Below are positions 1-64,000 of a DNA stretch of 64,000 bases, in pieces. The notes under the pieces are model-generated. The model did not search any database and was not told the DNA's origin. It saw only the letters and a list, made by a program, of their open reading frames with translations. The DNA comes from Candidatus Eiseniibacteriota bacterium. Its GTDB lineage: Bacteria > Eisenbacteria > RBG-16-71-46 > CAZAMP01. The position numbers were made by a program, and so were the translations under genes. The stretch's first letter is position 1. The number at the start of each line of letters is the position of its first letter. The stretch is taken from positions 1,984,001 to 2,048,000 of the forward strand of contig OZ245046.1 of assembly GCA_965224245.1 (NCBI GenBank), read 5' to 3'.

Positions 1-69
1 CTCTAACGTGCCGCGCTCGGCGCCTCCCATTCTCAGCGTCGATGCGACCAACATGATGCGCTGTGCCAT
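1..69 (-). CDS. Glycosyltransferase family 4, N-terminus only (runs off left edge)
   Basis: Manual translation from ATG at 69: MAQRIMLVASTLRMGGAERGTLE. GGAER motif typical of GT4 N-termini; GAGG RBS upstream; follows the stop of the upstream GT4. Not in the ORF track. Confidence 0.75.
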   Translation of the reverse strand, partial: MAQRIMLVASTLRMGGAERGTLE

Positions 70-79
70 GGGGGTCACC

Positions 80-1300
80 TCATGCCGCCGGATGTCCGAC
101 GCGCAGCTCGTCGAACAGCGAGAGCGTCCGGAGCCGGGTCGCCTCGGGCCCGTAGCGCCGCGACGCCAGCTCGCGTCCGGCGGTCCGGAGTCGCCGGGCC
201 TCGTCGGGGTGTGTCAACAGATGCAGGATCGACTCGGCGAGCCCTTCGGGGCTGTCGGCTTCGAGATGGTGCTCGCCGGCCTTCAGCATCAATCCCGACA
301 CCGCCACCGGCGTCGCGACGACCGCGGCGCCGATCGTGAGCGCCTCGAGGAGTCGGATCCGGAGCCCGCCCGCGAACCGGAGCGGCACCACGAAGACGCT
401 CGTGCGCTGGATGAAGCGAACCAGATCGTCGACGTAGCCCAGGAACCGCACGTCACCGGCTCCGCTCCGCGCGAGGAGATCTTCCGGCGCGTCGCCGCCG
501 GCGATCTCGAGCGTCGCGTCACCCACCCGCTCGCGCACGCGCGGCCAGATCTCATCGAGCAGGAACTCGATCGCGTCCACGTTGAACCGACCCTTGAACG
601 AGCCGAGAAAGCCGACGACGTTGGGCGCGGGCTCGCTGTCCGAGGGCGGAGGGTCGAACGGCACACCCACCGGGAGGACGCGGACCTCGCCCTGGTAGGT
701 CGGGCCGAACGCGTCCAGGAACGCCCTCCGATCCTCGTCGGTCAGCGCGAGAACGGTGTCGCACCGGCCGAGCGTCTCGATCTCGCGCCGGGACTCGCGG
801 GCGAGACGCCAGGTGCGCCAGGCCGAGCCCCCCACCAGGTCGGACTCGAGGCGCCGGCGCACGAACTCGGCGTCGTGCGCCAGCACGACCACACGGCCCG
901 AGCGGACGCGCGGCACCAGACGGGCCAGCTTCCAGTACTCGAGGAGCACCACGTCGAAGGCCGTCTCGCTCGTCCAGCGCTCCAGTGCGTCGGCGAACTC
1001 GGCGGGCGTCGAGTAGTAGTAGTCGCGGGGATACCCGGTGACGATCGCCGAGAGATCGTTGCGCACGCGGTAGGCGGCGCGGTGCGCCGGCGAGCGCCGG
1101 TTGGGCATCGGGATCGCCCGTACCTCGACGCCCCGGGACTGGAGCGCGTCGACCAGCGGCGCCTCGGCCCGGTTCTCGAGCATCGTGAGGTACGAGACGT
1201 CGTGAGCGGTCGTGAGTGCGTCCAGCAGGCCCAGCGTGACGCGGCGGCTACCCTGGTGCGGGGGCAGCGGGAGATACGGCTTCACGACCAGGATCTTCAT
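80..1300 (-). CDS. Glycosyltransferase family 4 (GT-B)
   Basis: PYLPLPPHQG N-terminus; FLGS..NVDA; FLGYVDDL; PLRFAGGLRIRLLEA..G.AVVAT motif. Confidence 0.9.
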   Translation of the reverse strand: MKILVVKPYLPLPPHQGSRRVTLGLLDALTTAHDVSYLTMLENRAEAPLVDALQSRGVEVRAIPMPNRRSPAHRAAYRVRNDLSAIVTGYPRDYYYSTPAEFADALERWTSETAFDVVLLEYWKLARLVPRVRSGRVVVLAHDAEFVRRRLESDLVGGSAWRTWRLARESRREIETLGRCDTVLALTDEDRRAFLDAFGPTYQGEVRVLPVGVPFDPPPSDSEPAPNVVGFLGSFKGRFNVDAIEFLLDEIWPRVRERVGDATLEIAGGDAPEDLLARSGAGDVRFLGYVDDLVRFIQRTSVFVVPLRFAGGLRIRLLEALTIGAAVVATPVAVSGLMLKAGEHHLEADSPEGLAESILHLLTHPDEARRLRTAGRELASRRYGPEATRLRTLSLFDELRVGHPAA

Positions 1301-2388
1301 CGCCAGGTCTCTCGGTAGACGTCGATCGTGGCCCGAGCCATGTGATCGACGGTGAATCGGCGCTCGTACAGCGCCCGGGCCGAACGACCCATCGCGGCAC
1401 GCCGATCCGGGTCCGCGAGAAGCGTCCCCAGCGCGGCGGTCAGCGCGGGTGCATCGCCGCGGGGCACCAGGAGCGCCGCGTCGCTGCCCGCGTACATCTC
1501 GGGTATGCCGTAAATATCGGTGGCCACGGCCGCTCGCCCCATCGCCATCGCTTCCAGGAGCACCAGCGGGACGCCCTCCCGAGAGGACGGCAGCACGACG
1601 AGATCCGAGGCGGCGAGGACGCGCTCAGGGTCGGGACGCCGGCCGGTGAACGTGACCCGATCGGCGAGCCCGAGGTGGGCGGCGAGGTGGCGCAAATCGG
1701 CCTCGTCCTCGCCTTCCCCCACCACGGCCAGCCGCCAGGGCTGCCGCACGGGCGAGAGCGCCTCGAACAGGATCCGGTGTCCCTTGCGTGCGGTCAGCGC
1801 GCCGAGATGAACGACGAGGGGCTCGCCGTCGGCCGCGCCCAGCTCGCGGCGCACGCGCAGGCGATCGACCTCGTTCACCGGGGCGGGATCGGGCACCCCG
1901 TTGAACACGACGCGGATCGTCGCGTCACGGAGGCCGTGCCGCTCGGTCAGATCGCGACGGTTCGACTCGCTGAGCGTGATCACCCGATCCACTGCGCGGG
2001 TCATGGCGGCCCGGATTCGACCGCGCAGGCGCATCGGGTCGATCATGGTCAGGTGCTCGGTGGTCACGACCGCTCGCGCACCGGCGAGCCGGGCCAGGGG
2101 CGCGACGCCCGTGTACTGCGCAGCGTAGGAGTGCGGGAGGTTCAGATGCACCACGTCGGGTCGCCGGTGGCGAATCGACCGCCACAGCGCACGGACGAGA
2201 CCGCGTGTCGAATCGGGCGCCCGGTCGACCTCGACCCCCAGCGCGGTCAGGCGATCACACCACACGTCCAGCGCGCGCCGGGCGCGAGCCACGATCGCCA
2301 CCTGCCACCGCGTCGGGAAGCCGAGCGCCAGATACTCGAGATAGCGCTCGGCGCCGCCTTCGTACGGCGCATCGGAATAGAACAGCAC
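1297..2388 (-). CDS. Glycosyltransferase family 4
   Basis: GGAERY, TTEH, RKGH and LPSSREGVPLVLLEAMAMG motifs. Start moved to GTG 2388 (GAGG upstream) because the ORF-track extension overlaps the upstream gene. Confidence 0.9.
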   Translation of the reverse strand: MLFYSDAPYEGGAERYLEYLALGFPTRWQVAIVARARRALDVWCDRLTALGVEVDRAPDSTRGLVRALWRSIRHRRPDVVHLNLPHSYAAQYTGVAPLARLAGARAVVTTEHLTMIDPMRLRGRIRAAMTRAVDRVITLSESNRRDLTERHGLRDATIRVVFNGVPDPAPVNEVDRLRVRRELGAADGEPLVVHLGALTARKGHRILFEALSPVRQPWRLAVVGEGEDEADLRHLAAHLGLADRVTFTGRRPDPERVLAASDLVVLPSSREGVPLVLLEAMAMGRAAVATDIYGIPEMYAGSDAALLVPRGDAPALTAALGTLLADPDRRAAMGRSARALYERRFTVDHMARATIDVYRETWR

Positions 2389-2435
2389 GGTCCGAACCTC
2401 TCGGGTCGGGGATGGTCCGGCGCGAACGGCCTGGG

Positions 2436-3284
2436 TCAGAACGCACCTCGTCCGGAGATCACGGCCGGGATCGTTCGAAGCAGGATTCGGAGATCCAGCG
2501 CGAAGGAACGCCGGGACACGTACTCGAGGTCGAGTCGCATCCACTCCTCGAAGCCGATCAGGCTGCGACCGGAGATCTGCCACAGGCACGTGAGGCCCGG
2601 GCGAACCGCGAGCCGCCGGCGCTGCCAGGGCTCGTACTGGACGACCTCCTCGGGCTCGGGAGGGCGGGGACCGACCAGCGTCATGTGGCCCACGAGCACG
2701 TGTACCAGCTGGGGGAGCTCGTCGATGCTGGTACGACGCAGCCACCGGCCGACCCGGGTCATGCGGGGATCCCGCGAGAGCTTGAATACCGGACCGTCGA
2801 CCTCATTCAGATGGAGCAGCTTGGACTTGTCGCAATCGGCGCCGTTGGCCATGGAGCGGAACTTCCAGAACGTGAACGGTACCCCGCCGCGGCCGACGCG
2901 GGTACATCGGTACAGCACCGGTCCCGGTGAGTCGAGGCGGATCACGACGGCGATGATCACGAACAGCGGCAGCAGGATCGCCAGCGCGAGCGCCGCCACG
3001 ACGACGTCCAGCGCCCGCTTCCCGAAGCGGAGGTAGAACGAGTTGTCGGCCACGGTGTCGATCGCCGCGTCCGTCGCGTCCGGGCCACGACCGTTGTGTC
3101 GGGCCGAGCCGTTCAGGATCGGCGCCCCCGGTCGCGGGCCGTCGGCGCGGCCGACACGCGCAGCACCGGAGCCGGAGGGCTCGGCGGCGGTCGCGGGATC
3201 GGGCGCAGGGGGTGGTGGATTTGCGCCGGTGCGCTTGGAGGATGCCATCGACGGTGTGGACCCCAGGGTGTTTCTCGCGTACAT
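2436..3284 (-). CDS. Priming sugar (phosphoglycosyl) transferase, WcaJ/WbaP C-terminal type, with low-complexity N-terminal extension
   Basis: KRALD, KFRSM, DPRMTRVGRWLRRTSIDELPQL, VGPRP, PGLTCLWQISGR. Confidence 0.93.
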   Translation of the reverse strand: MYARNTLGSTPSMASSKRTGANPPPPAPDPATAAEPSGSGAARVGRADGPRPGAPILNGSARHNGRGPDATDAAIDTVADNSFYLRFGKRALDVVVAALALAILLPLFVIIAVVIRLDSPGPVLYRCTRVGRGGVPFTFWKFRSMANGADCDKSKLLHLNEVDGPVFKLSRDPRMTRVGRWLRRTSIDELPQLVHVLVGHMTLVGPRPPEPEEVVQYEPWQRRRLAVRPGLTCLWQISGRSLIGFEEWMRLDLEYVSRRSFALDLRILLRTIPAVISGRGAF

Positions 3285-3662
3285 GGCGACGCTCCGGGTG
3301 CTCTTGCGCTATCGAACTCGTAACGACACGATCGTCTGGTCGGCCCCGGCGAAACGGGACGTCGCAGGGAACCGTCAGGTGGGCGACAGAGTAAACCCGG
3401 GTGCGACACACCCGGTCAGACTGCCGGAACCTCGCCTGTCAGTGTCGAGACCGCCCAACAGTTCCGATAACAAGCGTCGTTACGCGTCCTCCCGGAGGTT
3501 TGAGACGGCAGGCGCCCGACGAAAGGGCTTTAGCTCGTCGGACCGACGTAGTATACCATAGCGCCAGAGGCCCACCAACAATCCGCGGGGCCACCAGCTG
3601 ACGCGAGCCGGTCCCGTCGCCGCTCGCAACCCTTCGCTGTGCAACGCGTTGGAGCGCCTCTC

Positions 3663-4343
3663 GTGATAGCCGGCAAGTCCGTGTCCCTCGTCCTCCCCTG
3701 CTACAACGAGGAAGAAGGCGTCCAGCGCGTGATCGCGTCGTTGCCCGATGGCATCGACGAGATCATCGTCGTCGACAACAACTGCACCGATCGCACGGCC
3801 GAGGTCGCCGCGGGCCTCGGCGCGACCGTCGTCCGCGAGTCCACCCCCGGCTACGGCGCCGCCTACAAGGCGGGCTTCCGGGCCGTGACCGGCGACGTCG
3901 TGGTGACCATGGACGGCGACGGCACGTATCCAACCGAATCCATCGTCCCTCTGGTCACGTCTCTGGAGGCGGATCGGCTCGATTTCATCTCGGGGTGCCG
4001 TTTTCCGCTGGCCAACTCGAGCGCGATGGCACCCATGAATCAGCTCGGCAACATGGTGCTCACGATCGCGGCGGCGATCCTGTTCCTGACCCCGCTGCGC
4101 GACTCGCAGTCAGGCATGTGGGTCTTCCGCCGCGAGGTCCTCGATCGGATCCACCTGGCGAGCGACGGCATGCCGCTCAGCGAGGAGATCAAGATCGAGG
4201 CGATCCGGCGGCGGGCCGTCCGGTTCGAGGAGCGGCACATCCCCTACCACCCGCGGGTCGGCGAGGTGAAGCTCCTGATGTGGCGCGACGGGCTCCGGAA
4301 CCTCCTGTACCTGGTGAAGCTCCGCTTCCGCTCCGCGTCCTGA
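3663..4343 (+). CDS. Glycosyltransferase family 2 (DPM1/polyprenol-phosphate glycosyltransferase-like)
   Basis: LPCYNEE, VVDNNCTD, GYGAA, MDGDGTY, DSQSG, Y.PRVGEVKL. GTG 3663 has GGAG upstream. Confidence 0.9.
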   Translation: MIAGKSVSLVLPCYNEEEGVQRVIASLPDGIDEIIVVDNNCTDRTAEVAAGLGATVVRESTPGYGAAYKAGFRAVTGDVVVTMDGDGTYPTESIVPLVTSLEADRLDFISGCRFPLANSSAMAPMNQLGNMVLTIAAAILFLTPLRDSQSGMWVFRREVLDRIHLASDGMPLSEEIKIEAIRRRAVRFEERHIPYHPRVGEVKLLMWRDGLRNLLYLVKLRFRSAS

Positions 4344-4356
4344 TCGCGTCACCACG

Positions 4357-5793
4357 TCATCGACGCCCGCGTGCCGCCGCCTCCGGCTCGGTGCGCCGCG
4401 CGATCTTCCACAGGCCCATCGTCGCCCCCAGCATGAAGAACACGTAGTACGTGAACGTGAATCCGCGCTGGAAGTCGGTTCGCTGCTGCGAGACGACGAA
4501 CACGACCATCATCACGTGAAAGACCAGGAGGAGATCGCGCGTCGGGTTCACCCCGAGCCGACGCGCCCTCTCGGCCCAGGTCTTCCGGAGCACCGTGACC
4601 ATCGTCCACACGAACCCGACCAGCCCCGTGATGCCCACCGTGATCCAGTAGTACGCGAACGCGTTGTGCGGCCAGAAAACGAAGACGTCGCGATCGGGAA
4701 GACTGAGGCGATAGTACGGTCCCTCCCCCAGGAGCGGATTGTGGAGGAGGCGGTACTTGACGTGCTCGAACACACCGACCCGCGTCTCGGGCAGCACGCC
4801 GTAGAACTTCGTGTGAAACAGCCGGTAGAAGACCGAGAGAGTGCGGCCGGTCTGGGAGAGCACCGTATCCACCGCGATCAGCAGCGTCGCCACCGCGGCC
4901 GAGCCCACGACCAGAGTGCTGGTACCGATGCGACGGCGGGCCAGGAGCGCCAGATACACGATCCCGGTGAAGAGCCCGACCAGACCCCCTCGGTTGGACG
5001 TCAGGAACAGAACCACGAGCGCCCCCACGCCCATCGACGCGTAGAACAGCCTGGCCAGCCCGCGCCGGGAGGTCAGGAATAGGTACACGTGCAGCGGAAA
5101 GTGGATCGAGCAGAAGTCCGCGAGCATGTCGTGGCTGCCGAGAAGTCCGCCCGAACGGATGACGCCGCCTCCCAGCCGATAGCTGGCCTCGCCGATCTTG
5201 CCGAGGCCGGTGATCGAGATGCCGGTCGCCACCTCCACGATGGAGGTGACGTAGATGATCCCCGCCACCACGTGCATGGCGCGGACGAGCGCGATCACGT
5301 CCGAGTGGCGCTGCACGGCCGCGTAGGTCAGATAGAAGATCATCAGCGAGCCGATGTGGTTCTGGGTGTACCACCAGGCCTGTATCATGGGACCGCTCTC
5401 GCGGGTCACGCTGGGCCAGGACAGCGCATACCCCAGCGTCAGCACGATCAGCGCCACGTCGCACGGCGTTCGCTCCGGTGCCGGCGCGCGTCCCAGACGC
5501 GCGCGCGCCAGCCAGGACACGAAGGCCAGCGTCACCAGGACGAAGTTCGTGGGACCGATGACGATGTTGGCCGGAAACAGCGTCGCCACCAGGAAGATGC
5601 CGATGCCGGCGGACAGCGGCAGCGCGATGATTCCCCCGACCACCGCCATCCCCATGACGGCCTTCACCCAGCGCAGGTTCGTGTTGACGCCGAACACGTA
5701 GAAGACCCCGATCACGCCCAGGATCAGGGCCACCACCATGAACGGATACACGCGGGGGCTGTAGAGCCGCTCGCGTGCGACGTCGAGATTCAC
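4357..5793 (-). CDS. O-antigen ligase / Wzy polymerase family membrane protein
   Basis: About 12 hydrophobic segments; LTSNRGG and PHN..GITG motifs of the Wzy_C family; GTGA overlap with upstream stop. Confidence 0.8.
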   Translation of the reverse strand: MNLDVARERLYSPRVYPFMVVALILGVIGVFYVFGVNTNLRWVKAVMGMAVVGGIIALPLSAGIGIFLVATLFPANIVIGPTNFVLVTLAFVSWLARARLGRAPAPERTPCDVALIVLTLGYALSWPSVTRESGPMIQAWWYTQNHIGSLMIFYLTYAAVQRHSDVIALVRAMHVVAGIIYVTSIVEVATGISITGLGKIGEASYRLGGGVIRSGGLLGSHDMLADFCSIHFPLHVYLFLTSRRGLARLFYASMGVGALVVLFLTSNRGGLVGLFTGIVYLALLARRRIGTSTLVVGSAAVATLLIAVDTVLSQTGRTLSVFYRLFHTKFYGVLPETRVGVFEHVKYRLLHNPLLGEGPYYRLSLPDRDVFVFWPHNAFAYYWITVGITGLVGFVWTMVTVLRKTWAERARRLGVNPTRDLLLVFHVMMVVFVVSQQRTDFQRGFTFTYYVFFMLGATMGLWKIARRTEPEAAARGRR

Positions 5794-6806
5794 CGCCGGG
5801 TCTCCGTGACGGGGGCTTCGTCGACCGGTCCGGGGGAGTCCAGCGCGGACCTGAACGACACGTTCTCGCGAAGGAAGTACACCAGGCCCAGCAGTGTCAC
5901 CGGGGCGTACTGCCCGAACCAGTAGAACCACGACGCCGACACGGCGACCTTCTCGTCCACGCCGAAGGGCTCGACGGCCAGCGTGAAGAAGTACTGCATC
6001 GTCCCCAGGTAGCCCGGTGCCGATGGCAGCATCACCCCGATCGAGACGACACCGACCAGCAGGAGCGGGGCACCCAGGGGCAGATCCAGGGCGAAGGCCT
6101 CCAGGGACCAGTGGTACGCGGCCATGTAGCAGATCCAGACCCCGACCGACTCGAGCAGACAGAACACGGTGACCCGCGGGCTCCGGAGGATCTCGAGACC
6201 GTTCCGGAACGAGTCCAGGAGTCTCGCGACGCGATCTCCCCAGCGCGACGTTCCCCCCGGCAGCACCCGGACGACGGACCCCGTGCTCTCGGTCCGCCGG
6301 GCCACGACCGCCAGCGCGGCGAGAACCGCCACCGACACCACCGCGAAGACGCGCAGGGGGGTGTGGATCTCGGAGGGCAGGCCGTGCGTGACGGCACCGA
6401 TGGCGAGGATGCCCACCAGCGCCAGCACGTCGAACACGCGCTCGACGGCGACCGTCGCCAGTGCGGCGCTGCGGCTGATGGACTCCTTGCGTCCGATCAC
6501 GACCGCCCGCACGACCTCGCCCGCCCGCATCGGCAAGACGTTGTTGGCCATGAAGCCGATCGAAACGGCAGAGAACGCGCTGCCGAACGGGACGCGCTTG
6601 ATCGGAGCCAGGATGAGCTGCCAGCGATGTGCCCGGACCACGAGCGACACGATCACGGCGACCATCGCCGGGATCAGGTACAGGTGCTCGGCGCCCGCGA
6701 GCTCTGCCATGAGCTCGCCCACCGTGACCTCCCGCATGGAGAAGTACAGGCAGATCGCGCTCAGCACGAGCCCGAACACGATTCTGAGGAGGTGGCGTCG
6801 GGTCAC
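5790..6806 (-). CDS. Lysylphosphatidylglycerol synthase TM / flippase-like (UPF0104) membrane protein
   Basis: RAHRW..L, GFMANNVLPMRAGEVVR, ERVFD, PSAPGYLG; GTG 6806 overlaps the Wzx stop. Confidence 0.85.
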   Translation of the reverse strand: MTRRHLLRIVFGLVLSAICLYFSMREVTVGELMAELAGAEHLYLIPAMVAVIVSLVVRAHRWQLILAPIKRVPFGSAFSAVSIGFMANNVLPMRAGEVVRAVVIGRKESISRSAALATVAVERVFDVLALVGILAIGAVTHGLPSEIHTPLRVFAVVSVAVLAALAVVARRTESTGSVVRVLPGGTSRWGDRVARLLDSFRNGLEILRSPRVTVFCLLESVGVWICYMAAYHWSLEAFALDLPLGAPLLLVGVVSIGVMLPSAPGYLGTMQYFFTLAVEPFGVDEKVAVSASWFYWFGQYAPVTLLGLVYFLRENVSFRSALDSPGPVDEAPVTETRR

Positions 6807-8338
6807 GATGGCACCCTCCCGAACCACGCGAGCGCCCGTCGCACCCGGTGACCGGGCACGAGCCGGATCAGGCCGGCGTCGTCGGCGCGAAAGACGCCGA
6901 CCGCCTTCATGCCGGCCGCGAGCAGCACGGTCGCCGCCAGCGCGGCCCACAGGAGCGAGGCGGCGTCCGATACGCGGTCGCGCACCAGCCACAGCACGAT
7001 GAGTCCCGACGATCCGGCGTAGGCCCGCACCAGGAACCCCCAGGGTATCGACACGACGTAGCCGAGGCGCTCGAGGATCCGACTGTAGCAGAGCGGCATG
7101 GCCGCCACCGCCAGCGTCACGGGGATCACCGCCCCCCATCGCCAGTCCCAGGGGATCAGCACCGCGTTCAAACCCACGTTCAGGATCGCCGCCCCGATCC
7201 AGACCGCGAGGTTCAGCCACGTCTTCTCCAGAATGTATAACGTCATGCTGAGCGGTGTTCCGAAGAAGCTGACGCACTGCACCAGGAAGAAGACCTGGGC
7301 CAGGAAGGCCCCGGGCGCGTACTCCTGCCCGTAGGCGACCACGAGCGCCCGGTCGCCCAGCACCGCTCCTCCCACGCTGAGCGGCGCGGCGATCAGGAAC
7401 AGGAGCTTGAAGTACGTGGTCAGGAGGCGGCGCGCGCGCTCCTGGTCGATCGTGAACACCGCGGAGTAGGACGCCATGACCACCGGCCAGATGGCCGTGG
7501 GGATGAACTCCAGGATCAGCTGCGGGAAGCCGTACGCGACGCCGAAGCACCCGTTCTCGAAGTCTCCCCAGTGGTAGTTGATGAAGAACGACTCCGAGTT
7601 GCGCCAGACGACGGTGTGGCACAGCCGGATGAAGACGAACGGCACGCTGTAGGCGAGCACGCGCCTCAGCGTCAGCGGCAGGAGCTCCCGATCGCCGGTC
7701 GTCCCCGACCGAGTCCAGAGCCCGGCCGCGAGCACGCCGAACGCCGCGACGTTGGCCACCGCACCGGCCACCAGGACACCGACCACGCCCCCGCCCATCT
7801 GGAAGCTCGTCAGGAGCGATCCCAGGAACAGCACCTGCCACAGCAAGGAGGCCCCGGCCAGGAACCGCATCTCGAGCAGCGCCTGGTAGACCTGCGTGGC
7901 GACGTCGAACGCGAGCCGACAGATCAACAGCCACATGGCCACGACGATCAGGGACGCCTTGGCGTCGGTCCGGGCCAGGGTGGTCAGCCAGTCCGGAGTT
8001 CCGGCCACCACGGCGAGCGTCGCCAGCCACCCCAGCACCTGGAAGCCGAGGGTCCACCCGAGAAACCGGCGCAGCGCGGCGCGTGAGCGCCCCAGACGCA
8101 GCTCGGGCAGAAACCGGAGCGCCGCCTGTCCCATCCCCACCGACGCCAGCGCCGACGCGATCTCCATCGCCGACATCGCCAGGAAGTACTGGCCGACCGC
8201 GTCGGCACCGAGCACGCGACGGATCAGGAGATGCGCGACGAACATCAGCGCGAAACGGAGCACCTTCAGCGCCGCCCCCCAGGCCACCGCGTGGCCCGCG
8301 CGCTGGGCGGTCTCGGCGATTGCGTCGCGCGGGGTCAT
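6803..8338 (-). CDS. Wzx-type oligosaccharide flippase
   Basis: About 14 TM segments; RVLG...VGQYFLA..., G...A.LRFLPE; LNVGLNAVLIP.W..WGA; ATG 8338 overlaps upstream stop. Confidence 0.85.
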   Translation of the reverse strand: MTPRDAIAETAQRAGHAVAWGAALKVLRFALMFVAHLLIRRVLGADAVGQYFLAMSAMEIASALASVGMGQAALRFLPELRLGRSRAALRRFLGWTLGFQVLGWLATLAVVAGTPDWLTTLARTDAKASLIVVAMWLLICRLAFDVATQVYQALLEMRFLAGASLLWQVLFLGSLLTSFQMGGGVVGVLVAGAVANVAAFGVLAAGLWTRSGTTGDRELLPLTLRRVLAYSVPFVFIRLCHTVVWRNSESFFINYHWGDFENGCFGVAYGFPQLILEFIPTAIWPVVMASYSAVFTIDQERARRLLTTYFKLLFLIAAPLSVGGAVLGDRALVVAYGQEYAPGAFLAQVFFLVQCVSFFGTPLSMTLYILEKTWLNLAVWIGAAILNVGLNAVLIPWDWRWGAVIPVTLAVAAMPLCYSRILERLGYVVSIPWGFLVRAYAGSSGLIVLWLVRDRVSDAASLLWAALAATVLLAAGMKAVGVFRADDAGLIRLVPGHRVRRALAWFGRVPS

Positions 8339-9507
8339 CGTGAGAAGCGTGCGTCGGCCGGCGGGGTGGAGCCCGCCAGCCAGCGCACCTCGTCGACGAA
8401 GAGCGACTTCAGGTCGAGAATGGAGCGCGGTGGCGAGGCCGGTGGGCTCGACGTGAACAGCCACGCATCTGCGCTGGAGTCCTCGGGTCCGTATCCGTGC
8501 ATGGCCGCGCACGCGCGTTCGCCCATGTAGGACGGTGCGATCACGTGTCCCGCCTCGAGGAGGTATGTCGCCTCGCCGTACCGGTGATCGGGAAAGTCGA
8601 TGCCGTACGCCTCGACGTCCTCGGCGCTCAGCCAGCGGCCCCAGGACGTGTCCGGGAGCGCGAGGTGAATGGCCTCCCGAGCGCCCGGTCGCCGGAACCA
8701 GAACCTGGCCATCGTGCTGTCCGAGAACACGAGGTAGTCGCGCGGAACCCGGAGGTCGGTGGCGGCCAGCGCACCGTGAACGTCGTGAACGGCCGTCACG
8801 TCGGTCATGCCGTGATCGCTGAACACGAACAGATGCAGCTCGCGATCGGCGGCCGCACGCCGGATCTCGCCGATCCAGGTCTCGTAGGTCCGCAGCTTGG
8901 CGGCGACGCGCTCGTCTCCCACGCCCGCGCGATGCATCAGCGCGTCCAGCTCGGCACTGTAGAGGAGCAGAAACGACGAACGCCCCGCCGAGAGATCGGC
9001 GAGCAGCTCACCGTAGGCACGCTCCTCGGGGACCCGCCACGACCAGATGCGATGGTCCAGCCCCGACCTTGCCACGACGTCCAGAAACGTCTCGTGCGGC
9101 GGAACGCCCCCGGGCGCGAAGATGTCGTGCCGCTGGCAGAGGTCGAACTCCGACAGGACGTTCAGCGGCAGATCGTAGAGCTCGAAGTAGCCGCCGATCC
9201 TCCGGCTCAGGCGCCGTTTCAGGAACTGACGGAGCTTGCCCCGGCCCTTCGTGTGGTGCGCGAGGAGCATCAACGGTCGGTACGCGCGAAAGACGCCCTG
9301 GCCGAGATCGCGCCGGTACATCGAGAAGTGCCCGTGCTCGCGCGGCAGGCGTCCGGTCAGCAGTGACGGAATGGCGGACGAGGAGTAGCCGATCACGGTC
9401 CGGAGTCGATGGTGCGAGCCGGGCTCGCCGGCGAGGAAACCGTGCCGGGTCACCACGTCGGCGCCCAGGGCGTCGATGAACAGCACCACCGTGGCTCGTC
9501 CGGTCAC
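8335..9507 (-). CDS. Alkaline phosphatase superfamily / nucleotide pyrophosphatase-phosphodiesterase
   Basis: FIDALG, GYSSSAIPSLLTG, DALMH, SDHG and MHGY metal/nucleophile motifs; probable GTG start at 9507. Confidence 0.85.
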   Translation of the reverse strand: MTGRATVVLFIDALGADVVTRHGFLAGEPGSHHRLRTVIGYSSSAIPSLLTGRLPREHGHFSMYRRDLGQGVFRAYRPLMLLAHHTKGRGKLRQFLKRRLSRRIGGYFELYDLPLNVLSEFDLCQRHDIFAPGGVPPHETFLDVVARSGLDHRIWSWRVPEERAYGELLADLSAGRSSFLLLYSAELDALMHRAGVGDERVAAKLRTYETWIGEIRRAAADRELHLFVFSDHGMTDVTAVHDVHGALAATDLRVPRDYLVFSDSTMARFWFRRPGAREAIHLALPDTSWGRWLSAEDVEAYGIDFPDHRYGEATYLLEAGHVIAPSYMGERACAAMHGYGPEDSSADAWLFTSSPPASPPRSILDLKSLFVDEVRWLAGSTPPADARFSR

Positions 9508-9509
9508 GG

Positions 9510-10823
9510 TCAGATCCGCGGCAGCCAGTATCGCCAGAGCCGGACGACACCCTCGCGCACCGACTCGCCGGATGTCCAGTCGTCGTGAGGCAGGGGGTAC
9601 CAGCGTTCGAGCGACCGGACGAGATCCGGATCGATGTAGACCGGCGGCGGACCGTCGACGCTGCGAAGGAAGAGGATGAAGGCCGTGAGATAGGTGATCT
9701 CCACCGGCGACAGACGGAACGCGACCCCCACGCCCCGCTTCCAGACGTGGAGCGTCGCGCCATCGGCGTAGTTCGCCAGCCAGCGCCACTCACGGACGCG
9801 CGACCGGAGGCTGCCCCAGCCACTGGATCGCCCGAGCGCGCTCGGCTCGGGGCGCCCGTCCGCGTCGAGGAGGCGGTGCGGCATCAGCGCCTCCAGGCAC
9901 GCCTCGAGCAACCGCCGCGCCTCGGTCCAGACGCCGCCGTGGAGGGCGCGTCCCTCCTCCCCGAGGGGCTCGGCCGCGTAGCGCGCCTGGAGCTTCTCGA
10001 CGCTGGGTTCGAAGCGAAACTCCGTCCAGAACTCGACCGCCTCGATCAGCGCGTTGCGCGAGCGATGCAGCTTCGGCGGCAACGCACGATCGCCGAGGAG
10101 CGCCGGGAGGCGATCGGCCCGCTTCCGATAGCCCGACACGTACGCGCCTTCCGGTACCAGGAGCGCGGTCGGGAGATCGCAGAAGAGCTTGGCCAGACGA
10201 AAGTAGTCGATCAGCTCGGGATGCTCGCCGGGAGGGTGCGCCAGGAGCTCGAGCACGCGGTTGCCCAGGAGACGGATCGACTCCTCCCACGTGAGGTCCT
10301 CGGCCGTGATCGGCGGGAAGCTCAGACGCACGTCCCGATCACCCCAGACGACCTTGGCCTGGTTGATCATCTCGAGCGTGCCGGGCTTCGGCGCCTGCGA
10401 GCGGAGCTCCTCCTCGGTGAAGAAAGCGATGTTGACCTCCGGCGGACCCGACCAGTCGCGATCGGCGCTCAGCAGGCGCACGCGCTCGCGGATCGTGTCC
10501 CGCAGCACGCGTTCCGCGTCGGGTACGCGCGTGTCGGCGACCACGCCCAGATCGAGATCGCTGAAGAAGCGCCATCCGTCGGAACCGCGTGTGGCCGCCC
10601 ACTCACCGGTGACCGCGCTCCCGGTCAGAAACAGCGCGCGCGGCCAGTGCACCGAGCTGACCACGTCCCGGAGCAGCTCCAGCGTGGCATCGAGCTCGCG
10701 TTGCACGGCGCCCTCGGGCGTGTCGCCGTTCAGCACGGGGACGCCCTGCCCGGGCGGGGTGCCCTCCGGTGTCGACCGGACACGCGAGTGCGATGACGTG
10801 GGTTGGGAGTCGCGGCCGTTCAT
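9510..10823 (-). CDS. Putative pol-beta superfamily nucleotidyltransferase with helical C-terminal domain
   Basis: LFLTGSAVTGE...FSDLDLGVV (hGS...DxD), followed by a helical AK......ALL...G.Y..GY region. Confidence 0.6.
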   Translation of the reverse strand: MNGRDSQPTSSHSRVRSTPEGTPPGQGVPVLNGDTPEGAVQRELDATLELLRDVVSSVHWPRALFLTGSAVTGEWAATRGSDGWRFFSDLDLGVVADTRVPDAERVLRDTIRERVRLLSADRDWSGPPEVNIAFFTEEELRSQAPKPGTLEMINQAKVVWGDRDVRLSFPPITAEDLTWEESIRLLGNRVLELLAHPPGEHPELIDYFRLAKLFCDLPTALLVPEGAYVSGYRKRADRLPALLGDRALPPKLHRSRNALIEAVEFWTEFRFEPSVEKLQARYAAEPLGEEGRALHGGVWTEARRLLEACLEALMPHRLLDADGRPEPSALGRSSGWGSLRSRVREWRWLANYADGATLHVWKRGVGVAFRLSPVEITYLTAFILFLRSVDGPPPVYIDPDLVRSLERWYPLPHDDWTSGESVREGVVRLWRYWLPRI

Positions 10824-10839
10824 TCCGATCCGTGGACGT

Positions 10840-11829
10840 TCAGCGCCAAAAACGCCCGCGCCGAGCGCGGTTGATCACCGTACCGAGAATCTGCGAATCG
10901 TGCTGCTCGAGCAGGTCTCGTGTGCGCCGCGCGTCGGCCTTCGGGGTTCGCTCGGAGGCCAGAACGACCACGACGCCGTCACACGTGCCGGCGAGCTGCG
11001 CCGACTCCGGCGCGATCAGGACCGGTGCGGCGTCCAGGATCATGTAGTCGAAGCGATCCTCGAGGCCCGCCAGGATCGGTCCGACACGCTCGAACATCTT
11101 GGGGCCATTGTAGCTGCCGCTACCCCGGGACAAGTAGGTCAATCCGTTCCGATCGGTCGGGACCAGGACGTCGCCCAGGGACGCCTCGCTGGCCGCGAGC
11201 TGGATCAGACCGGCCTCGCGCCCGGGCAACACCCCCGGCCGCTCGCTGGCCCGGGACTGCGCGTCGATCAGCAGGACCTCGACGCCGGGGTCCCGGACGA
11301 GCAGCGTGGCCACGGCCAGGGCGATGGTGCTGGCGCCTGCCCCGGACTCGACGGCGGTGAAGAGCACGCTCTTGGGGTCGCTCGACCCCGTGGCCTGAAT
11401 CACGGCGGCGATGCGGTTGACCTGCTCCCAGAAACGCTTGTCGAAGCGGTCGAGACGCGGGAGCGCGACGGGGTCGGCCTCGAGCCGGAGCGGCTCCCGC
11501 TTGCGAGGGACGGGGTCGCGCGAGGCGACCGGCTCGGCGGCCAAAGACGGGATCGGGATGTTGACCCGCTCGCGCTCGGGCTCCGCCGGCTCGTCGAGGT
11601 CCTCCACGTCCATCTCCGGTGCCGGCGCGGGCACGCGCCGGACCTCGTCCCGGCCCGGGCGGCGCTCGAGGGTGAGGTCGGGGTCGATCGGACGGGGCTC
11701 CTCGGCAGCGCGGTCCCGGGGCATGGCCTGCCCGTCCTCGCCTCCCGAGTCGGCGTCCGGAAGCTCTCGTCGAACGCCTCGCCGGCGTTCGGTCGCGCTC
11801 TTGCGGAGCGCGTCGTAGATCTTGCTCAA
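10840..11829 (-). CDS. CpsD/CapB-family tyrosine-kinase-like protein (degenerate Walker A)
   Basis: MSKIYDAL N-terminus; FTAVESGAGAST; LLIDA; FDYMILDAAP; DGVVVV; ILGTVIN. Confidence 0.8.
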   Translation of the reverse strand: MSKIYDALRKSATERRRGVRRELPDADSGGEDGQAMPRDRAAEEPRPIDPDLTLERRPGRDEVRRVPAPAPEMDVEDLDEPAEPERERVNIPIPSLAAEPVASRDPVPRKREPLRLEADPVALPRLDRFDKRFWEQVNRIAAVIQATGSSDPKSVLFTAVESGAGASTIALAVATLLVRDPGVEVLLIDAQSRASERPGVLPGREAGLIQLAASEASLGDVLVPTDRNGLTYLSRGSGSYNGPKMFERVGPILAGLEDRFDYMILDAAPVLIAPESAQLAGTCDGVVVVLASERTPKADARRTRDLLEQHDSQILGTVINRARRGRFWR

Positions 11830-11835
11830 CGCGAC

Positions 11836-12687
11836 CTATCCCGCGCGCAAGACGAGGTCCGTCCGTCGCTCCACGCTGCCGCGTTCGAGCTCCTGAACGG
11901 CGGTTCGAACGATGTCCTCGCCGAGCACGCGCTTTTCCTCCACGTACCCAACCAACAGGGCCCGGTCGCATAGCACGTTGATGAGACGCGGCACGCCACC
12001 GGCGTAGTACCGCACCCACTCGAACGCCTCGTCGCTGAAGCGTACGACCGGCTCACCCTCGCTGGCGACCTGGATGCGATGCTCGATGTACGCACGCTCG
12101 TCCTCTGCCGACAGCGGGCGGATCGAGCAGATGCCGGGGATGCGTTGCCGGAGCTGTCGCAGCTCGTGCATCGCCAGGTTGTTCCGGAGCTCGGGCTGAC
12201 CCGCGAGCACGATCGTCAGGAGCTTCCGGTCGTCGGTCTCGAGGTTCGAGAGCTGGCGGAGCTCCTCCAGCACGCCCGGAGAGAGGTTCTGGGCCTCGTC
12301 GATGATCAGAACGACGTCGCGATCGGCCATCGCGGCCTTCAGCAGGTGACGGTTGAGGTCCATCAGGAGCTCGGCCTTCGTCTTGTTGCGGGCGGGCAGG
12401 CCGAGGTCCTCGAGCGCCATCATCAGCAGCTGGCGAAACGAGAGGCTGCTCGACAGGATGAGCGCGGTCTCGATGTGGCTCCCGTACTGCTTCAGGAAGG
12501 TGCGCAAGCAGATGGTCTTCCCGACGCCGACCTCGCCGGTCAGGACCAGGAACCCCTTGCGTTCGGCGACACCGTACTGAAGGTAAGCGAGGGCGTCGTT
12601 GTGATCGCGACTCTCGAAAAGAAAGCGAGGGTCGGGCGTCACGTTGAACGGGTTGTCCGTCAGTCCGAAGAACTCATGGTACATCAA
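11836..12687 (-). CDS. ExeA/GspA-like AAA ATPase (EPS-locus associated)
   Basis: YHEFFGLTDNPF..TPDP.F; GEVGVGKT; IIDEAQNL; LAGQPEL; GGVPRLIN.LCDRAL. Confidence 0.9.
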   Translation of the reverse strand: MMYHEFFGLTDNPFNVTPDPRFLFESRDHNDALAYLQYGVAERKGFLVLTGEVGVGKTICLRTFLKQYGSHIETALILSSSLSFRQLLMMALEDLGLPARNKTKAELLMDLNRHLLKAAMADRDVVLIIDEAQNLSPGVLEELRQLSNLETDDRKLLTIVLAGQPELRNNLAMHELRQLRQRIPGICSIRPLSAEDERAYIEHRIQVASEGEPVVRFSDEAFEWVRYYAGGVPRLINVLCDRALLVGYVEEKRVLGEDIVRTAVQELERGSVERRTDLVLRAG

Positions 12688-14075
12688 CGCTTCCCAGTCC
12701 GGGCGACGGACGCGAGGACCGGCGCGCCAAAGATGTCCTCGGCCTCCCGCGTCGTCTTCACGGAGGGATCGAGGCCATCGATGATGAAGGCCAGCCCGAG
12801 CGCCACGACCAGCGCGAAGAGCGGCACCACGAGCGTTCGGATCAGATCGCCGGTGTGGACGCGGAGTGGGCTCGAAGCGGCCGCGAAGAGCGTGACGGCG
12901 CGGCTGGGAGCGGAGGCGTTCTGGATGTCGGCCGCCGCGGCGCCGGTGACGAGCTGCCGGTAGTTCTCGGACAACGCCTCGATCTCGAGATTGACCTGCG
13001 TGAGCTCGGATTCGCGTTCGGGAAAACGGCTCAGCTCGACCAGGATGTCGTCGAGCTCCCCGGTGAGCGTGGCCTCGCGCGCCCGAAGCGTGGACAGAGA
13101 GGCCTCCAGCGACCGCTCGTACCGGGCCGAGGCGTCGGCCAGCATCGTCTCCTGCGCGGTGAGCTGCTCGCGCAGCTCCGAGAGCTGTGGGTGGTCGGCG
13201 GTGTACCGGCTCGCCAGCTCGTTCTCCCGAGAGCGCAGCGCGATCAACGACTCGAGAATGCGTCGCACCTCGAGTCCCGTCCCCTCCTCGGCTCCCAGCA
13301 CCGGGATGAACGCGACGTCGTCGCTGCCGGTCTCGCGGAAACGCCGCAGCGCCCGGAGACGGGACTCCTCCATCGCGCGTTCCTCGCGAGCGTGCACGAG
13401 CGTCGCCCGAATCGACCCGAGCAGCTTCCCCGTCTCGGCACGCTGCTCCCCGATGCTGGCCCAGCCGGCCTCCTCGAGAATGCCCTGGCGCTGCTCGGCG
13501 AGGTCGGCCAGGCGGTCACGCACGTGCGCGATCTCGCCGTCGAAGAACGCCGAGATGTTGGGCGTCTCGTGCACGTCGTTCCGGTAATCGATGTACGCGC
13601 GCGTGAGCGCGGTCACCCCCCGTTGCGCGAGATCGGGATCCCGGTTCTGGAACAGCACGAGCATGACGTTCGACCCTTCGACCGGTCGCGCCGAGACCTT
13701 GCCGAAGTTGATCGTCAGCGGCTCGCCGTGCGCGTCGAGCACGCCCTCGGCGGCCAGGAGCGAATCGGCGCGCAGGCGGACCGGGTCGCTGAAGACCGTC
13801 TGAACCTCCGAGGCGACTTCTTCCTCCCAGCTCATGACCCGGACACGGGCGTTGAGGCTGCTCTCGCGCTCGCCGCGCCGCAGGAGGACCTTGGATTCGC
13901 TTCGGTAGGTGACCGTGGCGGTGGCGTAGGTGTAGACGCTCCATCCCAGCACGGCCAGGAAGATCGGAAGCCAGATGAGCTTGCGCCGGGACAGCATCGC
14001 GATCGAGTCCTCGATGCCGGACGCCCGATCCGCGCTCCAGGTGGCTTCCCGACTATCGGATAAATCGACTGCCAC
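12684..14075 (-). CDS. Polysaccharide chain-length determinant (Wzz/GumC family)
   Basis: N- and C-terminal TM helices flanking a long coiled coil; D.SVKT..EAE..FGAPVLASV. Confidence 0.85.
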   Translation of the reverse strand: MAVDLSDSREATWSADRASGIEDSIAMLSRRKLIWLPIFLAVLGWSVYTYATATVTYRSESKVLLRRGERESSLNARVRVMSWEEEVASEVQTVFSDPVRLRADSLLAAEGVLDAHGEPLTINFGKVSARPVEGSNVMLVLFQNRDPDLAQRGVTALTRAYIDYRNDVHETPNISAFFDGEIAHVRDRLADLAEQRQGILEEAGWASIGEQRAETGKLLGSIRATLVHAREERAMEESRLRALRRFRETGSDDVAFIPVLGAEEGTGLEVRRILESLIALRSRENELASRYTADHPQLSELREQLTAQETMLADASARYERSLEASLSTLRAREATLTGELDDILVELSRFPERESELTQVNLEIEALSENYRQLVTGAAAADIQNASAPSRAVTLFAAASSPLRVHTGDLIRTLVVPLFALVVALGLAFIIDGLDPSVKTTREAEDIFGAPVLASVARTGKR

Positions 14076-14838
14076 TGATCACCTGCACCTTGTCGAGGTT
14101 GAAGGCCTCCCAGCCGTCCAAGTAGAAGGCGAAGGCCGGACGCATGCGGTTGAAGAACTGATCGACGAAGATACCGACGTCGGCGATGAACGTGCGCGGC
14201 ACGTGTATGATGTCCAGGTGCTGTACCAGTGGATCGCCAAAGTCACCCTCGCCTCTCAGCACACGCTTGATGTTCACCTGATGCACGCTGGCCTGTAGAT
14301 CGTTGACGCGCCGCAACAGCAGGACGTCGTCCGCGTTGGCGGTCGTCAGCAATCCCCCGGCGGCCGCGATGGCCCCGAGCACGGTCTGGCCGGCTTCGAT
14401 CGAGTAGGCTCCGGGGACTCGAACTTCACCGGTGACGAACACTCGCGACGGCCCGAAGCTCTCGATGCTCACGGCGACCGCAGGACGTCGGAGGAACGAC
14501 GCGAGTGACGTCTCGATGCTCTGTCGCAACTCCTCCACGGTGAGGCCGGACGCCGGTACGGTTCCGACCCACGGTATCGTGATCCGACCGTCCGTTTGCA
14601 CCTCGGCGGCGGATCCCAGAGAACTATCGGTCAGTACGCGAATCGCGACACGATCTCCGGACTTCAGGCGGTACTCGCGCCGTGTGTCCGGAGTGACACG
14701 CTCACCCGATGTCGGCGTCACTTCCAGCAGTGCCGTCGTCGGGAGACCGGTCGGCTGTTTCGATCCGGCACAACCCAGCGACACGGACAATACCAATGCC
14801 GCGAGCGTGACCCGCACGAACAACTTACGACTCCTCAT
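14053..14838 (-). CDS. Polysaccharide export lipoprotein (Wza/Poly_export + SLBB)
   Basis: Lipobox SLGC; YRL..GD.V; DGRITIPWVG.V.ASGLT; VTGEV..PGAY; AAAGG. Confidence 0.9.
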   Translation of the reverse strand: MRSRKLFVRVTLAALVLSVSLGCAGSKQPTGLPTTALLEVTPTSGERVTPDTRREYRLKSGDRVAIRVLTDSSLGSAAEVQTDGRITIPWVGTVPASGLTVEELRQSIETSLASFLRRPAVAVSIESFGPSRVFVTGEVRVPGAYSIEAGQTVLGAIAAAGGLLTTANADDVLLLRRVNDLQASVHQVNIKRVLRGEGDFGDPLVQHLDIIHVPRTFIADVGIFVDQFFNRMRPAFAFYLDGWEAFNLDKVQVISGSRFIR

Positions 14839-14889
14839 TCACGTCGATCCATTGACACGTCGAGAAGCCGGACGCCGGCCTAACAGCCC

Positions 14890-14936
14890 GCGATTGGCAT
14901 GGATAGATAGTACCAATCGCATACAGTCCTGGTCAA
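14890..14936 (-). promoter_or_regulatory. Candidate sigma70 promoter of the EPS operon with overlapping inverted repeat
   Basis: Minus strand TTGACC-N18-TACTAT with TGn extension. The 8-bp arms GCGATTGG (14890-14897) and CCAATCGC (14913-14920) flank the -10. Confidence 0.55.
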
Positions 14937-15006
14937 ATCGCCCGGGTCCGACTCTAGTACACACCTCGACTATTCCAAGTTCGGTCGTTGCAAAGAGTTC
15001 TTGAGT

Positions 15007-15951
15007 TCAGCCCCCAAGGCGACAGAGCACCGCATCGGTCAACAGAGGCACCAAAATCTCGTGGTGGCCGGTCAACGCCACCGAGTGGCCCCCTTCCAGC
15101 GTCGGGCGCGACAGGACGTTCTGTCGTGGACGGTAGTGCTGGATGAAATCGAGATTCGCGGTCGTGACGCGCCGCGCCGGCGTACCGAGGTTTCGAGCGA
15201 CGTTCAACGCCTTCACGAAAACCTCGGGAAGAATGACGGCCGACCCCAGATTGAGCACGACGCCGTCGTCGACGTCGGTGAGCGCGGCCGCCAGGATGCG
15301 AAAGTCTCGGAGCGTGGCCTCCCCGATCGCCGCGCCGTCGCACGAGGGGTGTTGATGCACGATGTCGGTCCCGATCGCCACGTGAAGCGTCAGGGGAACG
15401 CCGGAGCGGTAGGCGGCGGCGATCAGGCTGTGCTCGACGTGCGGTGGGCTCATCTCGACCAGCGTGCGCCCGAGCGCCTCCCCGAAGCCCTCGCCACGGC
15501 GGCAAGCCTCGCGCGCGGTCTCGTTGAGCAGCTCGGCGGTCTCCCTGGCGACGCCGAAATCTCCCTCTACCAGACCCTTCTCGACGCGTTCGGACGTGCG
15601 TCCGATCAGCGCGATCTCGGTGTCGTGGATCGCCACCGAGCCATTGGCGGCCAGCGCCGTCACCACGCCCTCGGCCGCCAGCCTCGACAGGCACGGCGTG
15701 ACGCCGGTCTTGACCACGTGACCGCCGAGCATGACGACCACGGCGCGCCTCGCCCGGCGGGCGGCGACCATGCGGTCGGCCAGGAGCCGGATCTCGCGTC
15801 CCGCGAGGATGTCCGGGAGCGCGGCCAGCGGATCGGAACCCTTTCCCAGCGCATCGGCCCGGACGAAATCGGCCACCGACACGATGCTCTCGCGCTCGGC
15901 CAGCGCTCGCGTGCGGATCCCGGAGAGATCGGCTTCCGGGTATCTACCCAT
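15007..15951 (-). CDS. Conserved hypothetical protein, possibly deoxyhypusine-synthase-like NAD-binding fold
   Basis: GGHVVKTG, NGSVAIHD.E.A, HVAIGTDIVH, GSAVILPEVFVKA, YRP..NV, GHHE. Confidence 0.6.
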   Translation of the reverse strand: MGRYPEADLSGIRTRALAERESIVSVADFVRADALGKGSDPLAALPDILAGREIRLLADRMVAARRARRAVVVMLGGHVVKTGVTPCLSRLAAEGVVTALAANGSVAIHDTEIALIGRTSERVEKGLVEGDFGVARETAELLNETAREACRRGEGFGEALGRTLVEMSPPHVEHSLIAAAYRSGVPLTLHVAIGTDIVHQHPSCDGAAIGEATLRDFRILAAALTDVDDGVVLNLGSAVILPEVFVKALNVARNLGTPARRVTTANLDFIQHYRPRQNVLSRPTLEGGHSVALTGHHEILVPLLTDAVLCRLGG

Positions 15952-16804
15952 TCTGGGCGACCCCTTCGGTCAGCTCGGTGAGCGAGAGCACGATCGAGCC
16001 GAAGAAGACCTTGATCTTGAACTGGACGGGCAGCTTGCGCGCGTCGTCGGTCAGGTACATGACCAGCTTGCCCTTCTTGTGGTCGTACAGCCCCGAGTCC
16101 AGCAGGATGAGCGGCTCGACGACCAGGCAGTCGAACTTCCCGGCGTCGGTGTCGACGCGCTCGCGCCCGAGCACGTGCAGCTCCATGTCCACGTTCTTCT
16201 TGTCGGCATGTACACGAAAAACCGCCTGTCGCCCCGGTGACAGATCCAGCGTTCGAATGTAGAAGAGCGCCGACAGCACGTCCTGCGCCTCGGGATCCAG
16301 CGGGATCGCGGCACCGTCGTGATAGGTCGCGACCCGGTTCACCTGATCCAGATCGATGACCTGATTCGCACGGAACTTCCCCTCCTGCAAGTTTTTTCGG
16401 AATCGCCAGGGCAGAAGGTAGTCGACGTCGAGGAAGCTCTCCATCCGATCCTCCACGCGGAAGATGGACGAGAAGAAGTCGCTCGAGCGCGCCGTGCCCA
16501 CGAGCGGCAGGCACGGCCGCCCCTCCACGACGACCGGAGCCCCGACCTCCAGCCGACATTCGCCAGCCCGGATCGGACCGTACTTGACGCTGTAGGTGAG
16601 ACGCTCGCCGGCGAAGAAGGCCGTGTTCTCACGCGGGATGAAGGCATCGAGGCGCGCGCTCCGCCGCTGGTCGGCGTCGATCACGCTGGGGACGTCACCG
16701 AAGTCGAGATCGACGTCGACGGGCTGCGCGGTGAGCGGGGTCGCACCGGTGGCCGCGAGAACGACGGTCGAGGCGAGCGCTCGGATGGCTGAGGTCCACG
16801 TCAT
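15944..16804 (-). CDS. DUF3108 family exported protein
   Basis: Signal peptide; GERLTYSVKYG; FRVED; QDVLSALFYIR; TDAGKFDC; YLTDD..KLPV. Confidence 0.8.
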   Translation of the reverse strand: MTWTSAIRALASTVVLAATGATPLTAQPVDVDLDFGDVPSVIDADQRRSARLDAFIPRENTAFFAGERLTYSVKYGPIRAGECRLEVGAPVVVEGRPCLPLVGTARSSDFFSSIFRVEDRMESFLDVDYLLPWRFRKNLQEGKFRANQVIDLDQVNRVATYHDGAAIPLDPEAQDVLSALFYIRTLDLSPGRQAVFRVHADKKNVDMELHVLGRERVDTDAGKFDCLVVEPLILLDSGLYDHKKGKLVMYLTDDARKLPVQFKIKVFFGSIVLSLTELTEGVAQNG

Positions 16805-16864
16805 CGGGGCCTCCCCCGGCTGGTGTTCACGGTCCGCTCGGGCGGTGTCACGACGCGGGCGCCG

Positions 16865-17308
16865 TCACCGACCGGTGTGGCCGAAACCGCCGGCTCCGCG
16901 CGGGGTGTCCGCCAGGGCCTCGCTCTCGACGAAACGAACCGCGCACACGCGCTGGATGACCAGCTGTGCGATCCGGGCCCCGACCTCCACGTGAAACGGA
17001 TCGGAGCTCACGTTGAACAGGATCACCCCGATCTCGCCCCGGTAGTCCGAGTCAATCGTGCCCGGGGCGTTCAACAGCCCGATGCCGTGTCGTAGCGCGA
17101 GACCGCTCCGGGGCCGAACCTGGCCCTCGTAGCCCGGCGGGATCGCGACGGCCAGGCCGGTGGGCACCAGCGTGACCCTCCCCGGCTCGATCGTGCGCGC
17201 CTCCGATGCCGCGAGGTCGAAGCCAGCCGCTCCGTCGGTCATGGCCCGCGGTGGCGTGGCCGTCTTCGAGAGCGTTCGGAACGCGACCGTAATCGGCGTT
17301 GCCTCCAT
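16865..17308 (-). CDS. dut: dUTP diphosphatase
   Basis: [37 protein letters not shown]. Confidence 0.97.
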
Positions 17309-17429
17309 GAACCCCTTCCGGATGCGCTTGTTCCGCCGCATCGCGGCGGCCGGGGACGGGATCCACACGCGCCGGGCGCCCGCTCTCGCGGAACGCCCGG
17401 CCGTCCGTGCCGGATCGGTGGGACCGGGG

Positions 17430-19517
17430 CTACTCGGCGACCTCGGCCAGCGCGGCCTTGCGGCTGAGCCGGATCTTGCCCGAGTCGTCGACACCGATCA
17501 CCTTCACCACGACCTCGTCCCCTTCCCGGACGATGTCCTCCACCGCGCCCACTCGGTGTGGCGCGAGCTCGGAGATGTGAACGAGTCCGTCGCGTCCGGG
17601 GAGGATCTCGACGAAGGCGCCGAAGTTGACCACGCGCTTGACGACACCCTTGTAGGCGCGGCCAATCTCCGGATCGGCGGTGATCGCCCGGATCACGTCG
17701 ATCGCCCGCTCGGCCGAGGCCTTGTCCGACGACGCAACCTTGACCGTGCCGTCGTCGCTGATGTCGATCTGGCACCCGGTCTCCTCGGTGATCTTCTTGA
17801 TCATGCGGCCACCGGGGCCGATGACCTCGCCGATCTTGTCCGGGGAGATCCGGATGAGCTCGATCCGGGGCGCGAACGGCGAGAGGTCGGCTCTCGGCGC
17901 CGCGATGGCCTGCTCCATGGCGTCGAGGATCGACAGTCGCGCCGTGCGCGCCTGCTCGAGCGCCTGCACGAGAACATCGCGCGAGAGTCCGCCGATCTTG
18001 TTGTCCATCTGCATCGCGGTGATCCCGCCGCGGGTCCCGGTGACCTTGAAGTCCATGTCTCCGAGGTGGTCCTCGACGCCCTGGATGTCGGTCAGGACCG
18101 CCGTGCGCGTCCCGTCGCTGACGAGGCCCATCGCGATGCCGGCCACCGGAGCCTCGATCGGCACGCCGGCGTCCATCAGTGCCAGGCTCCCGCCACAGAC
18201 CGACGCCATCGACGACGAGCCGTTCGACTCGAGGATCTCGGACACGATGCGGATCGTGTACGGGAAGCGATCGTCCTGGGGGATGATCGGGGCCAGCGCC
18301 CGCTCGGCCAGCGCCCCGTGACCGATCTCCCGGCGACCCGGGCCGCGGTTCGGACGCACCTCGCCCACCGAGAACGACGGGAAGTTGTAGTGGAGCATGT
18401 AGCTCTTCCACGACTGCCCCTCGAGCGACTCGATGCGCTGCTCGTCCGACGCCGTCCCCAGCGTGGTCACGGCCAGCGCCTGGGTCTGGCCGCGCTGGAA
18501 CACGGCCGAGCCATGCGTACGCGGCAGAACGCCCACCTCGATCTCGATCGGACGGATCTCCTCGTACGAGCGGCCGTCGACACGCTTCTTCTCGCCGAGC
18601 ACGAGCTCGCGGACGAGCTCCTTCTCCAGCGTGCCCAGCACGGCCTTGACGTCGGTCTCGCCGTCCTCGAAGTCCGCGCCGACCGCCTCCAGCGTGGCAG
18701 TCTTGACCGCATCGATCGCGGCCGCGCGCGCCTCCTTGCCGTCGGTCCGGTTGGCCTCGGCCAGGCGATCCGACGCGAACTGGCGTACGGCGGACTCGAT
18801 CCGGGAATCCACTTCACGCGGGGTGAAGTCGTGCTTGGGCTTGGCCGTCATCTCGGCCAGGCGCCGCTGCAGCGCGTTCAGCTCGCGGATGTAGCCCGCG
18901 GCGGCGTCGAACGCATCGACGATCTCGTTCTCGGATACCTGCTCGCAGCCACCCTCGACCATGACGATGCTGTCGTCGGTTCCGGCGACCACCAGGTCCA
19001 TCGTGCTGTAGTCCTGGTCGGGCAGCGTGGGGTTCACCACGAACGCGCCGTCCTTCTTGCCCATGCGCACCGCGGACACGAACTCGGGAAACGGGATGTC
19101 CGAGATCGCCAGGCCCGCGCTGGCGCCGAGGAGGCAGAGCACGTCGGGATCGTTCTCCTGATCCACGGACAGCACCTGACAGATCACCTGCACGTCCCGG
19201 CGGTAGCCCTTGGGGAAGAAAGGACGCAGGGAACGGTCGATCAGGCGTGCGGTCAGGGTCTCCTTCTCGGAGGGTCGGCCCTCGCGCTTGAAGAACCCGC
19301 CGGGGATCTTGCCCGCGGCGTACGTCTTCTCACGGTAGTCCACGAACAACGGTAGGAAGTCGATATCCAGCTCGTGCTTCGAGGCCGTGACCGCGACCAG
19401 GACGACGGAGTCCCCGTAGCGACACAGGACGGCACCCCCGGCCTGCTTCGCGTAGCGTCCGGTCTCGATCGAGAGCGTACGTCCACCGAGTGAACATTCG
19501 ACGGTCTGTGCTTGCAT
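17430..19517 (-). CDS. pnp: Polyribonucleotide nucleotidyltransferase (PNPase)
   Basis: [39 protein letters not shown] and S1 domains. Confidence 0.98.
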
Positions 19518-19626
19518 CAATTACTCCAGTTACTCCACGTCACGTTGAGAGAGAAGCTCGAGGAACCGCCCGTTTGCGGGCATGAGGTGGCACGCATGCG
19601 CGTGCATCGGTCCTCGGGCAGGGGGG

Positions 19627-19896
19627 TCATCGGCGCAAACCGAGCTTCTTGATGAGCGCGCGGTAGCGTTCGACCTCGGTGTCCTTCAGATACTGCAGGA
19701 GTCGACGGCGCTGCCCGACCATCCGCAAGAGTCCGCGCCGACTGTGGTGGTCGGTCTTGTGGACGCGAAAGTGTTCGGTCAGCTGGTTGATCTTCTCGGT
19801 CAGGAGCGCGACCTGGACCTCGGGAGACCCGGAGTCGTTCTCGTGAAGTCGATGTTCGTCGATTATCGTGCGCTTCTGTTCCTTGTGCAGTGCCAC
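19627..19896 (-). CDS. rpsO: 30S ribosomal protein S15
   Basis: [35 protein letters not shown] start with GAGGAGG RBS; 89 aa. Confidence 0.98.
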
Positions 19897-19904
19897 GTGA
19901 GCAC

Positions 19905-20041
19905 CCTCCTCGCGCACGGCGCCGCAGGCGCCGTGCATCATCGGCCGACGCGCCCCGAGGCGGCCGACCCCGGTCAGGACCCGAGAACCCCTCGCGCCGC
20001 CCTGACCTGAAGCGCGGGGAACAGACGCCGCCCGGCGCCTG
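19905..20041 (-). promoter_or_regulatory. Structured rpsO 5' leader (candidate S15 autoregulatory RNA)
   Basis: Several stems, including a perfect 10-bp hairpin (19914-19936) beside the RBS and a possible pseudoknot (19972-20019). Confidence 0.45.
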
Positions 20042-20066
20042 CGTGTACGAACCGTTCATCCCATGA

Positions 20067-20100
20067 GTGACGCGGTGGCCCGGGGCCACGACCGCGTCAC
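20067..20100. terminator. GC-rich hairpin at the ribF 3' end
   Basis: Perfect 10-bp arms GTGACGCGGT / ACCGCGTCAC; no clear U-tract. Confidence 0.35.
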
Positions 20101-21020
20101 GCGGTCTTGATCTCCATCTCGGACAGGACGTCCCTGGCGTTGGCCACGTCCTCGGCGATCGCCATCCGGAGCGACGCCTCGCTCTTGAACCGGCGCTCGG
20201 GGCGCAGACGCTCGATGAAGTCGAGCTGCAAGGCCTCGCCCAGGACGTCGCCATCATAGTCGAGGATGTGCGCCTCCACGGAAAGGTCCTTTCCGTCGAA
20301 TGTGGGCCGAGTACCCACGTTGGCTACCGCCATCATCGGCTTGGTGCCCTTGGAGGCGATGCAGGCATACACCCCCTTCGCGGGCAGGACCCGGCTCGGC
20401 GCCAGGCGGAGGTTGGCGGTCGGAAACCCGAGCTGACGTCCCCGACCCTGTCCTTTCACGATCACACCCCGCACGAAGTACGGCTGGCCGAGAAACCGAG
20501 CCGCCTCGACGACCCGGCCGTCCTGGAGCGAGCGGCGGATCCGAGTGGACGAGATCCGAACCCCCTCGATCTTGGCGTGCTCGATCTCGTCGACCTCGAA
20601 GTCGTACTCGAGTCCGATCGTCCGCAGCACGTTGACGGTGCCCTTGCGGTCGCGCCCCATCGCGAATCCCTCGCCCACCACCAGATGGCGCACCTCGAAG
20701 CTCGGGAGCACGACGCGTCCCATGAACTCCGCCGCGCTCTGGGTGGCGACCTGCTCGTCGAAGCGAAGAACCACGACGTAGTCGGCCCCCAGCTTGAGGA
20801 GCAGCTCGCGCTTCTCGTCGGTGGAGGAGAGCAGCGGGACGTGCGCCTTCTTCTTGAGGACGACGTCGGGGTGCGGATCGAAGGTCAGCACGACGCTCGC
20901 GCCGCGATTCGCCTCGGCCAGCGACACCGCCCGGCGCACGACCGCCTGGTGACCCAGATGGACGCCGTCGAACACCCCGATCGCGAGATACGCGTTACGG
21001 ATGGGATCGAGTCCTGCCAT
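20097..21020 (-). CDS. ribF: Bifunctional riboflavin kinase / FAD synthetase
   Basis: GVFDGVHLGH, TFDPHP, ISSTRIR, GRQLGFPTAN, NVGTRPT, VEAHILD. Confidence 0.97.
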   Translation of the reverse strand: MAGLDPIRNAYLAIGVFDGVHLGHQAVVRRAVSLAEANRGASVVLTFDPHPDVVLKKKAHVPLLSSTDEKRELLLKLGADYVVVLRFDEQVATQSAAEFMGRVVLPSFEVRHLVVGEGFAMGRDRKGTVNVLRTIGLEYDFEVDEIEHAKIEGVRISSTRIRRSLQDGRVVEAARFLGQPYFVRGVIVKGQGRGRQLGFPTANLRLAPSRVLPAKGVYACIASKGTKPMMAVANVGTRPTFDGKDLSVEAHILDYDGDVLGEALQLDFIERLRPERRFKSEASLRMAIAEDVANARDVLSEMEIKTA

Positions 21021-21122
21021 GTGTACATCTACCCCACGAGTTCCGTACCCGACGCGACCCGAGACGACCGAAGATCACCGGCGCCGGGAGCTCGCGAGCG
21101 AGCCCCCGGTGCGTCGGCGCCG

Positions 21123-22109
21123 TCAGATCACCCGGACCAGCTCGATCCGTTGCCCGGGACTCTCGACGTTCCGCTCGTCGACGGATCGTCCCACGGCCAC
21201 GAGATCGCCTGCCGGATCCAATAACTGCACCAACTGCTCCCCCTCGGGAACAGCATTGAAGTCCAACATGTCGGCCGGGGACGGATAGCCGCCGCACCGG
21301 ACCTTCCGGACGCCGCTGGGCGTGAGACGCAGAGCCACGAACGACTCCAGTGCCTCGGACAGCGAGAGCCCGTGTCGCGCGAGCGCCTCGCGTGGCGACA
21401 GCTGCACCAGGGACTCCAGCGTCGCCGCGTGCTCGATCGTGCACGATCCGATGCGCGTGCGGCGGAGCCCCGAGAGATGCGCTCCGACCCCGAGGCGCGC
21501 GCCGAACTCCAGCGCGAGCGTGCGGACGTACGTGCCCTTCGAGCAGCTCGTGCGGAACCGCACGTCCGGGGGCTCATGAGACAGTACCTCGAACGCGTCC
21601 ACGCGGATCCGTCGAGACGCGCGTTCGACCTCGATTCCTCGCCGGCTCAGCTTGTAGAGCGGCGTCCCCTTGTGCTTGACGGCCGACGTCATCGGCGGCA
21701 CCTGATCCTGCTCGCCCACCAGCGACTCCGCCACGCGGCGGACGTCGGCCTCGGTCACGTGGGCCACGCTCTCGGTGCGGGTGACGTCGCCGTGCGGATC
21801 TCCCGAGGACGTCTCGACGCCCAGCCGGAGAACCCCCTCGTACTCCTTGTCGAGCGCGGACAGCATCGGAAACAGCTTCGTGGCCCGCCCCACGAGCATC
21901 AGGAGCAGACCGGTCGCGAACGGATCGAGCGTGCCCGCGTGGCCGATCCGCTTGATGCCGAGGAACCGACGCAGCTGCAGCACGACGTCGTGAGACGTGC
22001 ACTCCTCGTGCTTGTCGATCAAGAGTACGCGGTGCGCCATGGCCCCCAGGGCGGCCGATGCGCCGGAGCCGGGCTCGGTCCGGCGCCGGGTGGCCGACGA
22101 TCCCGTCAT
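21123..22109 (-). CDS. truB: tRNA pseudouridine(55) synthase (start may be 22040)
   Basis: TSHDVV, GHAGTLDPFATG, QVPPM.SAVK..G.PLY, CSKGTYVR. Confidence 0.97.
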   Translation of the reverse strand: MTGSSATRRRTEPGSGASAALGAMAHRVLLIDKHEECTSHDVVLQLRRFLGIKRIGHAGTLDPFATGLLLMLVGRATKLFPMLSALDKEYEGVLRLGVETSSGDPHGDVTRTESVAHVTEADVRRVAESLVGEQDQVPPMTSAVKHKGTPLYKLSRRGIEVERASRRIRVDAFEVLSHEPPDVRFRTSCSKGTYVRTLALEFGARLGVGAHLSGLRRTRIGSCTIEHAATLESLVQLSPREALARHGLSLSEALESFVALRLTPSGVRKVRCGGYPSPADMLDFNAVPEGEQLVQLLDPAGDLVAVGRSVDERNVESPGQRIELVRVI

Positions 22110-22543
22110 CGCGCACGCTCCTGCCCGGCGTCCACCGCCGACGCGTCGTCGTCCGGGGCCTCCGACCCGTCCCCGGCGTCGTCTCGACGGGCCTCGCCGA
22201 GCAGCGCCTCGATGCGGGACTGGGCCGCGAGCCGGTCGTCGTGGACGACGCGCAGCTCGGGGACGTGGCGCATCCGCATCACGCGTCCGAGCTCGGTGCG
22301 CAGGAACCCTGCCGCGTTCCGCACGATGTCCACCCGCTCGCCGTCGGGGATGTCGCCCTCGCCGATCACGGTCACCCAGACCGTGGCCACGCGCATGTCC
22401 ACGTTCAGCTCGACCTCGGAGATCGAGATCATCCCGACGCGCGGATCGCGGACCCGTCGCTGCACCAGCTCGTTCAGGCGGCGGCGCATCTGATCGGCCA
22501 CGCGCTTGCGATGCTGGTCGTGTCGAGACTGATGAGCGCTCAA
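22106..22543 (-). CDS. rbfA: Ribosome-binding factor A
   Basis: RVAD.M..L, RDPR, AAGFLR.ELG....RHVPEL; synteny with infB and truB. Confidence 0.92.
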   Translation of the reverse strand: MSAHQSRHDQHRKRVADQMRRRLNELVQRRVRDPRVGMISISEVELNVDMRVATVWVTVIGEGDIPDGERVDIVRNAAGFLRTELGRVMRMRHVPELRVVHDDRLAAQSRIEALLGEARRDDAGDGSEAPDDDASAVDAGQERAR

Positions 22544-22565
22544 TCGAAGCTCCCGCCTCCGGGCG

Positions 22566-22862
22566 TCACTCGAACGACCACGGAACGACGTCCTGTCGAT
22601 AATCGACGATTTGTCCCTCTCGGGAGCCCTCGGCCACGCGACGTATCGCGCGGAGCGTCTCCTCGAGAACGCCGGGATCGCCCCCGACGATCGCGACCCC
22701 CATGGTCGCTCGCTGCCAGCGATCGTGATCGTCGATCTCGCTCACGGCCGCCGCGTAGCGGCTGCAGATGCGGCCCTTGATCGAGTTGACCACCGACCGC
22801 TTGGCCTTCAGAGACCCCGAATGCGGGATGAAGACCGTGAACTCGGCCACGCCGACGAACAT
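22566..22862 (-). CDS. DUF503 (YlxP) family protein
   Basis: SLKAKRSVV.S, VSE..DHD.WQR; position between infB and rbfA. Confidence 0.9.
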   Translation of the reverse strand: MFVGVAEFTVFIPHSGSLKAKRSVVNSIKGRICSRYAAAVSEIDDHDRWQRATMGVAIVGGDPGVLEETLRAIRRVAEGSREGQIVDYRQDVVPWSFE

Positions 22863-25049
22863 CTACGAAATCTTGCGGAAGACCTCTTCCGTCTCGAAGA
22901 ACTGTATGACGTCCCCTACTTGCAGCTTGTCGAAGCCGTCGAGGCTGATGCCGCACTCCAGACCCGATTCCACCTCCTTTACCTCGTCCTTGAAGCGCCG
23001 AAGGGAGCGAATGCGTCCGGTGTACACGACCTCGCCCTCCCGGAGCACGCGTGCCCGCGAGGTCGCGGTGGCTCGCCCGCTGGCCAGGTACGACCCGGCC
23101 ACGGTGCCCTTCTTCGGGATCCGGAACAGCTGCCGGACCTCGGCCTCCGCGCGCACGTGCTCGATCTCCTCGGGCTTCAACAGGCCTTCCATGGCGAGCT
23201 TGAGGTCGTTCACAGCCTCGTAGATCACCTCGTAGATGCGGATCTCGACCTTCTCGCGCTCGGCCGCCTCGGTGGCCCGGGGCTCGCGCTTGACGTGGAA
23301 GCCGAAGATGATGGCGCTGGACGCCGCGGCCAGAAGCACGTCCGACTCGTTGATCGTGCCCACGCCGCGGTGCACGATGCGCACCTGGACTTCCTCCATC
23401 GAGAGCTTCTCGAACGAGTCGCACAGCACCTCGACCGAGCCCTGGGTATCGGCCTTGACGATGATGTTGAGCTCCTGCATCTCGCCGGACTCGATGTGCT
23501 GGCGCAGGTTGCCGATGCCGACCACGCGACGCATGCGCTGCTCGCGCGTGATCTGCTGGCGCTTGGTCACGATCTCGCGCGCCTGATGGTCGTCCTTGAG
23601 CACCTGGAAGCTGTCCCCGGCCTGCGGGATTCCCGACCAGCCGAGGATCTCGACCGGCGTGGCCGGACCGGCCTCGGAGATGCGCCGTCCGTGGTCGTCC
23701 TGGAGCGCTCGCACCTTGCCGCCCACGGCCCCACACACGAACGCGTCGCCGACGTGGAGCGTGCCGTCCCCGACGAGCACCGTGACCACCGCGCCACGTC
23801 CCCGGTCCACGTGCGCCTCGACGACCACGCCGCGGGCGCGCTTCGACGGGCTCGCCACGAGCTCCTTCATCTCGGCGACCAGGAGGAGCATGTCGAGCAG
23901 AGCGTCGATGCCCTCGCCCGTCTTGGCCGAGATGTCGGCGAAGACCGTGTCGCCGCCCCAATCCTCGGGCACCACGTTGTGCTGGGCGAGGTCCTGACGC
24001 ACACGCTCGGGCTTGGCGTCGGGAAGATCGATCTTGTTCACGGCCACGACGATCGGGACGCCGGCGGCTCGGGCGTGATTGATCGCCTCGAGCGTCTGCG
24101 GCATGACGCTGTCGTTGGCGGCCACCACCAGCACGACGATGTCGGTGACCTCGGCGCCGCGGGCCCGCATGGCCGTGAACGCCTCGTGACCGGGGGTATC
24201 CAGGAAGACCAAACGTCCCTTCGAGGCCTGGACCGCGTAGGCGCCGATGTGCTGCGTGATCCCGCCGGACTCGCCGGCAACGACCTTCGTCTCTCGGATG
24301 TAGTCCAGAAGCGACGTCTTGCCGTGGTCGACGTGTCCCATGACCGTGACCACCGGCGAGCGCGTCACGAGCTCGGCGTCCTCTTCCTCGGCCACGATGT
24401 CCTCGATGACCTCGGCGCCGTACGCCTGTCCGAACTCGATCTCGACGTCCATCTCGCCCGCAATGAGCTCGATCACGTCCTTCTCGAGACGCTTGTTGAT
24501 GTTGGCCATGATCCCGAGCATCAGGCACTGCTTGATCAGGTCGTTGGCGTCGACGTCGAGCGCGTTGGCCAGCTCGCCGAGCGTCATGAACTCGGTCACC
24601 TTGATCGGCGCGTCACTCTCGACGACGGTGGCGCGCTCCTTGCGGGTGCGCTTGCCCTTGCGCTTCTGGCCGCCCATCGTCGCCAGCGTCTCGCGCACGT
24701 TGCGCTCGACGGCGGCCTGATCGACGCCCCGACGACGCCGATTGCGCCGGCGCTTCTTCGCGTCCTTCTTGAGCGGATCCGCCGCGGGCGTGGCCGGCTT
24801 CGGCGGCTCGACTTTCTTGCGCGCGATCTCCGCCTGCACCTTCTGCTTGCGCTCGGTGTCCTTTCGAACCGCCTCGCGCTGCTTGGACAGATTCTCGCGA
24901 ATCCGGAGCATCGTGGGCTCGTCCACGGTGCTCATGTGGCTTTTGACGTCGATCTTCATCTCATGTAGAAGCTTGACCAGCGCCTCGCTAGACAGGCGAA
25001 GCTCTCGGGCCAGCTCGTAGACACGGACTTTCTTCACGGTCACCCCCAT
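22863..25049 (-). CDS. infB: Translation initiation factor IF-2
   Basis: [48 protein letters not shown]. Confidence 0.98.
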
Positions 25050-25050
25050 C

Positions 25051-26598
25051 TCAGCTGGCTCCCCGCTCGGGCGCCTCACTCACTTCGGCTCCCGCGATGG
25101 TCGACTCCTCGGTCGACTCGTCGCCCGTCACCTCGGGGATCGCGACGGGATCCGCCTCGGAGGCGGTGGTGGTATCGTCATCGGTGGACCCGCCGGCGTC
25201 GCCGTCGGCGGCGTCGACCGGCTCGTCGTGCGTGATCGACGGGGCGGTCTCGGACTCGCCGCTCGCGAGCTCGGGCGTGCCCGGCTCGCCATCATCGTCG
25301 GCCTCGGCGCCGTCGACCTCGGCGCCTCGCTCGGCGCGGACGGCCGCGAGACGCGACTCGTACAGCTCACCGACGGCGTCCAGCACCTTCTGCGCCGTCT
25401 TGGGCCCGATGCCCTCGATGGCCTGGAGGCCGTCGGTGTCGGCCCTCAACACGTCGCGAGCGGTCTCGAGTCCCGCCTGAATCAACCACTCCGTCACCCG
25501 GGGTCCGATCTCCTCGGTGAGATCCTCGATGTCGAAGTCGGCGACATCCTCGTCGTCGCGTTCCTCGACCACCTGTTGATCGCTGACGAGCTCGATGTTC
25601 CATCCGGTCAGTCGCATGGCGAGGCGGACGTTCTGGCCGCCCTTGCCGATGGCCAGCGAGAGCTGGTCCTCGGCCACCACGACCGTGACCGCCCCCTGCT
25701 CCTCGTCGATGTCGACGCGCTGGACCTTGGCCGGGCTCAGCGCCCGGGTCACGAAGAGCGCCGGATCCGACGACCACGGCACGATGTCGATGCGCTCGCC
25801 GCCGAGCTCGCGGACGATGTTCTGAACGCGTGAGCCCTTGACCCCCACGCAGGCGCCGACCGCATCGACGCGATCGTCGTGCGAGTACACGCCCACCTTG
25901 GAGCGGCTACCCGCCTCGCGCGCGATGGAGCGGATCTCGACGATGCGCTCGGAGATCTCGGGAACCTCGTTCTCGAACAGACGGCGCAGAAAGTCGGGAT
26001 GGCTCCGCGACAGGACGACCTGCGGGCCCTTCGAGAGGCGATCCACCTCCATCAACAGCGCCGTGATGTGATCGCCCTGCCGGAAGCGATCGCGATGCAG
26101 AGCCTCGCGCTCGGGGAGAATCGCCTCGATGGACTCGACCTGCACGAGCACGTTGCGCCGATCCACCTGCTGGACGATGCCGGTGATGAGCTCACCCTCG
26201 CGGCCGTGGAACTCGGCGTACACGCGATCGCGCTCGGCCTCGCGCACGCGCTGAACGAGGACGTGCTTGGTCGCCGACGCCGCGCTGCGGCCGAGCTCGG
26301 TGACGTCGAGCTCCTCGACGAGCTGATCGCCGATGCCGAGCGCCGCGTCGATCTCGCGCGCGTCCTCGAGCTGGATCTCCTGCGCCTCGTCCGAGACGTG
26401 ACCGACGACGGTTCGAATGCGCTTTCCCTCGATCAGACCCCGGTCCCGGTCGAAGTTCATCTCGATGTTGGACGACGGGCCGTACCGACGCCGCGCGGCC
26501 TGGAGCATGCCGGCCATCAGCGTCTCGATCAGGACCTCGCGATCGACGTTCTTCTCGCGTGCTATCTGATTAAGAGCTTCCAGAAGCTCGTAGTTCAT
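25051..26598 (-). CDS. nusA: Transcription termination factor NusA with HhH region and acidic tail
   Basis: [42 protein letters not shown]. Confidence 0.98.
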
Positions 26599-26602
26599 CG
26601 AC

Positions 26603-27112
26603 TCAGCCTTTTCGCTTCCACGGATCGATGGCGACCCGTGCGCTCTTCACCTCGGTCAACGGCAGCCGAACGGTTTCTCCGCCGTCCACGCTGACGACGA
26701 TGTGGTCTCCCTGTCGCCCGACGAGCGACCCGGTATACTGCCGGCGCGAGCCGAATGTGTCGGCCATCCGGACGACCACCTGCTCGCCGGTGAACCAGTC
26801 GTAGTGCTCCGGCTTTCGGAGCGGCCTGTCCAGCCCCGGTGACGAGACCTCCAGCACGTACGAGAACGGAACGACGTCCTCGGCGTCGAGGATGTCTTCG
26901 ATCTGCCGACTGATCCGCGCGCAGTCCGCCACGGTGACACCGACCGGACGTTTCCGTCCGTCCTCGTCCACCTCGACGCGATCGACGCGCACGCACACCA
27001 CGCGCCGCTTGCCGCGCGCAATCATCTGGACGTCCACCAGCTCGACGTGTTCGCGTTCGAGCCGCGGCTCGAGCAGCGCCAACACGCGGCCGGCCAGATC
27101 CATCGAGACCAT
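26603..27112 (-). CDS. rimP: Ribosome maturation factor RimP
   Basis: DC..ISR.I..ILD, Y.LEVSSPGLDRPL; start at ATG 27112 or 27103. Confidence 0.95.
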   Translation of the reverse strand: MVSMDLAGRVLALLEPRLEREHVELVDVQMIARGKRRVVCVRVDRVEVDEDGRKRPVGVTVADCARISRQIEDILDAEDVVPFSYVLEVSSPGLDRPLRKPEHYDWFTGEQVVVRMADTFGSRRQYTGSLVGRQGDHIVVSVDGGETVRLPLTEVKSARVAIDPWKRKG

Positions 27113-27165
27113 GCCCTTTCCGCGAGCTCTGCCGGCGCCGGCGAGCACACCCGCCGGGCACGACG

Positions 27166-27203
27166 AAAACGCCACCCTCGGGTCTCGATGACCCGCGAGC
27201 GGC
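27166..27203 (-). terminator. Terminator-like hairpin in the rimP leader (attenuator candidate)
   Basis: Minus strand GCCGCUC..CGGGUC-loop-GACCCG..GGGUGGC followed by GUUUU, about 55 nt upstream of rimP. Confidence 0.55.
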
Positions 27204-27356
27204 CGGAATGCGAGCCCGCTGACGTGAAGCGCCTCGAATGGATGGTGCGAGGTGTCCCCGAGAGGACGCCGCCGGAGGTGCTGAGCTTCATCGATCGCTG
27301 ACCTGGGATCGCCCGAACGCGAGCGCCGTACAGACGTGCCGCTCGGCGCCCGACGG

Positions 27357-27385
27357 AACCTACACCAAGCCCGCGAGGTCGTCAA
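27357..27385 (-). promoter_or_regulatory. Candidate sigma70 promoter for rimP-nusA-infB
   Basis: TTGACG-N17-TAGGTT on the minus strand with an AT-rich stretch upstream. Confidence 0.55.
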
Positions 27386-27577
27386 TAGGTCACGTTGTAA
27401 CAGATTGCCAGATAGCCAGTTACGTTCTATTCCCCATTCCCGCGACCGCGCGGGGACGCGGCCGTGGGTCGGACGCCCGGGACGCTCTGGCGTCCTCGGC
27501 GCCCGGGCCGCCGGGCCTGCGGCGGAGCGGTACCCGAACCGTGGATCGGGCGATCTCCGCGTCACGCGCCGGCGGCG

Positions 27578-30500
27578 CTAGAAGCGGAACGATGCGGACA
27601 GGGTCAGCCCGAGGCTCCGGCGCGTATTCGAGATCTTCTTGTTGTCGCGGTTCTCGGTGTACTGGAGCCGCGCATTGCCCTGGACGGTGGACGTGAAGTT
27701 GTACCCGGCGTCCAGCGACACGCGCAGATCCCGGTTGGACTGGGTCAGGCCCGCGTCCTCCAGGAACGCGTTGCTCTCGTTCAGCGACAGACGCTTCTGG
27801 CTGGCGATCGAGATCGATCCGGCCACGTCGATCTGCGTGGAGATCCACCGCGTGGCCCCGAACGGCATCTTCACCCGCCGCCGGTAGTTGATCGTGTGCT
27901 GCACGTCCAGCGAGAAGCTGGAGCGCTCGTCGCGCTGAATCGACTTCGAGGTGGCGTTGTTCGTGGTCTCGCCGACGTTGCGGTCCATCTTGAGGGTCAC
28001 CCGCATGCCGCTCTTCAGCGTGGCGTCGAACTGGGCCAGCGGGGTCCAGTCCGTGGTGACGCGCACGGATCGATCCGGCGTCGTCTGATCTCCGGTCACG
28101 TCCTCCGATCGCGAGTACCGCGTGGAGAGCCCTACGCGCCGGAAGCGCGACTCGAGAAACGGGATGCCTTCCTGCAGCCCGTTCAGCGTGAACTGCAGAT
28201 CCGGCCAGCGCGTCCGATCGCTGATCGAGAGCGTCGGCGACGATATCGATCCGTCGATTCCCTTCTGGATCGTGGTGGTCTCCGACGAGTCGTCGGTGTA
28301 GGTCACCTTCACGTCCAGCGATGCACCCAGCCGCTTGCCGGCCACCCGGATCCGGGAGAGCTTCACGCCACTGGAGAGATTCAGGTTCTGCGTGTCGCCG
28401 AACCGCGACTGATTGGTGTTCAGGGTCCGGATGTCGGAGTCGAGCTCGCTGGTGAGGCCGAGCTGGTAGCTGAAGGACGGCATCCGGTCCACGAGCGAGT
28501 GCCGGTTCGAGTTGCCGTCGGTGTACTGCACGTTCACGTCGAGCAGCGAGACGTTCATGCCGAAGCCCCCGTCTCGCCTCCCCGATGCACCCGGCGTCGC
28601 CTGGCCGTCGTCGTCACGTCCCGCGCGGGAGCGCCCGCGAGGTCCGCCGCCGACCCGACGGCCTCGCGGCTCGTCCGAGCCCGCCTCTTCCTCACCGTCG
28701 GAGTCGACGTCCGCCGGCTTGGGATCGTTGCGCGTGATTTCCCTGAGCCACCGGCCGAAGGCCGAGAGCGGGATCGAAGCGCCGGTGCGAATGGTCGTCG
28801 AGTTCTCGACGGATTGCGGCGTCCGCGTGGAGAATCCCTGATCCGACCGGGAGATCTGGGTGCGGCTGGAGAACCGGCTGCTCCAGTTGATGTTCGGGCG
28901 AAACGGGGCCACGACGCGATTGAACGCCGACGTGAACGCCGCCCCGAGAGGCGATCCGAGTGCACCCTCGCGAATCGGTACGAACGTGTGGTTGAGGCTC
29001 AGCGACTCGGTGCGCTGGGTCTCCAGACCGAGGTCCAGGCCGGCGACCTTCCCCCCCTCCTGCCGGAGGTCCCGGCTCGACGAGAACTGATAGTTGACCG
29101 CCGGCTTCGTGAGGAGCTGATACGACGTGCGCCAGTCGGCGGTGTGCGTCTTGTTCACGTTCTCGTTCGTCAGGGTGAGGGGCTCGTCCACCGACGACCC
29201 CGATCGAGACCAGCGCTTCTGCTCGGACCGGGAAATCGAGGTCGAGGCCGAGAAGTTCTTGGGCAGATAGTCGAGCTGCATCCCGAGCGGCAGCGGGATG
29301 AACCGGTGCCGGGGCGTCGTGAAGTTGTAGTTGATGCCGGCGTTCCACGTCCGGGTGGTATCCGCCCGGTCGGGCTGCTGGTTGCGACGGACGTCCTGCG
29401 AGTAGCTCCCGCTGAAGCCGTCCAGTGTGTATCGCAGGAACGGGTTCCGTGACGGGGAGCGGCTGTAGCTCACCGAGAAGCGCCGCGTGGAGTTCCGGGT
29501 CACGTTCAGGTCGGCGTTCTCCCCGTCGAAGATCAGGTCCGTCCCCGGCCGGAACTTCGGCTCGTTCGTGTTGCGCGAGAACCGGTACGAGACCGGCAGC
29601 TGCAGGCCGAGCCGCGGCACGAAGCGGTCCACGTTCACCGAGCTGTCGAACGACAGCGAACGCGTCTTGACGCCGCCGGCGCGCACCTCCCCCACACGCA
29701 GGAAGTCGGCCTCCTGCCCCGAGTACGAGAAGTTGACCGACCCCAGATCCGAGAGCTTCGTGTCCACGCGGAACTCGCTCGCGGTGGCCGCATTGCGCTG
29801 GACGTCATCGAGACGCAGCTCGTTGACCCAGACCCCGGCGCTGCGCACGAACTCCCCCGACACGTTCTTCGCGCCGAGACTGATCTGACGCACGTCGGCG
29901 AAGGACGGACTCCCCCGGACGACGAGCCACGATCCGTCCTCCTGGATCTCCTTGATGTAGCGTTGATCGCCGGACATCTTCTGCTTGAGCGCACTGAAGC
30001 TCGCGATCGGGATCTCCACCATCGTCCACCCGCCGCCTCGATCGTCGGGTCGGAGCTTCTTGCGGTACTCGTAGTAGTTGAGGCCGTCGGTGGTGCCGAA
30101 CTGGATGAAGAACTCGAGCTCCAGGTCGCCCACCGAAGGGCGGCCCACCTGCGTGAAGAACTCGATGGTGTCGTAGCGCGTGTAGTCCTGCTTCTGAGCG
30201 AACCTCCGATACGCGGTGCCCGAGTACCCGTCGGGGAAGTTCAGCAGGTCGAGAGACACGTACCCCTCGAACTCCTCGCCCTGACGGTCCCGAGACTGGC
30301 GAAGGTCGAACGCCGGCTCGTAGATGTCGCCGTTGTCCTTGTTGTTGACCACCGACACCGCGAACTTCTGACCCAGCGCCAGCTCGCCCGGATCGGCGGG
30401 CTCTCCGGCGGGATTCAGTATGGGCGCCTCGGGGGCTCCGGTCTGCCAGCGGTTTCCGATGAACTCCACGGTGGCGATCTGGATCGGGGCCGCGGCGCCG

Positions 30501-33500
30501 ATCCCCTCGAACCAGACCCGGACGTGCTTGACCTGCGTGTAGTCCGGGAATCCCTCGCGAGAGAACTCGAAGTCGGCTCCCAGCGGGATTCGAATGCGGC
30601 GCCAGCCGTTGTCCGGGTCGATGTCGAACTCGTCGCCGAAGTCGCGCTGGATGTCCGTGATCACGATGTTCGTGTCGACCGAGGCCAGCTCGAAGCGATA
30701 CGTGAAGTAGTCGTCGGTGACGTCGAGACCGAGATCGCCGTTCAGGTCCTCGGTATCCAGGAGGTTGTTCTGCTCGGTTCCGTTGATGAACTCGAAGGCC
30801 TCCAGGTTCGCTTCCGGGTCGTCCTCCTCGTCGGGTCGCGAGCCCTCGATGCCCCAGTCGTCGAAGTTCGGATCCGTCTCCTCGGTCCCGTCGAACTCGT
30901 TGTCGAGGCCCGTATCCTCGTTGCACGTCACGTCCAGGTCGAGGCACTCGTCGAGCCGGCCGTCGCGGGTCACGACGTCCTCGGTGTCGAGAAAGCCGAA
31001 GCCCTTCCCGGGTGCGGTGGGGATGAAGTTGTCGCCATCGGGGCCGGTCCGCCACCACACCGCGTCCTCGGAGACCTGGCCGATGTCGAGGTACATCACG
31101 CCTTCCTCGAACACCGCCGGGTTGTTGAAGTCGTTGATCCAGACGTCGAGGAACTGCGCGGTCGAGAGATCCTCGCCCCGGTTCGAGATGGACTGCGTGA
31201 GACCGAACCAGTTCTCCTGCGGGCGGACGACGGTGCCGTCGTCGAGAGTCTCGTTGGGGAGGAGCCACCACTCCAGGACGCGGACCGCGTCGTCGCGCTC
31301 CTCGCTCGAGAGCTCCGGGTTCAGGTCGCCGCGCAGCGTGGCACGCCGCGGAACGTACCAGGCCATGCGTCCGCGCCGCCGGGCCGCCTCCACGTTGGTC
31401 AGGCCGTCGCGATCCAGAAACAACGTGGGCACGCTCGGAAACTTCCAGGCGGTCCGCGTCAGGTTCAGCTCGCGCGCCTCGCGGGCGTCGTCGAACGTGT
31501 CGATGTAGCCGAAGTCCTTCGTGTTCGGATTGGGCAGACTCAGCCCGACGGCGCCCGACATCGTGATCTGCGAGCGCGACGCCGGGGTGTAGAGCGGCAG
31601 CCGGCCCAGGAGATCGGTCAGGAACACCGACTCGGTCTTGTAGTCGCCGGCCAGCTCCCCGATGATCGTGCGCGTCGGCTCCTCACCCAGCTTCACCCGG
31701 CGGTCGGGATTGCCCTTGCTCTCGTACAGCCACGTCGACGAAAGGCCGTAGTCGCCTCCCTCCGGCCGCAACGACGCCGAGAAGCCGGCCAGCGTGGTTG
31801 ACGTCGCGCCGAACGTCGGCGCGAAGGCGAAGGTCACGTTCACCGGCTCGTCGGGCCGGACGTTGGCCGACTCTCGAATGGTCACGGTGCCGAACTCGTA
31901 GTCGATGTCGTAGTCGCTCCCCCGGTTGAGCGTCCGACTCCCGGCGGTGACGACCTCGGAGTTCTCGAGGATGTTGAACGCGTTGAGCTCGATGACGTTG
32001 ATCGGGCTCTGGAACTCCCCGCGCATCTTGTACCGGGTCACGTGCGTGTCCGAGCTGAGCCGGAAGACGGTGGCCTTGTTGTCGTAGATCTCGGGCTCGG
32101 GGTAGTTGCCGAGCAGCGGGTCCAGCTGGCCCGTGGACTCGTCGACGGTGCCGGTGAGCGTGGCGTCGGGCCACGCATCGATCGTCACGTCCGGGACCCC
32201 CAGGATGTTCCTCCGATACCTGATGTCGAACTCGTCCGGAGCGAACGGACGCAGCTGGGGGAAGTGCAACAGACCGGTGGACTCGTTCAGGAGGTCGACG
32301 TCCACCTCGTTGTCGTGGCCGGGAAGGGGCTGGACCCCCTCCAGGCGCTGCACGTCGAGACCCAGCATCTGAAGGTAGGGTGTACCCTCGAAGTTCGGCG
32401 TCGCCGCCACGCCGGTCTGCTGATCCCATACGATGTCGAGGTCCAGGTCGGAGATGTTCCGTCCGCGGATGTTGTAGATGTTCTTGCACTCGAGCACCTG
32501 CGTGGGACCCCACGGTCCGTTCTGCAGGTTCTCGACCCGCAGGATGTCGATCGGGGTCCCGATCATCTTGTAGGTGGGAATCCCACACGGCGCATCCGCC
32601 AGATTCGCACTTCCGATCTGCTCGTTGCCCACGCCGTCCCCATCGATGTCACCGTTCTCTTCCAGCGTCTTGAACGACGCGCAGAGCAGCTCGATGTCGC
32701 CAAGCGGCTGGGTCAGCTCGATCACGAGTCCCCGGAAACGGAAGGTCCCGAGATCGGGGTGCACGACGAACTCGCGATCGCGAACAAGCTCGGAGACCTT
32801 GTACACCTTGTAGTCCGACAGGTCGTCGAACGTGTCGTCGCACCGGGCCGGGGCACCGTCGCATGCGCACGGCGGCAATCCCGTCGGCGTGACGTATGCG
32901 TCGATGGTGGCCTGTTCGGTGTCGGTCAGTCCCGACTGGTCGTCGCGGTACAGCCGGATGCTGCTGGGGTCGATGTTCACCGGGAACAGGAACTCGCCGG
33001 TGTACGTCTCCTGCATGCCCTGGCCGTTCACGTACGTGACCGACCCGTTGACCAGGCGGTTCGGATCGTCGAGGAAGTAGTAGCGGCGGCGGATGTAGTT
33101 CCCCGAGTCGATGTCGTCGATGCGCGTCGAGGACGACGTCGTGCTGGGGACGCTGCGCGTGGACGTCTCGCTCTCCTGCTTCGAGGCGATGGCCGAGACC
33201 TTCACCGGCCCCAGGCGTGCCTCGGAGCTGATCCCGAAGAGCCCCTCGTGACGCCCCCCGTACGAGACGTAACGAGTACCCGGCAGCGACAGGCTGGTGT
33301 TCCCCAGATTCACCCGCTGAATGATCTCGTCCTCGTAGCCCTCGTAGCGGATCTTGATGCGGTTCTCGAGGCTCGTCTCCGCCTCGGAGTTCTGGTCGAT
33401 GTCGATGAATACCTTGTCACCGATCGATCCCTGGAGCTTCAGGAACAGGTTCTGGCGCATGTCCAGGTCGGGGAACTTGGACTCGCTGGAGAGCGCGGTC

Positions 33501-34600
33501 GTCCGGTTGTACGGGCGCCACTCGCTGGTGCCCGAGATGGAGATGGTCTCGCTGCCCGAGACCGAGAGCGTGGACTGCTCGTCTCCGAAGATCGAGTGCA
33601 GGGCGCCCGGCATCGCCGGCAGCTTGATGTCGAAGATGCCGCCGGCCTGCGCCCCCTCCTCCCCGCGGCCGAGCATGCGCTTGCCGAGCCCATCCCACTG
33701 CGACTTGAATCCGGCGCGAAGCTGGAGCGCGGTGAAGTGCTCGGGCGACAGCACGCGCGCCTGCCCGAACGACTCCTCGCGGAGCCGCTGGACCCGCCGG
33801 ATCTCACCGGTGGCCGTGTCCACCTCCAGCACGAACCGCTTGTGCGTGCTGGACCCGGCCAGGCTCCAGCGGGGGGGCACGAAGTACGAGTACTGAAGCG
33901 TGTCGGAGACGGTGACCGCGGTGAAGCCGGCCGCGTAGTAGATCGAGTCCTGAAGGGCGGAGTTTGCGTACGCGTAGAGCACCGCGGCGTCGAGTCCCTC
34001 GCGGTCCCACCACTGCCAGAGGCCCATGCCCTGGCCCCGCGGCCCGGCGACCGGGGTCTCGGGACCGGGACCGGCGCCGTCGACTCCGTCCGTTTCCGGG
34101 GGAACGAGCGGCTCGCCGGCCTCCGTGCGGTCGTCGGGCCCCGGCGCGTCGCCGGATGGGGCGGCGGGGGGGGGCTCGGTGGGCTCGGCCCGCTCGAGCG
34201 TGGCGCCGTCCGCGTCGACGGCTGGATCGGATGAGAGCGCCTCCGCCGGCCCGTCGCCCGAGGGCGCCGGAGCGGCGGTCTCGTCATCGGCCCCCGAGCC
34301 CTCCACCGGGGCGTCCCGGCGGACCTCCCCCGCGCCGTTCGAATCGGGGACCGCCACGCCCGCGGCGATCGGGTCCAGGGAGTCGGCGGGCGCTGCCGCC
34401 GTATCGGCGTCGGCCCGTGAGCTCTCGTGGGGAGTGGTTCCGATCCCCGGTGGCGCGGGAGCCGCGACGTCGTCGGCGACCTCGTCGGCGGCGTGGGGCG
34501 CGGGCGGACTCGGTCCCCCCGCCACGAGAGCGGCCAGGGCGACGATGGCAACGCGCGTGAGCATCCGGGGCCGGAGGGCACGTTGGAAGGTCGGCGTCAT
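27578..34600 (-). CDS. sprA: SprA/Sov-like type IX secretion outer-membrane translocon
   Basis: About 2340 aa with signal peptide; Q.L.L.LQGSIGDK..I.ID.NSE...EN.IKI.YEG.EDEIIQ.V.LGN.SL.LP..GLFG; SE.VT.G.R.L.RG.DY.IDY.FG; KLGEEP; LDTEDLNG; VWVNELRL; beta-strand C-terminus ending in F. Confidence 0.85.
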   Translation of the reverse strand: MTPTFQRALRPRMLTRVAIVALAALVAGGPSPPAPHAADEVADDVAAPAPPGIGTTPHESSRADADTAAAPADSLDPIAAGVAVPDSNGAGEVRRDAPVEGSGADDETAAPAPSGDGPAEALSSDPAVDADGATLERAEPTEPPPAAPSGDAPGPDDRTEAGEPLVPPETDGVDGAGPGPETPVAGPRGQGMGLWQWWDREGLDAAVLYAYANSALQDSIYYAAGFTAVTVSDTLQYSYFVPPRWSLAGSSTHKRFVLEVDTATGEIRRVQRLREESFGQARVLSPEHFTALQLRAGFKSQWDGLGKRMLGRGEEGAQAGGIFDIKLPAMPGALHSIFGDEQSTLSVSGSETISISGTSEWRPYNRTTALSSESKFPDLDMRQNLFLKLQGSIGDKVFIDIDQNSEAETSLENRIKIRYEGYEDEIIQRVNLGNTSLSLPGTRYVSYGGRHEGLFGISSEARLGPVKVSAIASKQESETSTRSVPSTTSSSTRIDDIDSGNYIRRRYYFLDDPNRLVNGSVTYVNGQGMQETYTGEFLFPVNIDPSSIRLYRDDQSGLTDTEQATIDAYVTPTGLPPCACDGAPARCDDTFDDLSDYKVYKVSELVRDREFVVHPDLGTFRFRGLVIELTQPLGDIELLCASFKTLEENGDIDGDGVGNEQIGSANLADAPCGIPTYKMIGTPIDILRVENLQNGPWGPTQVLECKNIYNIRGRNISDLDLDIVWDQQTGVAATPNFEGTPYLQMLGLDVQRLEGVQPLPGHDNEVDVDLLNESTGLLHFPQLRPFAPDEFDIRYRRNILGVPDVTIDAWPDATLTGTVDESTGQLDPLLGNYPEPEIYDNKATVFRLSSDTHVTRYKMRGEFQSPINVIELNAFNILENSEVVTAGSRTLNRGSDYDIDYEFGTVTIRESANVRPDEPVNVTFAFAPTFGATSTTLAGFSASLRPEGGDYGLSSTWLYESKGNPDRRVKLGEEPTRTIIGELAGDYKTESVFLTDLLGRLPLYTPASRSQITMSGAVGLSLPNPNTKDFGYIDTFDDAREARELNLTRTAWKFPSVPTLFLDRDGLTNVEAARRRGRMAWYVPRRATLRGDLNPELSSEERDDAVRVLEWWLLPNETLDDGTVVRPQENWFGLTQSISNRGEDLSTAQFLDVWINDFNNPAVFEEGVMYLDIGQVSEDAVWWRTGPDGDNFIPTAPGKGFGFLDTEDVVTRDGRLDECLDLDVTCNEDTGLDNEFDGTEETDPNFDDWGIEGSRPDEEDDPEANLEAFEFINGTEQNNLLDTEDLNGDLGLDVTDDYFTYRFELASVDTNIVITDIQRDFGDEFDIDPDNGWRRIRIPLGADFEFSREGFPDYTQVKHVRVWFEGIGAAAPIQIATVEFIGNRWQTGAPEAPILNPAGEPADPGELALGQKFAVSVVNNKDNGDIYEPAFDLRQSRDRQGEEFEGYVSLDLLNFPDGYSGTAYRRFAQKQDYTRYDTIEFFTQVGRPSVGDLELEFFIQFGTTDGLNYYEYRKKLRPDDRGGGWTMVEIPIASFSALKQKMSGDQRYIKEIQEDGSWLVVRGSPSFADVRQISLGAKNVSGEFVRSAGVWVNELRLDDVQRNAATASEFRVDTKLSDLGSVNFSYSGQEADFLRVGEVRAGGVKTRSLSFDSSVNVDRFVPRLGLQLPVSYRFSRNTNEPKFRPGTDLIFDGENADLNVTRNSTRRFSVSYSRSPSRNPFLRYTLDGFSGSYSQDVRRNQQPDRADTTRTWNAGINYNFTTPRHRFIPLPLGMQLDYLPKNFSASTSISRSEQKRWSRSGSSVDEPLTLTNENVNKTHTADWRTSYQLLTKPAVNYQFSSSRDLRQEGGKVAGLDLGLETQRTESLSLNHTFVPIREGALGSPLGAAFTSAFNRVVAPFRPNINWSSRFSSRTQISRSDQGFSTRTPQSVENSTTIRTGASIPLSAFGRWLREITRNDPKPADVDSDGEEEAGSDEPRGRRVGGGPRGRSRAGRDDDGQATPGASGRRDGGFGMNVSLLDVNVQYTDGNSNRHSLVDRMPSFSYQLGLTSELDSDIRTLNTNQSRFGDTQNLNLSSGVKLSRIRVAGKRLGASLDVKVTYTDDSSETTTIQKGIDGSISSPTLSISDRTRWPDLQFTLNGLQEGIPFLESRFRRVGLSTRYSRSEDVTGDQTTPDRSVRVTTDWTPLAQFDATLKSGMRVTLKMDRNVGETTNNATSKSIQRDERSSFSLDVQHTINYRRRVKMPFGATRWISTQIDVAGSISIASQKRLSLNESNAFLEDAGLTQSNRDLRVSLDAGYNFTSTVQGNARLQYTENRDNKKISNTRRSLGLTLSASFRF

Positions 34601-34936
34601 CCTCACTCGACGGGGGTTGATGTGGTCGTGCCGACGGCGACGGCATCGATGTCGGCGGCGGCCTCGATGTCAGCGGCTGCACCGACCGCCGGGCCACCTG
34701 CGACGAGGGTGGCGGGCTGCTGTTCACCGACATCCTGCTCGTGTATAAACACACGACTCGTCGGATTGCTGCACCAAAATCGCGGGCTCACGCCGCCCAT
34801 GGGAACTCCCCCGCGTCCGAGCCGTGTCTTATCGGGTACGCCGAGCGCTTCCGGTGCTCGGTTGCGGGAGCAGCCCCGAGGGGGGCTCACCCATCCGGGC
34901 GACGTCCGTCGAGTCAAGTCCAACGGAGAAAACCAC

Positions 34937-36337
34937 TTGATCCTGCAAAGGTACACACTCCGCGAGATGATTTCCCCCTTTTTTCTGGGGTTCTCGTTCG
35001 TGACCTTTCTCCTGATGATGGAGCTGCTGCTGGACTACCTCGAGCTGATCCTCGACAAGGGCGTGCCCGTGTTCACGGTCGCGAAGCTCTTCGTCCTGGC
35101 GCTCGGCTGGATGCTGGCCCTCTCGATCCCGTGCGGCGTGCTCGTGGGCACGCTGATGACGTTCGGTCGCATGAGCCAGGACAACGAGATTCTGGCCATG
35201 CGGAGCTCGGGGGTCTCGGTCCTCACCCTGATGAAGCCGGCGTTCGCGTGGGGCCTCGGCTGGACCCTCTTCCTGATGCTCTTCAACAACATCGTCCTGC
35301 CCTGGAGCAATCACGAGTTCTCGCGGCTGCTCCTCGAGGTGAACCGCAAGCGGCCCACCGCCGAGCTCGACGAGGGGGTCTTCATCGAGGCGTTCGACGG
35401 GCACCGGATCCTGTTCGACCGCCTCAATCCCAAGACCGGCGAGATCCAGGGCATCAAGATCCTCGACTTCCAGAAGGGACGCCGCCCCACGACCACGGTC
35501 GCGGACGCCGGCCGGCTGTTCTACGACGGTGAGCGCGACATGCTGATCCTCGAGCTGGAGGACGGCGAGGTCTACACCGTGCCCTCCGACGCGGTCGAGG
35601 CGGCCTCGCTCCGGCGCACCGAGTTCGCCCAGCATCTCATCCGCATCGGCGGCGAGGGTCAGGGCCCGTTCCGGCCCCGCCTGCGGCGCGGGCAACGCGA
35701 GATGAGCGCGTTTCAGCTCCGTGACGAGATCGCCGCCACCCGGGCCAAGCGCGACACGCTCCTGGCCGAGCAGGACGAGAAGCTCCAGGTGCTCGGCTAC
35801 TCGGGATACGCCGAGCTGGCGGCGTTCGTGGAGACCCCCCAGCCCTGGTACGAGCGGCTGGCGGAGGCGTTCCGGGGCGGCGGGCGCCCGCATCCGCCAC
35901 CCGAGCGTCGCTTCGTCGGCCCGCCCGACGCCCGTCTGGTCGAGAGCTACAAGCTCACGAAGCTCCAGGTGGAGTCGTTCGACAAGCAGATCAACCAGCT
36001 CGAGGTCGAGCTCCACAAGAAGTTCTCGCTCTCGCTGGCCTGCCTCGTCTTCGTGCTCCTCGGTGCCCCGCTCGGGATCGTCGTGCGCCGCGGCGGCATG
36101 CGGGCGGGCGTCTGGAGCATCGGATTCCTGATCTTCTACTACATCTGCCTGATCGGCGGGGAGCAGCTCGCCGATCGTCGCCTCCTGCGGCCGGCCATCA
36201 GCATGTGGCTGGCCAACGCGGTCCTGGGCACGATCGGGCTGGTTCTGGTGGCCAACGTGCTCGGCCTCCGGCACCGCCGCTCGACCCCCCGTTCCGTCGG
36301 GCACCCGCGCCCGCACGAGGAGATCCTGGCCGGATGA
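34937..36337 (+). CDS. lptF: LptF-like LPS export permease (YjgP/YjgQ)
   Basis: ILQRY..RE..PF, FGRMSQDNEI.AM.SSG.S, ELHKKFSL..AC..F..LG.PLG; TTG start with GGAG upstream. Confidence 0.88.
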   Translation: MILQRYTLREMISPFFLGFSFVTFLLMMELLLDYLELILDKGVPVFTVAKLFVLALGWMLALSIPCGVLVGTLMTFGRMSQDNEILAMRSSGVSVLTLMKPAFAWGLGWTLFLMLFNNIVLPWSNHEFSRLLLEVNRKRPTAELDEGVFIEAFDGHRILFDRLNPKTGEIQGIKILDFQKGRRPTTTVADAGRLFYDGERDMLILELEDGEVYTVPSDAVEAASLRRTEFAQHLIRIGGEGQGPFRPRLRRGQREMSAFQLRDEIAATRAKRDTLLAEQDEKLQVLGYSGYAELAAFVETPQPWYERLAEAFRGGGRPHPPPERRFVGPPDARLVESYKLTKLQVESFDKQINQLEVELHKKFSLSLACLVFVLLGAPLGIVVRRGGMRAGVWSIGFLIFYYICLIGGEQLADRRLLRPAISMWLANAVLGTIGLVLVANVLGLRHRRSTPRSVGHPRPHEEILAG

Positions 36338-37416
36338 TCCGAACGCTGGACCGATACGTCATGGTCGAGTTCCTGAAGTACCTGACCCTGGCGATGTGCC
36401 TGTTCATCGGGCTGTTCATCATCGTGGATCTCTTCGAGAAGCTCTCCAAGTTCGTGGACAACACGGCCAGCATCACCGACATCGCGGCGTTCTACGCGTA
36501 CTCGATCCCGTACACGGTCGTGCTCACGATGCCGATGGCGATGCTCCTGGCCAGCCTCATGCTGATCGGTCAGCTCGGGCGCACCGGCGAGCTGGTCGCC
36601 ATGCTCTCGGCCGGCGTGAGCTTCCTCCGGATCCTGTCCCCGGTGCTGGTGTTGTCGGGGCTGTTGAGCGTGGGCAACTTCGCGCTGGCCGAGTGGGTCA
36701 TGCCCGATGCGCTGGAGAAGAAGGACGTCACGCTCAACGAGAAGATCCGCGGCAAGAGCGGCGACGCGGGGAGCCGCAAGCGCAACTTCACGTACATGGG
36801 ACGCGGCGATCGCCTCTACTGGATCTCGACCGTCGACCCGGCGCGCAAGATCCTGCGTGACGTCGTGGTGCAGACGTTCGACGAGGAGCGGCGTGTGACC
36901 GAACGCATCGACGCCCGCGAGGCCACGTTCGTGGACCCGGCGTGGGTGTTCCGCTCGGGCTACCTGCGCTCGGGCATGCCCGACGCCGAGCACGTGGTTC
37001 CGTTCAAGCGGCTCTGGGTCACCACCATCCCCGAGCGTCCGGAGGACTTCATGTCGAAGGAGCCCGACCCGATGAACATGGGGCGGGCGGCGCTCGGTCG
37101 GTACATCGATCGACTGAAGGAAGCGCGGGCGCGAACGCGCAAGCTCGAGGTGAACTATCACCTCAAGCTGGCTTACCCGCTGATCAACTTCATCATCGTG
37201 CTCCTGGGCGCGTCGCTCTCGGTGCGAATCCGACGAACCGGGTGGGCGCTCGGGCTGGGCCTGTCGATGTTCATCGGGTTCGCGTACTACGCGTTCATCC
37301 GCTTCGGACAGGCCATGGGATTCTCGGGTGCGATCCCGCCGCTTCTGGCCGCGTGGCTGGGGAACATCGTGTTCCTCGGCGTGGCGGTGACGTTTCAGGT
37401 GCGCGCGAACCGTTGA
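36334..37416 (+). CDS. lptG: LptG-like LPS export permease (YjgP/YjgQ)
   Basis: LDRY, GELVAM.SAG.S..R, KLAYP, PPLLAAW..N; ATGA overlap with lptF. Confidence 0.88.
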   Translation: MIRTLDRYVMVEFLKYLTLAMCLFIGLFIIVDLFEKLSKFVDNTASITDIAAFYAYSIPYTVVLTMPMAMLLASLMLIGQLGRTGELVAMLSAGVSFLRILSPVLVLSGLLSVGNFALAEWVMPDALEKKDVTLNEKIRGKSGDAGSRKRNFTYMGRGDRLYWISTVDPARKILRDVVVQTFDEERRVTERIDAREATFVDPAWVFRSGYLRSGMPDAEHVVPFKRLWVTTIPERPEDFMSKEPDPMNMGRAALGRYIDRLKEARARTRKLEVNYHLKLAYPLINFIIVLLGASLSVRIRRTGWALGLGLSMFIGFAYYAFIRFGQAMGFSGAIPPLLAAWLGNIVFLGVAVTFQVRANR

Positions 37417-37506
37417 CGTGAGCGGAGCCCGGGGGGAGCGGAGCGGGACGGGGGATCGCACGGCGGCGACGAGCGGGCGCCGCCGCCGGCGAGATCCACG
37501 AGAGGC

Positions 37507-37725
37507 CTACAGATCCTGCGGACGAAGCGTCTTGCGCTTGTTCGCGGTGGCGCGACCCTCGGCGTTCTTGATCGCGTTGCGGACGTGGGCGTCCAGGGCC
37601 GCGTAGAACTCGCTCGAGACGTTGCACTTCTTGACTGCGGCCTTCGTGCGCGACTTCGAGATGATCAGTTCCATCGGCTTCCGCGCCGACGACTTGCGCG
37701 TGCTCTTCTTCTTGGCCTTCGCCAT
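37507..37725 (-). CDS. Prokaryotic histone-fold protein (Bd0055/HTkC-like) with basic N-terminal tail, 72 aa
   Basis: MAKAKKKSTRKSSARKP-MELIISKSRTKAAVKKCNVSSEFYAALDAHVRNAIKNAEGRATANKRKTLRPQDL. RA...RKT...D histone alpha2-L2-alpha3 signature; AAGGAG RBS 9 nt upstream; own promoter. Confidence 0.85.
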   Translation of the reverse strand: MAKAKKKSTRKSSARKPMELIISKSRTKAAVKKCNVSSEFYAALDAHVRNAIKNAEGRATANKRKTLRPQDL

Positions 37726-37818
37726 GGAGTCTCTCTCCTTCGCTGGTGGGGACTCGGAGCGTTGACGCTCCTCGCGCGCCGCGGGCAGCGAACGCACGTG
37801 TTTACACGAACGGTCCGC

Positions 37819-37847
37819 AATATCGGTACCCGCCGGGGGGGTGTCAA
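37819..37847 (-). promoter_or_regulatory. sigma70-type promoter of the histone gene
   Basis: Consensus TTGACA (37847-37842), 17-nt spacer, GATATT (37824-37819); T-run just upstream of the -35. Confidence 0.7.
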
Positions 37848-37946
37848 CGAAAAAGCGCGGGCCCGGAGCGCGATTCGGGGCCGATTCCGGCCTTCCCGGA
37901 GCGATTCCGCCCCGACGGCGCCGACCGGGGCGACCCCTCGCGGAGC

Positions 37947-39290
<1,344 letters not shown>

Positions 39291-39314
39291 GGGGACCTCG
39301 TGAACGTGCCTCGA

Positions 39315-40511
39315 TCAGAAGCGGGAGATGCCCTCCGGCGAATCCGGCTGGCGTGGCTTGTTCACTACCGCATCCGTTCCGGCTCCGTCCACCGGTTTTT
39401 CCTCGGACTCCGACTCGAACTTGCCCCAGCTGGCGTCGGACGCCGAGTGGATCCCCTCCACCCGCAGCTGGAACTCGGTCGGGTTCGACGCATGCCGGAT
39501 CGCCCCGTCCAGCGTGACCAGGTTCTTCCGGTAGAGCTGCATCAGCGACTGGTCGAACGTCTGCATCCCGTAGGTGTTGGATCCCTCCTGGATCGCCTGG
39601 GACAGCATGACCGTCTTGTCGGGATCGATGATCATCTCCTTGACCGCGTCGCTGATGATCATGACCTCCACCGCCGGCACGCGAGAGATCCCATCGGCGC
39701 GCGGAACCAGACGGAGGGTGATGATGGCCTTCAGGTTCGCGGCCAGGAGAAACCGGATCTCGGAGTGCTGGTGGGGCGGGTAGAACGACAGGATGCGGTT
39801 GATCGTCTGCGGGGCGTTCGCGGTGTGGAGCGTGCTCAGAACGAGGTGCCCCGTGTCGGCCGCCATCAGGGCCACCCGCATGGTCTCGGTGTCGCGGATC
39901 TCGCCCAGGAGGATCACGTCGGGATCCTGCCGCAGGATGTGCTTGAGACCGGCCACGTAGCTGTCGGTGTCGAGCCCCACCTCGCGCTGGGAGATGATGC
40001 TCTTCTGATCGCTGTGGAGGAACTCGACGGGGTCCTCGATCGTGATGACGTTCCGCGCCTCGCGCCGGTTGATGGCGTCGATCATCGAGGCCAGGGTCGT
40101 GGACTTTCCGCTTCCCACGGTGCCGGTGACCAGGATCAGGCCGCGCGGCCGCGTGGTGAGCTCCAGCACGATGTCCGGTAGATTGAGCTGCTCGAACCGG
40201 GGGATCTCCAGCGGCACGGTCCGGATCGCACCCGCGATCGTCCCGCGCTGGTAGTAGAGGTTCGCGCGGAAGCGGGCGACGCCCTGGAGCCCGAACGCGA
40301 AGTCGACCTCGCGGTTCGTGCGCAGCTCCTCGCTCTGCTCGGGGGTCATGATCTGCGCCGCCAGGGACTCCAGATCGGCCGGTCCCAGAGGCTGCAGGTC
40401 CAGGTAGTGGAGCTCACCGTCGACTCGAAACGCAGGCGGGCTCCCGTACTTGACGTGCAGGTCGGAGGCCCGTCGTTCGATCATCTCTTGCAGGATGCGC
40501 TGGATATCCAT
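39315..40511 (-). CDS. pilT: PilT/PilU type IV pilus retraction ATPase
   Basis: ASDLH, GTVGSGKSTT, TIEDPVE, QREVG.D, LRQDPDVIL.GE.RD, TGHLV.STLH, GMQTFDQ. Confidence 0.92.
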   Translation of the reverse strand: MDIQRILQEMIERRASDLHVKYGSPPAFRVDGELHYLDLQPLGPADLESLAAQIMTPEQSEELRTNREVDFAFGLQGVARFRANLYYQRGTIAGAIRTVPLEIPRFEQLNLPDIVLELTTRPRGLILVTGTVGSGKSTTLASMIDAINRREARNVITIEDPVEFLHSDQKSIISQREVGLDTDSYVAGLKHILRQDPDVILLGEIRDTETMRVALMAADTGHLVLSTLHTANAPQTINRILSFYPPHQHSEIRFLLAANLKAIITLRLVPRADGISRVPAVEVMIISDAVKEMIIDPDKTVMLSQAIQEGSNTYGMQTFDQSLMQLYRKNLVTLDGAIRHASNPTEFQLRVEGIHSASDASWGKFESESEEKPVDGAGTDAVVNKPRQPDSPEGISRF

Positions 40512-40582
40512 GGAGCCACGTCCTCGCGGGTTCGTCGACCGAAGGGAAAGTCACCCTACGATGATCGGACGTGGCCCCCCGA

Positions 40583-41068
<486 letters not shown>

Positions 41069-41071
41069 CGC

Positions 41072-41521
41072 TCACGCCTCTCCCCCCGGCTCGCGGCGGC
41101 TGCCGGCGCGAGCGAACACGGCCAGAGCGGCCAGGTAGCTGTCCTCACCCAGTCCCGAGATCTGCCCGCGACACGCACCGGCGATCACCGAGCGTTGCCG
41201 GAACGGCTCGCGCGCGTGCAGGTTCGAGAGGTGAACCTCGATCGCCGGCGCCTCCGCCGCCTCGATCGCGTCGCGTAGAGCGACGCTCGAGTGCGTGTAT
41301 CCGCCGGGATTGATGACGATGCCATCCGCGTCGGTGCTCTGGATCCGGTCGACCAGAACGCCCTCGTGATTGGACTGCACGATCTCGAGATCGATCCCGA
41401 GCGCCCGTGCCTCGGCCCGGAGTGTCGCGTTCAGCTCGTCGAGGGTCGCGTGGCCGTACGTCGCCGGGTCGCGGACGCCGAGACGGTTCAGGTTCGGCCC
41501 GTGCAGGACGAGGACCTTCAT
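41072..41521 (-). CDS. aroQ: Type II 3-dehydroquinate dehydratase
   Basis: [35 protein letters not shown]. Confidence 0.96.
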
Positions 41522-42615
41522 CGATCTTCTTTCGCGAAGAACGCCGCAAGTGACTCAACGACAACACTTTGCGCGACACGGTGACCAAAGCTAGCAGAGC
41601 CGATCCGCTCCGTCAATACAAACCGCGGCTCCCCTCCGGCGCTCTTCTTGTCGCCCGCGAGCCGCGTCAGAATGGCCGGAGCGGGAGTGGACGGGTCGGC
41701 CGTCGGCAGACCGAGCGCCGCGAGACAGGACACGACCCGGCTCCGATCGGTCTCCGCGAGCCCCAGCACGCGGACCGACAGATCCAGCGAGACCGCCATG
41801 CCCACCGATATGGCCTCGCCGTGCGTCCAGCGTCCGAACGCGGTCGCCGACTCGAGGGCGTGACCCACCGTGTGGCCGAAGTTCAGGATTGCGCGGCGTC
41901 CGGATTCTCGCTCGTCGTCGGCGACCACGCCGGCCTTCACCGCGACCGCCCCTGCGATCGTGCCCGCGAGCACCTCCGAGCGGCAGTCCCGGACCCCGTC
42001 GGCATCGGCGGCGATGCGCTCGAAGAGCGCGCGATCGGCGATCACGGCCGACTTCACCGCCTCGGCGAGCCCGGACACGTGCTCGCGCGGAGGCAGGGTC
42101 ACCAGCACGTCGAGATCGCAGAGCACGCCGCGGGGCTGGTGGAACGACCCGATGAGGTTCTTTCCGCCGTCCAGGTTGACGCCGGTCTTGCCGCCGATCG
42201 CCGCATCGAGCATCGCGAGCACCGTCGTGGGTACGGCGATCCAGTCGATCCCGCGGTGGTAGACCGACGCGACGAAGCCGGTCACGTCGCACGTGACGCC
42301 TCCGCCCACGGCGGCCACCGCGTCCGACCGCTCGACGCGAGCCGCGACGAAGCGGCGGGCCAGCGAGTCCAGCGAGGCCAGCGACTTCGTCCCCTCGCCG
42401 GCGGGCAGCACCTCGACGACCGGGTCCGCCCCGTGTCGCGCGAACGCCGCCCGGAGTGCCGGCTCGTGCGCGGCCCAGACGTTCTGATCGACCACCACGA
42501 GACGGACGCGGTCGAGGAGGTCCCCATCCAGCGTGCCCAGGAGGTCCCCCAGGCCTCGCCCGACCCGCACGTCGTAGCCGCCGGACGCGAGTGCCACCGG
42601 GATGACGTCGATCAT
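41518..42615 (-). CDS. aroB: 3-dehydroquinate synthase
   Basis: [44 protein letters not shown]. Confidence 0.96.
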
Positions 42616-43661
42616 GGGGAGTCGGACTTCAGCGCGAACGTGGACGCCACCGCATCCAGCTGACGGAGGTAGGGGTTCTTGTCGAGCGACGGAAGAAAGA
42701 CGAGGTAGTCGACCACATACATCCGGTCGTGGCCGTCGTGGACCGCGTAGAGGCGGAACGGCCCCCCCACGACGAACGACGGTGTCTGCCACCGCCCGCG
42801 CAGCTCCAGCGCGGGCCGACCGGCGAACGTGGTGTCGGTCCATTCGAGCTCGACGATCTCCTCGTCTTCGTAGAGCCGCGGCTCGTCGCGCCGCAGGCGC
42901 TCGACCGCCTCGCGTCCGAACTCTTCCGGCGACAGCGTGACGTGCTGCACGAACAGCCACCGCTCGGGGGAGCTCGAGTGCGCCAGGACGAGGTTCCGCC
43001 CCGGATCCTGCTCGACCTCCCATCCGCGCGGCACACGGAGCGTCCACGCGCGCTGCGAGACGTAGTGCGCGAGGAGCGGATTGTCCCCGGTCAGGTACAT
43101 CGACTCGAGCAACCCTCGCCGGACGTGCACTTCGAGGCTGTCGACGAGCGCGTCGGCGTAGCGCTCGACGTTGCGCGCCAGCGCCTCACGGGTGGGCGCG
43201 AGGAGAATCATGAACGTCTGACCGAGCCCGTAGACGTCGTCGTAGATCGCGAAAGGCCGCGCGCCGCTCTCGAACTCCGCGAGCACCGCGTCTCCCGCCA
43301 CGCGACGGGCCAGGGCCACCGCGGCCGCGTCGGTCATGTCGGTGACGATCATGACGTTCTTGAAGTCGTTGCGATCCGAGAAGGCGGACGGAGGGACGAG
43401 CTCGACGTGGAAGGCCGACTCGGTGCGGGTCGTCATCACGTCGTGCTCGAAAGCCGCGACGAACGTCTCCATGACCGGATCGTCGCGCGTCAACGACGTG
43501 AAGACCGTGATGTCGGCGTTCGGCCCGACCGCCGGGATCAGCTGGTCGGGGTCGCACCCGGCGCCGGCGAGCGCCGCCGCCACGAGGAGCCCTCCGCACA
43601 TGCCGGTCGACGCGGCCGGGCGATGCGTCCGGCGCGCGAGCTGTCGACGGGTTGGTTCCAT
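42612..43661 (-). CDS. DUF4837-like lipoprotein
   Basis: Lipobox-like ALAGAGC; E..F; DVY...Q; RGRW.....GGPF; K..YLRQL..VA.TF. Confidence 0.65.
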   Translation of the reverse strand: MEPTRRQLARRTHRPAASTGMCGGLLVAAALAGAGCDPDQLIPAVGPNADITVFTSLTRDDPVMETFVAAFEHDVMTTRTESAFHVELVPPSAFSDRNDFKNVMIVTDMTDAAAVALARRVAGDAVLAEFESGARPFAIYDDVYGLGQTFMILLAPTREALARNVERYADALVDSLEVHVRRGLLESMYLTGDNPLLAHYVSQRAWTLRVPRGWEVEQDPGRNLVLAHSSSPERWLFVQHVTLSPEEFGREAVERLRRDEPRLYEDEEIVELEWTDTTFAGRPALELRGRWQTPSFVVGGPFRLYAVHDGHDRMYVVDYLVFLPSLDKNPYLRQLDAVASTFALKSDSP

Positions 43662-43745
43662 CCATGCCTCCCGGTGGCGACGCTATCACCGGGTTTCTCG
43701 GAGGGTCAAGCCGCGCGGGAAGGGGAACGCACGGGGTGATCGGTG

Positions 43746-45017
43746 TCAGTTGCCCGCGGTGTCGGGCATCAGCGAGCCCACGCGCTCCAGCTCGGCGTCC
43801 AGCACCGAGAGCTCGCGCGCCAGGCGCGCCCGCGCGCTGGCCAGGCTCGATTCGCGACCCGCCAAGAGACGCGCCCACACCACGCGCATGCGATAGTCGG
43901 CCGTGTAGTCGCCGAGGACCACCGGCGTGGTTCGCCGCGCCCCGCTGGTGGACGCCACCTCGACCCGAGCCGTCGTACCCGGCCCCCGCGAGGACAGGAT
44001 CGACCCCAGCAGATCGGGCGTGGGAACGGGCACGTCGTCCACCGCCACGATCAGATCGCCCCGGCGGAGCCCGGCCCGCGAGGCCGGGCTGTCGTTCACG
44101 ATGGCCTCGATGAACACTCCCGCCACGTCGCCGTTGCCGGACGCGCGGTCACTGACGCGGATGCCGAGGTAGCTCTTGGGCCCGCGCTTGCCGTCCATCG
44201 TCTCACGTGCGAGCCGGTCGACGTCGTCGGCCGGCAGCGCGAAGCTGATCCCATGCGGGGGATGTGCGGTCATGATGGCCTGCGTGATCGTGGCCTCTTC
44301 GCCGAACGCGGAGAGCACCACCGGGTCGAGGAAGCCGTCGGATCCGAGGCCGCCCAGGATCACCCCCACGAGCCGCCCCTCGGCGTCGACGACCGCCGCG
44401 CCCGAGTTTCCGGGGAACACGTTGGCCTCGAGCTGGAGCAGCTCGACGGTGTCGGTCGGCGAGTCGGTCAGGTTGATGATCGAGCGGCTCGAGAACCGCC
44501 CGGTGACCAGCGACGGCTCGGGCGAGCTGAGCGTGAACCCGACCAGGAAGACCCATGAGTCGGCGTGGAGCTGATCGGGCAGGCCCAGCTCCAGAGGCGT
44601 GCCACCGGGCATGTCCGGCCGGATCAGGACGAGCTCGCGGATGGGGTCGCAAGAGACGACCTCGGCCGGGCTGCGGCGATCGTCGGAGTAGCGGACCTCG
44701 ATCTCGTCACCCGGGCCCGCGACGCTCAGCGTGGTCGCGATCAGGCCACCCGAGAGAATGACGCCGGAGCCCGCGCACTTCCCCACGGGCCGATCGTACC
44801 CGGGAACCGCCCGGACCGAGTGCACCGCGACGACGCCGGGCTTCACGCGCATGTCGACGCTGCTCAGCTCGTCTTCGAGGGCCGTCGCACGCGCACCGGG
44901 CCCGAGAACCAGGGTCGCCGACGCGAGCGCGCACGCCGTCAGCACCGTACGCGCGCCGGTCGCGACCGCGGCGCGGCCTGCGGAAGCAGCCGCGGCGCGC
45001 CGTCGCCGGAACGTCAT
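43746..45017 (-). CDS. HtrA/DegP-like trypsin-fold + PDZ protein with degenerate catalytic triad
   Basis: GSGVI, PGNSG, ISFALP, YLGI, SPA.RAGL..GD.I.AVD (PDZ); His site reads TTLSV. Confidence 0.85.
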   Translation of the reverse strand: MTFRRRRAAAASAGRAAVATGARTVLTACALASATLVLGPGARATALEDELSSVDMRVKPGVVAVHSVRAVPGYDRPVGKCAGSGVILSGGLIATTLSVAGPGDEIEVRYSDDRRSPAEVVSCDPIRELVLIRPDMPGGTPLELGLPDQLHADSWVFLVGFTLSSPEPSLVTGRFSSRSIINLTDSPTDTVELLQLEANVFPGNSGAAVVDAEGRLVGVILGGLGSDGFLDPVVLSAFGEEATITQAIMTAHPPHGISFALPADDVDRLARETMDGKRGPKSYLGIRVSDRASGNGDVAGVFIEAIVNDSPASRAGLRRGDLIVAVDDVPVPTPDLLGSILSSRGPGTTARVEVASTSGARRTTPVVLGDYTADYRMRVVWARLLAGRESSLASARARLARELSVLDAELERVGSLMPDTAGN

Positions 45018-45054
45018 CGGATCGTCTGCCTTTCGCCTCTCTCGTCGCCGCCCG

Positions 45055-45609
45055 TCAAAACACGATCGTCGGCTTCCGCGTCCCACTGTTCACCTGATGG
45101 ATCGGGAGCCGCTGGAACTCGAAGCTCGGCCGCGCGACGTCCATCGAGTCGGAGACCATGCCGGTCGCCGATGCGGCGAGAACGGGCTCACCCGATGTGT
45201 CCGAGCCGGTCGTGAGCGCGGGCGAGCTCGCGGTCGCCGCCGAGGGCGCCGCCGGCGCCTTCAAGACGTTGATGAAGATCGTCCCGGCCAGGAAGCCCAG
45301 GCAGAGCGTGGCGGCCAGCGCCATCGCCTGCGGCCACGCGACGCGCGGCACGAGCGTCAGGCGCCTCGGCGCGGGGCGGTCGTTCGCGCGGGCCAGCCGC
45401 ACCTGGGCCATGACCCGATCGGTGAACTCGGCGGAGACGTCTTCGCGTGGCAGCGATCGAACGAGATCCACCGTGGCCTCGAAGGCACGATACGCCTCGA
45501 GATCCTCGGGATGCGCGGAGAAGTGCGCGCGAAGCGCATCTTCTTCCTCGGCACTCAGCTCCCCCTCGAGGTACGCGGAGAAGAGCTTCTCTGCGTCCTT
45601 AGATTTCAT
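45055..45609 (-). CDS. Transmembrane anti-sigma factor (zf-HC2-like, Cys-less N-domain)
   Basis: LFSAYLEGELS.EE...LRAH; single TM helix; directly downstream of the ECF sigma. Confidence 0.8.
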   Translation of the reverse strand: MKSKDAEKLFSAYLEGELSAEEEDALRAHFSAHPEDLEAYRAFEATVDLVRSLPREDVSAEFTDRVMAQVRLARANDRPAPRRLTLVPRVAWPQAMALAATLCLGFLAGTIFINVLKAPAAPSAATASSPALTTGSDTSGEPVLAASATGMVSDSMDVARPSFEFQRLPIHQVNSGTRKPTIVF

Positions 45610-46267
45610 ATCCGCTCCTGTTGATCAAGGGTGCCATCTTGTCTCTGAGGGCCAGTCGCGCGCGGTTGATGCGGCTTCGGACGGTGCCCCCCGGTATTCC
45701 CAGTATCTCGCCGATCTCGATGTACGAGAGATCCTGCAGGTCGCGCAGGATCAGGACCTCCCGGTACTTCGCCGGGAGCTTCTCGATCGCATCGCGGACG
45801 TTCTGCGAGACGTTCTTCGACTGTGTCTGCGCGTCGGCGATCGGTCCGACGTCCTTCAGCTGCAGCGTGCCCGCCTCGTTGGTCTCGGTCACGGTGTCGA
45901 CCGGGATGACCTTGTTCAGGCGCACCTTCCGTCGAATCTCGTTCTTGGCGAGGTTCACACCGATCGTGTAGATCCACGTGGAGAACTTCCCGCTGCGGCG
46001 GTACCGCCGCCGGTGAATGAACACGCGCATGAAGACCTCCTGCGTGAGGTCCTCGGCGCGATCCCGGTCCCCGATGTAGCGCGTGATGATGTTGAGAATG
46101 CGGGACTTGTAACGCTCGACGAGGACCTTGAACGCCAGCTCGGTGTCCTCGACGCACATCTCCATCAGATCCTCGTCACTCTGTAACTTGAGGTGGCTGA
46201 TGGTCTTGTCCCGACTCCCAGTCGCTTTCGAGTGACCGGTTTCGTGTCGGTCCGGGGTCATGGCCAT
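45599..46267 (-). CDS. ECF RNA polymerase sigma factor (RpoE/SigW-like)
   Basis: AEDLTQEVF, FSTWIY.I..N, LP.KYRE..ILR..Q.LSY.EI..ILG.P.GTVRSRI.RAR. Confidence 0.95.
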   Translation of the reverse strand: MAMTPDRHETGHSKATGSRDKTISHLKLQSDEDLMEMCVEDTELAFKVLVERYKSRILNIITRYIGDRDRAEDLTQEVFMRVFIHRRRYRRSGKFSTWIYTIGVNLAKNEIRRKVRLNKVIPVDTVTETNEAGTLQLKDVGPIADAQTQSKNVSQNVRDAIEKLPAKYREVLILRDLQDLSYIEIGEILGIPGGTVRSRINRARLALRDKMAPLINRSGYEI

Positions 46268-46298
46268 GGTCTCCTTGCCCTCGGGTAACCCCGCTCGC

Positions 46299-48002
46299 CT
46301 AGTCCGGTTCCGACCGATCGCGGGCCTGGCGGAGCTTCTCCTCGATGGCGTCCGGCTCGGCTCCGGCCGACAGGGCGGCCTCGTACTGGCGGATCGCGTC
46401 GCGCGCGTCGCCCATGGCCAGGAGACAGTCTCCGAGATGCTCGCGGATGACGGGGTCCTCGGACAGCGAGGCGGCCCGGACGAGCTGCTCGCGGCCCTCG
46501 TCCAGCCGTCCCAGTCGGAAGAGCACCCAGCCCAGACTGTCCAGGAAGGCCGGGTTGTCCGGCTGGAGCTCGACCGCGCGCTCGATCAGGGAGAGGGCCT
46601 CCTCCAGGTTCTCGCCCCGGTCGGCGTACATGTATCCCAGGTAGTTGAGCGCCTCCCCGAACCGCGGCCGCTCGGCGATCACGGCCTCGAAGACCTCGAC
46701 GGCGTCCTCGAAGCGCCCCATCCGCTCGAGCGCGACCCCGCGCTGGAAGGCCACCGACGTGTCCGTCGGCGACTGCTCGGACAGGAGGTCGAGGTGAGCC
46801 AGGGACTCCTCGTACCGCTGGCGGCCGTTCAGGAGCAGGGCCAGCGCGAAGCGGGCGTCGCGGGCGTCGGGATCCTGCGTGAGCGCCTCCACGAGCTGGG
46901 ACTCCGCGTCGTCCCACTGCCCGTCGAGCATGTGGGCGCGGGCCAGCATGACTCGCGCCCGGACGTTTCGAGCCTCGAGCTCGAGCGCACGCCGGGCCGA
47001 GCCCGCGGCGGCGTCGGCATCGCCCAGGCGGAGCTGGATCTCGGCGCGCATGGTGTACAGCTCGGTGGTCATCGCCTCGAGGTCGCCCAGACGGTCCAGG
47101 GCCGCCAGCGACTCCTCGAACTCGCCGGCGCCGTACGCGATGGCCGCCAGGCGGCGCGTCACGTCGGGGTCGTCGGGGATCATGTAGCGCAACGTGCGGG
47201 CTTCCCGGAGCGCCTCGTCCGACCGGCCCGACACGAAGAGGGCATCGATGAGCTGCTTGCGCGTGGCGAAGTCGTTCGGGCTTCTCTCGATCGCCGCGCG
47301 ATAGGACTCGATCGCCTCGTCGAGTCGCCCGGCCATGTCGTACGCGGCCCCGAGTCGGGTCATGACGCCGGGGAACCCGGGATCGGCCTCGGCCGCGGCC
47401 TCGAGGTTCGCGATGGCGGCCTCCGCATCGCCACGCGCGATGTAGTACCCGCCCAGCTTCGTCAGTACCGACAGCTCGTACGGATTGGTGAGCTTGATCT
47501 CCTCCAGGACGTCGATCGCGTTCTCGACCATGCCCTCGGCCTCGAGCACCGATGCCAGCGTCTCGGCGTAGCGGACGTTCGACCGGTCGTGCTCCAGCGC
47601 GGCCGACATCCAGGCGATCGCCTCGTCGGACTCACCGAGGCGGTAGAGCGCGCTGCCTCCTAGGAAGTGCGCCTCGGCGTTCTCGGGATCCAGCTCCACC
47701 GCCCGCGACGCGTACAGCCGCGCCTTCTTGTAGTCGGGCACGTAGAACGACATGCGCGCCAGACGCAGAAACAGCGTCGGCGAGTCGTCCAGCACCTTCG
47801 CGGCCGCCTCGTAGGCCTTGAGCGCGCCCTTGACGTCGCCGAGGTCCTCGAGGATCTGGCCCTCCGCGAACGCGTCCAGCGCCGCCGACTCCGCCTCGGG
47901 CGGAGCGTCCGAGGCGCGCGCATCCATCGACCCGGCCCACGCCGCGGCGGCCAGAACCACCAGCCAGAACCGGAACTTCGACCCGAACGAACTGGTTGAC
48001 AT
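46299..48002 (-). CDS. Exported tetratricopeptide-repeat protein
   Basis: Signal peptide, many TPR repeats, ALNYLGYMYAD...LDSLGWV. Confidence 0.88.
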   Translation of the reverse strand: MSTSSFGSKFRFWLVVLAAAAWAGSMDARASDAPPEAESAALDAFAEGQILEDLGDVKGALKAYEAAAKVLDDSPTLFLRLARMSFYVPDYKKARLYASRAVELDPENAEAHFLGGSALYRLGESDEAIAWMSAALEHDRSNVRYAETLASVLEAEGMVENAIDVLEEIKLTNPYELSVLTKLGGYYIARGDAEAAIANLEAAAEADPGFPGVMTRLGAAYDMAGRLDEAIESYRAAIERSPNDFATRKQLIDALFVSGRSDEALREARTLRYMIPDDPDVTRRLAAIAYGAGEFEESLAALDRLGDLEAMTTELYTMRAEIQLRLGDADAAAGSARRALELEARNVRARVMLARAHMLDGQWDDAESQLVEALTQDPDARDARFALALLLNGRQRYEESLAHLDLLSEQSPTDTSVAFQRGVALERMGRFEDAVEVFEAVIAERPRFGEALNYLGYMYADRGENLEEALSLIERAVELQPDNPAFLDSLGWVLFRLGRLDEGREQLVRAASLSEDPVIREHLGDCLLAMGDARDAIRQYEAALSAGAEPDAIEEKLRQARDRSEPD

Positions 48003-48105
48003 TTCAGTGGTCTCGGTCAGGGTGACGTCGTCACGACGAGGCGAAACGGCGCCCGCGCCGTGGCGCGTGAACGACGTTCGGCCCGTCGCCGGCGACGATG
48101 TCGCA

Positions 48106-48135
48106 TTGACGGCTTCGATCCGCGACGAATATACT
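48106..48135 (+). promoter_or_regulatory. Candidate sigma70 promoter for the lipoprotein-OMP operon
   Basis: TTGACG-N18-TATACT; GGAGGAGG at about 48166-48173 before ATG 48183. Confidence 0.6.
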
Positions 48136-48182
48136 CCGCGAAGTTGCTATGGGCCAACGGTTTCTGGAGGAGGCGATTGGAC

Positions 48183-48713
48183 ATGACGTTCTCATCGACC
48201 CCGCGCGCCGACACCACGAGAACCACCCCGGTCCGACCGGCACGCCGCCGAACGCTCGGCGCGCTGTCGCTCTGGACCCTGGTCATCCTCGCCGCGACCG
48301 GCTGCTACACACAGTTCCAGCACCCGAGCGACCCCTATCGCCGGGAGTACCCCGCGAACCCCAGCTCCGAGGTCGTCTACGGCTGGTACTACCCGAGCTA
48401 CGGCGCCTACTGTGACTACTACGTCGTGCCCTGGTGGCACGATCACCACTACTCCCACGGCTCGTACTACCCGCCGGTGGACACGGATTCTCCGAGCCTG
48501 CCTCGCGGAACCGCCTTCGGGCGTGGCGGTGGACGCGACGGGGTCGACGATCGCACGTCGGCGCCGCCGCCCGCCTCGGTCAGCGTCGATCCGCCCCCGG
48601 TCCGACCGTCCGATCCGCCTGCGAATCCACCCAACTCGAACGGCGCGAACACCGAGTCGTCCGAGACGACCTCCGAAACGTCAGGGTCCAGCGGCCGCGG
48701 GGGGCGCAAATGA
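48183..48713 (+). CDS. Hypothetical lipoprotein, Tyr/Trp-rich then Pro/Ser-rich
   Basis: Lipobox AATGC followed by YTQF.HP; ATGA overlap with the next gene. Confidence 0.7.
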   Translation: MTFSSTPRADTTRTTPVRPARRRTLGALSLWTLVILAATGCYTQFQHPSDPYRREYPANPSSEVVYGWYYPSYGAYCDYYVVPWWHDHHYSHGSYYPPVDTDSPSLPRGTAFGRGGGRDGVDDRTSAPPPASVSVDPPPVRPSDPPANPPNSNGANTESSETTSETSGSSGRGGRK

Positions 48714-49963
48714 GACCGTGCACGGTCCCCGGCGCGATCTCGGTGGCCGGCCTCGTCGCGTTCACCTCGCTGCTGGGGACGGTTGCCCGCGCGGACTACG
48801 TGCCCGAGATTCCCGGCCTCGGCGAGGTCCCGGTGGATGCCCGCACCGCCGCCCTCGGAGGAGCGGGGGTCGCCGTGTCCGAGGAGAGCGGCGCCATTCT
48901 CGCCAACCCGGCCGCGATCGCGCTGGTGCGGCGTACCGAGACCAGCGCCACGCTCTCGTACCAGCGGCGCGAGCTGACGAGCGACTACTTCGACGACGCC
49001 CGCATCGGGAAACGAAACTCCGGCCAGCTCTCGGCGGCCGGGTTCGTCTACCCGACGCCCGTGTACCGGGGCGCGTTCGCGTTCGGCGTCGCGTACAACC
49101 GCCACGCGGTGTTCGATCGTGACCTGCTCCGGGGAGGGACCCAGTCCGGCGGCGGCGTCGAGGACGAGCTGCTCGAGGAGTCGGGCAGCATGGATTTCTG
49201 GACGGTCGGGGCCGGGGTCCAGATCTCGCCCAGCGGCTTCGTGGGAGCCAGCGCCACGCTCGTGGCCGGCGAGCTTGCTCGCCGGAGCGAGCTCGCGTAC
49301 TCGGCGACCGGCGTCGCGTACGACTACGCGGGAACCGTCCGGACCGATCTCTCCGGCATCCGCGCCTCGCTCGGCGGCCTGTTCTTTCTGAGTCCTCGCA
49401 TGCGTCTGGGAATCCGCCTGGACCTGCCGCACACCGTCACGTACGACGGAACCGAGCGCAGCGACGCCGGTGACGATTTCGTGGTCGAGGACGAGGTCTC
49501 CTACCCGTTCTCGACGACCGCGGGCGTTGCGACCCGCACGGGGCAGCTGGTCATCACCGGGGAGGCCAGCTTCACCCCCTACTCCCTGCTCGAGCTAAAC
49601 GCCGAGCGCCTTCGGACCGAAGAACGGATCGAAGGCTACCGGGACGTGGTGGTGCTCCGGCTCGGAGCCGAGTACACGTTTCCGGTTTCGATGCGCGTCC
49701 GTGGAGGGTATCGTTTCGAGCCCGATCCCTACCGGCTGCTCGTGGCCGAGGTTCGGAACGACGCACCCGTCGAGGCCGTCATGGAAGAGGCCGAGTTCGA
49801 TGGTGAACGACACGTCGTCACCGGCGGCGTTGGCTTCCTTCTCGAGGACGCGCTCAATCTCGACCTGGCTGCCGAGTGGGCGACCACGACGAAACGAGGG
49901 ACCAACGTTGCTCAAACAGACGATCTCGTACGGTTCTTCGTCACGACATCGTACCGCTTCTGA
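48710..49963 (+). CDS. OmpP1/FadL/PorV-like outer-membrane beta-barrel
   Basis: Signal peptide; ARTAALGGAGVA......ANPAAIA hatch motif; alternating strands; C-terminal YRF. Confidence 0.75.
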   Translation: MRPCTVPGAISVAGLVAFTSLLGTVARADYVPEIPGLGEVPVDARTAALGGAGVAVSEESGAILANPAAIALVRRTETSATLSYQRRELTSDYFDDARIGKRNSGQLSAAGFVYPTPVYRGAFAFGVAYNRHAVFDRDLLRGGTQSGGGVEDELLEESGSMDFWTVGAGVQISPSGFVGASATLVAGELARRSELAYSATGVAYDYAGTVRTDLSGIRASLGGLFFLSPRMRLGIRLDLPHTVTYDGTERSDAGDDFVVEDEVSYPFSTTAGVATRTGQLVITGEASFTPYSLLELNAERLRTEERIEGYRDVVVLRLGAEYTFPVSMRVRGGYRFEPDPYRLLVAEVRNDAPVEAVMEEAEFDGERHVVTGGVGFLLEDALNLDLAAEWATTTKRGTNVAQTDDLVRFFVTTSYRF

Positions 49964-50033
49964 CCCGGCCTCCCCCTCGACCACCGTCCCCTCCTCGCCC
50001 AGAGCCCCGTTCTCGATCGCGACCGGCGCGGCG

Positions 50034-51086
50034 GTGGACGTGAGGGCCTGGTGGGCCGCCTGCGAGGGCGATCCCGCGGCCACGTTCTTCGGCACGCCGG
50101 ACTGGTGCCAGATCCTCGTCGAGGCGTTTCCGGCGTTCCGGCCCCAGCCGCATCTCTTCACGTTCGGCGACGGACGCCGGGTGGTGGTGCCCGCGATCGA
50201 GGTGAAGCGCGCGCTCGGGCGGCTCTCCGCCTTGCACTCGATGCCGTTCGGCACCTACGGCGGCCCGATCGGTCTTCCCTCCGAGGATCCGGCCGAGGTG
50301 TCGGCCATCCTCGAGCACGTGCACGTCGGGGGGTGGCCGCGCTTCCAGACCACCATGTTCCCCAATCCGCTGGGCCCCGATCGTCTCGGACAGGTGTCCA
50401 ACGGCGAGGACTTCGTCTACGCCCCCGACCTCACCGGTGGCTTCGAGGCCTGGTGGCAAGGGCTGGCGCCGCGGACCCGGTATCACGTCCGCAAGGCCGA
50501 GACCCGGGGCATCGTGGTCGAGAGCGTCATGGACGCCGAGGACTTCGAGGCGTTCTACCGGCTCTACCGGGCGTCCTCGCGGGCATGGTCATCGGCCCCC
50601 CACTATGGACGGCACTTCTTCCGCGCGGTCTGGAACGCCAACTCGCCGCGCATCCAGCTCTGGACGGCCCGGCTGGGCCCGCGCGTGGTCGCCGGCGTGC
50701 TGGTCTTCCGGTTCGGCCGTCACGTCACCCCGTTCCTGAGCGCGGTGGCACCCGACGCCCGGGTGCTGGCGCCGACCAATCTCATCTACACCCGTTTGAT
50801 CGCCGACGCCGCGGCCACGCGCGGGCGGCAGATCAGCTTCCTGGGCAGCGGGGGACGTCCCGGGGTCGAGCGCTTCAAACGCTCCATGGGCGGCGTGCGC
50901 CACGACTTCCGCTTCGTCAACCTGACCGGGCCCGCCTACGCGCTCGTCCGCAATCGCGTGGTCGCGTCGGTGCGGCGCTCCGTGGGGCGCTCGGTGCGCC
51001 GCTCCGTGCGGGGCATCGGCGCCCGGCTGACGCGGCGTGACGCCGACGCGGCCGACGTGGCGAACACCGACGGCGCGCTCGTGTGA
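50034..51086 (+). CDS. FemAB-like GNAT family protein (start uncertain)
   Basis: ATFF..PDW, SMPFG.YGGP, R..VRKA...G, F..FY..Y, FLGS....GV.RFK..MG. Confidence 0.75.
   Translation: MDVRAWWAACEGDPAATFFGTPDWCQILVEAFPAFRPQPHLFTFGDGRRVVVPAIEVKRALGRLSALHSMPFGTYGGPIGLPSEDPAEVSAILEHVHVGGWPRFQTTMFPNPLGPDRLGQVSNGEDFVYAPDLTGGFEAWWQGLAPRTRYHVRKAETRGIVVESVMDAEDFEAFYRLYRASSRAWSSAPHYGRHFFRAVWNANSPRIQLWTARLGPRVVAGVLVFRFGRHVTPFLSAVAPDARVLAPTNLIYTRLIADAAATRGRQISFLGSGGRPGVERFKRSMGGVRHDFRFVNLTGPAYALVRNRVVASVRRSVGRSVRRSVRGIGARLTRRDADAADVANTDGALV
50967..51014 (+). repeat. 4 x 12-bp imperfect tandem repeat encoding SVRR/SVGR/SVRR/SVRG
   Basis: tcggtgcggcgc tccgtggggcgc tcggtgcgccgc tccgtgcggggc. Confidence 0.7.
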
Positions 51087-51090
51087 GCGG

Positions 51091-51113
51091 CGTCTCACGC
51101 GCCGCGTGAGACG
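51091..51113. terminator. Hairpin just after the GNAT stop codon
   Basis: CGTCTCACGC-GCC-GCGTGAGACG, perfect 10-bp stem; no U-tract. Confidence 0.4.
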
Positions 51114-51357
51114 TCGGAGCGCTGCGCCGCGACCGCCCGGCGGCACCGATCCCGGGTCGCCGGCGGTCTCCGATCCGATCCGGCCCCGCGCCGCATCGCG
51201 GATCCTCCCACTTTACGTGCGAATCCATTTCTGATAAGGATACCGCCGCCTTTTCGGCGGTAGGTCTTCGCCGGAGCCTCGCAACGCCCCGGCGGAGTCA
51301 TCGCACACTCGTGGCGGATCGCCGACGCGCCCCGGGCTCGTCGGGAAGAGCAGTCCC

Positions 51358-51834
51358 GTGAGACACCTCGTCACCCTCTCGCTCGTGCTCTTCGTCGTGT
51401 GGGTTCTCTGGTCGGGCCATTACACGACGTTCCTGCTGTCGCTGGGTGGGGCGAGCTGCCTCGGTGTCGTGTGGCTGATCCGGAAGCTCGACGCGCTCGA
51501 CGACGAGAGCGTCCCCGCCGGGCTGTGGCTCCCCACGATGCTGTATCTCCCCTGGCTCGTGTGGGAGATCTGGAAAGCCAACGTCGACGTCGCGAGAATC
51601 ATCCTCTCGCCATCCATGCCGATCTCGCCGCGTCTGTTCACCGTCGAGGCCTCGGGAACCGACGAGATCACCCAGGTGATCTACGCCAACTCCATCACGT
51701 TGACCCCCGGCACGGTGTCCGTGCGGACGCACGGGAACGAGATCACCGTCCACGCGCTGACCGCCGCCGCGGCCGAGGGCGTCATGAGCGGCGAGATGGA
51801 CCGCCGCGTCGCGCGGCTGGAAGGGAAGCGCTGA
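51358..51834 (+). CDS. mrpE: Mrp Na+/H+ antiporter subunit E
   Basis: WEIWKANVDVA, ANSITLTPGT. Confidence 0.93.
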   Translation: MRHLVTLSLVLFVVWVLWSGHYTTFLLSLGGASCLGVVWLIRKLDALDDESVPAGLWLPTMLYLPWLVWEIWKANVDVARIILSPSMPISPRLFTVEASGTDEITQVIYANSITLTPGTVSVRTHGNEITVHALTAAAAEGVMSGEMDRRVARLEGKR

Positions 51835-51837
51835 GTC

Positions 51838-52128
51838 ATGTTCGTCGTGGCGACGCTGGCCGTGCTGGTGACGATGGGGCTCGCGCTCTCACGCGCCGCC
51901 GCGGGACCGACCGTCTTCGACCGCATCCTGGCGCTGAACATGTTCGGCACCAAGACGGTGATCCTGATCGCGGTGATCGGGTTTCTCGGCGGACGGCCGG
52001 ACTTCCTCGACCTCGCGCTCCTGTACGCGCTGATGAACTTCATCGGCGTCATCGCCGTGCTCCGCTTCTCGACGTACGGCCATTTCGACGATCCCCCCGC
52101 CGACGAGCGGGACGGAGAGCCATCATGA
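51838..52128 (+). CDS. mrpF: Mrp subunit F
   Basis: GPTVFDRILA, DLALLYAL.NF. Confidence 0.93.
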   Translation: MFVVATLAVLVTMGLALSRAAAGPTVFDRILALNMFGTKTVILIAVIGFLGGRPDFLDLALLYALMNFIGVIAVLRFSTYGHFDDPPADERDGEPS

Positions 52129-52484
52129 CGATCGATCTGGTCTGCGACATCCTCAGCTGGATCCTGATCGTGACCGGATCGGCGTTCTCGCTGATCGGCG
52201 GCATCGGACTGGTTCGTCTACCCGATCTGTACTCGCGCATGCACGCCGGCGGCATCACCGACACCATGGGCGCCGGCCTCGTCGTGGCGGGCCTGGCGTT
52301 TCAGTCCGGCTTCTCGCTGGTCACGGTCAAGCTCGGGATGATCCTGTTCTTCCTGTGGATCACGAGCCCCACGTCGGGACACGCGCTGGCCCGCGCCGCG
52401 CTCGCCCACGGACTCCGGCCGTGGACGGCCGAGACCGACTCCCGTGGCCTCCGCACCAAGGAGGTTCCGCCATCGACGCCCTGA
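52125..52484 (+). CDS. mrpG: Mrp subunit G
   Basis: G.VRLPD.YSRMHA....DTMG, TSP..GHALARAA. Confidence 0.93.
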   Translation: MTIDLVCDILSWILIVTGSAFSLIGGIGLVRLPDLYSRMHAGGITDTMGAGLVVAGLAFQSGFSLVTVKLGMILFFLWITSPTSGHALARAALAHGLRPWTAETDSRGLRTKEVPPSTP

Positions 52485-53032
52485 TTCACGAGCGGCTGGA
52501 CGTCTTCATTCTCGTTCTGCTGTCCGCGACCGCCGTCATCATCGTCCGTACGCGCGAGCTCTTCACCGCCGTGATGCTGACGGGAATCTACAGTCTCCTC
52601 GGTGCCTCCTGGATGCTGACGCTCGACGCCCCGGACGTGGCCTTCACCGAGGCCGCGGTCGGAGCCGGGCTCTCCACGGTGCTGATGTTGAGCACGCTCG
52701 CGCTCGTGGGCGTACGGGCCAAGAAGCTCCGGCGACGCCCTCTGGCGGCGCTGGCCATCGTCACCGTGACCGGCGGCCTCCTGATCTTCGGCACCACGGA
52801 CATGCCGCAGATCGGAGATCCGAACGCCCCGGCCCAGACCCACCCCTCGCCGAGCTACGTCGAACGGGCCCACCACGAGTTCCACGTCCCCAACATCGTG
52901 ACCGCGGTCCTCGGGAGCTACCGCGGATACGACACGCTCGGCGAGACCACCGTCATCTTCACCGCCGGCATCGGGGTGATCTGTCTCCTGCGCGGCCTCG
53001 GGGCCCGACGCCGAGAGGAAGACCCTTCATGA
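52472..53032 (+). CDS. DUF4040 / MrpB N-terminal-like subunit (probable non-canonical start)
   Basis: APDVAFTEAAVGAG, PNIVTAVLGSYRGYDTLGE; AAGGAGG precedes ATC 52472 / CTG 52481. Confidence 0.85.
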   Translation: MDALIHERLDVFILVLLSATAVIIVRTRELFTAVMLTGIYSLLGASWMLTLDAPDVAFTEAAVGAGLSTVLMLSTLALVGVRAKKLRRRPLAALAIVTVTGGLLIFGTTDMPQIGDPNAPAQTHPSPSYVERAHHEFHVPNIVTAVLGSYRGYDTLGETTVIFTAGIGVICLLRGLGARRREEDPS

Positions 53033-53454
53033 CACGCTTCTCGATCCTCCGCGTCGTGACCAAGATGCTGCTCCCGTACATCCTGCTGTTCGGGCTGTAC
53101 ACGCAGTTTCACGGGGACTACGGACCGGGCGGCGGCTTTCAGGCCGGCGTCATCTTCGGCGCGGGACTCGTCCTGTACGGGCTCGTGTTCGGTCTGCGCG
53201 CGCTCCGGGGCGTGGTCAGGCCCCGCTTTCTCGAGGCCCTGATCGCGCTCGGGGTCCTCCTGTACGCCGGCGTCGGCATCGCCGCACTCCTGGCCGGCGG
53301 TCACTACCTCGAGTACGCCGCCTTCGACCCGCATCACCCCCAGCACGGACAGCACTGGGGGCTGTTCCTGATCGAGCTCGGTGTCGGGATGACCGTCAGC
53401 GCGGTGACGGTCACGATCTTCTTCAACTTCGCGGGAAGACGGACGGACCGATGA
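53029..53454 (+). CDS. mrpB: Mrp subunit B
   Basis: HGDYGPGGGFQAG, IELGVG.TV. Confidence 0.9.
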   Translation: MTRFSILRVVTKMLLPYILLFGLYTQFHGDYGPGGGFQAGVIFGAGLVLYGLVFGLRALRGVVRPRFLEALIALGVLLYAGVGIAALLAGGHYLEYAAFDPHHPQHGQHWGLFLIELGVGMTVSAVTVTIFFNFAGRRTDR

Positions 53455-53828
53455 CGCTCGCACACTACGACTACTGGGTCGTGATCTTCCTGATGATGAC
53501 CGGGTTCTACGTGGTCATCTCGCGCGGCAATCTGGTCAAGAAGGTGATCGGCCTCAACATCTTTCAGACGTCGGTGTTCCTGCTCTACATCACGCAGGGC
53601 AAGGTGCGCCACGGGACGGCGCCGATCCTGATCGACGAGGACGTCGTCTACTCGAACCCGCTGCCGGGCGTCCTGATCCTGACCGCCATCGTCGTGGGCG
53701 TGGCCACGACGGCGCTGGCCTGTGCGCTGATCATCCGGATCAACGAGGCCTACGGGACGATCGAAGAGGCCGAGATCACCGCCATCGATCGGGCCGAGGA
53801 CGTCGGGGAGGCGCCGCCCGATGCTTGA
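53451..53828 (+). CDS. mrpC: Mrp subunit C
   Basis: NLVKKVIGL, NPLP..LILTAIVVG.A. Confidence 0.93.
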   Translation: MTLAHYDYWVVIFLMMTGFYVVISRGNLVKKVIGLNIFQTSVFLLYITQGKVRHGTAPILIDEDVVYSNPLPGVLILTAIVVGVATTALACALIIRINEAYGTIEEAEITAIDRAEDVGEAPPDA

Positions 53829-55299
53829 GCACCTTCCGGCGCTCCAGATCGTGGTGCCGCTGATGGCGGCGCCGCTGGCCATCGTGCTCAGGCAGCGCCA
53901 CGTGGTCACCGCGTTCGCGCTCGCGATCACCTGGCTCACGCTCGCGATGTCGGTGACGCTCCTGGGTCGCGTGCTCGACGGCGGTCCCATCAGCTATGCG
54001 CTGGGCGGGTGGGTGGCTCCGTGGGGCATCGAGTACCGGATCGACGTCCTGAACGGGTTCGTGCTGTGCTTCGTGTCGGGGATCGGGGCGCTGGTTCTCT
54101 CCTTCGCACCCAGGAGTCTGACCAGGGAGATCCCGCTCGAGCGCCACTACCTCTTTCTGTCCGCCTATCTCCTGTGCCTGACCGGTCTTCTCGGCATCGC
54201 CATCACCGGCGACATGTTCAACGTGTTCGTGTTCCTCGAGGTCTCCTCGCTCTCGTCGTACATCATGATCAGCATGGGTTCGACGCGCCGCGCGTTGACC
54301 GCGTCGTTTCACTACCTGGTGATGGGAACGCTGGGGGCCACGTTCCTGCTCATCGGCATCGGCCTGACCTACTCGATGACGGGCACGCTCAACATGGCCG
54401 ACGCGGCCGCGCGCGTGCAGGACGCGCTCGACACGCGGACGATGCTGGTGGCGTTCGCGTTCGTGACGGTGGGCGTGGGGCTCAAGATGGCCCTGTTCCC
54501 GCTCCACTCGTGGCTGCCGAACGCCTACGCATTCGCACCCTCGGTGGTGACGGCGTTCCTGGCGGCCACCGCGACCAAGGTCTCGGTCTACGTGCTGCTC
54601 CGCTTCGCGTTCACGATCTTCGGCCGCTCGTTCGCATTCGAGACGCTGCCCCTGGGACACATCCTGCTGCCGCTGTCGATCATCGCGATCTTCGTCACGT
54701 CCACGGTCGCCATCTTCCAGCGGAACGTCAAGCGCATGCTGGCCTACTCGAGCGTGGCCCAGGTGGGCTACATGGCGCTCGGGATCAGCCTGGCCTCGGT
54801 CTCGGGGCTCACCGCGGGCATCGTGCACCTGTTCAACCACGCGCTGATGAAGGGCGGGCTGTTCCTGGCCATGGGCTGCGTGTTCTGGCGGCTCGACTCG
54901 GTCGAGCTGTCGGACATGCGCGGCGTCGGACGCACGATGCCGGTGACGATGCTCGCGTGGGTCATCGGCGGCCTGGGACTGATCGGGGTCCCCCTGACCT
55001 GCGGCTTCGTCAGCAAGTGGGCGCTGATCAGCGCGACCCTGGAGCGCGGGACGTGGCTGGTGGCGGCCCTGATCCTCCTGAGCTCGCTCCTGGCCCTCGT
55101 GTACGTGTGGCGCGTGGTCGAGGTGGCGTACTTCCAGGCGCCCCCCGACGGCCGGACCGAGACTCGCGAGGCTCCCTGGGCGATGTTGATCCCCACCTGG
55201 ATCCTGATCGGGCTCACGATCTACTTCGGCCTCTCCACGTCGATGTCGCTGGACGTCGCGCGACGCGCCGCGGAGGCGCTTCTGGGAAGTGCATCGTGA
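53821..55299 (+). CDS. mrpD: Mrp subunit D (first large subunit)
   Basis: GD.FN.FVFLE, GLKMALFPLH.WLP.AY, KRMLAYSS, GF.SKW. Confidence 0.92.
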   Translation: MLEHLPALQIVVPLMAAPLAIVLRQRHVVTAFALAITWLTLAMSVTLLGRVLDGGPISYALGGWVAPWGIEYRIDVLNGFVLCFVSGIGALVLSFAPRSLTREIPLERHYLFLSAYLLCLTGLLGIAITGDMFNVFVFLEVSSLSSYIMISMGSTRRALTASFHYLVMGTLGATFLLIGIGLTYSMTGTLNMADAAARVQDALDTRTMLVAFAFVTVGVGLKMALFPLHSWLPNAYAFAPSVVTAFLAATATKVSVYVLLRFAFTIFGRSFAFETLPLGHILLPLSIIAIFVTSTVAIFQRNVKRMLAYSSVAQVGYMALGISLASVSGLTAGIVHLFNHALMKGGLFLAMGCVFWRLDSVELSDMRGVGRTMPVTMLAWVIGGLGLIGVPLTCGFVSKWALISATLERGTWLVAALILLSSLLALVYVWRVVEVAYFQAPPDGRTETREAPWAMLIPTWILIGLTIYFGLSTSMSLDVARRAAEALLGSAS

Positions 55300-56756
55300 A
55301 CCCACAGGACGCCATGCTGGCGGCCCTCACGCTGCCGCTCGTGCTGACCGGCGTGATCGGCCTCGTGGGGCGCCACGCGAACCTCCGCGAGAGCGTGATC
55401 ATCCTGGTCGCGGTGGCGACCTTCGGGCTCGTGGTGAGCCTGGTTCCCGACGTGAGCGCCGGCGGGCGACCGTCGGTGACCCTGTTCACGGTGATCTCGG
55501 GCATCGATCTGGCGTTCTCGCTCGAGCCCCTCGGTCTCCTGTTCGCGCTCGTCGCATCGGGCCTCTGGATCGTGACGTCGCTCTACTCGATCGGTTACAT
55601 GCGCGCCCACCACGAGGAGAACCAGACCCGCTTCTACGCGTGCTTCGCGCTGGCCATCTTCGCCGCGCTCGGAGCCGCCATGGCGGCCAACCTCTTCACG
55701 CTGTTCGTGTTCTACGAGCTCCTGACGCTCTCCACGTACCCCCTGGTCACGCATCACGGCACCGAAGCAGCTCGCCGGGGCGGGCGGACGTACCTCGGCA
55801 TCCTGCTGACCACGTCGGTCTGCTTCCTCCTGTTCGCGGTCATCTGGACCTGGCGCATCGCGGGGACGCTGGACTTCCAGCCGAGCGGCATCCTGGCCGG
55901 CAGGGCGTCCACGGGCACGATCGGTGTCCTCCTGGCCCTGTTCGCGTTCGGTACGGGCAAGGCGGCGCTGATGCCGTTTCACCGGTGGCTGCCGGCGGCG
56001 ATGGTGGCCCCCACGCCAGTGAGCGCGCTCCTTCACGCGGTGGCCGTGGTCAAGGCAGGTGTGTTCACGATCACCAAGGTGATCGTGTACGTGTTCGGGA
56101 TCGACCTGCTCGGCGGCAACGGGGCCAGCACGTGGCTCATGTACGTGGCCGCGGCCACGATCCTCCTGGCCTCTCTGGTCGCGATGACCAAGGACAATCT
56201 CAAGGCCCGGCTCGCCTACTCGACGGTCAGCCAGCTCTCGTACATCGTCCTCGGGGCCGCGCTGGCCAATGCGTCGGGCATCCTGGGCGGAGGCATGCAC
56301 ATCGCGATGCACGCCTTCGGCAAGATCACGCTCTTCTTCTGCGCGGGCGCCATCTACGTCGCCACGCACAAGACCGAGATCAGCGACATGCGCGGGATCG
56401 GTCGCATGATGCCGGTGACCACGTTCGCGTTCCTGATCGGCGCGATCAGCGTGATCGGGCTGCCGCCCATGGGAGGCAGCTGGAGCAAGTGGTACCTGGC
56501 GCTCGGAGCCGCCGACGCCCACCAGACCCTGCTCGTGGCCGTGCTGATGATCAGCTCGCTCCTGAACATCGCGTACCTGATGCCGCTGGTCGCCCGGGGC
56601 TTCTTCCTGGCGCCGCCCGGAGACGGTCCCGTGAGAATCACCGAGGCGCCGATCTTCTGCCTCGTGCCGCTGTCCCTGACGGCCGCCGGGTGCGTCGTGC
56701 TGTTCTTCTACGCCGACCGCGTGGTCGCGCTCTTGAGCCCGATCGTGGGGCGATGA
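55296..56756 (+). CDS. Mrp large subunit, MrpA/NuoL-like core (second large subunit)
   Basis: FYE, KAALMPFH.WLPAAM.APTPVSALLHAVAVVKAG, RLAYSTVSQL; GTGA overlap with mrpD. Confidence 0.9.
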   Translation: MNPQDAMLAALTLPLVLTGVIGLVGRHANLRESVIILVAVATFGLVVSLVPDVSAGGRPSVTLFTVISGIDLAFSLEPLGLLFALVASGLWIVTSLYSIGYMRAHHEENQTRFYACFALAIFAALGAAMAANLFTLFVFYELLTLSTYPLVTHHGTEAARRGGRTYLGILLTTSVCFLLFAVIWTWRIAGTLDFQPSGILAGRASTGTIGVLLALFAFGTGKAALMPFHRWLPAAMVAPTPVSALLHAVAVVKAGVFTITKVIVYVFGIDLLGGNGASTWLMYVAAATILLASLVAMTKDNLKARLAYSTVSQLSYIVLGAALANASGILGGGMHIAMHAFGKITLFFCAGAIYVATHKTEISDMRGIGRMMPVTTFAFLIGAISVIGLPPMGGSWSKWYLALGAADAHQTLLVAVLMISSLLNIAYLMPLVARGFFLAPPGDGPVRITEAPIFCLVPLSLTAAGCVVLFFYADRVVALLSPIVGR

Positions 56757-56766
56757 GGAGAGTTCG

Positions 56767-57054
56767 ATGAGCGACGACACGACACCTCGCCAGCCGGACA
56801 CACCACCGGCTCGCGACGAGAAGCGCTACTGGCTCGACGAGCCTCGAAACGTGACCACCATCGTGCGCCTTCTGGTCGCCGTCTGCGTGGCACTGGTCGT
56901 CGCCGACTTCTTCTATCACAAGCACACGCACTACGGAGCCGAGAAGCTCCCGGGCTTCTTCGCGTTCTTCGGGTTCGTGAGCGCGGTGTTTCTCGTGCTC
57001 ACCGCCAAGCAGCTGAGACGCATCCTGATGCGCGACGAGGACTACTATGACTGA
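56767..57054 (+). CDS. Small two-TM hypothetical protein within the mrp operon
   Basis: GAGGAG RBS; two hydrophobic helices; ends R..LMRDEDYYD; overlaps the next gene. Confidence 0.8.
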   Translation: MSDDTTPRQPDTPPARDEKRYWLDEPRNVTTIVRLLVAVCVALVVADFFYHKHTHYGAEKLPGFFAFFGFVSAVFLVLTAKQLRRILMRDEDYYD

Positions 57055-58753
57055 GGCGATTGCCGCCATTCCGCCCGGCGCGATCCTGATCCTCGGGGGC
57101 CTCCTGACGCCGCTCTGGCGCGGGCGCACGCAGCCCGTCTACCTGGTCGCGGTCGCCCTGGCCTCGCTCTGGCATCTGACGACGCTTCACGGTCTCGACG
57201 GCGCCGTGCACACGCTGACGGTCTTCGGCTACGACCTCGTCCCGGTGCGCGTCGACGCCCTGAGCCTCGTGTTCGGCACGATCTTCCACATCGCCGTGCT
57301 CCTCGGCGTGGTGTACGCCCTTCACGTGCGCGACACGCTCCAGCACGTTGCCGCGCTCGTCTATGCGGGCTCCGCCGTCGGGGCCGTGTTCGCCGGCGAC
57401 GTGATCACGCTCTTCGTCTACTGGGAGCTGACCGCCATCGCCTCGGTGTTCCTGATCTGGGCGCGCCGCACCCCGCGCGCGTACCGCGCCGGCATGCGCT
57501 ACCTCATCGTCCAGGTGGGCTCGGGAGTCCTGCTCCTGTCGGGCGTGATCTTCCGGTACCGGGACACCGGCTCGCTGGACTTCTCGCACATCGGCCTCGG
57601 CACGCTCGGAAACGACCTCATCTTCCTGGCGTTCGGGATCAAGGCCGCGTTTCCGCTGCTCCACAACTGGCTCCAGGACGCGTACCCCGAGGCGACCCCG
57701 ACCGGGACCGTCTTCCTGAGCGCGTTCACCACCAAGCTCGCGATCTACGCGCTGGCCCGCTCGTTCGCGGGGACCGAGATCCTCGTGTACCTGGGTGCGA
57801 TCATGACCGCGTTCCCGATCTTCTACGCGGTGATCGAGAACGACCTCCGCCGGGTGCTCGCGTACAGCCTCAACAACCAGCTGGGTTTCATGGTGGTGGG
57901 CGTCGGCATCGGGACCGAGCTGGCCCTCAACGGGACCGCCTCGCACGCGTTCGCGCACATCCTGTACAAGGCGCTGCTGTTCATGTCGATGGGCGCCGTC
58001 CTGCACCGCACCGGCACCGCGCTGGGCTCCGAGCTCGGCGGGCTCTACAAGTCCATGCCATGGACCACCGCGTTCTGCATCGTGGGCGCAGCCTCGATCT
58101 CCGCGTTCCCGTTCACGAACGGGTTCATCTCCAAGTCGCTGATCGTCTCCGCCTCGGCCGAGGAGCACTTCACGGTCGTGTTCTTCGTGCTCCTGTTCGC
58201 GTCGGCGGGCGTGTTCCACCACTCCGGAATCAAGATCCCGTTCTTCGCGTTCTTCGCCCACGACTCGGGCATCCGGTGCAAGGAGGCTCCGCCCAACATG
58301 CTGATCGCGATGGGCGTGACGGCGCTCCTGTGCCTGGGGATCGGGATCTTCCCGGGGCCCCTGTACTCGATCCTGCCCTATCCGGTTCACTACGAGCCCT
58401 ACACGGTCACCCACGTCATCACGCAGTACCAGCTGCTGATCTGGTCGGCACTGGCGTTCACGTTCCTGAAGCTGACGAAGCTCTATCCGCCCGAGCTGCG
58501 CTCGACGGTGCTCGACTCCGACTGGTTCTACCGGCGGCTCTATCCCGCGGTGGCGCTCGGCCTCGGGCGCACGGTCGCCGCGGCCGATGGCGCGCTCCGC
58601 GGCGCGGTGCTCTCGGTGCTCGAGCGGGGTCGGGGGTGGCTTCGCGCCACGTACGGTCCGGCCAGCCCCGTGGCCCGCACGTCGGCCACCGGCAGCGAGG
58701 TCATGTGGCTGACGGTGATCCTGGGCGCGTTCCTGATCATCTATCTCCTGTGA
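57047..58753 (+). CDS. Mrp subunit D-like (third large subunit)
   Basis: GD..TLF.YWE, IKAAFPLLHNWL.DAYP, RRVLAYS..NQ.GFM, GF.SKS. Confidence 0.9.
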   Translation: MTEAIAAIPPGAILILGGLLTPLWRGRTQPVYLVAVALASLWHLTTLHGLDGAVHTLTVFGYDLVPVRVDALSLVFGTIFHIAVLLGVVYALHVRDTLQHVAALVYAGSAVGAVFAGDVITLFVYWELTAIASVFLIWARRTPRAYRAGMRYLIVQVGSGVLLLSGVIFRYRDTGSLDFSHIGLGTLGNDLIFLAFGIKAAFPLLHNWLQDAYPEATPTGTVFLSAFTTKLAIYALARSFAGTEILVYLGAIMTAFPIFYAVIENDLRRVLAYSLNNQLGFMVVGVGIGTELALNGTASHAFAHILYKALLFMSMGAVLHRTGTALGSELGGLYKSMPWTTAFCIVGAASISAFPFTNGFISKSLIVSASAEEHFTVVFFVLLFASAGVFHHSGIKIPFFAFFAHDSGIRCKEAPPNMLIAMGVTALLCLGIGIFPGPLYSILPYPVHYEPYTVTHVITQYQLLIWSALAFTFLKLTKLYPPELRSTVLDSDWFYRRLYPAVALGLGRTVAAADGALRGAVLSVLERGRGWLRATYGPASPVARTSATGSEVMWLTVILGAFLIIYLL

Positions 58754-58796
58754 CGCGACCGGACGCGTCCGCGGGTGCTCGCCACGGCGCCTCGGA

Positions 58797-61700
58797 TCAC
58801 GGCAGGAGTACGACCCTCACGACGTCTCGGACGCCCTGCGTTCGGGCCTCCAGGAAGTAGACGCCGGCCGCGAGTCGTCGCCCCGGCACCGGCCAGGTCA
58901 GCGTGTTGCTCCCCGTCGTGAGCATCGCCGTCGTCGGCGTGCCGAGCCGCCGTCCGGCGACGTCGTAGACGCAGAGCTGGACGCGCCCGGCACGAGGAAG
59001 GGTCACCTGGACGCGGGGCAACCCCCGACCGGGGTTCGGACTCACGCGAACGCGCGGACGAGCCGGCGGGGGCCCCGCCTCGGCGATCTCCAGCAGCGAC
59101 CCGTTGGCCGCACCGGGTGACGGAACGGCGAACGTCGACCACGACGACGCACAGTCCGGCAGGCGCCCCCGGGACACGTTCGACGACTGGGGACCGAACC
59201 GGACCGAGTCCACCAGCGCGAGGCCGAATGGTCCCGGCTGGAACAGCCCGATCTCCTCCCCAGCCGCCGAGAGCGCGAACGGGGCGTGAAGCGCTCCCTG
59301 TCCGACGTCTCCATCGGCCCAGATGACCAGGTAGGCGTCCGGCTCCAGGAGGACGGGCGGCACCGACCACGCGGCGGGCTCGCCCAGATCGTCGGTCAGC
59401 GTCAGCCCGGCGGTGGACACCGTGGATGCCCCGCAGTTCCGGATCTCGATCCAGTCGTCGGTCTCGCCCGCCTCGTCGGTGTGACCGCTCGTGTTGCTGG
59501 CCAGGAACTCGTTGATGCGGAGCGCGACCGGGGCGAACCCGACCCGATATCGATGGCGTCCCCCTCCGACCTCGGCCGCGTCGAGAGGATCGTGCCGCGT
59601 GGCACCCGCGTCGTCGATGGCTTCCAGGAAGTACGCGACGTCGGTGCCGTCCGCGAATCCGGGGATCACGCCGCCGTAGACCCCGTCTCCGACGTCGCCA
59701 TCGCCGGAGACGCCGTCGTCGAGCAGTGCGATCGCTCCCGCCGGAACCCCGTCCACCTCCACGTGAACCGTCACGTCGGAGACCTCGCCGTCGTCGGTGA
59801 CGTGCGCGGTGAGGGCGACGGGCTCGGTCGGGCCGGGGTGCGTCGGCTCCCGGGAGACGTGGGTCACGACGGGCGCGAGATTCCCGGCGACGCTGTTCGC
59901 CGCGCCGGGCGTTGCCGTGGCGAACGACGTGATGAACCCGCTCCCGTCGGGGAACCGCCCCCACGACACGTCGGGGGCCAGGGGGCCGAAGCGAACGTGG
60001 TCGATCCGGCGGGCGCCGGCCACGACGCGATCGAACAGGGCGACCTCCTCCCCTTCCGCCGACAGCTTGAACCCCGCGTGAAGCGGCCCCTCCTCCGGCT
60101 CGCCGTCCAGCCAGACCATCATCCACTCTCCGGGACCGAGGGTGACGTCGGGAAACACCCACTTGTGCGGCTGGGTGACGTCGTCGGTGAGACCGACCCC
60201 TGCGAGGCCGAACGAAACACCGGTGGGGTTGAAGATCTCGACCCAGTCGTCGTGATCACCGAACTCGTCGGTGAGGGTCGTATCGTTCCGTGCCATGAGC
60301 TCGTTGACCACGACGAACCCGCCGGGATCCGGCGCGAAGCCGGGTATCTCCGTTCCCAGATGGGCGATGCGATCGGTCACGAACGTCTTCAGCTCCATCG
60401 GGCGCGCCAGGAAGCCGGCGCTGGACTCGAAGTCGATCTTGTGGATGTCCCGGATGCCCTCCAGCTCGATCTCGGCGAACAGGGAGTCGACGCTGGCCCA
60501 CATCACGGTCTCCTCGAACGGACCCTCGAGCGCCCGCGAGAGGTGCTGCACGTACGCGTATCGAAAGAGGTCCACGTCGAGGAGCCGGGTGATCAGGACG
60601 TTGTGGCCGTGGGCGTCGGGGGAGCCCGGGGTCCCGTGATCGATCGCTCGCTGGGCATCACGAAACGTGGAATCGAGGTCCCACGGCACGATCGACCACC
60701 GGCCGGTCGACCCGTCCCGGTGGAGAAAGTAGTTCTCACCGGTGAAGTCGTTGTTGGCGATGAGGATGTTCAGTGCGTACTCGGTCAGCACCTCGTCCAG
60801 CGCCACGTTCGCACCCACCCACGCCGGGAAGTCGGCCTCGGAGACCGAGTTCAGCTCCTCGATGAACGCGATGAGCGTGGCCAGGTCGCCGGGATCGCCG
60901 AGCTGGTTCTCGTACTGGGCACGATAGGCCGCGGCGCTTCCCAGCGGCACGAGCGTGTCGGAGCACTTGTAGAGATCCCCCGCCGGATCGAGGCCGACGC
61001 GTTCCAGGAAGCGCTCGTCCACGTCCTCCACCGCACCGAACACGCCGCGGTCGGTGTCGTTCAGGAACAGCCGACACGGACGGTTCGTCGGCGCGGGGAC
61101 GTCGAGTCGCGCCGCCAGGAGCAGCCCCAGTCGATTTCGAAGAAGGGAGTTGTCGCCGAAATCGCCGTTCAGGTTCAGCCGCGACTGCCCTTCGAACAGG
61201 ACGCCCTCGCCGAAATCCAGCTTGTAGGACTTCTTGTGGAGCTCTCTGGCGCTGTTGCCCCGGTAGCGGACCGCGGAGTACGGAAGCCCGTACCCGCCGT
61301 ACGCGAAGCGGCACGGAACCAGCTCGTCGGACCATACGTCGCGGTTCAGGTCCGTCAGCGCGTCGTCGGTCAGCGTGAGCGTGTACACCGGCAGCAACGT
61401 CGCGGTGCGCGGCAGCGCAGTGGCCTGGCCGACGGCGGACGCTGGGCCTTCGTTTCCGTACACGTCGCGCGCCGCGACGCGGTACGTGTACGGGACTCCG
61501 ACGTCCGCCGTCGCGTCGACGTGACGGCGCGGGAAGTCGTCGGTGACGGCGATCGGATCGAACTGGGTCCCGTCGGTGGAGCGGTAGATGACGTACCCGG
61601 CGATGTCGGCCGCCGTGGCCACGCCCCAGGTCAGGAGCGTCGCCTCGTAGAGATCGACCGCCGCGAAGGCGCCCGGAGCAGGCGGCGGCTCCGCGTCAGG

Positions 61701-62285
61701 GACCGCGGGCTCGACCTCGATGGCACCGACGAGCGGGGCTCCGGCGCCGGCGACGCCGCGAACCTCGAGCCGCCCGTCGTCGACGTCGACGAGCACCCGG
61801 CGCCGAAACGCGTAGTCCTTCTCGACGCGCGAGAATACGTCGAGCTCGTCCACGACGATCTCGTCCTCGGCTCGGATGTCGAACCGCCGAAAGCCCGGTC
61901 CGTGCTGGTCGATCTCCATCAGGTGCAGCGTCAGGACGTACGCGCCCGGAGCCAGGTCGAAGCGATACTCCCAGATCCCTTCCCGCCCGACCAGGTAGAG
62001 CTCTTTGTCCTGCGTGCCGCCGAGGAACCATCGACTGGTCAACGCGGACGCGAGAACCGAGCCCCCCACGTAGCCGTACCCGACGCCCGTGCTGTAGGCG
62101 CGATCGGCGACGAACGTCAGCCCGGCGACGGATTCGTATCCCTCGGTGGTGTCACCGCACTGAAGTCGCACGGTCTGTGCCGGACACGAGGTGGGACGAG
62201 CGCCCCAGAGTGCGATCGACGCGAGGACCGCCCCGAGCCACGAGGTCCGGGACACGCGTGGGAGTGCCGTCACGATCACCACCAT
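58797..62285 (-). CDS. Secreted CotH-family kinase: malectin + FN3 + CotH + two lamin-tail domains + T9SS/FlgD-type C-terminal domain
   Basis: Signal peptide; malectin (Y.L.LH..EI...G.R.FD); FN3 (GYVIYRS..YTYRV.A.D..GNE); CotH (RGNS...KKSYK, WDLD); LTD (NE..A.N...DW.EI.N, twice); SPNP..YDVAGR..GVYF. Confidence 0.82.
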   Translation of the reverse strand: MVVIVTALPRVSRTSWLGAVLASIALWGARPTSCPAQTVRLQCGDTTEGYESVAGLTFVADRAYSTGVGYGYVGGSVLASALTSRWFLGGTQDKELYLVGREGIWEYRFDLAPGAYVLTLHLMEIDQHGPGFRRFDIRAEDEIVVDELDVFSRVEKDYAFRRRVLVDVDDGRLEVRGVAGAGAPLVGAIEVEPAVPDAEPPPAPGAFAAVDLYEATLLTWGVATAADIAGYVIYRSTDGTQFDPIAVTDDFPRRHVDATADVGVPYTYRVAARDVYGNEGPASAVGQATALPRTATLLPVYTLTLTDDALTDLNRDVWSDELVPCRFAYGGYGLPYSAVRYRGNSARELHKKSYKLDFGEGVLFEGQSRLNLNGDFGDNSLLRNRLGLLLAARLDVPAPTNRPCRLFLNDTDRGVFGAVEDVDERFLERVGLDPAGDLYKCSDTLVPLGSAAAYRAQYENQLGDPGDLATLIAFIEELNSVSEADFPAWVGANVALDEVLTEYALNILIANNDFTGENYFLHRDGSTGRWSIVPWDLDSTFRDAQRAIDHGTPGSPDAHGHNVLITRLLDVDLFRYAYVQHLSRALEGPFEETVMWASVDSLFAEIELEGIRDIHKIDFESSAGFLARPMELKTFVTDRIAHLGTEIPGFAPDPGGFVVVNELMARNDTTLTDEFGDHDDWVEIFNPTGVSFGLAGVGLTDDVTQPHKWVFPDVTLGPGEWMMVWLDGEPEEGPLHAGFKLSAEGEEVALFDRVVAGARRIDHVRFGPLAPDVSWGRFPDGSGFITSFATATPGAANSVAGNLAPVVTHVSREPTHPGPTEPVALTAHVTDDGEVSDVTVHVEVDGVPAGAIALLDDGVSGDGDVGDGVYGGVIPGFADGTDVAYFLEAIDDAGATRHDPLDAAEVGGGRHRYRVGFAPVALRINEFLASNTSGHTDEAGETDDWIEIRNCGASTVSTAGLTLTDDLGEPAAWSVPPVLLEPDAYLVIWADGDVGQGALHAPFALSAAGEEIGLFQPGPFGLALVDSVRFGPQSSNVSRGRLPDCASSWSTFAVPSPGAANGSLLEIAEAGPPPARPRVRVSPNPGRGLPRVQVTLPRAGRVQLCVYDVAGRRLGTPTTAMLTTGSNTLTWPVPGRRLAAGVYFLEARTQGVRDVVRVVLLP

Positions 62286-62408
62286 GTCAGGGAAGACGTT
62301 CGTCCGGTCGGGATCAGAATGCCGTCATGATACCGCGGATCGCCGCTCCTCGGGACTCCGGGACCGGGGACCGGGGACGAGACTCACCCGGTGCCGGGGC
62401 GCTCGGCG

Positions 62409-63251
62409 TCAATCGAGGGGCCGATCGGCCGGACCGGTCTCCGCGGTCCCGCCCGGATGGTCGTCCAGCTCCTCGAGGCGGATGAGCGCGTCGCGCGCCG
62501 CGAACTGCTCGGCCTCCTTCTTGTTCCGGCCGACACCGCTCCCGAGAACGGTGCCCCGGACCGCCACGTCCACGATGAACGTCTTGGCGTGGTCCGGGCC
62601 GTTCTCCTCGCGCACCCGGTACCGGGGCTGGCTGTGGGACGTGCTCTGCACGTGCTCCTGGAGCAGGCTCTTGAAGTTGAGATGGGTTCGGTCGGACAGG
62701 ATCCGCTCGGCGTCGGCCAGGAGCGAGCGCTCGATGAACAGGCGGGCGGCCGTCATGCCCTGATCGAGGTAGATGGCGCCCACGACGGCCTCGTAGCTGT
62801 CCGAGAGGATCGAGTCGCGATCACGTCCACCCGACTCGTGCTCGGCGTCGCTCAGCAGGAGGAAGCGCCCCAGCCCCAGCTCGCGCGACTTGCGGGCCAG
62901 TATCGCCCGGGAGACCAGAAGCGAGCGGTGCTTGGTCAGCTCGCCCTCGCGGCTCTCGGGGAACCGCCGGTACAGGAACTCGTTCACCACGAGTTCCAGG
63001 ACCGAGTCGCCCAGGAACTCCATGCGCTCGTTGGAGGAGATGTCGAGCGCCTGCTCGCCGACGTACGAGCGGTGCGTCAGCGCCTGGGACAGCAGCCGTC
63101 CGTCACCGAACCCGATGCCGAGCGCACGCTCGAACCCGGCCACGGCGGCCGCCGACGCCGACGCGTGCGCGATGCCGGGGTCGGGCCGGACGGGCGCCGG
63201 AGTCTGGGCCGGGCGCCACCGGCGTGTCAGTGCGCTAAGGAACCGCCTCAC
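62409..63251 (-). CDS. rnc: Ribonuclease III
   Basis: ALTHRS, NERMEFLGDSVL, D.YEA..GAIYLD, dsRBD with GPDH.K.F and KKEAEQ.AA. Confidence 0.97.
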   Translation of the reverse strand: MRRFLSALTRRWRPAQTPAPVRPDPGIAHASASAAAVAGFERALGIGFGDGRLLSQALTHRSYVGEQALDISSNERMEFLGDSVLELVVNEFLYRRFPESREGELTKHRSLLVSRAILARKSRELGLGRFLLLSDAEHESGGRDRDSILSDSYEAVVGAIYLDQGMTAARLFIERSLLADAERILSDRTHLNFKSLLQEHVQSTSHSQPRYRVREENGPDHAKTFIVDVAVRGTVLGSGVGRNKKEAEQFAARDALIRLEELDDHPGGTAETGPADRPLD

Positions 63252-63395
63252 GAGCCGATCTCCGACGGTGAACCGAGCGGTGCGAAGCCGACGCGATGGG
63301 CGCGAACGCGATCGGGCACGCCGAACGATCCGCCGCGCGCGGGCGGCCGCGCGGGCGGGTCGTCAGTCGAGTCGGGCGGCGCACGCCTCGACGTG

Positions 63396-64000
63396 TCAGG
63401 GAACGTACGCCTTGACGGCCAGCGTCGCGTTGTGACCTCCGAACCCCAGCGAGTTCGAGATCGCGACGCCGACGCGTTGCTCGCGAGCCTGGTTCGGCAC
63501 GTAGTCCAGATCGCACTCCGGATCGGGCTCGGTGTAGTTGATCGTGGGCGGGATGACGCCCGTACGAACCACCTGAGCCGCGACCAGGAACTCCAGGGCA
63601 CCCGCCGCCCCGAGAAGGTGGCCGGTCATCGATTTCGTGCTGCTGACCGCAAGCCGCCGCGCATGCTCACCGAACACGGTGTGGACGGCCAACGTCTCGA
63701 ACTTGTCATTGAGCGGCGTCGACGTCCCGTGCGCGTTCAGGTAGTCCACCCCGGCCGGCTCGAGGCCGGCGTCGTCGATTGCCGCCTTCATCGCGCGGGC
63801 GGCGCCATCGCCGCCCGGCGACGGTGCGGTGATGTGATACGCGTCCCCGGTGGCGCCGTAACCGGCGAACTCGGCGATGATCGTGGCGTCTCGCCCGAGC
63901 GCATGATCGAGGCTCTCGAGCACCACGAGCGCGGAGCCCTCCCCCAGGACGAACCCATCGCGCCCCTTGTCGAACGGGCGACTCGCCGCCTCCGGCGGAT
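63396..64000 (-). CDS. fabF: Beta-ketoacyl-ACP synthase II, C-terminal part (5' end outside window)
   Basis: [50 protein letters not shown]. Confidence 0.96.

Follow-up and report, generated by a model that had tools for sequence, protein, structure and literature searches.

Histones of the α3-truncated superfamily are defined by an α3 helix of only 3–4 residues and a shortened α2 (Schwab et al. 2024, PMC11390915). In the same study, face-to-face (FtF) histones are defined by a predicted torus-shaped tetramer, many bacterial FtF histones are described as having tails, most of which carry positive charge, and bacterial dimer histones are described as being without the logo residues R48 and N52. 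HTkC, the archaeal FtF histone of Thermococcus kodakarensis (PDB 9F2C; PMC11390915), and HLp, the FtF histone of Leptospira perolatii (PDB 9QT0, 9QT1 and 9QT2; PMC12701072), both wrap ~60 bp and compact DNA (PMC12701072; bioRxiv 10.64898/2025.12.06.692711). In HTkC, R45 (logo R48) forms a salt bridge with the C-terminal carboxylate of the opposite dimer, for which a free C-terminus directly after α3 is needed, and the R45A substitution gives dimers (bioRxiv 10.64898/2025.12.06.692711). In HLp, DNA is contacted by K15, K17, K21 and R59 together with an R55–D62 clamp, and the first six residues are not visible in the HLp–DNA crystals (PMC12701072). HBb (Bd0055) of Bdellovibrio bacteriovorus (PDB 8CMP, 8FVX and 9EZZ) is a DNA-bending dimer (PMC11390915).

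We examined a 72-aa protein encoded in a 64,000-nucleotide stretch of a Candidatus Eisenbacteria genome (the window), and compared it with these systems. It shares with HLp a bacterial origin, a single α3-truncated fold with a short N-terminal extension, the tetramer R and N, the NKR(K/T)T.RP.D string in loop 2/α3 and a C-terminus one residue after the Asp, and its AF2 model superposes on HLp at an rmsd of 1.1–1.3 Å over 54–55 residues (Z 7.1). The two differ in that identity is 30–32%, HLp comes from another phylum, the tail of this protein exceeds that of HLp in length and, by far, in basicity, and the wrapping of ~60 bp shown for HLp (PMC12701072) would extend to this protein by homology. 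HTkC is the best PDB sequence match (38–42% identity across 53–57 residues), with R58 here at the position of its tetramer-critical R45, and VS.EFY.AL and RKTL are common to both; however, HTkC is without a tail, carries E49 where N62 stands here and His for the motif Asp, has an L1 that is 4 residues longer, and has its minor-groove R22 at the position of Asn35. HBb likewise shows the α3-truncated fold (Z 6.7–7.0, rmsd 1.3–1.5 Å) and RKT....D, but is only 23–24% identical, carries S and D in place of R58 and N62, and shows no long basic tail in the aligned chains.

The histone gene and its surroundings

The gene (protein P0001) lies on the minus strand at 37507..37725 and is complete, with 72 codons followed by TAG; its ATG is at 37725–37723 and its stop at 37507–37509. 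A Shine-Dalgarno sequence, AAGGAG (37740..37735, minus strand), stands 9 nt ahead of the ATG, and the start is backed both by this site and by homologs. In the mechanical ORF list the same frame is extended to a 258-aa GTG ORF (37507..38283, minus strand, start at 38283), of which 337 upstream nt overlap, in a different frame, the biotin carboxylase gene accC (37947..39290, minus strand), whose 447-aa ORF carries three biotin-carboxylase domains (E 2e-78, 3.8e-47 and 1.9e-41). The upstream extension is therefore spurious and the 72-aa reading correct; an earlier model-made reading of the letters (the sequence-only reading) had picked out this frame and its AAGGAG, and the frame, the ribosome-binding site (RBS) and the accC overlap agree with it. 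Its description of the gene as hidden applies to the longest-ORF track, Pfam and NCBIfam, but not to a 5.8-billion-protein collection, where a gene for the identical 72-aa protein (P0001) had already been called on a 6.45-Mb contig.

Neither Pfam-A (by hmmscan) nor NCBIfam gave a match to the 72-aa protein at E ≤ 10. In the 5.8-billion-protein collection, 881 of 883 candidate proteins were homologs at E ≤ 1e-3, and the names given to relatives by their sources were "hypothetical protein", "DUF1931 domain-containing protein", "histone H3/H4" and, once, "citrate lyase gamma subunit". An exhaustive search of the 50%-identity representatives returned 125 matches at E ≤ 1e-3 and 40 at E ≤ 1e-10, which indicates a histone family that is compact in sequence space. 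Furthermore, a relative was encoded in 527 of the 584 pattern matches found among contigs from one genome per species, corresponding to 527 species genomes. These homolog counts show that the gene is more than a product of chance.

The histone gene is situated between lptF/lptG on the plus strand, whose LptF_LptG domains were matched at E 1e-74 and 4e-85, and accC-pilT on the minus strand. A sigma-70-like promoter sequence, TTGACA (37847..37842), 17 nt and GATATT (37824..37819), spans 37819..37847 on the minus strand, with its −10 element ending 93 nt upstream of the ATG; it was the sole match in 37300..38100, where 0.0 were expected in shuffles. Identical hexamers with identical spacing were found upstream of the ortholog in a genome of the same family (G001), TTGACA-16-TATATT stood upstream of another ortholog (G014), and the strict pattern occurred at 3 of 11 in-phylum loci. 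TTGACA-17-GATATT is thus a candidate for the histone gene's own promoter, as judged from its match to consensus and its recurrence. A scan of the histone region found no intrinsic terminator. An 11-bp GC-only hairpin (37456..37492, minus strand) lies ~19 nt past the histone stop, where the histone and lptG genes converge; it was rejected as a terminator, having no U-tract and a folding energy ordinary for its G+C content (z −1.0). As a separate observation, the first LptF/LptG-family permease appears as a 636-aa mechanical ORF (34427..36337, plus strand) with a long Arg/Pro/Gly-rich N-terminal extension that is probably untranslated, and its Pfam match starts well inside the ORF (tested from 35000 on).

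The neighbourhood was rarely retained. Among the best 80 loci of other genomes, accC was nearby in one (L072), and lptG, lptF and pilT in none; among nine in-phylum loci inspected with ~1.5 kb of flank each, the accC-histone-lptG order survived only in G001, a genome of the same family. The ortholog that shares both family and locus is only 77% identical.

Fold and tetramer surface

Codons 18–72 (37510..37674, minus strand) encode an α3-truncated histone fold, as indicated by the AF2 model, Foldseek, VIA-align, PDB profile matches and invariant alignment columns. The AF2 model (mean pLDDT 78; 80–95 across residues 21–72) comprised α1 (24–30), L1, α2 (38–61, 24 residues), L2 and a one-turn α3 (69–71), and DSSP on this model gave a 3-residue helix at 69–71 with the C-terminus at 72. 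Searched against the PDB as a single sequence, the protein matched HTkC 9F2C best (E 4.7e-4), followed by HLp 9QT0 (E 0.58). A profile built from 50 of 120 listed relatives, which we chose ourselves with preference for named or long-contig entries, matched HTkC 9F2C at E 4.9e-9, HLp 9QT0 at 4.4e-4 and HBb at 0.31–0.48. PDB matches to transcription elongation factor 1 (E 1.3–1.5) were rejected as compositional, being aligned to the Lys/Ser-rich tail only.

Structure comparison gave the same families. The best eight Foldseek rows were all HTkC, HLp or HBb (TM by target 0.77–0.87, rmsd 1.1–2.2 Å), with E-values of 2.8e-3 to 5.4e-2 that lie above 1e-3 because the domain is tiny. Similarly, VIA-align aligned 53–56 residues with HLp, HBb and HTkC at an rmsd of 1.1–1.5 Å and Z 6.7–7.1, a level (Z ~7) that can also arise for common helical arrangements; its top seven rows were α3 histones, the next row had Z 5.0, and eukaryotic H3/H4 rows had Z ≤ 5.0. 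The RxTxxxxD motif (Arg-Asp clamp) is present as R64-K-T66-LRPQ-D71, and R64, T66 and D71, which align to the HLp R55–D62 clamp, are invariant in 50 of 50 alignment rows. The protein thus combines a histone fold, a 3-residue α3 and the RxTxxxxD motif of the α3-truncated superfamily (Schwab et al. 2024), and is a histone with this fold over residues 18–72. The sequence-only reading, which had compared residues 18–72 with short prokaryotic histones of the HTkC and Bd0055 kind and had named Foldseek and a structure model as checks, was right on this point, with HTkC, HLp and HBb as the top matches.

Two Pfam families were considered by name. DUF1931 (PF09123), a 138-position pseudodimer model, did not match the protein and matched nothing genome-wide at E ≤ 1; the protein is a single 55-residue fold, in contrast to the pseudodimeric PF09123 proteins. 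CBFD_NFYB_HMF (PF00808), the family of archaeal and nucleosomal histones, did not match the protein either, and its only match in the genome (E 0.21, below the cut-off) lies elsewhere. A further feature of the fold region is C34 in loop 1 (KKCNVS; codon 34, 37624–37626), which is kept in at least 90% of relatives, is Ser in one sub-clade, and has no Cys counterpart in the aligned solved relatives.

The DNA-contacting residues of HLp, K15, K17, K21 and R59, align to R26, K28, K32 and R68 of this protein, and the clamp corresponds to R64–D71. The minor-groove R22 of HTkC aligns to an invariant Asn, N35, so the DNA contacts may differ in detail. In short, computation shows a 55-residue histone fold in which the DNA-backbone and dimer–dimer ring residues of the solved relatives are retained.

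The residues of the dimer–dimer ring are those expected of an FtF histone. R58 aligns to HTkC R45 in the HMMER alignment and N62 to the Asn of HLp, and both are invariant in 50 of 50 rows, while the corresponding residues of HBb are S and D; in the logo of Schwab et al. (2024, PMC11390915), N62, R64, T66 and D71 correspond to N52, R54, T56 and D61. The chain stops at L72, one position past D71, and the listed relatives end in D[LI], with the exception of the extended P0076. Multimer models had been suggested as a check by the sequence-only reading, and four copies were indeed predicted to tetramerise through the FtF surface: ipSAE was 0.88 (best of three controls 0.00), against a mark that, in a calibration on two copies rather than the four used here, 20 of 30 proteins solved as one-chain pairs attained, compared with 1 of 23 single-chain structures. 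The four-copy runs agreed in at least 95% of contacts, partner pLDDT was at least 81, and the contact lists placed the second dimer at residues 57–58, 61–62, 64 and 68–71, beside the classical dimer interface. Since the HTkC and HLp tetramers are already solved, this prediction shows likeness to them and may be memory. R58, N62, a predicted tetramer through the α2 C-terminus, L2 and α3, and a free C-terminus together assign the protein to the FtF histones.

The basic N-terminal tail

Codons 1–17 (37675..37725, minus strand) encode a Lys/Arg/Ser/Ala-rich disordered tail, MAKAKKKSTRKSSARKP, which contains 6 K, 2 R and 4 S/T, as the sequence-only reading had counted, and has a net charge of ~+8. 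AF2 pLDDT was below 50 at residues 1–3 and 6–14, with block means of 47 (residues 1–10) and 55 (11–20). A basic tail was present in every relative examined; the 166 tails analysed were drawn from 243 proteins, 77 of which, many of them distant or partial 50%-identity representatives, had been dropped as being without the core motif or without a Met followed by at least 3 K/R in 9 residues.

These tails (8–48 residues, median 17) were composed of K (34.5%), A (27.2%), R (9.0%), T (6.0%) and S (4.2%), K making up 79% of K+R, with a median net charge of +6, and 160 of the 166 began with "MA" (homolog pattern MA[AK][KR]KK). The position of Met18 was occupied by Met in 2 of the 166 and by A, V or G in 147; moreover, a GGAG-type site was located 5–12 nt before the ATG of the tail at 10 of 11 in-phylum loci, the eleventh being unscored. 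Homologs starting consistently at Met18 would have spoken against a translated tail, and these counts point the other way. ARKS occurred in 1 of the 166 tails, RKS in 5 and SARKP in 3. These results indicate a translated tail under selection for its charge and composition and not for any motif. The basic tail proposed by the sequence-only reading is therefore real and conserved in character, but the likeness that it saw between the RKS and ARK strings and the H3 K9/K27 contexts did not hold up, there being no conserved motif, and from their rarity the H3-like strings are probably chance.

Eukaryotic and Asgard histone tails are likewise disordered, positively charged N-terminal extensions on a histone fold; the tail described here differs from them in having no conserved modification motif, in its K/A-rich, low-complexity composition, and in the lack of a SET enzyme in the genome. 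In composition, such tails may lie nearer to those of linker histone H1 or actinobacterial HU, which are rich in Lys and Ala. A survey of writers, conducted as a search for the SET domain, found none in the source genome and none in the 17 histone-bearing genomes, with SET domains present in 33 of the 206 phylum genomes; co-occurrence with SET was accordingly discarded as support for a "histone code". With neither a positional motif nor a SET writer, the tail does not qualify as a eukaryote-type modifiable tail.

Tail length looks lineage-specific. Tails of 40–50 residues with (A/T)KK(A/T)-like repeats, approximately as long as the fold, were seen in some Planctomycetota-labelled relatives; the long-tailed relatives are L004, L014, L037, L038 and L076–L078 (42–52 residues), together with P0006, P0081, P0090, P0092 and P0118. 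These long tails resemble Lys/Ala-rich tails of the linker-histone type. HLp is the closest model, and as its residues 1–6 are invisible in the crystals it gives no structural guide to the tail (PMC12701072). In the searchable text of the bacterial-histone literature cited here, we found no tested contribution of the tail in any bacterial histone.

Lineage distribution and proposed role

The histone was found in 12 of 41 class relatives and in 17 of 206 phylum genomes (the source genome counted), of which 15 matched at E ≤ 4e-30 and two at ~1e-4. The latter two, from another family of the phylum (G060:C6:38682-38861 and G062:C71:24971-25147), may be a more divergent histone-fold protein. A single histone gene is present in the source genome; one further match (E 0.27) was rejected as a second copy, being a low-complexity similarity. 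HU/IHF-family proteins gave three matches in the source genome and a match in all 41 genomes of the class sample. The idea of histone-based chromatin in this lineage, put forward from the letters alone, is thus sound as regards the presence of a histone but overstated as a lineage-wide claim, since three HU/IHF genes coexist with it and only 17 of 206 genomes have the histone.

The family forms a tight, always-tailed clade with MA(A/K)KKK tails, whose 53-residue core is 70–87% identical among MAGs labelled as Planctomycetota, Myxococcota, Eisenbacteria and Methylomirabilota. Core identity to the source histone was 70–87% whatever the phylum label, the labels being the submitters' own, except in the variant L072. 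At this locus (L072:4001-4165) loop 1 is one residue shorter (KAAVSCKVAS) and RST stands for RKT; it is also the sole one of the best 80 with an accC-like neighbour. The core was more similar to Planctomycetota-labelled proteins (up to 86.8% identity) than to those of its own phylum (69.8–79.2%), and in a quick tree of 86 rows, from which L072 and three duplicate loci were left out, the source histone grouped with Planctomycetota-labelled rows, with 0 starred branches. An AU test did not reject a single clade for the 12 in-phylum rows (p 0.148), and the same-locus, same-family ortholog is only 77% identical. Horizontal transfer is therefore not demonstrated; with 53 alignment columns, the histone core is too short to decide it. 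Near-identical cores were also seen under distant labels, in L031 (a 3.1-kb contig, Luminiphilus sp.), L049 (Verrucomicrobiota) and L019/L070/L080 (Spirochaetales); given the shortness of some distant-label contigs, mistakes in binning or labelling would explain these cores just as readily as horizontal transfer.

Taking the evidence together, we consider it quite probable that the protein is a nucleoid-associated, tetrameric FtF histone whose tail adds electrostatic grip and which acts alongside HU/IHF. We infer its DNA binding, oligomeric state and abundance, and likewise the role of the tail, as follows. By homology to HLp and HTkC, two head-to-tail homodimers would join through the C-terminal end of α2, loop 2 and the one-turn α3; R58 would pair with the free C-terminal carboxylate of the opposite dimer, with N62 helping, to give a closed tetramer, around which ~60 bp of DNA would wrap with no sequence specificity, resulting in nucleoid compaction. 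The disordered K/A/R-rich tail would emerge beside the "paired ends of helices" DNA site of α1 and may add a non-specific electrostatic grip on entering, exiting or neighbouring DNA, in the manner of the Lys/Ala-rich tails of other nucleoid proteins and not as a motif-specific signalling platform. The gene would be monocistronic, driven by its own near-consensus promoter and a strong RBS, and its product would work beside the three HU/IHF-family proteins, not as their replacement.

A dimer in the manner of HBb, in which a homodimer bends DNA and no tetramer forms, is unlikely. The HBb fold matches as well as those of HLp and HTkC (VIA Z 6.7–7.0; TM 0.77–0.81), Planctomycetota are among the phyla with bacterial dimer histones in Schwab et al. 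(2024, PMC11390915), and the tetramer prediction might merely echo FtF tetramers already solved; however, the profile is far closer to the FtF members (HTkC 4.9e-9 and HLp 4.4e-4, versus only 0.31 for HBb), R58 and N62 are invariant here where HBb has S and D and where bacterial dimers lack both by definition, and a confident second interface was predicted exactly at the R58/N62 region.

The remaining alternatives concern function. If the tail were a eukaryote-like regulatory platform, dedicated enzymes would write and read marks on specific Lys/Ser residues (RKS/ARK) to control chromatin state. Bacterial nucleoid proteins are known to undergo lysine acetylation, and a disordered, basic, Lys-rich tail is found in every relative examined. 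This reading is nevertheless very improbable, given that tail positions are not conserved (8–48 aa; ARKS in 1, RKS in 5 and SARKP in 3 of 166), that the 33 of 206 phylum genomes with SET include none of the 17 histone-bearing ones, and that the genes adjoining the histone are accC, pilT and lptF/G, with no modifier among them. Less probable still is a small basic histone-fold protein with a non-packaging job, such as a locus-specific regulator or protein partner, even though Schwab et al. (2024, PMC11390915) caution that not all "histones" need be global organisers, HU/IHF in every sampled genome means that a packaging role for the histone is not obligatory, and the histone is patchy in the phylum (17 of 206 genomes). 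Against it, the protein is a single domain with no extra module and retains all backbone-contacting basic residues of HLp, its core is 70–87% identical across differently labelled phyla, its promoter and RBS are near consensus, and the two FtF relatives that have been characterised, HLp and HTkC, are DNA-wrapping and DNA-compacting proteins (PMC12701072; bioRxiv 10.64898/2025.12.06.692711).

Read as a nucleoid-associated FtF histone, the protein has precedents: bacterial FtF histones with positively charged tails are already in print (Schwab et al. 2024, PMC11390915), and the novelty that the sequence-only reading attached to the tail was therefore overrated. We found no paper that mentions "Eisenbacteria" and "histone" together; the search covered main texts, and the clade may already appear in the taxon lists and tail survey of Schwab et al. 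(2024; Supplementary Figs 6, 8 and 13). The new points are modest, namely a phylum not linked with histones in the searchable main-text literature, a blind spot of Pfam and NCBIfam, and an attractive tail. As these libraries miss a clade present in at least 527 species genomes, surveys that depend on them undercount bacterial histones.

The current picture of bacterial chromatin is left unchanged by this gene. A bolder reading, which we regard as decidedly unlikely, is that the clade is a dominant chromatin protein under H4-like constraint, with tail length and lysine charge tuned in evolution, and perhaps reversibly by acetylation, to set nucleoid compaction; if true, bacteria would have evolved their own tail-regulated chromatin, separately from eukaryotes. 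The study of bacterial histones is still young, and only HBb and HLp, neither of them from this phylum, have been characterised biochemically in bacteria. To these the gene adds an FtF histone that is well defined, easy to synthesise at 72 aa, and equipped by nature with a long basic tail. Its occurrence next to HU/IHF genes in a Candidatus Eisenbacteria genome is a data point on the coexistence of histones with classical nucleoid proteins.
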